A stretch of DNA of 63,973 nucleotides, filler included, from Reticulomyxa filosa (taxonomy: Eukaryota > Protista > Foraminifera): assembly GCA_000512085.1 (NCBI GenBank). It is 14 parts of 14 records of this genome, joined end to end, with 100 filler letters (N's around TTAATTAATTAA, not from the genome) between each part and the next. Parts side by side here need not be neighbours in the genome. Positions count along the whole stretch, not along the records: positions 30,784 to 38,953 come from ASPP01004467.1; 13 more parts are not named here. The stretch is one strand, 5' to 3'. Positions 1 through 63,973 of the stretch are shown here, piece by piece (the stretch's first letter is position 1; each line of letters starts with the position of its first letter). Under the pieces are notes generated by a model. That model was not told where the DNA came from. It did not search any database and was given only the letters and a program-made list of their open reading frames with translations. A program made the translations under genes and the position numbers.

Positions 1-144
1 ACTACAAAGTGCTTAGTGCAGTTTTTGCATAAAAACCTTTGTTTACCTCTTGTTAAACCATGCCTGACATATCTTTCTGAATTACAAAACCTGCAATGCA
101 TCATCCTCCATACTAGTTGCTCCCCTAATATAACATGTATCTAA

Positions 145-926
145 ATGTTAGCAATCCCCTTAATTTTAACTGGATTGTTAGGTTTAATATTTGCTCTAGT
201 AATAATGTATTCAATATTAATGTTCTTATTAAGTTTAGTTAAAGCTACGTTAGTTTACATATTCTGCATTATCGCAATTTCAGTTTTAATTGTTTCTGCA
301 CCGATCTTTTTAGCTTGTATGTTATTCCAAATTTCGTGCCCATTATTTGATGATTGGTGGAAGCATCTTATATCGTATACTTTGCAACCAGTTTTAGTTT
401 TTGCTTCTGTAACTATTTTCAATCTATTGTTGATCATACTTTTACATGCAACGATAAATTTTACTATTTGTGAATTTTGTCTATTAGGCGTGGATTTAGG
501 AGATATATATCAAGCTTGTTGGATACCTGGTTGGCGTACTATTTTAGGAACACATACACCGAGTTCAATGCCAAATTTCTATCTGCCAATGAACATGGCT
601 TCTGCAGCAATATGTTGGGTAATTGTTGGGCACGCTATGTATAATTTATTGGATTTATCAGCGATCTAACTAATCGATTGATTACTGGTCAATCGGGCTC
701 AGCTGCTGCTACAGCTTCTGCTAGCGGTATGGGCACTGTAACTTCAACAGCATTAGCAGCAGCTGAGTATGCGACTGTAGCTGAGCGTGCTGCTATATTT
801 GGAGCAACCAAAGGTAAAATCGATACTAGAGATGGCATAACTAGATCAGTATCAGGAGCAGCTGCTAAAGCTACGATAGGATCAACTTCTGATGCAGCTA
901 AAATCAAAAGGTTACCAAGCGGTTAA
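145..926 (+). pseudogene. virB6: VirB6/TrbL-family type IV secretion membrane protein, C-terminal part, frameshifted
   Basis: Multi-TM ORF 145-669 has the VirB6-like pattern 'SAPIFLACMLF..FDDWWKHLISYTLQP'. A Gly/Ala/Ser-rich tail continues in another frame (678-926) right after TAA 667-669. AT-rich, intronless and Rickettsiales-like. Confidence 0.72.
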
Positions 927-2212
927 AATAATTTGATAAGATTATCGAATAAAGTTTTGCCCAATTTATCGTGAGTTTTGATAGAAACAGACTTAGTATA
1001 AAACTTCTGGAGATCATGGCCGATTCCAATGGCAAATAATTCTAAAGGGATAGTGTGTTCTAATTTTTGACAGACTGATTTCAAGTGAGATTCTAAATAA
1101 TGAGGGATATTATTAGTAGTAGTGATTTCATCGAGAGGAATGCCATCAGAGATTACAATCAATATCTTTCGTTTAAAAGCAGTATTCAAAATTCGCTTGG
1201 CTGCCCATTTTAAAGCTTCGCCATCGATATTTTCCTTTAATAATCCTTCTTTTATCATCAAGCCAAAGTTTTTTTTAGCTTTAACATATGGCGTTAATGC
1301 CTTTTTATAAATGATATGCAATATATCGCTGACTCTTCCAGGATATGGTGGAGAATTCAGCTACATCCATTGTTGAAAACTCTTTCCTCCTTTCCAATCT
1401 ACAGTAGTGAAACCTAAAACCTCAGTTTTTATATTTAAGGATTCTAAAACTTGAGTAAGCAAATCTGCAATTACTGCTGCTATTGCAATGGGTAGACCTT
1501 GCATGGAACCAGAATTGTCGATTAACAAGGTAACTATGGTATCGTTTAAATTATCTTCTTTTAACATTTTAAAGATATTTCGTTTTTGATTTGCAATAAA
1601 TCCTGCGAGAGCTTTGGAATTCAAAATTCCATCTTCCAGCCCATAATCAAACGCAATATATTTTTTAGCCATAAGCTTGTGTTTAAACTTTTGCGCAAGT
1701 TTCCTAAATTCTTTGCGATTAGGTATAGTTTTAAAATCTAAATATTTTCTCAATTCGCTTAGCTTCGCACTTTTTTCCAATTTTTCAGCAGCTAATATTT
1801 TATCATTTGCATCGGTAAATATTTTGTAATTTAATTCTTTATCGTCAATAAAGCAATGATGCTTGATTTGAGTATTTTGATTGGATTCTTCTAATTCATA
1901 TTTTTCTTCTAGCTTTACTTTAACAGAATGCAACCAGTGTGGGGTAGTGTCTAATTCGCTAAGCCTATTATTATTTTTGGTTTGCATTTCAGATTGAATT
2001 TTAATTTTTGTTTCCTCAAGTATTTTAAAAAGTGTGTTTAATTCATCAGTTAAAAATCAGTTAAAACTTTAGCTATCAAATAGTATTCATTTTGATCGTT
2101 GATGGTTAACATCAATTTTTGCAGCGTAGTTTTATGTTGTTCAACAAACATCATAGCTGCCTGGGTCAAAGGTTGATAACCTGAAAAGTAACCATGTAAA
2201 GCCAGATAGAGG
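923..2212 (-). pseudogene. cobT: Cobaltochelatase CobT-family (VWA domain) pseudogene
   Basis: Motifs 'VTLLIDNSGSMQG', 'EVLGFTT..WKGG', 'PGRVSDILHIIYK', 'GLLKENIDGEALKWA' and 'ILIVISDG'. In-frame TAG at 1361-1363 joins ORFs 1361-1987 and 923-1321. Removing the 11-bp duplication at 2045-2066 extends the frame to 2212, where an IS end truncates it. Confidence 0.85.
2045..2066. repeat. Perfect 11-bp tandem duplication (ATCAGTTAAAA x2) that frameshifts cobT
   Basis: Read directly. Deleting one copy gives ...IAKVLTD-ELNTLFKIL... in frame with the ATG at 1987. Confidence 0.9.
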
Positions 2213-2409
2213 CAGGGCGATCGGATGAATAAAAATTATAAACAAGTTAGGATTTGAGCCATATAAAGATCATTCCAACCAGCAGTAACCCGCTTAATAG
2301 CCAAGCTTTTCTTAGCTTGATCTTTCTTTAAAATATTTAAAGCTAATCGTCTGACAACAGCAAAATTTCAGCTCCATGATTTTTTCTTAATCTTGATTGA
2401 TCCTCATTA
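2213..2409 (-). mobile_element. ISAs1-family insertion sequence: right end with transposase C-terminus and terminal inverted repeat
   Basis: Minus strand reads 'NEDQSRLRKNHGAE/FAVVRRLALNILKKDQAKKSLAIKRVTAGWNDLYMAQILTCL*' with one 1-nt frameshift and a stop at 2236-2238. This is a typical ISAs1 transposase C-terminus. It is followed by an ISAs1-type IR ending ...GATCGCCCTG (+ strand CAGGGCGATCGGATGAA, 2213-2229). Confidence 0.85.
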
Positions 2410-2509
2410 NNNNNNNNNNNNNNNNNNNNNNNNNNNNNNNNNNNNNNNNNNNNTTAATTAATTAANNNNNNNNNNNNNNNNNNNNNNNNNNNNNNNNNNN
2501 NNNNNNNNN
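2410..2509. other. Artificial contig linker (first of 13)
   Basis: N44-TTAATTAATTAA-N44. Identical copies at 4357-4456, 6007-6106, 10077-10176, 15682-15781, 17682-17781, 30684-30783, 38954-39053, 45862-45961, 50831-50930, 55138-55237, 59394-59493 and 62811-62910. GC content and gene style change abruptly across them. Confidence 0.99.
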
Positions 2510-3198
2510 TCTTCTGCTCTCTCCTCCTCTTTCATCTCATTCATCAACACGTCTCTTTCATTGCTCGCTTCCATTCCCTGTGTCTTGTCATGTCGTCCTA
2601 TCATGTCTTCCAATTGCTCTTCCAATTCCATGTTTGCATACATTTCGTTCCATTCACGCGTTGTTCGCGTTGCTCTTTTTTGTCTTTCTTGCTCTCTTCT
2701 TTCTTGTTCCATTATTCTTTCTTCTTCTTCTTCTTCTTCTTCTTCTCTTTCCTTCTCGGGATTCCTCTCGTTTACATTCTCCAAATTTTTTGCTTCTTTT
2801 CATTATCCCACCCATCTCTTCGTCATATTCGTAACTCTCATTGTCCAACACTTGTGCTTCGTTTGCTTCTGCTTTCTCATTGTTCTCGTCCTCCACTTCT
2901 TTTACTTCCTCCACTACTCCCAATTCGCCGCTTTCCGTTTTTACTGTCCGCTCACGTTCGACGTCTCTGTCAACGTGTTGCGGATATTTGAAATAAGGGC
3001 CACCAACTTGGGGTTCACATTCGTTCTCGCCGTCTTCTTTCCTTCTTTCTGCCGGAACGCAGACAGAAACGAGCTGCTTTTTTTTGAATAGGAAGTGTCA
3101 GTTAAATCTTGAAACGCCAAATCATGTTCTGAATTAATGGGCACTATTGTATTATCTTCCGAAGACTTTTTCTGACTTGATTTGCCAAAATAAGACAT
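2510..3198 (-). CDS. Hypothetical Glu/Arg-rich eukaryotic protein, 5' part, frame breaks unresolved
   Basis: Three consecutive minus-strand ORFs (2941-3198, 2654-2923, <2510-2784) with charged coiled-coil composition. Runs off the contig. Confidence 0.4.
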
Positions 3199-3549
3199 TT
3201 CTATTATTGTTGACGATAATAAAATTTTTTAGCTCTCCCCTCGCCACGGATTTCGGCAAACCTGGCTTTTCCCTTTTTACGAGTGTTTACAATGCATCCC
3301 GTTCAGCAACTTGTGAACATAAAATATTGCAAGCCAATAGTAAGAAACACTACTAGTTAAAAATAGAGAACTAATCTTAACAATACTGTAATTTACTGAG
3401 TTCAACGACAGTTAAAGCATTTGGAAAAGTTGCAAAAATGAGCTATCCTTTCCAATTGAGAAAAAAAAAAGAAATAATAGAAACAATGGAAAGTTAAAAG
3501 GAAAAACTCAGGCGTGACACCGTTCCCAAGAAAAGATAACGGACCTAAA

Positions 3550-4356
3550 ATGTTGGAAAAGAGCTGTTCTTTACCAATAATCGATCATCTATTACAAGAT
3601 GTAGATCAGCCAACAGGAAACACTGATAACGCTGATGATACTGAAAACAACAACGAAAAAGAAAACGAAGTGGCAATGGGGTATTCTTCTGACAACGCAA
3701 TGAAGTACGGGAAGATAAGAACCAGCAGAAGCAAAAGGAGTGCCCCGAACCAAAAATATTTGAAGCGTCTGCTTACGCAAATGGAGCAAGGTATAAATCC
3801 ATTCAAAGCAGATAATGAAGAGAAGGAGACGAAAGAAGTGAAGACAGGTCAAGAGGACCAACAATCGACCAGTGACGAAGACGTGAGAAAGCGAGCAGAA
3901 AAGGAAAGACGTCGAGTCATTGACGTGCGAAGACGAATGCGTGCCAAAGACAACTATGATTTCAAGTCCTTTTGGAGACAAGGTTATGTAAAGTCATATT
4001 ACCACATATAAATAAATATATATATATACATATATGTATATGTATATATAAATATATGTATATGTGTTTGATACATACAGCACAGATTAAATTGTGTCCA
4101 AAAAAAAAAAAAAAAAAAAAAAAAAGGTTACATTTAAATTTGCAGTGTCAAACATAATGACAACCACACTGACAACAAGTATGGTGAGTGTCCCATACGC
4201 GTATAAGATGAATGGTTTAGCGTATGGTGCATTGGTGACAGTGTGGATTTATGGGATGAATTGGTTCAGCACTCATTTGCTAATGCGCTGTCGATATCAC
4301 CTGACCACGTCGTGTTCAGATAGACACCGCAAACACAACATCCATGCCAAAGTGAA
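3550..4356 (+). CDS. Amino-acid transporter (Aa_trans/AAAP-like), 5' part, spliced
   Basis: Long hydrophilic N-terminus, then 'AVSNIMTTTLTTSMVSVPYAYKMNGLAYGALVTVWIYGMNWFSTHLLMRC', which resembles AAAP TM1-TM2. GT..AG introns lie around 3982-4125. Confidence 0.62.
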
Positions 4357-4456
4357 NNNNNNNNNNNNNNNNNNNNNNNNNNNNNNNNNNNNNNNNNNNN
4401 TTAATTAATTAANNNNNNNNNNNNNNNNNNNNNNNNNNNNNNNNNNNNNNNNNNNN

Positions 4457-5138
4457 GCCAAGTAGAACGGGCATTCGGCGCGGTTGGGGCAGCCGGCTTT
4501 CAGGCAGCCGTGGCGGTCGTTGGTGACGCGGCGCCACAGCTCGTCCTGGATGTTTTCCGGCCAGCTGTCGCGGTCGCCGTTCCAGCGGCGGTAATGGAAG
4601 GCGTCGGCCAGCTGGCGCAGGGCGTCGATCTCGGCCTGTTCCGGCTTGCGCTCCCACAGGGCCATGCTCGGGTCCATCGCCAGCAGTTCGCCCTGGGCGG
4701 TGTCGGCTGTCAATTGGTACAGGCGGTACGGGCACAGGTAGCGGCCGCGGCCCTTGGCCAGCGCAAAGGTCACCGCCAGGCCGCTTTTGTCGATCATGAA
4801 CGGCAGGTCGCGGTTGACCAGCTGTTCCTGCAGCGCGATGGTGGCACTGGTGACCACCAGTTTCTTGCCGCGCGACTTGGCCATTACGCCGCCGGCCAGC
4901 AGATAGGCCAGGCTCTTGCCGACACCGGTGGGGCCTTTCCACCACCACGATGCTGTCCCCGCTATTGTCTTCCGGCTCCTGCTCGTTATCCGTGGGCGGC
5001 ATGGTGCAGCGGCCGAAGGCGTTGGCAATTTCGGCCAGCATGCGGCGCTGCGCCGCGCGCGGACGGAAGCCGGGGCAGGTTGTCGGAAATGGCGCGGTAA
5101 TGGTCGCGCAGCAGGTTCTTTTCGATGTCGGTCAGCAT
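4457..5138 (-). CDS. dinG: ATP-dependent DNA helicase DinG, N-terminal part (two homopolymer frameshifts)
   Basis: Pieced across three frames: 'MLTDIEK..', 'RAAQRRMLAEI', Walker A 'GPTGVGKSLAYL', 'SATIALQEQL..RDLP', 'KGRGRYLC' and Fe-S Cys 'GCLKAGCPNRAECPF'. GC-rich bacterial contig. Confidence 0.9.
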
Positions 5139-5309
5139 GGGCGGCATTGTAACGGATTGGGGCGGTGGCTGCTGGCAAGGCGACATCGGCTACGCTGTTT
5201 TGCGACTGCAGCATGACGCATGGTGCGGCTGTGCTTACGATAGCGCCAAACAACGCCGCAGCGACGGCCATAACAGCACGACAGACAGCATAAAAAACGC
5301 AGTATCAAG

Positions 5310-5314
5310 AGGAG
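5310..5314 (+). promoter_or_regulatory. Shine-Dalgarno site of the decarboxylase gene
   Basis: AGGAG 7 nt upstream of the ATG at 5322. Confidence 0.7.
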
Positions 5315-5321
5315 AGCACCG

Positions 5322-6006
5322 ATGAATCCGGTGAGCAGAGTGTTGGTGGTGAGTGATGACGCCGCCTGGCGCAGCGATGTACTGGCGGCGCTGGAGGCTG
5401 TAACGGGCAAGATGGCCAACCCGTTCGGCCTGGTGTTCCAGGGGGTTGGCCGCAGCAGCGAGGCGCTGGAGCGCGTGGGCTGCGATGGCGAGATCCAGAT
5501 CGTGCTGATCGACAAGGGCCTGAAAGAGAAGGGCGCCACCCAGCCGGCGGTACAGCTGGCCAACCAGATCAACCAGCTGCGCCCCGAGCTGTCGCTGTAC
5601 ATCCTGCTGCAGGATGACGACGAGAAAGTGCTGATGGAAGAGCTGGCCAGCCACGCGATTGACGGTTACTTCTACCGCGACGAACGCGATTTCAACGGCT
5701 GGTTCCGCATTCTGGCTGCCGAGATGGGCGAGAAGGCGGCCACGCCGTTCTACGACAAGCTCAAGCAATACGTGCGTATGGCCAAGGATTCGTGGCACAC
5801 GCCGGGCCACGCCGGTGGCGACTCGCTGAAAGGCAGCCCGTGGGTGGGCGACTTCTACGACTTTGTCGGCGAAGAGATGCTGCGCGCCGACCTGTCGGTG
5901 TCGGTGCCGATGCTGGATTCGCTGTTGCATCCCACCGGCGTCATTGCCGAGGCGCAAACCCTGGCTGCCAAAGCGTTTGGCGCCCGCAAAACCTATTTCG
6001 CTACCA
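5322..6006 (+). CDS. PLP-dependent Orn/Lys/Arg decarboxylase, N-terminal part
   Basis: Receiver-like wing domain, then 'DSWHTPGHAGG', 'RADLSVSVPMLDSLLHPTGVIAEAQ.LAAKAFGARKTYFAT'. Truncated by the contig end. Confidence 0.9.
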
Positions 6007-6106
6007 NNNNNNNNNNNNNNNNNNNNNNNNNNNNNNNNNNNNNNNNNNNNTTAATTAATTAANNNNNNNNNNNNNNNNNNNNNNNNNNNNNNNNNNNNNN
6101 NNNNNN

Positions 6107-6145
<39 letters not shown>

Positions 6146-9100
6146 CATATTTGTTTTTTTTTCTATTTACACGTACCAAACTCATGTCATCCTCTGCAAT
6201 TGCATTATCTTCTTCGATTTGCAATGGCAACTCTTCGACAGCATTTGGAGCAGGCTCTTCATTTTCTTCTGGAAGCACCTCTTCTCTATCTTGTTCCTCG
6301 TCATTTTCAGTTTCGTTTCTCACGTTCAACTCTGCCTGGTTGTCTTCGATGACTCTGTTCGCGTCGGCAGCATTTTCCTCTTGCAATTCCATTCCGGTTC
6401 GTTCCTGTGCAGAGATCATTTCATTTGCATTGGACCGTATGGTGTTCATATGATTGGATCCATTTCTAGTGATTTCGACGTCATTGATTGAATTGTTTTG
6501 TTCCAATTCGTCTGTTCGATCTTCTCGTCCATTGTCATTTTCTTTACCATCGATGTCTTCTCTTTCATCGGGATGGACATTCATGTTTTCATCTTCCTCG
6601 TCTACATCATCGTCATCATCCTCTTCTACTTCATCCTCTTCAACCTCTTCGTCTTCCACATCCTCAACATCTTCGACTTCTTCGTCATCCTGTTCCCGAT
6701 CTTCTTCGTCGTCCTCGTCGTCTTCATCTTCATTGTCGTCCTCGTCTTGCTCTGTCTCTTCGTCATCTTGTCCAGTTTCTTCTGCACCACGTCGTTCAAT
6801 GTTTCGACTGGACATGCCAGGCGAGCGGGACCGCGATCGGCTACGACTCCGGCTTCGACTTTGACTGTGCACGCTTTGATCTGCTTGCGGCTCCGCATCG
6901 ACTCCAGGAAGAATTGCGCCATTCACTTCAAATTCAATTGGTGGATTTGTCATCGGTATGTTTGTCATTGTAATATCCATGTCCAGATCCAAATCATGGC
7001 GGTTATCAATGTTATCTAACAAGCGGTCAATGACCTCCATTGTCTCATTCACGGAGTCATTCAAAAATATCTCACGAGGATGTGATGAATCCAACGGTGA
7101 AGGCGGTGCAATCTCAAACCGTCCCATCGCTCCACTGAAAGGAGACGGACTGATCAAGCCATCTCCACTTTTGCTATTTCTCAGCGGTCGATGTTGATTG
7201 AGTGGACTGGTCAAACTCTGTTTCGATGAGATTGGGTGTCGTAATGGGAAGTATGAATCGACTTCACAAAGAGATTTGATCAATTTAATTGCTGGATCGA
7301 CAATCAAATGTGCCTCTTTTTCAGGCTAAACAACAAAGAATCAAATGTATTCATACACACATTTATTGTTTGTTCGTGCATACACAATTAACGAATTCTA
7401 TGATATTACAAACACTGTTTTGAATTGAACATACCAACAGTCTCGTGTCGATTAACATGCACAAGGATTGTACCAGGGATTTCTCAAGCATCAATCGAGC
7501 TGCAATGCGTGAGGATTTATCTTTGAAGTTTTTAATAAAGGATCGTAGCAATTCTAAGTCTGCAGCGACGCAGCTGATGATTTGAAAAATTTGATCCATT
7601 TCTTTGTGTCCGTTGACCAAGTTTTTGGTAAGCGAATCGACATGAGTGACCAACAAAGCCACAATTTTTTCGAGAGCGTGTTTTTCGGCGATGGGCAAGT
7701 GAGGAGTGTTTTGTGCATTGACCAAAGTTGACAATAATTCCATTGCCAATTTGCTGCTGCGATTGCTCATAATTATTCGCGATTCTAAATGATTTGATGC
7801 AGCGACAACCGAGTACGGCAAGCAGCGATCGACCACAAATTGTATGAATGTTTTTCCACGGGTCATATAGCTAATTACAAACTGATTGGTTTATTTGGAC
7901 AAACGTGCAACAATTCACATTTTATTTTTTCCTCTTCGTTATTGTTTCATTTACATATACACACACACATACAAAAAAAAAAAAATTACTTTTGATAAGG
8001 CTGGATAAACGTGAACGACATTTTTTACAACGTTCAACATATCTTCTGGACTGAACAATCGATGTGATGCCATCAATGCAATTAAGTGGCCACGAGAAAT
8101 CAATTTATCTTTTTCCTTGTCTTTTTCTTTCTCTTTTTCTTTGGATTCTTTTTTTGACGTGCTTTCTTCTTTTTGCAAGCTCTGAGAAGAGTAATTGGTT
8201 TGTACCATTTGCATGTCTCCGTCATTGTCTAACTCTTCATTTGCGGCATTGTTTGGTCGTTCCTGTTCCGTTTGCGTTTTTTTCAAGTGCACGTCTACCA
8301 CTCCATCCATCAACAATATGACATCGACAATCAAGTCCATAATGGTCTGCAAAGGTACGGATAAATGCGACCACGTGGAGGAATCATCAACAGCCATCAA
8401 AGTTGGCACGTGAGACGAAGGTACGCGATTGTCCGAATTGCCAAAAGGCGACAGTTTGGTTGATTGTTGAGACGACACAGCCGTCGTTTCAGGATTTTCT
8501 CTTCCAATTGCACTTGCTGTTGATGCATTGTTGTCCGGTGTTACTTGGGTTTGTGATACTTGTTGATTGGAATTCGTTGGAGTTGTCGACACGCCATTCT
8601 GTTCAGTTTGACTCTTTTCTTTCACAGACGCTGCTGCATTATCTTTTTATTTCGTCGTCCGTGTATTTTCATTTGTTTATTGTTCATCCCTTTATTAATA
8701 TAACAAAAAAAAAAAAGAAAATGCAAATAAATTTGATAAATACCTTTTCGCCTGCGAATGAGTCGGCTGCCACCAGAGTTGTTCATTTGTACTCCGTTGC
8801 GAATATCAATAGTAAATCGTTTGGAATCAACGAAAACGTCGACACAATGTCGTAACTCGTCCAAATTGGTCATATCTTTGGCGATGCATTGCTGCAAAAA
8901 TTCTTTGTATAATTTTTCAACGTTTGCAGAATTTGCCTCATCGTAAGAGCCCCACAAACAAGTTCTCGGGTCTTGAGATTCCCATTTTCCAGGATGTTCC
9001 AGTTCCAAGATCAAATTTTTTTTGCACTTTTCGATTGCTTGATGCGATGATACTTTGACTATATTTCGATGTTTCTTTATCGAGCAGCATCGTTGTAATG

Positions 9101-10076
9101 CTTCCAAGAAACACGAGTCGTTTCTTGCGATCAGCGGTTTGTGTGCTTGCAAAAATTGAGGCAATGATACCCATGGATCGACAATTGGGAAAGCTCCGTA
9201 GTTTTGTCCACTCTCTCTCATCCACGAAGCGTAGCGATTTCTTCGAGAATTGCGATAAGCAGCAATATAGCTATCGAACCCCTTAATGATTTGCTTTTCC
9301 ATGGCTTCAGTCAACAGTTTGGGCTCATCGAATAAATATTGCATTATGTCGGCACCCAAGTTGGTAAGTTTCATTGTTTTTTGTTCGCAAGAGCATTTGA
9401 GCAGATTCTCAAAGCTTCGATTTTCTACCATCCATTGCGCATATTTGTAATCGGCGGCAATTTCACTGATAATGGTTAGAGTAATGTTCAACAATCCCGA
9501 GTCCGCTTTCAAATATCCTTCGTACTTGTTATTCAATCGTTGTTCTTGTTCATTGGTACAAATCACTGGCTTCCATTCGAATAGACTCAATGTGTCGACA
9601 CATGCACTGAACAACTGTCGTTTCATTTCCTCACTCAAAGGCGGGATTAATCGCTGTTGCAATAGCGACTCTTTTTCATAAAACTCTTTCCAACATTGCT
9701 CCTTCTCTAAAATTTCCTCTTTGGTTTCGGTGTGCGATTCTTTTTTTTTGGAGCCACCTTTTTTGTCTGCTTCGAGTCTGTCTTCATTTGTTTTGGCCTC
9801 GGTGGATTGCGGATTGTTGACGTTCATAAGCGAGGAAGACACGGCAGCTAATGGATCGGCAATGCTACGAGATAAATCCAAGCCAACATCAAACATTCTT
9901 CGAAAGAAGCCGGACAACAGATTGCTTTCAAGATTGCCATGATTATTGGAGCTGCTTATGTGAATGCCCGAGGCGGGATTGGAATACGCATAAAATCCAG
10001 GTTGCTCAGGATTTCGATCCGACCCTCGAGAACGACGCAGTATTGCATTGGAATTGTTGTCATTCCGATTGTTGTT
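6107..10076 (-). CDS. HUWE1/Tom1-like large E3 ubiquitin ligase, internal spliced fragment with WWE domain
   Basis: WWE-like segment 'WESQDPRTCLWGSYDEANSANVEKLY...RFTIDIRNGVQMN..GGSRLIRRR' sits among helical repeats and is followed by a long Asp/Glu tract, the HUWE1 domain order. The HECT domain is not on the contig. Confidence 0.62.
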
Positions 10077-10249
10077 NNNNNNNNNNNNNNNNNNNNNNNN
10101 NNNNNNNNNNNNNNNNNNNNTTAATTAATTAANNNNNNNNNNNNNNNNNNNNNNNNNNNNNNNNNNNNNNNNNNNNAAAAAAAAAAAAAAAAAGATGGAA
10201 AATATTTGCAAAAAAATTTGTTGGTTTGATTTTCATCACAAGTAATATC

Positions 10250-11846
10250 TCATGGGACAGGATCAGTGGCTTTGGTGTGCTTCTGCTTCCACTTACGCCA
10301 CACATATATTCCAGTGAAACTCAAAATCCCAACAGTGGCAATGACAGCAGACACAGAGAAACCACTTTGGTTTTGTTTTGATTGTGTTTGTGTGGATATT
10401 TGTATTTGCACGGATGCCTGTGTTTGTGTCTGTCGTGTTCGGAGTGTCGGCTTTGGTGATGTCACTACGCCGTCAGTTTGGATCGATTTGTCGGCCATTT
10501 CAATGGTCAGATCGATCGTGCTTGCAGCGTGTAACTCATCCAGCAAAGCTGTGGGCAGAGCAACCTCGGAAAAGACTTGTCGATGTTCGACAGACTCCAT
10601 TTCGGAGTTGTGTATGTCATTCAATTTGCTGAGTGTCTCATTTTCTTGTCGCAAACGAATATTGTCTTGTGCGCTCTTGTGGGCAGCCCGAAGATCATCG
10701 ATAAATTCGTTTTGATTATGTTCCAGAACTTGCAGTCGCTCAAATAAATTGACATTGCGTTGGTGAAGCTCTTGGTTCTCTTCTTTTATTATTCCGTTTG
10801 TTTTCGTCAAGTCCTTCATTTCATTCTATTTATTCCACACATATATTTTTTTGTAACGTGTATTTCAATTGCACAAATTTGCAAAGCCTTTTCTTTTTGT
10901 TTGTTTTTCAAATGTAATAAAAAGATACTCCCAACAAAACTTCCAATTCCGTAGTTCGCTTGACTTCCTTTTCCAATTGCTTTATCTAAGTCCAGTCGCA
11001 AGTAGTCCATTTCAACACATATGCATCACAAGAAGGAAAAGAGTGTTAGGTTTGAACGAAACTGTATTGTGTGCTTGTCGTAATTGAAGTCGCAACTCGT
11101 CATATTGCGTCTCCAGCTCTTGCAAACTAGCTAATAATTCATCGCAAAATTTGGATTTCAATTCCAATTCGTGTATAATCTATCGACTCATTTTTTTTAA
11201 AATAAAAAAAAAAATGTTTGAACCTTTTTTAGTGATCGACGGGATGTAATTGGAAAAGATACATTGAAAAAATAAAAAAAAGAATAGAACTGCAAGTTTG
11301 GACGCATCGTCATTGGACTGATTGACCTCTTCGATTTGTTGGGAAAGGTCGTTGCATGTGGCCTTCCACATATCAATTTCGGCTTGGTATTTGTCGAGCA
11401 ACACTTGCGAGTTGCATCTCGGAATGAGCGTTTCCTGGACCACGTCCACTTGAAACCGCGCCGTCCGTGGCGTAGCCCACGACGACGATGACGATGACAA
11501 CATGGGCAACATCTCATCGCGTTCGTCGATCCTCGCCAAGGTAACATTGGACGGCAAAAACGAGTCGTCCGCGTTCATTTGCGGGTCGGTCGACAAAAGC
11601 ACGTTCTGACTTAGATCCGTGTGGTACTCGATCCATTCTATCAACTGGTCGTACAACTTGCCCTGGTAACGATTCGTAAACTGCTTTTCTTTCATCTGCT
11701 TCACCGCCATTTTCAGCTCGTCCACCGACCAAAGCGTCACGTGGTTCTTTTTATTCATTTCGTTATCATTTGTTGTACATGTTCAATCTTGCTGGTTCCG
11801 CAAAGTACACTTATGTACATATATACATACATATATATACAAATAT

Positions 11847-11878
<32 letters not shown>

Positions 11879-12653
11879 GTACATATATATATATATTTAT
11901 ATATATATATATATATATGTGTGTATGCATGCGCTGTATACGTAACAAAGAGCTCGAATCCCAACCTCAAAGCGTCGTCTTCGGTCAAATCAGGGGTCTC
12001 TCGAAGGATCAGTTCCATTTCATTTAGTTGGGATTGAAAAGGGATGCCTCGATCACTTGTGGCCAATCTGTCGTACAGTCGATCCCAATCGGTGTTGGTT
12101 TCCGATTGTTGCATTTGCGAAGTTAGTGCCTCGAATTCCTCTCGATTTAGATACCCCGTACCGCTTCTGAGTTACACAGACAATTCGCAATGTCCCTTTC
12201 TCCCTTTCGTACTCACATTTTTTTTTATTATTTATATTTGTGATTGGCAAACTTGTTTGCTCGGTAAAACTTGGCTTTCAAGCGGTGAAAGATTGCATTA
12301 AAGAAAACCGGAGACGATGTTCGGTTCGACGGACCTGCTTGCTCTTCAAACGCAATTGATTGAGCTACTGCCATTAGAGACTCTTTTCGCTCGCTTGCGT
12401 GTGCTTGCGTATTGTCAGTTAAACTACTCTTTTCATTGCTTTTTCTCGGTGTTTGCGATTTCAGTGTGTGACGAGGTGAAGGGGAGGTTGGATATTGGTC
12501 CCATAACCGAAACTGGTCTAATGACAACTTTTTAATGTCTGCATACGGTGTCACTTGCGTAGAGGCTCTCACTGGGCGGGTTCTTTTTCGAGGAGTACTA
12601 CTTCGTCCACCTTTATTGTCAAACTCTGTTTCTGTTTGGAAGCGAGTAATCAT
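10250..12653 (-). CDS. Multi-exon coiled-coil protein with a C-terminal membrane anchor
   Basis: Successive minus ORFs (12228-12653, 11755-12114, 11180-11758, 10250-10819) separated by GT-AG introns. Ends 'AVIATVGILSFTGIYVWRKWKQKHTKATDPVP*'. Confidence 0.55.
11815..11925. repeat. Intronic (TA)n/(TACA) microsatellite
   Basis: Read directly. It produces the spurious YIYI ORFs. Confidence 0.9.
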
Positions 12654-13056
12654 ATTTTTCAGTTTTGGATGACGTTTATTTTTTCAATGTTGACATATTA
12701 CGCGCTTCTGCACTTGAACATTATTTCAAGTCTACCCTTTAACGCAACAAAATATTAGTTGTTTTAAAATTCGCTTAAATTACAAGAACATTGTCTACTT
12801 AGACAATTCATATAATCCATGTCTGTATCTTATATCTACGTTTTCTTTTACTCTATCACAACAAATTTTACTGTCTGACTCTTATGCAATCAAAAATCAT
12901 TTCAGACTGATGACTTAGTTTTATCTAGAATATAGATATTAAACAATGCCCTACTCACAAAACGAAAGGTTCAAGGACGGCGTATTTACAAAATACTCTA
13001 GAAAACTTCAACAGGCTCCTCAAAAGCTGTTAATCTTTTGGCAAAGAGAATAACCA

Positions 13057-15352
13057 ATGTCAAATTCTAGACTATTATCAACAAAAAACGAAAGTAGTAA
13101 TATTGCAAGTTGGGACGCTGACGACACAACAAGCACTAAAGTTAACAGCACATTGGCAACTTGTATACCCACATCTCCCAAAAGAGTAGTAAAAACGAGT
13201 CGTCAAACACGAATTTCATGTCAGAATCACAACACGCTCAATAAAAACATACATACAATGGACTTGGCATCAACAAGCGAATGTGACTGTGACGATTGCG
13301 ATACTCCTTTCCACGTCAAAAAAAAAAGAAAAAGATATCATTTGGGCGAAGTGTCCAGTACAATTGAATTGCCTAGTTTAAAAGAGCAATTTGTCGATAG
13401 TGATGATATGTTCCAAAATGCTAACTGTAATACGAAAGTGAACCTTATGGATGAGATTTTCTCAACCAATCAAAAATGCGAATGCCTTGCACACGATAGC
13501 GATTCGCTTTTTACTTTTGAATTTTTGTCGGAGTCCAGTTATTGCGTGGACAGAGATCAAGATGTACAACAGTTATTCGCGAATAGTGATTTCATGACAC
13601 ATGGCGGACCCAAAGGAACAAACAAACTGCTCAGTGAGAATAACAAAAGCATGGCCAATCAAATCAATTTTCTCAAAAGAAAGGCATTGTTCGCCGAAGA
13701 ATACACAAAATATCTCCTTCACCAAATTAAAACGATGGAAAATTTAAAAAAGACATTGACAAGAGAAAATGAAGAACTATCAGTTATCAAAAAGAGATTG
13801 ATTTCTCCCGTTCTGTTAAGTACACAAACCAACACAAAAAAAAAAAAGGTGAAATTACAGTTGTCCCATTACAAAATTCGATCGCTTGAGAATGAGAACT
13901 GGCACATTCGAGAAGCAGTTAGTTTGAAAGCAAAAAAAAACATAAATAAAAATGATCTTCGTGTTTGAATGTATTATTATTCTTTAGCTAAACGAAGGAA
14001 TGATCAAAAGCATTGAAAAGGAAAGTTCACTGAGGCCTACAACGCAAGTGTGTGAAGACGTATTTAAGGAAAATACGACGACAGCGGAACAATTAAAAGT
14101 TTGTCCATTATAAAGCAGTTGTTTTTTTTACGTATTGGAACTCCTTTCATTAAATGGGTTGATATTGCGTATTCGTGTTTTGTGTGACAATAATAACAAC
14201 AAATGCAGCTGGAAAACATCAAATTGAAAAACGAAATTACAAGATTACAAAAGGACAAAGTCGAAAGTCGGCTCTCCTTTGAATCAGTTTCACAAATACA
14301 AAAACATTTGTGTTTAAGAGTTGTGATGCTAGTAGCAGCAGACAAAACTTGCAAAATGAGAAAAACAAAATGTTGTCAACTTTAGAATGAAACAACGCAA
14401 AGACAAATCAATCGTGAACAAGAACTTAACCTTGCAAAAGAAATTCAATACCTGTTTTTGGAAATACAAAAAATCGGAGTCTTGTTCAAACAAGTGAAAC
14501 ACCAAAGACTGGTCTGTTAAATTATTTTCATATTGAATTGCTTGTCAGTCAGTATAGCAAGTATGGTTTGATTAACAGAACATAGACTCAAGGTTGAGGA
14601 TGTTGCAGAGAAGGATGGCAAAGTGTTCCCATAATAGAAGAGTTAATGAATTTTATCTTGTAATACTATCTATTTTGACTCATAGACACATACAACAGCT
14701 TTCCCTCGAAAGCGATAAGTCCAAAACCAACGACGCAAAGAATATTGAAATGGAATGCCAAGTTACATTTTTTAGAAAATTCGTATTTCTGTATGAAATA
14801 TTTTTACACAACAGCTGCTGTGCCAATATAGAAATTATTTGTAGAAATCGGACAAAAAGCCCTGCTTCTCCAAGATTTGTGCCAAAATCAACACTTTGTT
14901 TAGAACTACAAAAAAGCAAATGAAAAATGAAAACATAAAAATAAGATAGCGTGCAATTTTGCAACGAAAACACCAAAAGGAAAGGATTGACCCTAACACA
15001 TTATTCGCCGAAGCAGAAAGCCAAGAATCCACTCGAGCACTAAAAAATAATGGAAAAATAGAAAAAGAGAACGCCGCAATACAAGTGTGTAAATAAGCCG
15101 TGATTGTATATACCACATATAGCTATGCATTATATTCAATGGTGTCTTTGTGTTCAATCTCAAAGACGTGAAATAAATACTAAAGTTACAACTCGTTTGG
15201 AACGCTAACAGGATGGTATGAATTTGAAATACAATGAATTACAAGAACAAACGCAGTCAGGATCATCTCAAGAATCGAATGCGGGAATGTCATTATTGCA
15301 AGACAAAATGATGAATTTAGAATTTGATCAAGTTTTTACAACATCAAGTTAA
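13057..15352 (+). CDS. Multi-exon coiled-coil hypothetical protein
   Basis: 303-aa first ORF followed by many short exons with heptad-like composition (e.g. 'LENIKLKNEITRLQKDK'). Exon boundaries and the end are approximate. Confidence 0.5.
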
Positions 15353-15879
15353 CTCCAAATGTTTTTTTAACTAAAAAGATTTCATACTGTGGAATCAAAA
15401 GTATTTGTTGTAATAAAATGGCCACTGACATTATCCGTTGTGAATACTCGTGAAAAAAATATTTTTTAAATCAAAATAAACAATTTGAACTTCCAATTTA
15501 ATCTCTACTTAATAAAATCTAGTAAACCAACTCTTATTTCAAGATACACCGTTAAAAAAATCAAACTAAAAAAAAACTAAAAAAACAGTCTGTAATCTAT
15601 CAACTTGCTAAGTGAAGTGTTATTTCCCTTTTCTTTCATTTTTTAAAACCAAAAAGGCAGTTCATTTACTCGAAATAATAANNNNNNNNNNNNNNNNNNN
15701 NNNNNNNNNNNNNNNNNNNNNNNNNTTAATTAATTAANNNNNNNNNNNNNNNNNNNNNNNNNNNNNNNNNNNNNNNNNNNNTTTTTTTACAAATATCTAC
15801 GCATTGAGGCCTTTCTGAAAATGCTAAAAACAAGTTGGCAAGTTTCATGGTTACGATATAGGCACGATTGTCAACTTTT

Positions 15880-16075
15880 GCTCGAAAATTTTCAAAAATG
15901 AATAAAATATTCAAATTTTTTAAACAATTAGGAAAGATGTAATAAAAAAAACTACACGATTTATAGATATTTAAAATAAAAAAAAATTAGGTCTGAATGT
16001 TGTTTTTCATGTAGAAAATCAATCATCTCTATAAGATGCCTTTTAGGTGTCAACTTTACTTTGCATTCTACTGTA
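15880..16075 (-). mobile_element. Dispersed repeat copy A, Tc1/mariner-like terminus (...ACTG|TA)
   Basis: Aligns by eye over about 130-190 nt with 59545-59742 ('AAAACTAC..GA.TT.TAGATATTT', 'AATGTTG.TTTTCATG.AGAAAATCAAT', 'TTTAGG.GT', 'CTTTGCA...TACTGTA'). Confidence 0.6.
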
Positions 16076-17262
16076 CCAATGTCGAACTTGTCTTGCAGAT
16101 ATGATCCTTTCTTGTTTTCTTGATTGCTTCAATATATTTTCATCATTCAACTGCTATTCTTTGTTTTCGCAATGCTTTGGGACAATCACCAAGTCTCTTT
16201 GTTATTTTCTGGCAACGCACTTGTTGCAATTTATTTTTGGGTGATGCTCCTGTCGTCGGTTTAGCACAAACGCCACTTTTTTTCGAGGCACGCACGGTTA
16301 AAGAAAAAATCTTTTACTGAGCGTTGTGATAACAAGAAAGCCGTTCAGCAAGGCTTGCTGGCTGAATAAAGATATTGTCAGCACCCTCATTCTTTAGTGA
16401 GGCTGTTACAGTGCTATATATATTCCATTTGCAGACGTAATCGAGAGCTGCTATACTCAGGCCTAGAAACACAGGTTTATAAAAGAAGTCCTTTATCAGC
16501 CATATTTTGCGTTTGAAATAAGGTAATCTGGAGCTATAATACTTTTGTTTGTAACTCAAAACAAAGATTCAGTAAGCATTTGTCAAACTTGTGATGTTGC
16601 TGATTGTAATTACAAGGTATCCAATGGGACATTGAAAACTGGAATCAAAGCGGATATTTTGAATATGTTATTTAGTAATCCTGGTATTTGTATCAACAAT
16701 TCTGGGATTTCATTATCACAAAGGCCTAGTCGACACGTGCAATCAGCATTGGTATTGACAGTATTACAAACAAGGCAAAGAAGCGGAAATTGCCAGAAAA
16801 CGATGATATTTTCGATATGAATACCAAGAAGATAAGGAATGGACAATCTTCGCAAGTACAATTGCAAGTTGTCATGAGTTCTGGAGTGGATGAGAAAAGG
16901 AAAGATGAAGAAATTACTTTTGCCAACATGTGGAAATTCTCGTCGAAGATCCGACATCATTTTCGGGGTTAAGAGTACCTAGATGCAAACACCTGGTAAC
17001 TGGGATAGTAACTATTTTTACTGGAAACGGGAGGTTTTCTGGAGAAGGTCGAACCTTGCTTGCTTTAAGAGTGTTCGACGCCTTTGAGAAATTGGCAATC
17101 TCGAGGCAAATACATGTTTTTTGTGTTTGGCAGAACTCCAAGGGTAGGGTAATTTCTACTGAACCTCGGGCAAAACCGAAACTCACTCGATGATAACAAT
17201 GCTTGTGGCAATGTGTTTTTACCACTTGAAATTGGATCAAGAATACAATCTAATGGTAATTC

Positions 17263-17312
17263 GGACATGTTAACTACACTTCTGGACATGTTAACTACAC
17301 TTCCGGACATGT
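17263..17312. repeat. 21-bp tandem repeat, about 2.4 copies (GGACATGTTAACTACACTTCY)
   Basis: Read directly. Confidence 0.85.
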
Positions 17313-19003
17313 CTGACACTAGTGAACTAGCAAATGCCAGCATGCATGGTAGCATTGGAAATGGATATGGAGTCGAAAATGGCATTGATATGCATGATAC
17401 CAGAAACCAACAACGACAATCCAAAATGACGACGAATAAAGACATGGACGTTGACACAAATGGCACAATGTAAGTGGCCATAAAACGAAAGACGCCAGAT
17501 GATGGATTAACGGATGACATTGCAAAGAAATCAAAGTATCAATAATCGACGTTTCAAGTTGTATTATACAGCTCAAGTATGCAACAAAACGAAGAAAAAA
17601 AGATTGATGAAATCACATTTGAAAATGTGTGGAAGAAAAATATGCAAACTAGACGACAATTACTGTGTACGAATACGCCAANNNNNNNNNNNNNNNNNNN
17701 NNNNNNNNNNNNNNNNNNNNNNNNNTTAATTAATTAANNNNNNNNNNNNNNNNNNNNNNNNNNNNNNNNNNNNNNNNNNNNAAAATCACAATTTGTGTGA
17801 CGATAAATACATATAAATAGTGAAACTTCCACACTTGCTTGGTCCAAACGACTTGGATCGATCAACACGAATGGCTTTAGAACGTGAAATTAAGAATGTT
17901 ATAGAGTTCAGTTTACTCTTTTCTCTTTTATATTTGGATTGAAGTAGGAACGGTGGACAAAAGAAAAGAAAAGAGAATAATGAAAGACAACAAATACAAC
18001 ATAACACAGCTTAATTTTGAACTTTTCTGAAAAATATTTTACCGAAGAATATCAAATACCAAACGAAGAATACGTTCGAAATGCTGAACATGTGGAGACG
18101 GAAAACCTCACTTGATATGCAAGAACGTACGTGTTTTATTGCTTGTTTTTTTTTTCTCTTTCCTCCCTTTTGCTTTTTGCTTTGATTGTGTTGCCTGATT
18201 TGATGATACTTTTTTTTAAAAAAATTAATTTAAAATGTGTTTTGTTTTTCTTTTATTTTTTATTTTTGAAACTGTTCGTTGGTGTTTATGTTATTACTGA
18301 AATACTGTTTCAAATTAGCTCGAACAAACAGTGTTACTCGCGTCTGTACTCATTTCTTTCTTGTCACTTACTCAAAATAAATATTTAGTTTAATTTTGGT
18401 ATCTTTAAAAATCTATTTCAAAAGGATGTTATTCTCTAAATTGTTATACTCTGGAATTCAAAAAATAGCAATTATCCTTTGCAAATTTGAGTATGTACCC
18501 TTTTTTTAAAATGTACACCTCATCCAAACAGTACGGAAATTTCACTGATTTCTCCAGCAACACTAGCTGTGATATCAAAATGTTCTGTTTTTGTGATTGA
18601 GGCTTAATCGTACTTCAAAATGTTTCTACATTTTATACAGTATGTCTTTGTACGTTCGTACGATATGTTTGCGTTTACTATGCAGTTGCTTAAGCAACGT
18701 TCGTCCGTTTAAGTTTTTCAAAACTTTAAACTTCAAACGTGAAAGATGCGAGATTATAATGCAACTTACTTACAACGTTTGACCATGTTTAGATAAGATG
18801 TTCATAATGATGAATGTAATCTTTTTTTTAAAAGTATTAGAAACTCTTTTCCCTGTAATTCAAAATTATACTCACAGTTTAGACAATTTTTTAACAATAA
18901 CAAGTAAGATGCAAAATAAGCACAAAAAATCAAATTTTATTTAGATGGTCTTCAGTTTTTTGATAAACTTAGCCTAAGTTACAACTTGGCACGTTACAAT
19001 TTT

Positions 19004-20140
19004 TTATGGTTCACGAGCCAGTTGTTCTTGAACAACATCCATTTCATTTCTTTGATTTGCCTCTACATCAAATCTAACCTGATTTTGAACAGCATTTTCA
19101 TTATTCTCATGATAGCCAGAATTGATATTTCTCAAATAAAATGGACCTTTTCCTCCGACTGTGATGCAGACGTTTTTGAGTTTTACTCTTTTGTAAACTG
19201 TATTTGCTGTCAAATACCACAGCCTCATAGAACTTCCAATAACACACATTGAAGTCCAAATCATTATAACGTGTGCAACAACATTCCATAGCGCATTGTC
19301 AATACTCTCATGGCGAAACCACGAAATGAAGATTATCGCTGCCATACGGCATGTGTGCAAAAATGCTATAGATTTAATGATTATTATTTAATTGCTTTGT
19401 TAGTATGTCAGAAAAAAAAAGCTGAGCTTGTTTTTGCACATTTGTTGTTTTAAAACGTGCCTAAGTAAAAAGGGAATGACAATTGCAAACACTGAATTAG
19501 TTTTGCAAACCAAAGCATTGAAAGCGCTACAGAGCAATCCATAAACACCAAAAAGAAATAAATCATAAGATCAGGTGAAAATCCATGACCGAACGATTGA
19601 ACTCCTGGATTGATAATACAAAAAGTGGTCGCACCGGTCCAGCTAGTCAATAAAAACACAAGTATTAATATTGCGACTTTCTCACGACTAGACGGAACAC
19701 GGGTCCCTTGTAATTCTGCATTTTTGCAGCAAATTGTGTCCAGTGTAATAATTTTGGTCCATGTGCGCATGATTAGTTTAGTTGATGACGACACAAAAAC
19801 TATTTTGTAAGGAGTTTTACAAACTGTGCATTGCATGACATGATTAGAGCGGCCTTCTGTTAGTTGTAGTTCTTGTTCTAAACAATTTCGGCACAAAGCG
19901 CTTGTACAACGACATGTAGAGTAATTGTCTTTTCCATTGTGTATTGCTGAGAAGCAGTATCGGCACATGTGACGGGCACTGTTTATTATATACAAAAGCA
20001 AAACTGAAACAGAGAAAAAAAGACAACCATGCTTATAGTAATTTATCGTTGAACCTGAGCGAGACTTCGGATGTATTATCCAAGTCTTTGTCGTCTGTTA
20101 AAAAAGTATTTGGTTGATGGTGATGTTCACAACACTCCAT
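19004..20140 (-). CDS. RING-CH (MARCH)-like membrane E3 ligase, spliced, start uncertain
   Basis: 'CRYC...TCRCTSALCRNCL...QCTVCKTPY' followed by about four hydrophobic helices in ORFs 19450-20001 and 19004-19360. Confidence 0.65.
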
Positions 20141-20727
20141 ATTGGTGGCTGTACAAACCGTTTAGATTGGAATTCGTAGTAATTTCAATTTTTTTTCTTT
20201 TTTAATCACGGACATTAGGTTGTTACTTTCTGATTTGTGACTCGTTATTTGTAAGATATTCTACTATAACTTTGTTGACACTAAAGCAGAACTCGGTCTA
20301 AATTTTGTTTTTGATGGCATTCAGTGATCATAATCTGACAACATTGTTGTATGTCAGCTTTTATAAAAAGTTGTGGCTAATCCGTAGGCGACAGTACCAA
20401 AAAGGTGGCATGCAAAAGTAAATGATAAAGTGGTACAAAAAATAAAATTTAAAAAGATAAATTTAAAAGTATTAAAGTAAAAACATTAGATTCGATCCTA
20501 TACGTTATTTTTTTAAGCTAAGAGCATATGCAATAGACGAGGATTTTCCAACACTAACCTGGAACCATTCTGTTTTTTTTTCTCCTTCAGAAAACAACTG
20601 CAAGACAAAAGGGGGCAATTCAACAAAAATTTTGATCTTTTCAAAAAAAAAAAAACAGCAAAATGTGACAAAAAAAAAAGAAAAGGGAAAAAAATTGTGT
20701 GCACTACAAAGTAGTGTGTTGAGCGAT

Positions 20728-22922
20728 TTAATCTTTTTTTGACTTTGGACGATACAATACCAAATCTCGTGTTTGAAAATTTTGAAAGATTTGGCGATCT
20801 TCATTGTTGTTGGTGATATCGGAAGAACTCTCTCTAAGCATATCATCTCTGGTTTCATTTCCAATGGCAAGATTCAAAGTTTCTTTTTGTTGACGGAGTT
20901 GTTGTTTCCTTTGCTTTTCATTTTTCAAATACAATTGCTTGTTTTGCCATTGTGCAAATTCCATCGCCTTGTCTCTGCTCTCATTGTATCTCCGCACTTG
21001 TCGTAGAATGCTGCTGACACAGTCGATGACATGGCCATAGGTCTGAAAAAACTCGACACACTCTTCCATCAAAGACATAGATATGACTGCGCCATATGTG
21101 GCCTGGCACTCATTTAAAAACGATTTATACGTTTTTTCTTTGTTTTTTTCGTGTTCACCCGACGATGACGACGTCAGACTTGCATATTTCTCCGCAAGTT
21201 TGGAGTGCACGTGCTTGCGAAAGTTGGTATCAATCAATTCCAACAGAGTGAGCAAATGAATGCCAGTATTGTGAGTGGCTGTATCCGCGTACGAGTGTGT
21301 GTCGGAGGAGTGGGTTGTGCATCCTTTTCATTTTCCATATCTTCGGATAAGTGAGAAGGGATCGACGACGACGATGATGACGACGACGACGATGACAGAC
21401 AATGCTGTTGATTCATTTGAAAGTGAATCGCAAACTTGCGACATTGTCCGTCCCTTTTCATGAATTCGCAAACCCCACTTGCCAAATCGTAGATGATCTC
21501 CAACGCAACGCCGTGCATTTCCTTCAGAGTGCTCTCACTTGCTGTCGACATTTTCGAGTGTGAATGACAGTAGAGCCATTGGATGTACGAGTACAAGAAA
21601 TACAAGCAAGGCTGGATTCCCGAAAACACGTCCATGATCTGAATTATCGTGCTGTTGCCATCCGTCCAATACGCCAGTATATAAAACACAAAGCGAGAGA
21701 TCCTGTGTAATTCTTGTAATGCCGATTTGGTCACGTGTTCTTTTTCTTTTATTTACGAATATATAAAAATGTACAAATATACAAATATATGTATTTATAT
21801 TTATATTTTATTAATATACCTGTAAAAAAAAAAAAAAAATAAATTATAATCTTTACACAAAGTAACAAAACTGTGCGAGTCAAATTGTTGCAAAGCTTGT
21901 TTGATGAGATTGTATCCACGATTGATGACAAAGACGTTCATATTTGGATTGTTCCATTCGCACAAGGCAGTAATGGTGGCCCACAGTTTGATCTTTAGGA
22001 GAGCGACTTGTTTTTGGAAGGCGATGACGTCCCATTTGCTAGTAGTGACAATAGCAACAGGAGTAGTGATAGCAGTGGTAGTGGTAGTGGTAGTGGTAGT
22101 GGTAGTGGTAGTGGTAGTGGTGGTGTCCGTGATGGCCATGTGGTCCGATTTATAGCATTGGAAGAGCGCCTTCAACAAGGTCTTGACGCCGTTGAGATGA
22201 TGGACTTGGAATTGGACGAGGTTGTTGTTGCGCACCAAGTCTTGCAAAATCCACGCGCTTAAAAGTTGTATCTTTTTTAGACTGATTTCGACGACGTAAT
22301 CGACAGCGGGTGGTTTCGTGGGGTGCTCCTCTTGCGAAAGAAAGGCCGGAGGTTCATGGGTACTCCTTTGGAATTCAAATGTGGGATTATATTCGCCTGA
22401 GGCCAGATGCAATAACAATGATAGACCTCCGCATTGGTATATTACTGCCTCATTTTTATCGAGCAATTGATGGATCACTTCCAATGCGTCTGTCACTTTG
22501 TCCAATCGGGCATTTATCATTTCTCTTCTTTTTTCATTCTCTTCTTCTTTTGATATTCGCTTGGTCCTTATTCGCTGCTTTTCTGATTCTGCTTCCTCTT
22601 CTTCTTTCTCCGTCACAGGCGAAAAGATCAACACTGTCAAGTGCTCTATTGCCTCCTTCAATGTTCGTCGGTTATTCAAAAAACCTTCGCCGCCCAATAT
22701 CACGTTTATCCATTTTTGACGCTCTTCTGGAGGTAAGTCGTATAGACTTTCCACTCTTGTCGTTTTGTCGTTACTCTCCTCTTCGTCCGCTCTTTCTTTC
22801 TCCCCCTTTTTCCGCTTGCACTTTATTGGTAACTTTGCGCCTCCTTCCGTATAGTTTGGATTCGTTGTTTCTTTGATGATCCAACGCAACACTTTGCTTG
22901 CATCATAATTTTCTCGTGACAT
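20728..22922 (-). CDS. Hsp70 nucleotide-exchange factor, Fes1/HspBP1 family (ARM repeats)
   Basis: 'VLRWIIKET', 'PEERQKWI', 'DALEVIHQLLD', 'GGLSLLL', 'SAWILQDLVRNNNLVQ', 'KLWATITAL', 'VFVINRGY'. One intron near 21750-21860 and one probable homopolymer frameshift near 21310. Confidence 0.75.
22074..22124. repeat. (GTGGTA)n microsatellite encoding poly-Thr on the minus strand
   Basis: Read directly. Confidence 0.9.
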
Positions 22923-23318
22923 TTCTCTAAATAATTTGTTCTCAGAATGAAAAAGTTTTATACTAGTTTTCTTTCTTTTTCCTACGTTGACCCTGAAAAA
23001 TTCTATTCAGCTTCTTTTTTTTGAACCGTGCTGGCATGAATAAAAGTCTTTTTTATTGTTGCAAGCAGTCTTAAAAACAAGGAAATGCCTATTTGTAATT
23101 TAATTAAAGAAAAATACATTCCAATTTACATGCACCGACTCCGAGACAGAAGTTTCAAGTGCTCTAGACGGCATCTTATAAAAGTTAATTAAAGCGCAAT
23201 CTATTACTTGTACTTTCAAAATTTCTTGTAACAAGTTATTTACTTTTTCCAGTTTTTGTCCCAAGAACTGAAAATTTTTTGTTGACAAGAGCTTTGTAAT
23301 TCCAGATATTATTTTGAA

Positions 23319-24185
23319 ATGAGTAATTGTCCAAAATTTGATCTCACTCCATTGGTTATCTCTGAGCACTTTTTTTCAATATACAAATATCAATGCCGTT
23401 AATGTCTGTCTAACAGGATGTCGGGCCCAAGCACATTAAACCTGTTTTGCAGTGTCTCGTTCACACCATTTTGTTTCACCGTACGTTGGGAAATGTCAAA
23501 CCTCGTGAAATTTCATCTGACATTTTTACAAATACTTCCTATGTTTTGTGAGTTATTTTGTTACTTTTGCACATAGCTTGTACGACAGCAATTTTTTTGC
23601 GCTTAAAAAATCCTAGATGACTTGTTCGTGGGAGCAAGTGTATGAAGAAATTGAAGCATCAATTAGTCAGGTGACAAAGGCATCAGAGCAAATATTATCC
23701 AATCCAAACAACGATAATCAATCCACATTTATTGAGATCAAGTTTTACGAAGAAATCAAATCAAAAAACGATGGATTTTTGGGTTCCTTTGGATCTTTTT
23801 GGCAAAAAGAAACAAAACCTTACTGGGAAATTTGGGTTATTCCTTTAAGACGCTCAAAAAAAGGTTTGTAATCTTAGTTAACGCAATAATATTTCTTTTT
23901 TTGAAAGAGAAACTTAGACTAAATTAAAAAATGGATTGGATCTGTGTGATGAACAATACAGATGTCGATTTGCGTGTGTTAGAGAAAGAAGTCAGACACA
24001 ATATGATAAAAATTATCGAATATGCAAACAAGCATATGGATCATTTGCCCAAATTACCAAACATCGAAACTCTTAAAGATTCGCCTGTATCATACCCATT
24101 TGAAATCAAAAATCCTGACCAAAAAGACAATACAGGCTTTGGTGCTTTCAAAATGTTACTTAAAACTCCACCTATTAAAACTTAA
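23319..24185 (+). CDS. ATG101: Autophagy protein ATG101 (HORMA); exons 23319-23354, 23417-23542, 23617-23863, 23962-24185
   Basis: Splicing at GT-AG sites keeps the frame: 'MSNCPKFDLTPLDVGPKHIKPVLQCLVHTILFHRTLGNVKP...IKFYE...YWEIWVI...IIEYANKHMDHLP...YPFEI'. All are ATG101 hallmarks. Confidence 0.9.
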
Positions 24186-25537
24186 CAAAACTTCCATAGC
24201 ATTATTATCTTACCAATGCCAATGATCTTTTTTTTTGTTGTATTAGACGTATAGGTTTTTTGATTTGTTTTTTTGTGATCTTCTTTCTCGATAAAATGTT
24301 TTCCACAATTGTTTTTTGAAGGATTACTTTTTTTTAATGATAATACAGTATTGGCCCGTATTAAGACTAGAAGAATTTCCAACCTAATTGTTTTAACAAT
24401 ATTGAAAACAAAGATTTTTCGTTCTCTTTTATAGTTCCAATCCGTTATAATTAAAGTGATCGAATTAGAAAATTTTAAGAAAGAAAGTCTCGCCATAAAC
24501 TTTTTTGTTCTTAGGCTCTTGACTTGACAACAGTCTTACAAATCTTCTTTTAGATTTCCAATATTTGCATGATTAGGATTACTTCTATCATACGATCTAG
24601 GGCATAGAGTGCATCAAAACAACACAATAATCTCAATTACTTTTTTCCAATTCTTCTAACATTTCTTTTAATGATTCGGAGGCGGATTTCTGACTTGTTT
24701 CTATACTCACATTTTTAAAAGCAAGTAATTGTGCAATTTCTAGAGATTTTTTGAGTACCCGCTTATGTATAAAAGAAATTTAATTTTATTCAAGATGAAA
24801 TACTAAATCCTGTGCCTAATTGTTGGACATTATACAATGATTTCAACCTTTTTTGGAAATTACATTGCAAAAAGTTAGATTTGTCAATTCAGATAAAACA
24901 AAATTTCTGTATCTTTAACGTGTCAAGCATCAGTTTACAGAAACATTACGCACATTGTAGCCTTCTTTCGTTAAATCGTACATTTTACAATATGAAAAGT
25001 ACATACAATCAAAATGTGAATGATGTTTTTGAATTTTTACAAACTTGTTAGCATAATTGGCAATAATTACCGACCTTTCTAATCCAAAGTCGGAAATGAA
25101 TATGATTAAATTATCGTGTCTCATGTGGTGCGGCAATTAAAGTGTAATACGAAAGACCTTGGTCTGTGTTTGTTCTGCTTGCACGAAAATTTACTCAAAG
25201 AGCGAGCAGAAGCTAGGAAAGAGTAAAGCAAGTTTTGAAGAAACGAGTTTCAACTTTTTTATCAATTAGTTGCTTTGCCCTTGTTTGTAGCTTGCTTCAC
25301 AATCCAGTATTGTAAATTATATGTACCTTTCTGATTATATAATTCATCATTTTATTTTAAGTGGTTAGTCAGAATAAACAAATACGAGATTTCCAAATTT
25401 CATTTGATTACTACTCAAACGTGCCAGTCAAGCAAATAGAACATACAGAATGTTCAAAAAAACTTAAGTTTGACACGTTTTTGTTCATTTAACCAAAGTG
25501 ATTGTTGTGGATTTGTTCAGTCTTTGCCTGAATAATA

Positions 25538-28500
25538 ATGAGGCAAAAAAGCGTACTATCATGGTCGTCAATGTTGTGTGGGATGCTTCTCGTGTGGGTA
25601 GGCGAAGCGTCCAGTTTTGTCCTTTTTCTCCTTTTTTTTTTTGTACAAAAAGTGAAGGAGAGAAAACAACAAAAAAAAAGTGATTAGTTATGATTCATGT
25701 CCATCAAGAGGAACGTTTTATTTCGATGACTGCCAGCCATCATCATCAACACAATTAGCAACAAGGTGTTGCAATAGTCAAGGGACATGTCAAGCTTCTA
25801 GCGCTTTAACGTATGCAAATGCTGTGAGCAAGTGCAAGTCTAATTTTCATCTGTGCACAGTTGCTGAGCTAAACAGCGGCATCTGTTGTAGCACCAATGT
25901 GAACGAAAATGTTTGGACCAATACAACTTGTAAAAGTTGAGGCAAAAAAAAGCAGAGATAACAATGTAAAAATTTCCTCCCCCCCCCCACGCAAACACAC
26001 CCAAACACTTTTTTTATACTCCAAACGTATACGTGAGCACTCGCTCTTATAAAAAAAAAAAAAGGTCAAGATAAAGGAGTGCGATATTGTTCGTCCATAA
26101 CTAACCCGTATGAAGTCCAGGTAGCACAGACGGCTGAGTATGTGATTGAGAAGCTGACAGTGGTAGTACAAATGAAAAGTACAAGCACGCAAAAATGGCT
26201 GTACTTACAAAAGAAAGGTGTAAACAATAGCGCCATAGCATTGGCAAGTAGTATAACCGACACAAGTGGAAATTATGTGATAAAATTTGACGAGTCCGCA
26301 AGTGCGCCGTATGCCAATAGCAAAACGTTCCCTTCGAATACGTTTATATACGCACCCAAGCAATCTTTTTCGCCTTTTTTGAATGATGTGAGCGCTGGCA
26401 CGTATGAACTTGTGGTGAAAACGAATAACAACGCCAATATAGATAAAACGAGTGTATTGAGTTGGTGCATGATAATTCAATTTCGAAAACTACCACGGAT
26501 AGTCAGTACATTTTTTGTTGACATGTCGACTGCGACGGATAATACGTATACTCATAGCTGCAGTCCATACAGTACGTTGGCAGTGGATGAAAATGGATCT
26601 TTGTTGATGAACAGGACCAATAGTGGTGATACTAACACAGATTTGCATCAGTTCTTAAATTCTAGTTGTCCTGGCCTATATCACAACAATACAATTCGGG
26701 CCTGTTTGAAAGCCATCAGTTTATTTTTTGTACTTTTTTTTTTTTTACTAAAAAAAAAAAGTGTCGTTTTTCTTTAATGTGGCCGTAATTCGTTTTTTTT
26801 TAAAAAAAAAAGGGGAGAAGTGGGGACATGTCTTTTTTTTTTGTTTGTGAGTTCCCTCGGAAGCACGTATATACATTTACACTTGCTTTAAAAGATGACT
26901 CACGCGCATTGGATCCAAATACACGATACTTTTATACTTGCGAGTTTGTTGTATTCGATTTGAATGCCACCAGCACCAGTTGTCATGACTTGTCATCGGC
27001 AGATACTCAAGCCTCGTTAAATCTATTGGCCTTGAGCAAAGGAAGCCAAAGCGATTTGCCATCCGAAATTTATTGGAGCAGTCCGTTCTATATGCAAGCG
27101 AATCAACACATGAACTGGTTCCCCAATCAAACCTTTGCATTGAAGTTTATACCATGGTTCATGCACAGCAAAATTAACAATGTATATTTCCATACTTGCA
27201 TCTCTAAAAATGCCGTAAAATCCCCGTCAATATATTCGGGCATGGTTTCCACTTATTTTTATGGGTTTGATTGGAAGGTATAAACGTTTTTTGACTTTTT
27301 GTTAAAAAATAAAAACACTTCAAAAACAACAACAACAACAAAATAACTTCTTTTTGGTGATTAGATTGACAAAACGTTAATGCAAATCGTTGCTCAGCCA
27401 AAATTATCCATCAACTTGGCTTTTTATGATAACAGTTTTTGGATTAACAATGCAAGCAAAAGCGTTGTGACAGTAGACACACAAAGCAGCTCTCTTTTGA
27501 ACGTTTCTTTGCAGTTGGGACTTTGGTTTTTTTTTTTTTGACATGTGCATATTAAAAAATAATAATAATAATACGAACAATTGTGATGGCAATAATAACA
27601 AAAGACACTCAATGGCAAACACGTTGGGCCCAAGCTCGTCAAAAAAATGGAACAGTGGCACTTTGCTAAACTTGAGAACGCCAGTATATGCTTTACAAAT
27701 CGAAGGTAGCAAGTTTGATTCATTTGCAGGAAGTGTAGTCCAAGCCCAAAGTTTGACGACGCTATTGTTGGAGAATAGCGTATTTAACTTGCGTCCTCAC
27801 AACCAATCTACCAAAGGTGTTTCTGTCGTGGTCATTGATATTCAAGGCAACCAGATTACAACCATCAACAACTGTTCGTTCCAAATGATTTCATCAATGG
27901 TTACAAAACAGTTGTATGCCATAAAGGTAAAAATGCAAAATCCGCTATCTTTCCAAGTGTCCAAGTCCAGCTTTTCCAACTTTACGTATACTAATTTAAT
28001 CACTGTCACGCTCAATGGTAGTTTACCTTCGTCTTTTGGAATTTCGGACACGACCTTCCAATATGTCTCTTTTGGTATGTAATTTTTATTTTTTTGCAAA
28101 AGGGTAAAGCACAAAAACACGATTATTTTTTTTTTTTTTTTTTTTTAAAAGGGACCTTGATTGATGTCAGCACATTGACGAGCATAACTACGAATAGTTA
28201 TTTTAACTTCAGTGTAAGCCAAAGCAAAATTACGGATTTGAAACAAGCAATTGTAAATGTCGCCGCACCAACATCTTTGCAATTTGCAAACACTACCTTC
28301 CAAAACTTTAATGGCTTCCAGCTTTATTGCACGAACTGTCCTTTCATGTCCATACAGGATTCAGTGTTTGATAATATTGACAACAGCAATTCCAAATACA
28401 ACAAGATTATGAGCTTTTTTAGTTCACCCGCCGCTGCCTCGATCTTCAATGATTTGGACAGTTAAGTTGTTTGTGTTTCTTTTTTGAAATTATACGTAGA

Positions 28501-30683
28501 AAAAAATTGATGAGATAGAAAAAACTCGACATGAAATGTAAATAGCTGGGGTGCTTGTTCAAAATGTTATCTTTTCAAGAATCGCACAACTTTATAACAC
28601 TCATCTGTTGTTTAACGTAAGTCATGCGGAGAGGTTCGAGCTGGTCAATGTATCAATTGTCGACAGCAAATTCCCATGCATGTACACTATGGTCTCTCGT
28701 GTGAATGTCAAGGGCGTGTACATTAAGAATGTGATTGCTCCCAAAGCCGCCAGCTTCAATTGGTTGTGGCGATTTGGCATTTATCCAGGAGTTTGGTATA
28801 ACTCAGATCATGGCGAACGTGAGTTTTATTTGTGCACAACAAAACACTTTAAAGAAGAGGGAAAGAGAAAAAAAAATTTTGTAATTTTTTTTTAGCGTAT
28901 ACGTAATTTTTTTTTTTTTGTGTGTGTGCGAATATGGATATGTTTTCAAACTATTACAATCAACACATCAATATTTTTTTCTCCTTGTGTTCACCTTCCC
29001 CTCCTTTCCTCCTCTTTTTCAATTTTTTATTCAGCTTTAATCAATGTGGCAAACGTGTATCTGGCTGGTGAATATGAGGCCGCTTTGGCACGTAACGAGC
29101 AATGGAACTTTTTGCAAGTAATGCCTATGGTTGAGTTTGTTGTCGGTTTGACATTGAAGAACGTTACGGTGAAAGGGTTCTTGGGAAACATTTTTGAATC
29201 ACGAGCGTATTACTCCTCGGTCGGATGGGTTATTGTCGATGGATGTTCATTTGACCATATTCAAAACGGTATGTTTCTATAAACTTTCCCAATTTTTATT
29301 GCTTCTCTTTTTTGGAAAACGACATCCGCAAAAATACAACAAAATTAAAAAAAAAAAAAAAAAAATGAAACAAAACAAAAAGGCACGATCATTAAAGTAC
29401 CATTAATAAATACTGGGAAAAAAGTGTATTATGTCCCACACGTGAACGCCACCCATTTGTCGATCAAAAACACGATTTTTTCAAACTTATCAAATGTCCA
29501 AACAGTATATTTTGTTGATAATACAGTAGACAGCACAGTGCGTCTGACTTCATATCAGAGTGCATTACCCGTAGTAACCATTCTAACAGTGAGAAATGTA
29601 ACATTTGAGAACGGCACGAATTCCGAAGCAGTATATGCCGCGTGCACAGATTCAACATTCCAGACAGTGTATTTCCGCAACATGACACAAACCAAGCGTG
29701 TGGCCGGGTCGTATTTGTTGCAAATAACCCAGACATTCAGTATGGAATCTGGTTCTAACGAGCTTCTCTTAAGCGATATTCACATGACAAACATATTGTT
29801 CCCAATAGGAATTCTATCAGGTTTTGGGAACAGTATCACCACGATTCGTCTCTTGTCAAGCACATTTGTTAATGCCGTTGGGGCCATAAGTTGGATAGCG
29901 GCGTATTCTATGGAAGTTTCCGATGTCACAATGACGCAGACCTCATGGAATGGCAATTGGATCTCTCCGAATTCATCTGTGTTATCATTCCAAGATGCAT
30001 TCCAATTCAACATTATTCGTTCGACTTTTCTCAATAACCATTGGCAGTCGCGTATGGGTGGGGTCGTGTATGCGAACAACATTTACAATATGTCCATCGT
30101 CGACTGTACATTCACTAACAACTCTGCTGTTGATGGAGGCGGAGTGATTTTGACTGTATCCACTACGTTGCTTGATATAAACAAGTGCACGTTTGTAGAT
30201 AACGGATGCAATGGAGATGGCGGAGCGATTTACTTGGCCGAAGATCCTGATCACATATGGAATGTTCATTCCGTGGTCACCATTTCCAAGAGCACGTTCC
30301 AGAATAACTTTGCCTATCACAGCGGCGGAGCTGTTCGTATGAACCAAGGAAAACTGATCCTTACTGATTCTTCTTTCTATGGTAACATAGCTCAAACAGG
30401 TGGAGCGTTGACATTGACTGATCTTAACAAACTCATTATCACTGGATGTAAATTTGTCAATAATACTGCCTTCACCTATGGAGGTGTTTTGGCAGATATC
30501 CACGACGGAGGAATACGCGAGCCAGGAGTTAATATCATTAAAAACTCGTACTTCTCCGACAATCAAGCCGTCTTTTTTGGAGGAGTGTTTTTCTTCACAT
30601 CCGATGATTGGGATATTTATAGTTGCAAATTTCTTAACAACATGGCGCAAAATAACGGAGGTTATTGTTTTTTTTTTTTTTTT
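25538..30683 (+). CDS. Large secreted/surface protein: signal peptide, Cys-rich module, proprotein-convertase P-domain-like fold, long right-handed beta-helix; 3' truncated
   Basis: Spliced N-terminus 'MRQKSVLSWSSMLCGMLLVWVGEA-YDSC'. Cys-rich 'TRCC..C..TYANAVSKC..HLCTVAEL..CC..VWT..C'. P-domain-like 'AGTYELVVKTN...VLSWCMII'. Eight alternating FxxN / GG(A/V/G)x motifs in 29424-30683. Confidence 0.75.
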
Positions 30684-30783
30684 NNNNNNNNNNNNNNNNN
30701 NNNNNNNNNNNNNNNNNNNNNNNNNNNTTAATTAATTAANNNNNNNNNNNNNNNNNNNNNNNNNNNNNNNNNNNNNNNNNNNN

Positions 30784-30832
30784 CAGCAGCAGCAGCAGTG
30801 GCATTACAAACACCAATAGCAAAAATAGCAAC

Positions 30833-30884
<52 letters not shown>

Positions 30885-33491
30885 GCAACAATGATAGCAA
30901 GAGTAAACAGACAGTCGACAACACTGAGAAGAAACTAAGAAAAGATGCAATCAAGAACTTTCTCAGCGACGATCGCTTGTTGAGCGATGACGACGTGATC
31001 ATGATCGACAAAAGTGAAATCACCGGCAAGAGCAAAGACACGACAAAAAAAGAAAGCAATATGCCAATGAATCCGAGCAAGCCAACTCCAAAGGAAGCAA
31101 CGCCAAATGTAAAACAAAAGTCAAAAAAAAAACAAAAAACGCAAAGGAATAATATCCCAACCAACTACGTCGACTACTACCACTACTACTACCACTATCC
31201 AACCAATCACGAAGACAACCACAACCACCACCCAATCAACGACTACTTCGCATTGGATGGACCCTGCTACCCAACCGACTACTACTGTCCGACTAATACC
31301 TTCTATCCAATCAAAAGCGCCATCACAAGCACAGGTACAATCACAGGTACAATCACAGATGCGACCGCAAACACAAACACAAGCACAGGTGCAACCACGA
31401 TCACAAATACAAATACAATCACAACCACAACCACAACCACAAACACTGACGCAAGCGCAATTGCGAGTGCAACTGTATATACACGCGCGAGCACAAGCAC
31501 AAGCGCACGCGCAAGCGGAGGCAGAAGCAAAAGCGAAAGCAAAGCTAGAGAAAAAAAAAGCAAAGAAGGACAAGCATGCGCCGAAAATTGCGAACAGTTT
31601 GATGATTCAGCAGGTGGACGAAACGAAAAAGAAAAAGTCGAAAAAATCGGGACCTTCGCAGTCAGCCGTGAATGTGGCACTGATGGAGGCACCTCCAAAA
31701 TCGGTGAAACTATCCCCCAAAAATTGTCGCTGGGAAGACCAAGAAGATAAACTATTAATCAGATGGGTAAACCACCAAATGAAAATTGAAGACAAACCAC
31801 GAATATCCAATCGAATTTGGATGAACATACAGAGCACATTTTTCCCGAATCGATCTGTTGCTGCAGTACGAGGCCGATGGTATTTTCTACACAAAATATA
31901 TGGCGAAGATTCGTTCGATATGCCCATTGGAGATATTAATGCATTATCGTCCATGGCTTCTTACGATCGAATGCAAGCCCTTTCTGCCGCAGAGTCCAAT
32001 CTCTTCGATAATACCTCCGTGTTCGATATAGCCAGCGATACTCAGCATAAAAAAAGGCAACGCGATTGCGATGTACAAAACAATAATCAAGCTTTCGCTT
32101 CATCTCAGTCAATCCCACACTCGCCTTTGTCAAGAGCGCCAAGCTGCCGTGACTTACCGAAGCCACTAGAAGTCTGTTTCAATTCTCCAGACGATCCTTT
32201 CCCTTCAGATCAAGGACATAAACAAAGGAGCACACTAAGGGACGCGCTAAACAATATGCCAAAAAAAAGACAAGAGCAAACCCAAGTACATATCAAAAGA
32301 TAAACCTAAGTATGTATCAAAAGATAAACCAAAGTATATATCAAAAGATAAACCAAAGGATATACCAAAGGATATGCTAAAGGATGCACCAAAGAATGTA
32401 CCAAAAAATACGCCAAAGAATATTCCAAAGGATGCACCAAAAAATGCGCCAAAAAGTGTATCAAAGAATGCGCCAAAAAGTGTATCAAAGAATGCACCAA
32501 AAAAAAAAAAAAAAAAAAAAAAAAGACCTCATCAAAGGGTGAATCAGAGAAGACATCAAAGAAAAAATCAAAGCGTAAATCAAGGAATAAACTAAGGGAT
32601 TCACCAAAATATTCATCCGCGGATTCATCAGATTCATTAATGAATTCAGCAACGAGCTCAGCAATGATACCGCCAACGAGTTCATCAGCAGCATCGTCAA
32701 CGAGTTCATCAGCAGCATCATCAACGAGTTCATCAGCAGCATCATCAACGAGTTCATCAGCAACATCGTCAACGAGATCATCAAATTCATCAACAAACTC
32801 GCCAACGAAATCATCAAAGAATAAAAATAATAAATCAAAGAATACACCAAAGAGTGTATCGAAGGATACATCAAAGAATACGCCAAAGAATATACTAAAG
32901 AATATATCAAAGAATACGCCAAAGGATACACTAAAGAATACGCCAAAGGAGAGAGCAAGGTATAAATCAAAGAGTGTACCACGTGACACGAGTCGGAGTA
33001 GAAGTCGAAAGAGAAAGACCAAAGTTTGTCTTTGTGAAAACTTTTTTTTTATTTATTACAATGAATATATTATGTAAAATGGTGTTGTTTGAAAGCCTAC
33101 GCACAATAAGCCCGACCAAGTTAACAAAGATATTACAATGAAAGAATACCCCTCTGGCGGCAATGATACACTTTTCAAGATAGATGACCTTCCCAAAAAT
33201 ATCATCAACAATGAACAAATATTAATAGAATGTGCTCCAGATTTACCAGAACTTGAGCGCGATTATACCACTCCATTCCCACCACGAAAGACAAGAAGCT
33301 TTGAAGTGACGTTGGAAGTGGATGATCGTAATCCCCACTTACCACCTATTTTCATTCATACTCCGACCCCTATATTAACAGAGAGTAATTTGGAAGCCCA
33401 CAATGCACTCTTACAAAACAATGATATTAAATTGTCACCATCCTCAGTCAAACCCTTGGACGTTTCAACAGGACCTCCTCCCATTCAATAA
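30784..33491 (+). CDS. Low-complexity nuclear protein with a single Myb/SANT-like domain, 5' truncated, frameshifts at A-runs
   Basis: 'WEDQEDKLLIRWV...IWMNIQSTFFPNRSVAAVRGRW' has three spaced Trp. Flanked by poly-Asn, Gln-X, K-x-x-P and Ser-rich repeats. Last exon is about 33138-33491. Confidence 0.65.
32284..32950 (+). repeat. Coding minisatellites: 24-bp and 12-bp units (KYISKDKP / KNAP) and 24-bp ACGAGTTCATCAGCAGCATCRTCA units
   Basis: Periodicity read directly at 32284-32500, 32676-32775 and 32838-32950. Confidence 0.85.
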
Positions 33492-33833
33492 CAAGTTCCT
33501 AATGATGACACTGAAAAGATTAATTCTGAAATGTTAACAAATAAGCCAGTTTGACAAAGTATTTTATGCTGTTTAAAAATGGCAGAAGTCATGAATTTTA
33601 AAAAATGATTAGATCACAACCTTTATCTTCCTTTTTGGAATAAATGAAGCGTGTAATTAATCGAATTTGATCATTTTTTATTTTTAGCATCATATTGCAA
33701 AAAGACACTGATTGTGAATCGACCTAAAAAAAATAAAGCTTGACCATAAATTTTTTACACTTCAGAATAGAAAGAAACTTCAAAAAATCGAATTGGCACT
33801 TACCTTTACAAAGTTTTTTTAATTTTGTTTATA

Positions 33834-36510
33834 TTAAAACATATTAAACATTCCTTGCACTTCGCAAACATCATCGTCATCTTCTTCGAAGTTTTGGTCC
33901 ACTACTTTCGCTTTTTTTTCGTCTTCCTCGTCATCAAATGCAACTTCTTCATCAGAGCCACTTTCTTGTTCAGTTTCCGTTTCGGTTTCAGTTTCACTGT
34001 CAAAGAAAAAACGACCCCGTGAAGTTGTCGACAAATCGACAACATTGCTGTGAGAAACCCAGGCAATTTTTAAATAGGCCGATTCAGAGTCACTTTTGGA
34101 CGGTGTGACAGGTCTAGGAATGACAGGCTCGTTGAAATCAGGATGCAAAGCAGCCAAAAACTCTTCATAATTGATTTTACCATCCAAATCAATGTCTGCC
34201 CAATCCACTGCAGTTTCAGTTCTGGTTACTTGAACTCGGGGAAGGGCTTTTTCTTCTTCATTTCCTTTTAAATTGCCCTCCAGCCCAAGCAACTTTCGTG
34301 CCTTGTTATTGGTTCTTGTTTCTTCTTCTTCCAATTGAAGAATTTTATCCTGTAGCTCTTTCTTGGTAATAAACCCGTCACTGTCTATATCCAAAGCGCG
34401 AAAAGTCTGATACAAACGTTCGTCAGTTGCAACGAGTCGTTGAAATGCAAAGGCGGTCAATAGTTCCTCGAAATCGATTTCTTTGGAATTGTCCAAGTCA
34501 ATAGATTGGAACATACACTCTAAATCCCTTTCACTGTATCCTAACTTGTAGCTATTCATTGCTTTTTTGAATTCCGGCAACGACAGTTTGTTGTCTTTAT
34601 TTTCATCAAATTCGCGGAACCACGCCTCTACTCTTTTGTATTCTGCAGTTGGCAATTGATGCGCCATAATTTGAGAGATCAATACTCGGAATTTACATTG
34701 ATTGGAAAATTTGGTAAGTGCGTCATGAATGGTGAAGTCCAACGTCTTATCACTAGCCGTTTTGAACCAAGGGTGATCCAAGGCTTCTCTTACTGTGATA
34801 CGGTCCTTGACGGATTTGGTCAGCATTTTTGAAATCAGGTCTCGAACATCTTGTGAAACGACTCGATTGGCCGGAAACCATGGACCCAGGCCTTCTTTTT
34901 GGATCGGGTTGAATCCTTTGCAAATCTTTGCGAAAATGCGCCCACTCGTCGCAAAGTCGGACAGCTCTTTGCTTTCTTTATCATCGAAAAAGGGTGGATA
35001 ACCAAACATCATATAATATAATATCACACCACAGCTCCATACATCTGCTGCGGCGTCATACTCTCCGTGTATCACTTCCGGTGCTACAAAATGGGCTGTA
35101 CCCACCAATCCTTTGATTTTCGTCAATCGCGGAACTCCATGAGACATTCCAAAGTCCACCAATTGCACTGGCGCATCAGCAGCTTTGCTGGCAAACATCA
35201 CATTGTTTGGTTTCAAGTCCAGATGCGCAATGAAATTCGTGTGCAAAAATTGTACTCCTTCCAACATTTGCTTCATTATTTTCGCCACCTCTGTTTCACG
35301 CATATCTCGCTTCTTGCTCATGAAATCCTCCAAGGTGCCTCCTGCGCAGTAGTTAGTCACCAGGTACAAATAATTGTGGTCCTCAAAGACGTCATACAGC
35401 TATTGTGTCATATCGTTGCAATGTAATATACGTATATGTCAAGCAAAAAGGGATGAGAAAAAAGTACTTTTTTTTTTTGTCAAAAAAAAGGGGAAGAAGG
35501 TTTTTTTTTCTTTAATTAAAAAAAATGTATATGTGTATGTATACGTTCAAGCATACATATAACCAATAAAAACTTGTTCCCCCCCCCCCTTTCTGTCATT
35601 CTTTTGAGTTTTTTTTTTTCTTGTCATCTCTTTCCTATTTTAAAAAAAAAAAACTTTAATAATGTTGCGATAGCCCGGGACGCGTTTGTTTCTTCGTTTT
35701 CGTTTAAGAAGGCGCAAAATTTCCAATTCACGTTGCATCATGACGATCATATTTTTTTGCTGTCGAAAGCGGGCTTTTGAAATTTTTTTGACAACAAAAA
35801 CCCTTTTTTTCTTTTGAATGAATTTGGTTTTGCTGCGACATTTGTAGCAGTTGCCAAATTCCCCACAGCCCAAATAGTCATTGTCCCAATCGCACAAGTA
35901 TTCGTTGGTGAACTTGCGTTTGCGGCCTTCGTCGTCAGGACTCAGTATCTCCACGGTATTTTGTCTTTTGATTTGCGGTTCTCCGAGTAGCTTTTGAGCC
36001 TTTGGCTTCAGCACTTCCATTTGCGGGGCGTCAATGTTGCGTTTGTCTGGCTTCTTGGTGTTCAAGCTGGGAATATCCTGATTGGTGGTGGGTGAGATAC
36101 TCGTGTTGGCAGCCAGGTCTCCGTTCGAGTCCACGCTGAGACTTGCTGTGGTGTCCTCGCGATCGAGCGAGGGTTTGGATTTGATGATTTCACTGTCAGT
36201 AATTCGTAGTGACACTGTGGCCACAGTCGTCACCGCTGTCGTTGCAGTCGTCGTTGTTGTTGTTGTTGTTGCCGACGTGGATGCTGTTGTGGTTGGACTG
36301 TTCGCCGTTGCTTTGGGATTGATTTCTTTGGGATTGGTTTCTTTGTTTTTGGGAGAAGGTTCCTTCGTTTTGGAGTTGCTTGCAGTAGAAGCAGTGGTCG
36401 AAGTCGTAGGACTCGTAGTAGTGGTGTTGGTAGCATGCGGAGAAGTTGTAGGACTAGTGGAAGTCAAGGTAGTAATGGTCGACTTACCATTGTTCTTGAT
36501 AGCCTTGTTA

Positions 36511-36551
<41 letters not shown>

Positions 36552-37550
36552 GCTATTATTACTATTATTATTGTTGTTGTTGTTATTAGGCTGCTTGTTG
36601 TTCGCAGGTAAGGTGTTCGTCTTGGGCGTGATGGTCTTGGACGACGCCGTGTACGTATTAGTATGCGTAATCATAGTCGCAGTGGCATTACCAACAGGAC
36701 TGGCGTGGACCGTGTTGGCTCTGGGCTTGGTGGTGCCTTTGGTATCAGCATGGGGACTAGGGCTTGCATGGGGACTAGGACTCGCATGGGAATTACCATT
36801 GGCATTAGTATTAGACTTGGGCTTGGTTCTGGGCTTGATTTTGGAATGCTTGACGGGGGCATCACTTTCGCTGCGGATGATGACTTCGTCTTCTTTGTTC
36901 TTAGAACTGGTAGTTTTGTGGTCATCTTCCGACGAGCCTTGCGCGCCAGGCGAGGACGCTGGCGACGAGGTAGGCCCACTTCGAACGTTCATCGTGGAAA
37001 AAAGGGGATGTGGCTGCAGCTTGACTGGCGATAATGCGCCCGAGCGCACATGAACGCCGTGCAAATGCTTGCAATGGAAATACGCTATGCCGCCGATCGT
37101 GCCGCTATGCTGTCCGCTTTTTTCATCCAATTCCACGCCATACCAATAACCTGATGTGCTCTCCACACTCCCTACAAACTTCACTACTCCTTTGCCACGC
37201 TTCGCTACTTCCACACGATCGTTCACTGTTATCCTCGTCGACGATGGACTCTTCCGCGTTATGCTGATAATCTGACGCTGCTCCACCAACATACCGTGGC
37301 CTGGCTTACACTTAAAGTAACGCCGAGATTCTTTGCTTGGCTGTCCGTTGTGCTGACCCTCTGCAAATTCCAAATCTATACCGTACCATATTTTTGTAAA
37401 TGTGTCGTCCGGTCCTATAAACTGCACGCACCCTGTCGAACGCGACTTGTTATTCGATATATCCACTACATCTCCTATACACACTTTCATATCCTGATCA
37501 TCTGGCAATGTTTCTGCCCTTTTTTGGCGAACACCTGCCCGACTCATCAC
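33834..37550 (-). CDS. Tandem CAP-Gly + calcium-dependent protein kinase (CDPK) fusion; exons 37550-35655 and 35399-33834, about 1153 aa
   Basis: Two CAP-Gly domains ('WYGIDL..AEGQHNG..RRYFKCKPGHG', 'WYGVELDEKSGQHSG..YFHC..HG'). Kinase motifs LGCGEFG, VVKKI, HLDLKPNN, DFG and APE. Four EF-hands (DENKDNKLSLPE, DLDNSKEIDFEE, DIDSDGFITKKE, DIDLDGKINYEE). A phase-0 GT-AG intron joins 'RNIIK' to 'LYDVFED'. Confidence 0.9.
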
Positions 37551-37939
37551 TATATCACTTCTTTATCTTTTTTTAATTCTTTTTTTTTTTAATCTTCCCT
37601 CTTGTTCTTTTGGCAAAACCTGCTCACTAGCAAAATTAATAAACTTTGATTGACAATAAAGTTTGTTTTGCTTCTATTCTCTCCTCCCCCCTCTCCCCCC
37701 CAAGGAAAGAGTGGCTTCTCCTCTTGTAAAATAATCAAATATATCCTTTTCAACTAAAGTTGGTCGTGACATTGTGCTTTTCTTGTTTTCAAGTGATTAT
37801 TTTGTTTGAGACAAAAGCAAGAATAGGATGCAATTTTAAGCTTACACAAATCAGAAGGTGCGTTATTTAAAGTAAAAGCACGAAAAAACAAACAAGCAAA
37901 AAAACCCATTCACGTGTTTTCCTTGTGAAAGCAAATAGA

Positions 37940-38953
37940 ATGAATTATCAAAATGATGGACGAGAGGCGATAATGCCATTTGCGCGCAATGAGTTCGTAC
38001 CGTTCAACAGTGGTCCGATGGAGTACGATGAGGAGACATTAGAGCCGAAAGCAAAACGAGCCCGCCGGGACAGGGCGAGCAAGATGAAGAAGGAGGAAGA
38101 AAGGAAGGAGGAAGAAAGGAAAGAGGAAGAAGAAAAGGGGACGATAGATGAGGAAAAGAAGAAGCACAGAGCAGTAGTGGAACAAGATAGAAGAAATAGT
38201 GAGGAAAAGTCGTCAACCTCGACGAAGAGCGTGTGGAAAAGGAAGGGAAGGAATGACGATTGGTTTGGGCAATTTAGGCAAAGCGCATGGAAGGCGTGCA
38301 ATTACAAGAAGGACTTGTCAGAGGAATACGACAAAAAAGCAAGAAAAAGTTAATTTTTTTTTTAATTTAAAAAAAAAAAAAAAAGATAGGAAGTGATTTG
38401 AGTTTTGACTTATATAATAATCTCATCAAAATTATTTTTTTTTTTGGAACAACGATGATACTGAACATATAAAAAAAAAAAAATGAAACATCAGAGTCCA
38501 AAGAGTACTTGCAATACCATTTTTGTTCGTCGTGTCACATGAAACCTTTGGTAGAAAACAGAGAGTATCCTTTGGTATCTGGCTACTTGTGGCCTTGCAT
38601 TTGTGTGGAGAAGAAGAAATGGGGAGGCATGGTCATGTTGGAGTCCAAATCTCAAGACAACCTCGCACTTATTCAAAGGCTCGAAAATCCTTCACTGAAA
38701 GACAACCCTCATTTTGACATGGTTGTTCAAGTGTTCCAAGCCGAGTCTACCCAACCTCTATCGTCTCAATCTCAATCTCTACCTCCACCTTCACTGCAGC
38801 CTCAGCTTCAATCTCAATTGTCTACTCCATTCATTAAACCTTCCCTTTCTTCTCCCACGTTGCCCTCCGCCCTCGTCTTTGAAGCTCGGATTCAGTGGAA
38901 GTCGCTGTCTGAAAAACTTTTTATCGCAACTTGCAACCGACAGTTTCGGAGTC
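37940..38953 (+). CDS. Hypothetical spliced protein with an Arg/Glu-rich N-terminus and a Cys/His cluster, 3' truncated
   Basis: ORFs 37925-38353 and 38509->38953 are separated by a homopolymer-rich GT-AG intron. Transcribed divergently from the CDPK gene. Confidence 0.45.
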
Positions 38954-39053
38954 NNNNNNNNNNNNNNNNNNNNNNNNNNNNNNNNNNNNNNNNNNNNTTA
39001 ATTAATTAANNNNNNNNNNNNNNNNNNNNNNNNNNNNNNNNNNNNNNNNNNNN

Positions 39054-39788
39054 AAAAAAAAAAAAAAAAAAATTGTTTTTTTTTTTTTTTTTTTTTTGCA
39101 AGGGTTTTGTTGTTTGTGTATTCGTATTGAAAACTTGTTCTGAAATTTCGTGAATGCCATAGGGTGTATAACTTTGGTCTATGTCATTGAATTTGTCTCG
39201 AAAGGGACTATAAATTTCGTGAAATTGCTTGAACAGTGTTTTTTTGCCACTCAACTCTGTTCCCACAATGAGAATATCACAGATACTTTGACTGTCCATT
39301 AAAATCTCGGTTCGCTTGACACTTTTGCTGCGCTTTATTGTGTGCTTTACCATCTGCTTGGTAGCCAAAGCCTCCAGCACAACGTTAAATGAAGGTTTCG
39401 GGAACTGTTCGTAAAGTGGCTTATTTTGGAATTTTAGATTGGATCTCAATATCGCCGATTGCTTACTGTGCAAAAAATATGGTACAAATTTTACAATCAA
39501 CTCGACTAAGTCGGTTGGATATTCTCTTAAATTTCGCATTGCTATTGACCTCTGCGGTCTCTTCTTCACTTTCTCATCTTTTCTCTTATTCTCTGGTTTC
39601 GTTATTTCTTCAGAGAATGAACAACGGCTCCAATACGCTATCACCTTATGGTATCGGCCACGTTTTTGTGTTTCAAACTCCTTTGCATCCGGCAAGTGTA
39701 CCCCAGTGAGTTGCTGTTGTGGCGTGGGGGCAATTTCAGGAGTAATTTGAGGATTTTGGTTTTCTGTGCCTTTGTTTATGTTACCCAT
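39054..39788 (-). CDS. Divergent G-protein alpha-like protein with a long N-terminal extension, 3' truncated
   Basis: N-terminal MG (possible myristoylation). 'ILIVGTELSGKKTLFKQFHEIY' aligns with the G-alpha G1 region 'LLLLGAGESGKSTI.KQM.IIH'. Confidence 0.55.
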
Positions 39789-40218
39789 TCGAGCTTCGTG
39801 GCCTTTCTTCTGAAAGAACTCCTAGTTTTAAACGCTGAAGTCCTTCTCTTAGCTTTGTGGGCTACAGCTTGTGTCCAAAACAAAATATTTGTTTAATTCT
39901 TTTAATGATCAACACTTAATTGGAGATTTTGAAGTGAAATAATAATGGCAACAGGAACGGGCTGCCTACTGGAACAAAAACGTTAAAAAGCTCAAAATGC
40001 ACATTTTACCATTTTTATGATGTACATATTTTTTATTAATAACTTTCATTTTGTGAAGGTACAGGCAGTAGAGATCATTTGCAGCATTTTATTTTGTTTG
40101 CAATTAAAGCTTCAATAAATGTAAAGATAGGAGAAAAAAAAATTCAATGGTAATATTTTGATCTGTGCTTAATTATTAGATCAAATTAATGAACTGATAA
40201 ACAGCATAAAAAGACCAG

Positions 40219-41093
40219 TCAAGAACGTGGCACACAAAAGGAAAGTCTTGTGGGTTTACGAGCATGCTTCCATGTCAATGGAGCATTATATTTTCTAATC
40301 CATTCATCTACTTGTTTGCGCATTTCGTCTTGGACATTTCCGGTGCTCGAGTTGCTATTGTTATTAATTATGACATCAGCATACCTTTGCTTCAAATCGA
40401 TCGAGATTTGTTTGGTGATTTTCAGCATCGCTTGCTCACTAGTGATTTTGTCTCGTTGGCAAAGTCGCTGCAATTGTGTCTTCTTGTCACACCAAACCAA
40501 CACAACTTCGTCGCATAAATAGTATAAAAAATTGCTATAGCGACTTTCAATTAGCAACGGTATATCCAATATACATACTTTACACTGAATAAACAAGTAT
40601 TGATTCAATAGTTCCATCATCAAATCTTGTAATATTGGCCAACGCACAATCTATTTATTATTATTTTTTTTTGGAAACTCAACTTTATATTCGAAAGAGT
40701 GAAACGTACATACATCTTCAAAAAAGAAAAAACACATACCCGTTCTAGTTTTCTCAACTTTGAGACATCTTTCCACACTATTTCACCTAATTTCTGACGG
40801 TCAATTGTCCAATCTTTGTGTAGTATCTCATCCCCAAACTCAGCCCGTATTTTAGTCCATGCTTTTCGACCGCAAGCATAACAGTGGTGAGTGATTTCGT
40901 CCAAATCAACTATACTTCGATGATGTTTGCTTTTGAGATAGTTACTGCAGGTGCTTTTGCCAGTTGCTATACCTCCAGTCAATCCTATCAATGTTAACCC
41001 AATATATTTGCGCAAAACTGTGGAAATACACCAAATGATGAATAAAAAACAAACACTATTCCACAAAATTAGTAACAAAAATCTAAAAGGCAT
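40219..41093 (-). CDS. coaE: Dephospho-CoA kinase (DCAKD/Cab5-like), 2 exons
   Basis: 'LIGLTGGIATGKST', 'IDRQKLGEIVW', 'LDIPLLIE', 'QLQRLCQRD', 'ADVIINN'. Intron 40739-40651. N-terminal hydrophobic helix. A probable frameshift hides a C-terminal TM helix. Confidence 0.88.
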
Positions 41094-41283
41094 TTCTACA
41101 CCGTGTTCCACAAGCAAATTATTTTTTGTTTTTGAAACCCAATATTTTCAAACTTTGGAAGATTCTTCAAGCAGCTCTTTTTTATGCACAATATCTAAAG
41201 AAACTGATATAAGAAACCCAGGCGTCCAATGTAGAATTAAAACACAGGAGTATAAGAAATAAAAATTTGCTATTTGCATCGTA

Positions 41284-44200
41284 TTAGCAGCTAAAAAGCG
41301 ATGTACGGATAAATAAAATAAACTTTGAAGAGCTAAGAAAAATAGTGACACCTTTTAGTTTTTGAAAACGTTTTGATTGTTTGCTGGTGTGAGTAGACGA
41401 TCCCAAAAAAATTTGGCGGGTGATGGCAAAGAAAACATGAATGCCTTTTCTCAATATATTTGTACATCTTTTGAAACTCAGATTATTTTCATTTTTCCAA
41501 AAGCAAAAGCAAGAATGTACTTGCATGTATGCACAATTAATCCCATCACACATCCATCCTTCGCAGTTATTTAATGTTAACACATACCTCCTTTTTGCGA
41601 AATGCGTACTAAAACAAACAAAAAAAAGAACCCTATTAACCGCCTTCTCCTTCTCCTTCGCCTCCTTCACCTCCTTCTCCTCTGTTTCCCTCGCCTTCCT
41701 CTTTTTTGGCAATCGGAATTGCATCAAGGAGCTGAGGCGCATAGTGATTTGGCATGATATTGACTTCGTTGTTTTGAACCTTGGCTTGTTCGTTATCGTC
41801 TTTTTTGTTGTCTGCAGCACCTTTCATTTCATATTGTTCGACTTCAGGTGCCTTCTTTTCCTCTTCTTTGTTTTGTGCCTTTGGAACAACGACATCCTCG
41901 TTATTTTTGTCAAAGATAATTTCAAGCATTTCATTGGCTCGTTTTGGATATTTGACTTCATAAGGTTTTTTTTCCAAAAGAAGTCTTTTCTTTTTTCCGT
42001 TGTTTTCACTTTGTTTTTCTTCATAAAATGAGTCTTCTTTTTTTTCCTCGTCCATGCTTTGCTTTAGTTGTCGTTCCCTTCGTTGTTTGTGTTTAGCTTC
42101 TTTTTCCATTTGTTCTTCAAATTTTCGCAACAGCAACTCCTCTACGGTTTTGTGCAAGTGATAATTCAACACCGCGTATCCACTCAAGTCTCTCAATGCT
42201 AAATCCGGTTCACACGCCAATAATACTTGAATGCATTCTATTTGTGCAGCTGATGGAGGCCCTGGAGTTTTTTGTGCGTGGTCTTCCCAATTCACCGTCT
42301 GTGCAGCCATCGCTATGGGTGTTTTGCCTTCCTGTGGAATTGCGAAATTGTGCATGCAAAAAAACAAAACAAAAAAAGATACGTTATTTTTAATTTGTGA
42401 AGTTGACGATTATTTATTTTTATTTTTTTGCGATTTTTCTTTTTTTTTTTTAAAAAAAAGAACCAAAAAAAAAAAAGTAATACTCAACCACATCATCTCG
42501 AGCATTAAAATCGGCACCTAATTGAATCATTAATTTTACCAGGTTTGTATGGTGTAGTCTGGCGGCGTGAACTAACACATGATTGCCATACTCCTTTGTG
42601 GGGATGCCAATATCGATCTTTTCTTTCAACAACAAGTTGACAATTTGAACGTGTTGCTCCAACGCAGCCACATGGAATGCGTTCATATCATTCTAGAGTT
42701 GAAATATGATCATGTTGTTTCCAACCAAATCAAACTGTGAAAACAAAGAAGCAAGCAAACAAAAAAACTAAACGTCATTGACCAACTGGATATCGATTTT
42801 GTATTTGTACACCAACAGCCGAACCAATTCATAGTATCCATTGCGAGCACATTTGTGTAGACAAGTTTCATTGATGTGGTCTCTAGCATTTACATTTTGG
42901 ATTCGAGCACGAAGTAACAACTCAGCCATGCGTCGCATTGCAGCGCATTTGAGTAACAAATCCGACTTGTCTGGGTCGCGTTCTGCTTCTTCTTTTGTCG
43001 GTGGCTTTTGAGCCAAGCAAAAGTTCAAAGGCCCTCCAAAGTATTTGCGCTCTTTCACAAACTCGATCACCTCTCGAATTTCGTTATCGGTTATTTCCAC
43101 TTTTATATTTTCCAACAACACTTTTGCAATATCGAAGCTCTTTTCTGTGTCCGCAATCATTGCTATGCCGACACAGGAATAGTGATCCTTTTATATTGAA
43201 GGTGTATTTTTTAATAAATAAATAAAAAAAAAAAATTAAAATTCAAGATTATCTCATTTCTACTCCTCCTATGCTGTTGTCATTGTGGTTGATATGTTTT
43301 GACAAACATAACTCCCATGCAAGCGGTTGGCTGCGCTCCAGCCGCCATCAGCTTGAGGCACATTTCCAAATTGCCAGCGTAGGCCGCTTTATGCAATGGC
43401 GTCCATCCATACTGTAGCAATCATATACAACAACAACAACAACAAGAGCGAGATTAAAGATGGAAAGACACAAAATAACAATTACATGTGTATATACACG
43501 TATATATGTATATGCATCATATGCGAATTACTTTATTTGCCACATTAATATTCGCGTGGTGTGTAAGTAATATGTCGACCACATCAAGACTTCCATTTCT
43601 TGCGGCCTTGTGCAAAGGCGTGTCTCCCCAGACGTCGGGTTTGTTGACATTGACTCTGCGATACAACAGTTTATGCAGCACTTCCAGTTTGGATGCCTCA
43701 ACGGTCAAAATAAGCACGGTTGGTTCGGTGCCTCCTCGATCACTGCGGTCCAACTCCTCGGCCGAGTATTGAGGGATTAGTTCTTCCAGCATTTTCCATT
43801 TTTTATCTTTTGCCAAGAGCAAGGGATTGCGATGGATCGACTTGTTGTGATCAAACATTTTCAAGGCACGCATAACAAAGAATGTCACTATGGTCAAGAA
43901 GCAGCAGCAATGGGCTGTCAGCCACAAGGCACCATATGTGGAAGAAATTGGCAAGTTCTTTTTTATCACAACAATAAAAACGGTTAACATAGGAAAAATC
44001 ACGTACAAGAAATGGTTATGTTATATACACACATATATGTACATAATATTACGAAACTGATATCTGGGATTTCCATATAAAGATAACCCACAACAAAATT
44101 TCCTCTTCAACAAATCGCCCACAGAAAAAATCGAAAAGCATTTGCTCATCGGGATGCACAATGGAAAACTTGTTGTCGACCAAAGCGACCAGAGTGTGAC

Positions 44201-45861
44201 ATTGCACAAATCTGGCCAATGGGAAAAACACTTTGATGGTCCATCGTCCAATCCATTCGTCCAAGGCGCGGATGCGTGAGATCAGTCCCAAATCCGGCAC
44301 AGTGACAATGTAAAACAAGATATTCCAAATGTCCTTTCCGAACATGTCTGCTTTGAAGAAAGCCGCGTTGCCGAGGATGCACAACGGTACGTATACGACG
44401 ATGGCGGCCCAGTGGATTTCCAATGGCAACAGCACCAACACAAGCAATCGACTGCCCAGCTCCATGGCCCGAAAGAAGACACGCAGCAGCCAGTACAAGT
44501 TGAATCGCGACGCCCAATGCTGGAACACCTCTTGGTCATAGATGGTGTTGCGAATTAAAAACACCAACCCGTGTGAAATGAAACACAAGGCAGGCACAAC
44601 GGACGAGCGAAAATCCGTCACATGCAAGAAGTAATACAACAGCAAGACTGCCACTGGTCCCGCTTCCATTGTGTATTTAAGCTTAATGGCACCACCATCA
44701 CCCCACCAATTCAAACTTGTATTGTTATTCTAGGTATAAAAAAAAAAAATTAAAAAAATAAAAAAAAGTTAACTTTGAAAATGTCGTAAAAAAACTCGGT
44801 TGGCTGACCATGCAAAATACCTTCGTACAACTCCACGAATACGCGGACGTCGAACAATTGCTGAAGAAACACCCATTGGACAATTTTTTCTTCCCCGTAC
44901 AGGAGCACCTTTTTGTTTGTCAACGAGAGAATCGTTTCCGCGTATTGCCGTGCCAATGTGGCTGCAGAAAGAAAGTGGTAGATGCCAACATAGGTTATCA
45001 ATAGCCAGCAAATCACTTCCATTCCCTTTGGAGAAAGGCCGTCTGGAGTCCATTTGCGAGGTCCATATACTGCCAACAGCCAACCGACCATAACCGCTTT
45101 TTTTTTTTTTTTTTTTTTGTTACAAAATAACACATTTTGAATAAATTACAATAACAACAAATATATATTGCACATATATGTATATATTACCATAGGTCAA
45201 AGCGTTGACACAAATATGCAAGATCGCCAATGCAATGCCATTTTTAAACAAAGAAACGGTTTCCTTTCCTCGCTTCCAATGTTCGCGAGAGAACATGTTG
45301 AAGGGCTGCAGAGTGGAATCCATGATCAAGGCTTCCGTGCTTGAAGCGAACCACGAACTGCCTGTCTTTGACAACTTCTCTTTCGTTTTGTCCTCTGCTT
45401 TCAACGTCACCATCTCTGTGGCTTTCCCGTCATTATCACTACTGTTTGCTCCGGAGGCCGCATTATTTTCCTCGGGGAGCTTTATTTCTGTCTTCCTTAT
45501 CTCGAGCCACTGGTGGCCATTTGCAAATGAACATTCACACAACGTCCCCACAGACCCATACACGTTAGGAGAAAGAGAGAGAGAGAAGAAGAAGAAGAAG
45601 AAGAACAAGAAGAAGAAGAGAAGGAGAAAAAAAAAAAAAATGTAACATTTCAATCTTTTTTTTTTTTTTTCCTTCAAAGTTTTCGTAAACACACATTGTA
45701 CTGCTTAACTAAGCGCTTTTCTTTTTTCTTGGCTTCTCTTTCTTCTCTTTTTCTTTTCTTTTCTTGTCGCTTTGCTTCTTTCAATTCTCGCAATTTCTTT
45801 TGCTCTTCGTCATTTTCGTCCCATTCCTCGGAGGTGTCCATTCCACTCGACTCCTTTTCGT
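41284..45861 (-). CDS. XK-related multi-pass membrane protein fused to ankyrin repeats, multi-exon, 5' truncated, 3' end approximate
   Basis: XK-like 'MEAGPVAVLLLYY' and 'FFRAMELGSRLLVLVLL'. ORF 43517-44008 runs from the last TM helices directly into ankyrin repeats ('GDTPLHKAARNGSLDVVDILL', later 'ETCLHKCARNG', 'NAFHVAA', 'GKTPIAMA'). Confidence 0.65.
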
Positions 45862-45961
45862 NNNNNNNNNNNNNNNNNNNNNNNNNNNNNNNNNNNNNNN
45901 NNNNNTTAATTAATTAANNNNNNNNNNNNNNNNNNNNNNNNNNNNNNNNNNNNNNNNNNNN

Positions 45962-48600
45962 TTCGACTGGTGTAGCAACAACACGCTTTGCAATATAGAT
46001 TGAATATCAATGATAATAATGATGATACAAGCGAAAGCGTCTGTGGCGGCAACCAATACAGTAAGCGAAGAAGAAGAAAGAGGAGATACATTGACACAAT
46101 TGCGATCTTAAGATTAAACATAATATCAACGCTATCTCAAGTGCGCATGATGAAATCGCGACGATTGGAATGCAGCATTCATGGACTTGCTCTATTCACA
46201 TTTAATACAATGGTTTGATCATTGCATAATGTGTTGAGTTGTCGCTTTGTCTCTGGACATAAATGAACGCAAGGGAAACGGCATTGCTTCGACGCGGAAT
46301 AGTGGGTCGAGTTCATATTTATAATGACAGGGCTGTTCACGTATTTGGTAAAGCAGAGTGGCTCTTGAAAACGCAAGTATTACTACAAGGACGAGATATA
46401 GTATTGAGATTTTGTGCATTGTGAGAAAGACGACTATTACTTTATTGATTCGGATGTCACCTTGGAAAGATCCACCAAATTTGTGTTGATCCACGTGTAA
46501 ATGATAATCCCAATATTGCAGATACACCGATATTGTTTCACAAACCAATCTCTTCATGTGTCAATACTATTCACTGTTGTTGATGCTATTTGTCATTAAA
46601 GGGTCACTATATTATTATTTTTTGGATATCGTTTACACGACAAATTTTCTTTTTGTTTTGTGACGCTTCCTCTCTCACCAAGACAGCAGTATTTGCCTTC
46701 AGAGTGTCTTCTTCTTCACTTGCAGTTCCATTATCTCCACTTCTTGTTGACTTAGCATATTTTAGTTATTGTAAAAACAAACAACAAATTAATTCAAATA
46801 GTTTAGAGAAAGACAAAAATAATCAATGCTTTGTTAACTTCAATCTTCTTTTAAAAAGTATTCAAATAAATGCGGCTAATCATTTCCTACCAATTTCACT
46901 TGGTTGGCAGTATACTACAATTCAATATTTTCCACCAAATCAACATCAATTGTATCTTGGAAATATTTCGATGCATCTTTGGTTTGTCGACATCTGGGGG
47001 TGAGGGCCACAAGTAGTATAACCATAAATACATGTAAATGATGACTACTGATATTTGGTTGATTATATGCATTGTTGAGTTGGAGTTTATCGAATGAAAA
47101 TAGTGCATACTGATTTGAGTGTTGTTATGTAATTGCAAGCACATAACAATCCATTTCGTTTCCATAAATATCATCATAACCACTTATAGTCTTGGTAAAA
47201 CATATGTCAATACCTTTCAGGGATTTGTTGTGTTTACCCTCTTCACTCACATTATCTCCTTTCTTCTATCGATAATTTACATCTCTTGAACGATCCATCG
47301 CCGCTTGTTATATTATTGACATGGCTAATGTGTCACTAATACTATTGGTATACCTTTTTTGGGTCTTTTTCTCCTCTTTCCTTAATATGCTCTTTTTCTT
47401 TTTCTTCTTCTTGTCCTTGTTCTTGTCTTCCTCTTTCTCTTTCTTTCATTACAAACCTAAAGTACATCATTCTACAATGAAAAGGTCAATGTTCACATTG
47501 TTTTGATTAAGACATACTACAACAATTCAAAATATGATAAAAACAATATATACCTTCAAATATAGCACATCATCTCTATCACCATCGGTATTCACTCGTA
47601 ATATGGGTTGCATTTTGATCGGTGATTTAATTGTTGATTGCTTCTCGTATGCCAATTGGTAATTTGTGGAACAGATTTCAAGACTGTTGAGCGCGATCCT
47701 GATTTTTTTGTTTTCTGTACATTGCCAAATGCACTTGTATTCATTTCCAGCGGAATGACGACACTAATAAATTGGAGGCCGTGATAATAAGTCGATTAGC
47801 TATATTCGATTTGATTGCTAGTGCCATCACAATTTAAAGAGGCAAGAAGTGGCAATTATTTGAGGGACCCATGTGGCTCATAAATAGTGCCGATATCATC
47901 TGCTGCCAATGATAAGACGTCACATACTTTCCATTCAATCATGACATGGTCAGCAATGGAATTTTATACATGAAAACTCTGCTCAGGACAAGATATTCAT
48001 AATCTCTAACGGTTTAACCTTTTTTGTTGTTTGAAATCTATATATATACAGAAATAGCACATCAATTGGAGACAATTGAAAAAAGAGGATGTGAATCAAG
48101 GGCAAGTGGTTACCTTCAACTGGTTGGCCTTTCCATTATGACAGTGTTTCCTTTGATGACGATATTGAAAATGAAGGATTTGATCTTCATTGTTTTGATA
48201 TCATATCTTAGAGTCAACTTCAACTTGTAAAATGAAATGTTAATTGCGTTGAATATTTCTTCAAGTTCACACCAACATATGTTCAACAGCGAAAATGATG
48301 AGATTTTATCAATGGAAATGATATTGCGACTATTGTCACTTGGATTGTTTTTTTTGATCAAACAATGCTTTCAAGAATAGCTTTAGTTGATTAGAATTTT
48401 ATATATTGTAAGAAGCATATTATTGATAAATTGTATTGTACAATCGAATATCTTGCCTTGCTTAGTTCTTGCAAATGATCCACTTTGTATATTCACCAAT
48501 CCAATAATATAAATAAATAAATGATTGAATTGCCTTTGATTGATCCAATACCAACTTCTATAATGTTATAGTATATTTTTAGATTGGTTTTTTTAATAAA
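45962..48600. pseudogene. Degenerate coding-like remnants, unassigned
   Basis: Complex, non-homopolymeric sequence with short stop-interrupted ORFs (e.g. 46219-46557 minus). No recognisable motif. Confidence 0.3.
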
Positions 48601-49541
48601 CACAAATAAAAAAAAAAATACTTAACTTTGTGTTATCCTAACATAGGATATCCAACAATTAAAAAAAATAATAATTTCTAATTAATCTTTTTTACAATTT
48701 TTATTTTTATTTTTTATTTCATTTTTATTTTCTTTATTATTTTTCATTATAAAAATATTCTTTTTTAAATTTTTCACTACATTTTTTCTTTTCTTCTTTT
48801 CTTTTTTCTATTATTTCTATTTTTTTTTCTATATATCTTTTTCTTTTTTATTATCCTCTTTTTTTTTCTTCCACCTTCACTTTCTCCTTTTTTTATTTAT
48901 TCTATTTTCTTTTTATTATTACATTTTTTTTCACCCACAACCACCCCTCCCCTTCCCCCACTTATTTTTTTTTTCACAACCAATTCAAAGAAAATATGAA
49001 TCTTGGTGTATCTATATTATACACAAAACAAAGTTTATTCACAATATTGTTAAGAACAAAAAAAAATATATTTTAACTTTGAGAACGGGATCCAATCAAA
49101 TTTAATTTCAATTTTCTTTTTCATGTGATAACACTGCAAACCTTTTTGTTTATTTTTGGGGATTTGTGGAAAAAAAATAAAGATAAAAACATATACGTGT
49201 TTTTTTCTTTGAGGGGGAATTCCTATTTTTTCACAAACACAAACAACCACATTATATAATAAAAGAACATATAAAAACATAAATATAAACATACACATAC
49301 TCTTTTTACTCCTTTCGGAGACTGGGTAGATTTCGACCCCGATTTTATTTTTTATTTTTTTGTGTGTTGATGGGACCATTGTTGTACAATTTTTGCTGGA
49401 CGAGGGAACCTATAAACAAAACACACAACATTTGGACATATATAAAAAAAAGATATAAATAAAACAAACCTTTTTTCATCCTTTCGGAGACGGGGTGGTT
49501 TCTTCCCCGTATTTTCTTTTTTTTTCATCACAGTGGAGGTT

Positions 49542-50830
49542 CTATTGAGACAATAGCACATATATACTTATATGTTGAACATAAAAGAAAGGAAAAAATT
49601 TTACCTTATGGTGCACAGTTTTGCAATGCAACGCTCGTATTGCACAACCACAACAACAAGTAGTGCAGTCATCCAAGTTATTCAATAATTTGTGCACTTT
49701 GTTCCGTTTCAAGCTCCACACGTATACTATAAGCAATCCACAACCAAAAGATAATGTCTGTAATGAAGAAACAATAATAAAAAAAGATAACTTAGCAACA
49801 TGATATGGCCGACGTGTAGATTTGCTGTCACTGGAATTGTTTGTTATTTGTGATGGAACATTCAAAGTATTGTTGCCAGTGAAGGATCTGCAATGTATAT
49901 TTGCGGGTGTTCGTGTCGGAGCTGGGACAAATTGTGGGGGCAATCGAGTCTGTTGGTGTCCATTGACATGCAGATGTTGACGGCTAAGTGCCATTGGATG
50001 CCATGTATTGGAGAAAGCAGCGCCCCTTTGCACAAATAGAGAGTAGACATCACGGCCGACTTTCAATAAAATTACTCATCGGTTGCGTTATGTCCATATC
50101 TCTAATTTGCGCCAGCAGCGCTTCTATCGCCTTAATGGCATAGAATGAGCAATTGGACACTAGCGCGGACTTTTCGTCACAACTTGTGCCGCAGTTGCAG
50201 CTGGTCGAACAATGTGACCAAATCTCCATCGCCATTTGTCCATATTTTACTTAGCACGACACCATACCATTGCAATCTGTGTTATCGTATGATACAAACA
50301 ATTTTTTTGTTTGTTTTTAAAAAAAAGGACGAAAAAATAACTTAACATTGCAGACTTGGCAAACACTTGCGACATATCCGGCGAGTTGTGTACGTCAATG
50401 ATAAGGCCATTCGCAAACGTACTATTTTTTTTTTGAAACATTTTTTTTAAAGCCAATAAATCATATATGTAATCCCTTCTCACACTTACTATCTCTTGCC
50501 ATACAATTTTTTTTTAATGAACATTTTTTTTTCCATTTGATCTTTCTATTACCTGTATGACAGTTGTTTAAATGTCAATTTGTAAAAAGTCGTAGATACA
50601 GTCGAAGTTGATATGAACGTACTCACGACCGGCGTTTTGTTATGTGAACTCTTAGATTTCTTTGGATCGATCGGCAGCATGTTTTGTGAGATACGTATAC
50701 TTTCGCTCTTGAATTGTATTGACTCCTTATTGAACATTTGCACCAATGATACAGCTGTAAAGCTGTTGACTTGTGGATATTGTGCAAGTCTCCATGTTAT
50801 CAATTTCGCACATAGTTGATTAACGTATTC
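49542..50830 (-). CDS. Hypothetical multi-exon gene fragment
   Basis: Chain of minus-strand ORFs separated by T/A-run introns. Family not recognised. Confidence 0.35.
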
Positions 50831-50930
50831 NNNNNNNNNNNNNNNNNNNNNNNNNNNNNNNNNNNNNNNNNNNNTTAATTAATTAANNNNNNNNNNNNNN
50901 NNNNNNNNNNNNNNNNNNNNNNNNNNNNNN

Positions 50931-50973
<43 letters not shown>

Positions 50974-51043
50974 CATTTATTATTATTATTTATTATTATA
51001 TTTTTTTTTACAAAAAAAAAAAAAAAATAACAACAATGTACAG

Positions 51044-51571
51044 CTAATAAATATGAGCTGTCTATGGTTCTCATTTACGTTTGGTGGGACATACTTTCGT
51101 CGTATAATGTGCGGTGAAAGACTATTGGGATGCTGGTTTCCTTTAGTCAAAACCGCGGCGTTGACGTGGACGTGTTGTCGAATTCGCCATTCTTTCAAAC
51201 ATGACAGCTCCAATCCGACCATGTCCACTCCAAATCAATCCCCGCGACGATTGCCAGGCCGAAAGCAACCACTCCCCACCGCTTCCAATCACACCACCAA
51301 GTGCTTTTGCGGCTGCGGCTGCAATTGCTTTTGCTGTGGTTCTCAAGCCATTCGCGATGAACAATGGCTCATCTATTCCATGGCCAAACAGGAATACAGC
51401 TTGCATTTTAAAACGCAGGAACAACCACGTGGCAAGAAACAGCTACCTATTGCTACACACAGAGCAATCAGTGCCAGTCAAACTCCTGACACTCCTGACG
51501 AACCTCACACACATAACAACACTTCCAATGATAAAGTACAAATCGATGTGGATACAAATACCACTCAATAA
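51044..51571 (+). CDS. Terminal exon of a membrane protein, possibly the TM7/helix 8 and Cys-rich tail of a 7TM receptor
   Basis: A-rich acceptor CAG at 51041-51043, then 'LINMSCLWFSFTFGGTYFRRIMC' and 'KCFCGCGCNCFCCG'. Upstream exons are missing. Confidence 0.35.
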   Translation, partial: LINMSCLWFSFTFGGTYFRRIMCGERLLGCWFPLVKTAALTWTCCRIRHSFKHDSSNPTMSTPNQSPRRLPGRKQPLPTASNHTTKCFCGCGCNCFCCGSQAIRDEQWLIYSMAKQEYSLHFKTQEQPRGKKQLPIATHRAISASQTPDTPDEPHTHNNTSNDKVQIDVDTNTTQ

Positions 51572-52134
51572 CATTCCAAAACATTATATACTTTCTTTCT
51601 TCTTCTTCTTTTTTCTCTTTATGTTCATGGTTATACACGGCCTCATTCACTTTTGTTAGCTTAAGATGTGCAAGTTTGGTTGTTTTTTTTTCCCTCGTTC
51701 TTTTTTTTTCTTTGTCCCCCCCCCCCTCTTCTGGCGGGTGTTTTAATAAATCTTTGTTATAAATCTCACTTGTCAATAAACGATAGATTGGACCCTTTTT
51801 ATCCCTTCTTTTCTCATTCGTGAACATTTGAAAAAAAAAATTTCTTCAATTCCGAAATTTTTTACGAATTAAACTGAACCAATCACGAGTGGATTGCTTC
51901 GAATGTGACTATCTTAAACAATATAAAAGATTTTTTGAAAGGGATTGAAAAAAATAGCTCACTATACTGAACTCCTTCTTACCACTCTCTTTAATGTCCT
52001 CCTGCGTTTTTTTCTCGTTACAAAACAAAAAAAATAATAGGAACTTCATAAACTTCCTTTAAATTACACGGTAACTGTTGCAAACTGCCTTTGAGAAGGA
52101 TAATCAAACAAAAAAAAACTCTCGGAAAAAAAAG

Positions 52135-54042
52135 ATGAACAACCCAAAACAAGGGGACGATGAAAAGGATGAAGCAAGTGCTATCACAAAAGCAAATGAA
52201 AGTAACACCAACAACGTGACAGACATGTCGTCAAGAACGCAGCCAATCTCAGCGAAAGTGTGGTGTTGTCAGATATGTACATTTGCGGAGAACCCATACA
52301 CAGTACCAGTTTGTATTGTTTGTGGTGCACTGCCAACGCGAACAAATCCGACAATAGTAGAAATGCCAGAATTTTTAGTTAATTCATTGAACAAGCTATT
52401 CAGCACAAAAACTAATCCTTGTTTTTTTTGTTTTTTTTAAATAAATAAATTTTTTTAAAAAAAAAACCCTAAAACAATGGACCCTTGACAAAAGTCAAAC
52501 GATGATCTACCATCAATTGACGACACACCAATATTGCGTGAGGAAAGCAACATTGATGACATATTTGAGCCAAATTTTTTAAGACAGGCAACAGTGGATG
52601 TATACCAAATGTTGGAAAACAAGTTACAAAAAGCAGTAGTTGAAAAGCAAGAACGAGAATCAGCTTTGGAAGCAACGTTGGTTTGTTAACTTCTTTTGTT
52701 TTTTTTTTTTTTTGCTTATGTGAATACGTATGTATATGAACATGTACAAATACATATTTTCAATGGATGTTGCGTGTATGTATATATAGTGTATACGTAT
52801 GTTTAAATACATTAAATGTTGTATGTAATCTTTCTTTTGTGTATTACTTTGGAATCAGAAAAAAGACGAAAAGGATGAGAAAAAAAAAGAGCAACAGACA
52901 GACAAAGACAAAACGGAAAAGAATGCAGTGTTTGTGGTGGAGGACATCAGTGAAGTGGACCATTCAAAAATAACGCAAGAGTTATCGAAAATCGATAACA
53001 AAGAGGGATTGATTAATCACTTGCGTGCAAGTTGCCAAAGGGTGGAAACGAGACTGGCCCATCACGAAGAACAAGTCACACGCCTTCGCAAGGAACTGAT
53101 CGAAATTGCGCTGCAGTATCGTGAAGACAAAGCGCTGTGGAAGCGATACGCAGTACTTGAGTTGCAAGAAACATGCGAGTTGTTTTATAAAGCCCAAATG
53201 CGATACTATCATACATTGATTGATGTGGAAATAAAATACGCGGAAACGTGCTCGGTCAAATCTGGAAAATTGCGCAAATCCGAAACGCAAATCTCCGAAC
53301 ATTACACGGCGTGGTCTTTGGAAGATGTTCAATTGTCGGTTGCACAAGCAATTGAAGTCGCTTATAGCATTCGCTTGTCGAAAGAAACAATCGATAAACA
53401 AGCACAGTTGAAACTCCTTCAAAGTGAATTTGAAAAGTTTCTTCAAGAATACGATATTTTGAAACAGCAATTTGGAATGAGTCATGTCGATATGCATCAA
53501 CGCACTCGTGAAGTAATCAATTATTTGACCGATATTATCACTGCAAAAAGAAATTATGACAGTCACAATACTCAAAACTCCCAAGCGGGTGGCGATCGAT
53601 TAGGAGATATGGACGCTTTTGTGCAGAATGTCCTGGATGAAAAAAACGACGGCGAGTGCAAGCATTCATTCTGGATGAAAGAGCGAAGGAAGGAATTTTA
53701 TGCAAAAAATTTGTTGAGAAACTCGCCAAAAATATGAAAAATATTTCTTTGGAAGAAATTTTTGAATTTATTGAAGAGTTACTTCAACATTTCTCCAACG
53801 AATCTTTTCATATTTCCAAAGCTTTTCCTGACAAAGATTTAACTGAAGTTCAATTGTTGGTTAAAGTGTTAATTTACACTTGCATATTTGCTTATGTTCC
53901 TGTTGTCCGGGATGCCCTAAATCTCTGTCTTAATGCCGATCGAGGAAAACAAGAATACAAACAATTGAAAAAAGTTAAAAAATATGCCTATTTTATTAGC
54001 AAAATCGATAAACATGTGATTTCGGCAAACCCAGCTGATTAA
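52135..54042 (+). CDS. RanBP2/NZF-type zinc-finger plus coiled-coil protein, spliced
   Basis: 'WCCQICTFAENPYTVPVCIVC' matches W-x-C-x2-C-TF..N..C-x2-C. Long helical exon 52860-54042 with one frameshift near 53700. Confidence 0.6.
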
Positions 54043-54594
54043 GGATACACTTGTTTCGTTTTCTTTGGCTGTTCTCTTATTGTCCAACTTTGAGAATTTT
54101 TGCATACATTTCGATATATCTCAGACTTACTTTAATATTCGACAATTTAACTATACATTTTTATTACGAAAATAAGATTAAAATCAACAAAAGGATTGGT
54201 GCATTACTATTCAGCAAAAAAAAGAAAATTAGAAAAATTATTGACACTTTTTAATATTAAAAAAATGTAATGTTGCGGTAATCAAAGAAAATGAGACGAA
54301 AAAAACAATGACATTGACAAAATCATGGAAATTAAACAATACATTGACACAAAGTGTAATTGTTAAAAAAATCCAAAAAAAGTATATCATAATAAACTTA
54401 GACAATGTAAAATAAACAAATAGTAAAAATAAAAGCTAAAAACTTTCAAAAATAAAAAAAATTACAAAATTAAAGTAAAATATAAATGTTGTAGAAAATG
54501 ATAAAAATGTTTGTAATTGACAAAAAATTGTAGAAAAATAAAATGCACTTTGAAACATTTTGAAAATTCTTATATGTTTTTAAAAATTTGAAAA

Positions 54595-54650
54595 AATGTT
54601 GATTTTTCACTTAGAAAATCGATCATCTTCATAATGTGTCATTTTTGTGG
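54595..54650 (-). mobile_element. Dispersed repeat copy B, partial and diverged
   Basis: 'AATGTTGATTTTTCACTTAGAAAATCGATCATCTTCATAAT' versus 59663-59703. Confidence 0.5.
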
Positions 54651-55096
54651 TAATATGTATAATGTTGATATTTTTACACCCTTTTTTTCTTCAGACCAAA
54701 CAATATCAAGTTGATGCCCTTTTTGTTGTTTATGAGTAATGATTGTGACACTAAGTATTTGCGTCAAATGTCTATTTGTATTTCATCTTTTTCACTACAA
54801 ACAAAGTCCATATACATGTCACAAAAGATCATTGTAATAAGTCCATAATGTCTGCAACAAATATCTTTGGCGAATTAAAAATAAATTTGATGAATGGTTT
54901 GACAGTCTTATGTTTTTTTAGTTGATATATAATAATTCAATATATTTAATATAATTACATTATGTTAGTTTTCTACATTATTACAAACACTAATATTAGT
55001 CCTTTTCTTTATTATAATCTTACAATATTGCTAAATTGAAATTTTTTAACTACGTATATATTGATTGTACTAATACTTTACACCAAAATACCTTCA

Positions 55097-55137
55097 TACA
55101 GTAAGTTGCAAAGAAAACTGAACGCCTAAAACATATC
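55097..55137 (+). mobile_element. Dispersed repeat copy C, TA|CAGT terminus, cut by the contig end
   Basis: TACAGTAAGTTGCAAAGAAAACTGAACGCCTAAAACATAT is the reverse complement of 59704-59742 except for one homopolymer base. Confidence 0.75.
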
Positions 55138-55270
55138 NNNNNNNNNNNNNNNNNNNNNNNNNNNNNNNNNNNNNNNNNNNNTTAATTAATTAANNNNNNN
55201 NNNNNNNNNNNNNNNNNNNNNNNNNNNNNNNNNNNNNTTATTATTATTATTGAAAGTACTTGTTTATTAA

Positions 55271-56438
55271 ATGCAAACACATAGCAAAGATGACAAAAAC
55301 TTAAAAACTCGGGCCATTGAATACCGTCAATTGCTGAATGGAGAAAACACAAACGAAGGCGAGTTGGCTGCGTTCATTGCCTACGCCAATGCATTTCCGA
55401 AGAATTTCCTCGCATTGATCGATACGTACAACACTTTGGAAAGCGGATTGGTCAACTTTATGTGTGTTGCTTTGGCACTTCACGAGGCCAACTGTCCCCC
55501 TATCGGAATACGTTTGGACAGCGGAGACTTGTCCTACTTGTCCAAAAAATGCCGGCAATATTTCCAAGATGTGAGCAAGCAGTTTCAAGTCCCTTTGGCA
55601 GATTTGACCATTGTTGCCAGTAATGACATCAACGAAGAAATACTTTACTCACTTAAAGTTTCGTTGAATGTTTGTTCTTTATATATATATTTATATACAT
55701 AACGTATACATTTATTTATTTATTTATATGTAATATGCACATATGTGCAATTAAACAAAACAAAAATCAGCAACAAGGCCATGAAATAGACGCCTTTGGG
55801 ATTGGCACCAACTTGGTAACATGCCAAAAACAACCAGCCTTAGGCTGTGTATATAAACTCGTGGCAATAGAGGGCTCGCCTCGCATAAAAATATCCGAGG
55901 ATATTTCGAAAATGACAATCCCTGGCACAAAGTCCATTTATCGCTTGTACATTCGCAACAATGAGCCTCTGGTCGATCTGCTTGTGTTGGACGAGGAAAT
56001 CGAGGACTCGATCACTGAAAAAAAAAAGTCGCGCTCTTATTTGGAACCCAAACAAGTGGTTCGCTGTTATCACCCTTACAATGACTTGAGACGAGTGGAT
56101 GTAGTACCCGATCGCATTGAAGCATTGCTTGTCAAAGTTTTGTTTTCCATTGTTCTTATTTGCTGTCATTTATTATATCTATTTAGACATTGCTTATCTT
56201 CTTCACGCTCGTTTTTTTGATTCTTTGGTTCTTCCAGGTCTGGGATGGAAAGTTAGTGGCCAAGCCTCCTTCGCTCAAAGAAAATAGAGAATACTGTATG
56301 GAACGTGTACGCATGTTGCGCGGTGATTACAAGAGAGTCGTCAATCCTACTCCCTACAAAGTGTCTCTGTCCAAGAAATTGAAAGATACTATGAAAGATT
56401 TGATCGAAAAGGAAACTCCTGTTCGAACTATACAATAG
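55271..56438 (+). CDS. NAPRT: Nicotinate phosphoribosyltransferase, last three exons
   Basis: 'GELAAFIAYA', 'FLALIDTYNTL.SG', 'GIRLDSGDL', 'IVASNDINE', 'AFGIGTNLVTC', 'ALGCVYKLV', 'NPTPYKVSLS'. Confidence 0.93.
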
Positions 56439-56773
56439 GCAAAAACAAAAGAAAATCGTGTGTGTCAATGGATTATATAATTTTTTTAACATTTTTTTCT
56501 GATGAACTTTACTCGATTTCTTAGACTGTCTTCTTTTTTTCAGTTCGCTGCTTACAGAAGTGCATTGTTTTTTTCCTCCAAAAAAAACTTCACAATATTC
56601 ACTTTTCGAGAGATTTAAGCTGCTCAACTCTTAGAAATCGGCCCACTTTTTAACAAGTGCAAATATTTGACATTTAATACTGATCCATTTTTACAACAAA
56701 ATGCATACGTCAATCAAATGAGATCTCAAAGGGTAAATAACGCGTGCGTTTTTTTAAATGGGGATTAAAAAGA

Positions 56774-59131
56774 ATGACTGAACGCGAAGAGTCTCCACTC
56801 TCCCCATTAGTTAACGTTGCTACGCCAAATGCTCTGCTAGAAAATGTGTCATTTCCTGAATTAGAAGCTGGCTCTTTTTCGACAGAAACAAAAGATGACG
56901 AGTGGAGGAGTATTTTGCAAGACCCAAATAAACCTGTTTGTCTGCACTTGGCACAAACATTTGCACAGTGTTGAAAGTATAAAAAACCGACAAAAACATT
57001 TGATGTTTCAAACAAAACAAAAGGTGGCCGAATTAATTCCCTATTTGGAAAGCTTTTCTCATCAAAATCATGAATTAAATAGAGAAGTGGAAAAGTTGAA
57101 ACAGCAACTGCGTGAGATGAAATACAAACACAGAGATTCAACAGCCGTCTTGCAAAAAAAGATGCTCAAAAGACTCCTTGAAGCCGAAGAAAAGCACGAA
57201 AATGATGTTTGCTCGACTTTTTTTTTTTAAAAAAAAAAGGATCAGTCATCACATAAACAAAGAATAAATAAGCCCAAATCTAAACAAACACAGGTCGCGG
57301 ACAAGGTTAAGGCAGTATCAGAATTAGAAAAAAAAATACAGAATTATGAAGAGGTGAACAGAGAAACAGATGCAAACGATACTTTGCAAAAGTTTCTAAC
57401 AAAAGAGAATCAATATACAGAAAAAGTATGCATTTTTTTTTTTTTTTTTAAAAAAAAAAAAAGTAAATAAATAATATTAATATATATGTATATATATATT
57501 AATATTATTTATTTAGTTTTTCAAACAAATGAATAGATTACACAATTGGAACAAACGAATAAACGGTTGGAAGACGAATTAAAAGCGGAGCGAATAAAGG
57601 CAGAAGACGACGATCGCGAACGACGCAAGTCGGTGGTGACGTTGCACAATCGCATGTTCAAACGATTTTTGGACGCGGAAGAGGAAAGCGAAAGCATGAT
57701 CATCGCGTTAAAAGAGCGGGTGCAACTTTTGGAAAGAGAGCTGTATGCAGCTCGGTTCAAAACGGAAGAAATCGACAAAAAAAGGAGGGAGTCCATCTCT
57801 GCGTTGCACTCCAATATGTTCAAACAATTGCTCGATGCCGAAGCCGACCACGACCAAACTACCAAAAATTTTATTCTTCAAATTCAACAATTGAGACTCC
57901 AAATCAAAGCTTTGGAAATAGAAAATTCGCAATTGAAAAAAGCTTTCCTCGTTGCACTCGGATGCATCTACTATTACTATGGTTTTTTTTTTTTTTTTTT
58001 GATACGTACACATACAAATTGAAAATGTGTAACACATGTGCAAACAGAATAAACAAGAAGGAGAAGAAAATAAAAAAAACTCCAAGGAAAGTCAGAGCCA
58101 AGAAACACAAAGTGAGGTTTTTAATGCTTACTTTTTTTAATGTGAATATATATGTGTATATATATATATATATAGGCATATATGTACATATGTATATATG
58201 TATACGTATTGTTTGCAACTACCGAAATAAAAAAAGATGCGATGATATATTACAAACAAGCATACGAAATGGAAAAAATGAAAACACAGTACTTGCAAAA
58301 TCAGCTGAAAAATAACCATATCACATTGCGAGATATGGACTTGGGATTTGATCCGACGGGGAATCCTAATGCGGTTGTTTCGGCTTCGGCTTCTCCTCTT
58401 CCTCCTCCTCCTCCGTCCAATGATCTCGTGGAGGCAGAAATAGAAACAGAAACAGAGATAGAGATCGCTCAAAAATATGAAGTCCAATTAAAAGAGATGA
58501 GCGAAACCATAAAACGTCTGGAGGAAGAAAAAAAAAGCTTGAACGTGCAACTGCATGCGGAAGAACGCAGGCGTAAAAGCTCAAACGTCGAAGTTTCCAT
58601 GTCAATGTTTCAAAAAATGTTTTGCTTGAGCAAGAAAAAGAGGCTGAGAAATTGAAATATGAACAACAGATCAAAGAATTGAAACAGCAAGTAGAAGAGA
58701 CAACGAGCGGAGGGGTTCGTCGTGCCAGTGAAATTCATCACTCCATGTTTTCCTCTTTGCTTGAGGCTGAACGCGACTATGAACATGACAGAACGGAATG
58801 GACACATAAAGAACTGCAAATGAAACATGAAATGGCAAGTCTCACTGAAGAATTGAACAAGATGAAAGACGCTGCTGCAAACAATGACAAGACGCTTCGA
58901 CAATCCATTGCTAAGCTGCAAGATGACACGTGGAAACATTTAGTTGAAGTTGATGAAGGAAATAAACAGCTTATACACAAAATACAGCTTCAAAATCAAC
59001 AATATCAACACGAACTTACTCAACTCAAGGCCCAAATTATCCATTTGGAAACTTCCAAATTGGCCACAATTGACCAATGTAATCAACAAATAAATTTGTT
59101 GCGCGATGCAGTACGTGTTATGAATCAATAG
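56774..59131 (+). CDS. Multi-exon coiled-coil protein with 5-6 internal RRxS...MF..LL(D/E)AE repeats
   Basis: ORFs 56744-56974, 56895-57230, 57546-58022, 58182-58655 and 58622-59131 are linked by GT-AG introns and one T-run frameshift near 58620. Confidence 0.7.
57464..57515. repeat. Perfect intronic hairpin: 24-bp arms, 4-nt loop
   Basis: 57464-57487 TAAATAAATAATATTAATATATAT is the exact reverse complement of 57492-57515. Confidence 0.9.
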
Positions 59132-59493
59132 TAAAGTGTTTTTTTTAGAGACTCTTCTGTCCATTTTTTATCACGTTTCTATTTTTACACTTCATTTTGT
59201 GTAACTTTTTCAAATAATCAAGTGTTTGAACCTTTTTTTAAATGGCATTGTTTCTGAGAGTCTCTTTTTCTATCAAAAGTGTAATTCTTTATGCTTAAGA
59301 AAAAAGACAAAAAAAATCTGTCATATACAACTTTTTTTAAGGATAAGAAGTGGTCAGTATATTAATCACGTTTTTGGTAATTGTTGACCGCAANNNNNNN
59401 NNNNNNNNNNNNNNNNNNNNNNNNNNNNNNNNNNNNNTTAATTAATTAANNNNNNNNNNNNNNNNNNNNNNNNNNNNNNNNNNNNNNNNNNNN

Positions 59494-59742
59494 ATTTCTT
59501 AATTTTAATAAAAGTGCAAATGATACACATTATCGCAAAATTTTCAAAAATCATTTGAAAGAATGTTGATTTCATCCTGCAAAAAAAAAACTTATTAAAA
59601 AATCAATATCATATTTAAAAACTACAAGACTTGTAGATATTTTTTTAAAAAAATTATGTCTAAATGTTGATTTTTCATGGAGAAAATCAATTATCATCAT
59701 AATATATGTTTAGGCGTTCAGTTTTCTTTGCAACTTACTGTA
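59494..59742 (-). mobile_element. Dispersed repeat copy D, terminus ...ACTG|TA, starts at the contig edge
   Basis: Shares blocks with copies A, B, C and E. Confidence 0.7.
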
Positions 59743-61053
59743 GATCATATCGATACAAAGGAATTTTAGCAAATTGAAGATATGTTTCATTTATATACGT
59801 CGCCTTATTATCATGATCATGCATTGGAAGACTATTAGACAAAATCGTTCTTTGTGGCTTCCACAAATGCAGTAATATTCGAAGAATTGGACATAGACAG
59901 AACGTTGTTTAGTTAGATAATGCAAACGCGTATAAGCAGGTCTGACAACTGCATGTATATCGACGAAGAAAAACAAAATATTATAACTTGTACAAATGAT
60001 TGCAGACACGACATCATATATTTCTATTAGACAAGAAAAAATAATTTATTCAATATATAGTCTATCTTTGGATCATCGAATAATATAAATAAATCAATAA
60101 TGGATTTACTACAATAATGTAGATAACATACATATTATGTCAATATGCATAGTCGCAGCAATAATACATATGCTACTTCATGATATGAAGTTTTACATTC
60201 AAAGTTGTTAGCTAACAGACAACGTAATAAATCGTGGACTGGATGCATTATCAAGTATGATTAACATGTAGTTACATTTAATCGTTATTGAATTCGCAAC
60301 TAGATAAACCAAAATATATACTCTGATCTGACGCGAAGATTTGTAAAACTATATCACTGCGACATCTTTTAACTGTGATATGTTCGACTACTCATTTAAG
60401 TACATAATTAGTCAGACAACAGCGACTACAGTTTCGATCACTTTACACGATGATTAAATCGAAAGTATTTAGTTATTTGTTATGACGAATTGAAGAATAT
60501 TCACAAAGCTTACACAAAATAAAATAAAAAAGCAAATCTAGAAAAATATGCAAAGTAAATAATAATGTGAAAATACTTACAACACATGATACAAAAGGCA
60601 ATTTTTCCAAATGATGCAAGAATATTACTAAATATTGTCTAATTTATTGTCCAAACTTAAAGAATATAGTTTAGAATGCAATATAATATAATTGTAAATT
60701 TTGTTAAGTGAAAATGTATCGTAACAGATTGCAGTTAGGTAAGACTTTGTCAGTTAAAATTGTGTAAGTGATCGAGCAAATACCTTTAAAAATTACTAAA
60801 CAGCTTTAAAAGATAATGTCAAATTCAAAAGATCAAATCTTGGTTAAGTTGCATTCAAAAGACTCTAGTTATGTGTATAATATACGTATATATTTGTTGT
60901 AATATGAAAAAACAAGAACAAATTAGCCAAATGTTGTCATGACTTGAAACCGAAGATCAAATTTTAAAAGCAAAGTGTTGCTGTCATTGACAGATGAATT
61001 GAAAAATCAAAGGTAAGACTTCGTTGTATAGCAAACATGCACTACGACTGTAA

Positions 61054-61407
61054 ATCGATCATCTATGTCGCGGCAAAGAAAATTTCAATGAAAAAGATAT
61101 TGCAACGAACAAAGACAGTCAAGCACAAAATGAAAAAGCAAATGTAAATGAAAATACCAATACATGTATAAATGCAAGTGCAAGCACAAGTTCAAGTATA
61201 AGTACAAGTAACTCGCATATTCAGATCAAATCCGAGCTTGATCTTGACAATTGTACCGAAAAAGCAATAAAATTCAAGAATTCCTTTCGCCAAATGGAAA
61301 TATTTTATCAATGCAATACCATTGAATCTGCTTTGGCGTCCGATCTATCGCAAGTCCAGCAATTGCTTCTTTATTTCTCAATATTTTATCACGCTTTCGA
61401 ATATTGA
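61054..61407 (+). pseudogene. Stop-to-stop open frame of 117 codons in a degenerate region
   Basis: Reads 'IDHLCRGKENFNEKDIATNKDSQAQNEKANVNENT...QIKSELDLD...'. Flanked by broken frames. Confidence 0.3.
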
Positions 61408-61756
61408 CTAGTGTCAAAACAGCATCACACAATTGCATACTTTTTTTCCAATCAAACTATGCATAGCTAAAGAAAACAAGTAAAGCTCAAATGGCAAGAG
61501 CGGAAGCTATATTGGTGATAGCATCGCAATCTATATAAAAAAAGTTCGAACATGAATTAAACGGACGAAATTGACAGCATTCCTAGCTAAAAAAGTACTT
61601 CATTCTAATAAATTATATAATTATGCAATGCTTGCTCTAGTTAAGTACCTATAATATAAAAATCAATTTTCACATTATATGCGATTATTGTCATGTGCAA
61701 TAATGATTACCTTACATTGAATCAAAGTTCACAAAATTCCGCTTTGTTGATAGTAG

Positions 61757-61895
61757 TACAGTAAAATAAAAAGAAAGTTGAAACATGAAACGTCACTTTA
61801 TAAAGACAATTGATTTTATCCACGATAAAGTAATATCTAATTAATCTTTAAATAAATAAAAATAGTGTAGTTTTTAAATATCGTTTTGATTTTTT
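61757..61895 (+). mobile_element. Dispersed repeat copy E, diverged, TA|CAGT terminus
   Basis: 'TACAGTAA..AAAGAAA..TGAA', 'AATTGATTTT.TCCA.GA' and 'TGTAGTTTTTAAATAT...TTGATTTTTT' match the reverse complement of copy D. Confidence 0.6.
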
Positions 61896-62327
61896 TTTAT
61901 CTTTCAAAGACTAAATCTTTCATTTTATGGCAAATTTTCTTTTATTTTAATGTACTTTGCAAATAAAAATATTTTTAAAATGTTCAAAGAGCAAAAAACC
62001 TGACTAAAAACCAATAAAAATCCAAATTTTTGAAAAATCATTAAAATTAAGTGAAATCAAAACAATATTTAATATGGCACGAAATATACCTTAATTTTTC
62101 TTTTTTACCTGCTATCACATTTCACATACAAAGTGTTATCAACGTTGCTACAATAATCGACAATTGATGAAGTTTACCTTATTTACACAAGCTGAAAGGT
62201 GCCAGTTTTTGGACTTCTCCAGAGTTTATGTTCCACAGTTGCGTTGACGGAAGAAGTTGTGCGTTGGAAAAGGGGAAACATTTATATATAATTTGGTATT
62301 AAGTAATATTTTTGCGTTGGCAATTGA

Positions 62328-62771
62328 ATGTCACTTCAAACGTCCACAATACCTGAGTCTGCACAAGAAAATGAAGCAGAGGAAGAAGATAACCAAAGCG
62401 TAGTGGAAACAAGTCCAACAGGGACATTTGTAGACCTTGGAAACAGAGACAATTTGCCACCAAAACTGTTAATAGCAAATGAAGACGACGAGACAATAGA
62501 CCACGAGGAGAATTTGAACAGCAAAAGGATTTCGGTGATAAGCAATCATTCTCTGTTGCAGCCGAATGAATTTACCGAAACGGAAGCATTGGGTAACATC
62601 AGCACACCACACCACGATCACGATCATGGTCATGACCATCATCACGATCATGACCATCATCACGATCATGATCATCACCACCATCACCATCGAGTACCAA
62701 CAGTTTTGCCAAAAGAGAAGAAAAAAAAAAAGTCCTCACTAATTTGCTTCGTTTGTCGATACTCTGTTTGA
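62328..62771 (+). CDS. First exon of a protein with an acidic N-terminus and a His/Asp repeat
   Basis: ATG-initiated ORF containing 'HHDHDHGHDHHHDHDHHHDHDHHHHHH'. The contig ends in a T-run, probably intronic. Confidence 0.45.
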   Translation: MSLQTSTIPESAQENEAEEEDNQSVVETSPTGTFVDLGNRDNLPPKLLIANEDDETIDHEENLNSKRISVISNHSLLQPNEFTETEALGNISTPHHDHDHGHDHHHDHDHHHDHDHHHHHHRVPTVLPKEKKKKKSSLICFVCRYSV

Positions 62772-62772
62772 A

Positions 62773-62810
<38 letters not shown>

Positions 62811-63939
62811 NNNNNNNNNNNNNNNNNNNNNNNNNNNNNNNNNNNNNNNNNNNNTTAATTAATTAANNNNNNNNNNNNNNNNNNNNNNNNNNNNNNNNNN
62901 NNNNNNNNNNTTTCAGTTTCCCTTTTAGTTTGCTTGGACATGTTGTTAATGTTTAGGAAGTTTTTAAGTTTTTTTATATAAAAAAAAGGGGCTGTGACCT
63001 AACCCTTTTTGAAAAAACAAAAATATTTTACATTGGTATTTTTTATTTGGTTAAACATAATTTGGACAATGAAAATTAAAATATTAAAAGGCATGAAAGG
63101 TTAAATTATTTGTATCGAGAGCTTTGAATGAAAAAATAATATAATTGTTATCGTGGCAGTCTTGAAATGAAAGTAAAACTTTTTTGTAAAGTTATGCAAC
63201 TTGTAATCTCTGTTCAATCAACATTTTACAAAAAAAATAAATGATTACGTATGTGGCCCGTACATCCATAGATCGTTTATAGGTTTTTTTTATGAATCAA
63301 ACAAATCGGATTAAATTATGTCTCTTTCAACAAAGTTGTACCCTACATTCCAATGCATTCAAGAAACATTGTATATTTGTCATTCTTTGGGAGGAAATAT
63401 GCAAAAACAATTTGAAAACGTTTAGAATAGTATTTTAAAAAAATTAAAACACATTCATTTTTTTTTCTGCATTTGGGAAAATGCCAGCTTTTTGACATAC
63501 CAACAAAATTACTTGTGATGATAGATCCTTAGAACAAGGATTTTAAATTATACAAATGTATACAATTGAAATCAGTTCAAAACTGATGTTACAAGCAAAA
63601 TCCAAATATTATAATTTAATCAAATTTCCAATTTTGATCATATTGTCTATGTCAAACTGTCAAACTTCATAGGAAAAAAAAGTATATCTATTTTACAAAA
63701 AAATATCAAACTTAACATATTAGAGATAGGATCTAAGCACTGTAATTCGTTAAATTTCCAATCACTTTAAATATGAGCCAGACAGCTTTTTCAATTGTTA
63801 TTGAATAATCAATCAAAAATCAATTGACGTAAAATATCCTTCTTTGTATTGTTTGCAGTGTAAAAGCAAAACAAATTTTTATTCAAAACAAATTTTTCCA
63901 ACTAAATCAAACAATAATCTATTCAAAAAATCGTGTTAT

Positions 63940-63973
63940 TTAGGGCTTAGGGCTTAGGGCTTAGGGCTTAGGC
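63940..63973 (+). repeat. Telomere-like terminal repeat (TTAGGGC)4 + TTAGGC
   Basis: G-rich strand runs 5'->3' to the very end of the sequence after about 1 kb of gene-free AT-rich DNA. Confidence 0.75.

What the first reader, a model, noticed from the sequence alone, without database searches (positions are those of the whole stretch)
33834..37550. Tandem CAP-Gly domains fused to a complete calcium-dependent protein kinase
Seen: one two-exon gene encodes two CAP-Gly domains (about 37030-37480), a long Thr/Asn/Ser/Pro linker, an intact Ser/Thr kinase and four EF-hands. The first exon contains both the CAP-Gly domains and kinase subdomains I-III in one open frame, so the fusion does not depend on my splice model. 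Established: CAP-Gly domains bind tubulin/EB C-terminal tails (CLIP-170, p150Glued, TBCB/TBCE), and plant and alveolate CDPKs normally have a short variable, often acylated N-terminus. I do not know this architecture from characterised proteins. Inference: a microtubule-tethered Ca2+ sensor-kinase that couples Ca2+ signals directly to microtubule remodelling. This would be notable if the host is a foraminiferan, whose reticulopodial microtubules are exceptionally dynamic.
Basis: partly seen in the sequence, partly recalled or inferred. Interest (0 to 1): 0.8.

Follow-up and report, generated by a model that had tools for sequence, protein, structure and literature searches.

The report
Foraminiferan CAP-Gly calcium-dependent protein kinase
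A gene of the foraminiferan Reticulomyxa filosa really does fuse two microtubule-type CAP-Gly domains to a complete calcium-dependent protein kinase; the public annotation splits it into two genes, the same fusion is conserved in other foraminifera, and whether it binds microtubules is still untested.

Summary
The piece is Reticulomyxa filosa contig ASPP01004467.1. On the minus strand, exon 1 (37547-35655) encodes two CAP-Gly domains, a 370-residue Thr/Asn/Ser/Pro linker and kinase subdomains I-IV in one open frame. A 255-nt GT-AG intron (35654-35400) follows. Exon 2 (35399-33834) encodes the rest of the kinase, a CDPK junction, four EF-hands and an acidic tail.

A contig from a public run joins 35655 to 35399 exactly. 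The deposited annotation splits the gene into 643-aa and 495-aa products, and the second starts in mid-kinase.

The fusion is not unique to this gene. A Reticulomyxa paralogue has the same layout. CAP-Gly + CDPK proteins also occur in Nonionella stella, Bolivina argentea, another NCBI assembly and three environmental contigs. All fall in one well-supported clade beside plain foraminiferan CDPKs.

I found no paper describing the architecture. CAP-Gly on other kinases is known, in a trypanosomatid CAMK and in Monosiga receptor tyrosine kinases.

Microtubule or EB tethering is plausible but only inferred. The fold and groove are conserved, but the GKNDG lysine is Gln in both domains here.

Verdict: a real, conserved, undescribed variant of a known kind, of moderate interest.

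The parts
35655..37547 (-). Coding exon 1 (631 codons from the ATG at 37547): two CAP-Gly domains, the linker and the kinase N-lobe in one open frame.
   Evidence: The deposited 643-aa model uses the same start and the same donor site.
37257..37484 (-). CAP-Gly domain 1 (residues about 22-97), with GQHNG in place of GKNDG. It is the more divergent of the two across the family.
   Evidence: Pfam CAP_GLY, two stretches; PDB chain 1whk matches query residues 34-95; AF2 model strands 27-97; alignment A3.
37023..37235 (-). CAP-Gly domain 2 (residues about 105-175), with GQHSG in place of GKNDG. It is well conserved across the family.
   Evidence: Pfam best stretch 109-170; CLIPR-59 1whh E 2.3e-15; Foldseek against p150Glued and CLIP-170 CAP-Gly, TMt 0.87-0.93, rmsd 1.2-1.4 A; ten invariant columns in A3.
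35901..37022 (-). Low-complexity linker of about 370 residues, rich in Thr, Asn, Ser and Pro, with an Asn run.
   Evidence: Composition T64 N51 S47 P31 K31 in 355 residues; 0 of 20000 shuffles stayed open. Linker length varies from about 100 to 370 aa in relatives.
35655..35900 (-). Kinase N-lobe, subdomains I-IV: Gly loop GCGEFG at 35870, beta3 Lys in VVKKI at 35795, alphaC Glu at 35735; ends ...GYRNIIK.
   Evidence: Pfam Pkinase positions 6-56; motifs; aligns with the complete kinases P0003, P0005 and P0006.
35400..35654 (-). Intron: 255 nt, GT..AG, phase 0, 28% G+C.
   Evidence: Contig record 3 of run X1 covers 35244-35396 and runs on into the last 15 nt of exon 1, which occur only once in the piece. 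Paralogue P0003 reads ...GYRNIIKLYDVFED... across the same point.
33834..35399 (-). Coding exon 2 (521 codons plus stop at 33834-33836): rest of the kinase, junction, four EF-hands and acidic tail.
34764..35399 (-). Kinase subdomains IV/V-XI: HLDLKPNN at 35225 (a non-RD kinase), DFG at 35156, APE at 35084, end at HPWF 34775.
   Evidence: Pfam Pkinase 73-263, E 2.8e-49; motifs.
34608..34763 (-). CDPK junction (autoinhibitory) segment: ASDKTLDFTIHDALTKFSNQCKFRVLISQIMAHQL...
   Evidence: Aligns residue by residue with the junction of plant CPK3 9vhu_A.
34161..34607 (-). Calmodulin-like domain with four EF-hand loops: DENKDNKLSLPE, DLDNSKEIDFEE, DIDSDGFITKKE, DIDLDGKINYEE. There is an insert of about 50 aa between EF3 and EF4.
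   Evidence: Pfam EF-hand_1/5/6/7/8; loop scan; PDB CDPK alignment.
33837..34160 (-). C-terminal extension: conserved TPSKS..SAYL..W.SHSNV block, then an acidic run, ending ...GMFNMF-COOH.
   Evidence: The G[MV]F[NS][ML]F end is shared by the three Reticulomyxa paralogues only.

Best explanation
This is one gene of Reticulomyxa filosa for a protein of about 1152 residues. From the N-terminus it carries two CAP-Gly domains, a long disordered linker and a complete calcium-dependent protein kinase (a CAMK-type catalytic domain, a junction helix and four EF-hands).

Shown: the gene structure, the intact domains and motifs, the splice junction, and conservation of the fusion across foraminifera.

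Inferred mechanism: the kinase core works like any CDPK. Ca2+ binding to the EF-hand lobe pulls the junction segment off the catalytic cleft and switches the kinase on. In place of the short, often acylated N-terminus that sends ordinary CDPKs to membranes, the CAP-Gly pair acts as the address module. Its most likely ligands are acidic-aromatic C-terminal tails (alpha-tubulin, EB1-type proteins). The flexible linker would then let the kinase reach substrates on or near microtubules, coupling Ca2+ transients to the microtubule system of the reticulopodia.

My odds: single fusion gene 0.95; functional Ca2+-regulated kinase 0.8; CAP-Gly pair targets tubulin or EB tails 0.5.
For: Domains and frames.

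Splice: a contig of run X1 covers 35244-35396 and continues into CGCAACATTATTAAA, the last 15 nt of exon 1, which is unique in the piece.

Paralogue locus L003 (ASPP01006696.1): one ORF holds two CAP-Gly domains (E 1.3e-33), a linker of about 100 aa and a kinase N-lobe ending GYRNIIK, followed by the kinase/EF-hand exon.

Relatives with the same architecture:
- P0122: 945-aa full ORF in a 3010-nt contig of run ERR1719419.
- P0123: 981 aa, JGI 3300037778.
- P0178: Bolivina argentea transcript.
- P0006: Nonionella stella transcript.
- P0005: single ORF in assembly GCA_024449935.1.
- ENA contig L006: collinear CAP_GLY, CAP_GLY, Pkinase and Pkinase+EF pieces.

Tree: every CAP-Gly bearer and the three Reticulomyxa copies form one clade (SH-aLRT 99), sister to foraminiferan CDPKs without CAP-Gly.

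CDPK identity: the best PDB matches are CDPKs, aligned through the junction and EF-hands.

CAP-Gly identity: PDB sequence hits down to 2.3e-15; AF2 model pLDDT 78 with TMt up to 0.93 to p150Glued and CLIP-170 CAP-Gly; ten invariant columns in CAP-Gly 2 across the family, which argues for a conserved ligand.

Run X1 differs from the window mostly synonymously in the kinase (8 of 11 sites) and mostly non-synonymously in the linker (5 of 7).
Against: No read or contig from Reticulomyxa itself links the CAP-Gly region to the kinase. Run X1 has about 3x depth and covers only 35959-36110 of exon 1 upstream of the kinase, so an internal start giving a CAP-Gly-less isoform cannot be excluded.

X1 is only guessed to be RNA. 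It is 95-97% identical to the window, so it is an allele, a strain or a very recent copy, not the window itself.

The GKNDG motif reads GQHNG and GQHSG here, and GPHNG and GHHNG in the paralogue. From my own knowledge of p150Glued and CLIP-170 work, that Lys contacts the C-terminal carboxylate or aromatic residue of EEY/F ligands.

No binding, activity or localisation was tested. The linker has no SxIP motif. CAP-Gly 1 is divergent, with large inserts in some relatives.
Confidence: 0.6

Rival explanations
1. The fusion is real, but the CAP-Gly pair is not a microtubule or EB tether. It binds something else. One option is the kinase's own C-terminal acidic-aromatic tail, giving CLIP-170-style autoinhibition. 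Another is a different partner, as with the CYLD CAP-Gly domains. Either way it would add a second layer of regulation or a different address.
For: The motif Lys is replaced by Gln, His or Pro in all four Reticulomyxa CAP-Gly domains. The three Reticulomyxa paralogues end in G[MV]F[NS][ML]F-COOH after an acidic run, and P0123 ends ...SSEDY-COOH. CYLD CAP-Gly3 bound to ubiquitin is among the structural matches (7owc).
Against: The C-terminal aromatic end is not conserved in P0122 (ends ...EHGH) or P0006 (ends ...FDND). The other foraminiferan members keep Lys or Arg in the motif (GKHDG, GKHSG, GKHGG, GRHDG). The closest sequence and fold matches are tubulin- or EB-binding CAP-Gly domains.
Confidence: 0.3
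2. There are two separate genes, as in the deposited annotation: a 643-aa CAP-Gly protein and a 495-aa kinase/EF-hand protein that merely lie next to each other.
For: The public annotation of ASPP01004467.1 calls them apart, and does the same at the paralogous locus.
Against: The 495-aa model starts at Pkinase profile position 91, so it lacks the Gly loop, the beta3 Lys and the alphaC Glu. Those lie in the same ORF as the CAP-Gly domains. The 643-aa model needs a 20-nt intron and adds 12 unrelated residues. An X1 contig joins 35655 to 35399. Relatives carry everything in one ORF.
Confidence: 0.03
3. The gene is a decaying or chimeric copy (a pseudogene or misassembly) with no function.
For: The R. 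filosa assembly is fragmented. The paralogue L003 shows a frame break inside the kinase C-lobe.
Against: Both exons here are open over 1152 codons. All catalytic and Ca2+-binding motifs are intact. The near-identical copy in X1 differs mostly synonymously in the kinase. The architecture is conserved across foraminifera.
Confidence: 0.03

Closest known systems
Canonical CDPKs (Toxoplasma CDPK1 3i79/3ku2, plant CPK3 9vhu, Cryptosporidium and Plasmodium CDPKs)
   Same: CAMK-type kinase, junction segment and four-EF-hand calmodulin-like domain in the same order. These are the best PDB matches (E 7.6e-53 to about 1e-46), aligned through the junction and EF-hands.
   Different: There is no short acylatable N-terminus: the protein starts MSRAG, without Gly2. 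Instead it has about 550 residues of CAP-Gly x2 plus linker. The catalytic loop is HLD rather than HRD across the whole clade. There is an insert of about 50 aa between EF3 and EF4 and a C-terminal extension of about 110 aa.
CAP-Gly proteins of the CLIP-170 / CLIPR-59 / p150Glued / TBCB-TBCE type
   Same: Same fold (TMt 0.87-0.93, rmsd 1.2-1.4 A). The tandem arrangement resembles CLIP-170 and CLIPR-59, and the groove aromatic residues are conserved. The family motif G[KR]H[DSG]G resembles the GKHDG of CLIPR-59.
   Different: Pfam sees no coiled coil, zinc knuckles, ankyrin repeats or ubiquitin-like domain. The motif Lys is Gln here. The effector part is a kinase.
Trypanosomatid CAMK carrying a CAP-Gly domain (Parsons et al. 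2005, PMC1266030, table 2)
   Same: A CAMK-group kinase combined with CAP-Gly in a protist; one gene each in T. brucei, T. cruzi and L. major.
   Different: That table lists the EF-hand CAMKs as separate entries, so it is not reported as a CDPK. I could not fetch its sequence, so neither homology of the fusion nor domain order was tested. It does not appear among the best 150 hits of the profile search.
Monosiga brevicollis RTKC receptor tyrosine kinases with a C-terminal CAP-Gly (PMC10263333)
   Same: A kinase combined with CAP-Gly, which the authors interpret as a link to the cytoskeleton.
   Different: It is a transmembrane tyrosine kinase with a single CAP-Gly C-terminal to the kinase and no EF-hands.
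CDPKs with another N-terminal targeting domain (PH-domain CDPK7 type)
   Same: A precedent for replacing the variable N-terminus of a CDPK with a folded address module. P0023 and P0026 carry PF00169 (PH) plus Pkinase plus EF-hands. The CDPK7 name is from my own knowledge.
   Different: That address is a lipid-binding PH domain, not a CAP-Gly.

Membership tests
Calcium-dependent protein kinase (CDPK) | Ser/Thr kinase domain of the CAMK group with intact catalytic residues | tested here: met
   Pkinase positions 6-56 (exon 1) and 73-263 (exon 2); GCGEFG, VVKK Lys, alphaC Glu, HLDLKPNN, DFG and APE all present. HLD in place of HRD is a clade-wide deviation.
Calcium-dependent protein kinase (CDPK) | Junction (autoinhibitory) segment directly after the kinase | tested here: met
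   Residues 213-260 of exon 2 align with the junction of 9vhu_A.
Calcium-dependent protein kinase (CDPK) | Calmodulin-like domain with four EF-hands on the same polypeptide | tested here: met
   Four loops with Asp at position 1 and Glu at position 12; Pfam EF-hand families above their cutoffs.
Calcium-dependent protein kinase (CDPK) | Short variable N-terminus, often myristoylated or palmitoylated | tested here: not met
   The N-terminus is MSRAGV..., without Gly2, and 550 residues precede the kinase. This feature is typical of CDPKs, not strictly defining.
Calcium-dependent protein kinase (CDPK) | Kinase activity switched on by Ca2+ | not testable with these tools
   Needs an in vitro kinase assay with and without Ca2+.
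CAP-Gly domain (PF01302) | Match to the family profile above the curated cutoff | tested here: met
   114.8 bits against a cutoff of 26.5, two stretches.
CAP-Gly domain (PF01302) | CAP-Gly beta fold | tested here: met
   AF2 model pLDDT 78; Foldseek TMt 0.87-0.93 and rmsd 1.2-1.4 A to p150Glued and CLIP-170 CAP-Gly.
CAP-Gly domain (PF01302) | GKNDG motif that lines the EEY/F-binding groove | tested here: not met
   GQHNG (domain 1) and GQHSG (domain 2). Both Gly residues are kept, Lys is replaced by Gln, and Asn by His as in CLIPR-59. Relatives have GKHDG, GKHSG, GKHGG or GRHDG.
CAP-Gly domain (PF01302) | Binding of C-terminal acidic-aromatic tails of tubulin, EB1 or CLIP | not testable with these tools
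   Needs peptide binding and microtubule co-sedimentation.
CLIP-170 family of plus-end tracking proteins | Tandem CAP-Gly followed by a long coiled coil and C-terminal zinc knuckles | tested here: not met
   Only CAP_GLY, Pkinase and EF-hand families are found; the region after the CAP-Gly pair is low-complexity.
Trypanosomatid CAP-Gly CAMK | Orthology of the kinase and the same domain order | not tested
   Known only from table 2 of PMC1266030; no sequence was at hand.

The most novel reading that the evidence does not exclude
Foraminifera (perhaps Retaria more widely) invented, once, a CDPK whose address module is a CAP-Gly tandem. The kinase would sit on tyrosinated tubulin or EB-decorated microtubule ends and phosphorylate motors or microtubule regulators when Ca2+ rises. 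This would give a direct Ca2+ switch for the very fast microtubule assembly, disassembly and bidirectional transport of reticulopodia. In Reticulomyxa the protein's own acidic ...MF-COOH tail may also occupy the CAP-Gly groove as a second lock.
Probability: 0.3. Interest if true: 0.7.

Novelty: new variant of a known kind. Interest (0 to 1): 0.55.

Why it matters
Foraminiferan reticulopodia have some of the fastest microtubule dynamics and organelle transport known, and no regulator has been pinned down. A Ca2+-switched kinase with a built-in microtubule-type address domain, conserved from the naked freshwater Reticulomyxa to marine rotaliids, is a concrete candidate that can be cloned. It makes the Ca2+-to-microtubule link testable.

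It also widens the known repertoire of CDPK targeting modules beyond acylation and PH domains. And it shows that the public R. filosa annotation hides the architecture by cutting the kinase domain in two at two loci, so database architecture searches would miss it.

Tried and rejected
- Word-based protein searches with the CAP-Gly part of the window and of P0122 returned almost nothing. They did not even return the window's own 643-aa product, so they say nothing about distribution.
- The ESM Atlas feature search with P0005 and with P0122:1-560 gave only generic CDPK or kinase clusters and none with CAP_GLY.
- Literature searches for CAP-Gly with CDPK, calcium-dependent protein kinase, Reticulomyxa or kinome found no description of the fusion. 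They found only the trypanosomatid and Monosiga precedents.
- Searches for a Ca2+ link to Reticulomyxa microtubules gave nothing usable.
- The accession GCA_024449935 appears in no paper, so the organism of P0005 remains unnamed.
- No SxIP (EB-binding) motif occurs in exon 1.
- Only one sequencing run held any of the gene, at about 3x and as contigs. It could confirm the splice but could not link the CAP-Gly part to the kinase in a transcript.
- The joined exon 1 + exon 2 protein was deliberately never built, searched or folded. Each exon was used separately by reference, and the tree used exon 2 alone for the window.
Full report
**What is there.**

Two long minus-strand ORFs carry the finding: 35640..37550 (636 aa from a GTG, 635 aa from the ATG at 37547) and 33834..35369.
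- Pfam on the first ORF gives CAP_GLY twice (E 1.7e-33, 114.8 bits, cutoff 26.5) and the first 50 positions of Pkinase.
- Pfam on the second ORF gives Pkinase positions 73-263 (E 2.8e-49) and all the EF-hand families.

**Gene model.**
- Exon 1 ends ...CGC AAC ATT ATT AAA at 35655.
- The next bases are GT, and the intron ends ...ACAATAG at 35400.
- Exon 2 starts CTG TAT GAC at 35399.
- The intron is 255 nt, 28% G+C and phase 0. Exons 1 and 2 are 1893 and 1566 nt.

The protein would have 631 + 521 = 1152 residues. I did not build, search or fold the joined protein. Every search used the exons separately by reference.

**Domain content in detail.**
- CAP-Gly 1 is at about 37484-37257 and CAP-Gly 2 at about 37235-37023.
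- A linker of about 370 residues follows (T 64, N 51, S 47, P 31 among 355 residues).
- Exon 1 then carries the Gly loop GCGEFG (35870), the beta3 Lys in VVKKI (35795) and the alphaC Glu (35735).
- Exon 2 carries HLDLKPNN (35225), DFG (35156), APE (35084) and the kinase end HPWF (34775).
- After the kinase comes a junction segment, then four EF-hand loops: DENKDNKLSLPE, DLDNSKEIDFEE, DIDSDGFITKKE and DIDLDGKINYEE.
- The protein ends with an acidic tail...GMFNMF.

The linker DNA never stayed free of in-frame stops in 20000 shuffles.

**Transcript evidence.** Only one public run held any of the gene (X1, 2015, kept as contigs, guessed to be RNA). Four short contigs lay on the gene at 95-99% identity.
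- One contig covers 35244-35396 and then continues with 18 letters. Their reverse complement is CGCAACATTATTAAA + CTA.
- The first 15 of these are the last 15 nt of exon 1, a string that occurs only once in the piece. CTA is a synonymous variant of the first codon of exon 2. This is the predicted junction 35655|35399.
- Another contig covers 35959-36110 in exon 1.
- The differences from the window are mostly synonymous in the kinase (8 of 11) and mostly non-synonymous in the linker (5 of 7). That pattern fits a constrained kinase and a free linker.

Caveats: X1 is an allele, a strain or a very recent copy, not the window itself. No contig reaches the CAP-Gly region.

**The public annotation hides the architecture.** The deposited models are a 643-aa product (37547..35596) and a 495-aa product (35321..33834).
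- The 643-aa product uses the same start and the same donor, then a 20-nt pseudo-intron and 12 extra codons.
- The 495-aa product begins at Pkinase profile position 91, so it lacks the ATP-binding half of the kinase.

**Relatives.** With exon 2 as query, the nearest proteins are two R. filosa paralogues: RFI_09602 (71% identity) and RFI_08748 (64%). Next come two proteins that carry CAP_GLY + Pkinase + EF-hands. P0005 is a single 690-aa ORF in assembly GCA_024449935.1. P0006 is an 860-aa Nonionella stella transcript.
- RFI_09602 is cut by its contig edge, but it reads ...GYRNIIKLYDVFED... across the window's splice point.
- The RFI_08748 locus (L003) repeats the window's layout. One ORF (4653-5804) holds two CAP-Gly domains (E 1.3e-33), a linker of about 100 aa and a kinase N-lobe ending GYRNIIK. 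The kinase/EF-hand exon follows. This locus too is annotated as two genes.

A profile of the family (alignment A2, with the window's exons as separate rows) was searched against 1.84 billion representative proteins. It brought up three more members with two CAP-Gly domains:
- P0122: 945 aa, a complete ORF in a 3010-nt contig of run ERR1719419, with four near-identical copies in other samples.
- P0123: 981 aa, JGI sample 3300037778.
- P0178: a Bolivina argentea transcript.

An ENA metagenome contig (L006) also has CAP_GLY, CAP_GLY, Pkinase and Pkinase+EF pieces in a row on one strand.

In a quick maximum-likelihood tree of 41 CDPKs, with exon 2 alone representing the window, all CAP-Gly bearers and the three Reticulomyxa copies form one clade (SH-aLRT 99). 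Their sister clade (99) holds foraminiferan CDPKs without CAP-Gly. This fits a single fusion event inside a foraminiferan CDPK lineage. All named members are Foraminifera. The range outside them is untested, because only the best 150 of 928,545 hits could be inspected.

**Is each part what it seems?**
- *Kinase part.* The best solved relatives are CDPKs (plant CPK3 9vhu at E 7.6e-53, Toxoplasma CDPK1, Cryptosporidium and Plasmodium CDPKs). The alignment runs through the junction and EF-hands. It is a true CDPK core, with HLD in place of HRD throughout the clade.
- *CAP-Gly part.* PDB sequence hits reach 2.3e-15 (CLIPR-59) and include p150Glued, CLIP-170, CLIP-115, CAP350, KIF13B, TBCB and TBCE. 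An AF2 model of the tandem (pLDDT 78) superposes on p150Glued and CLIP-170 CAP-Gly at TMt 0.87-0.93 and rmsd 1.2-1.4 A.
- *Conservation.* CAP-Gly 2 has ten invariant columns across the family (W135, G137, L140, G145, H147, G149, Y156, F157, G164, R168). CAP-Gly 1 is looser and has 22-aa inserts in two members.
- *The deviation that matters.* The GKNDG motif reads GQHNG and GQHSG here, and GPHNG and GHHNG in the paralogue. It reads GKHDG, GKHSG, GKHGG or GRHDG in the other foraminifera. From my own knowledge of the p150Glued and CLIP-170 complexes, that Lys helps hold the C-terminal EEY/F residue. Binding of tubulin or EB tails is therefore likely for the family but less sure for the Reticulomyxa copies.

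**How it most likely works.**
- *Shown:* one gene, intact modules, conserved fusion.
- *Inferred from established CDPK biology:* Ca2+ loading of the EF-hand lobe removes the junction segment from the catalytic cleft.
- *Inferred from CAP-Gly biology:* the tandem replaces the usual acylated N-terminus as the address and probably docks on acidic-aromatic C-termini of alpha-tubulin or EB proteins. The long disordered linker serves as a leash.
- *The rival I take seriously (0.3):* the CAP-Gly pair binds something else. One candidate is the protein's own C-terminal tail. The three Reticulomyxa paralogues end G[MV]F[NS][ML]F after an acidic run, and P0123 ends SSEDY. P0122 and P0006 do not end this way.
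- *Rivals I consider essentially excluded:* the two-gene annotation and a pseudogene reading.

**Novelty.** No paper in the searchable library combines CAP-Gly with CDPK or with Reticulomyxa. CAP-Gly on a kinase is not new in itself. Trypanosomatids have one CAMK with CAP-Gly (PMC1266030). Monosiga RTKC receptors carry a C-terminal CAP-Gly that is read as a cytoskeletal link (PMC10263333). CDPKs with a PH domain show that the N-terminus can be swapped for a folded address (P0023 and P0026).

I therefore rate this a new variant of a known kind. It is real, conserved, undescribed, and of moderate interest because it offers a testable Ca2+-to-microtubule link in foraminifera.

Noticed in passing
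window 35596-37547 and 33834-35321: The deposited R. filosa annotation cuts this kinase domain in two: a 643-aa model ending after a 20-nt pseudo-intron, and a 495-aa model that starts at Pkinase profile position 91. The same split is present at the paralogous locus, so database architecture searches cannot see the fusion.
   Followed up: yes
L003:6001-7531 (ASPP01006696.1): The paralogue RFI_08748 has a frame break inside the kinase C-lobe: ORFs 6001-6888 and 6359-7531 overlap in different frames around ...EGFQPIQK / EGLGPWFP. This is either a sequencing or assembly indel or a decaying copy. The annotated protein skips about 40 residues there.
   Followed up: partly
window 33837-33900; C-termini of P0003, P0004 and P0123: The three Reticulomyxa paralogues end in G[MV]F[NS][ML]F-COOH after an acidic run, and P0123 ends ...SSEDY-COOH. 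These are possible self-ligands for the CAP-Gly groove, but the feature is not conserved in P0122 or P0006.
   Followed up: partly
window 35225 (HLDLKPNN): The whole CAP-Gly-CDPK clade has HLD instead of the HRD of ordinary CDPKs. It is therefore a non-RD kinase, which may not need activation-loop phosphorylation.
   Followed up: no
window 31257-32303 (+), inside the annotated 551-aa gene 30911-32824: The neighbouring plus-strand ORF has only a weak Myb-like match (PF13921, E 0.0055, below the cutoff) amid long low-complexity Gln/Thr/Lys-rich stretches.
   Followed up: partly
window 36990-37547: The word-based protein search with the CAP-Gly region did not return the window's own annotated 643-aa product, although the 495-aa product was returned for exon 2. 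Blanks from that tool are therefore uninformative here.
   Followed up: no
window 33940-36110 (run X1): The only public run holding the gene differs from the window by 2-5% per contig. It therefore represents another strain, an allele or a very recent duplicate of this gene.
   Followed up: partly
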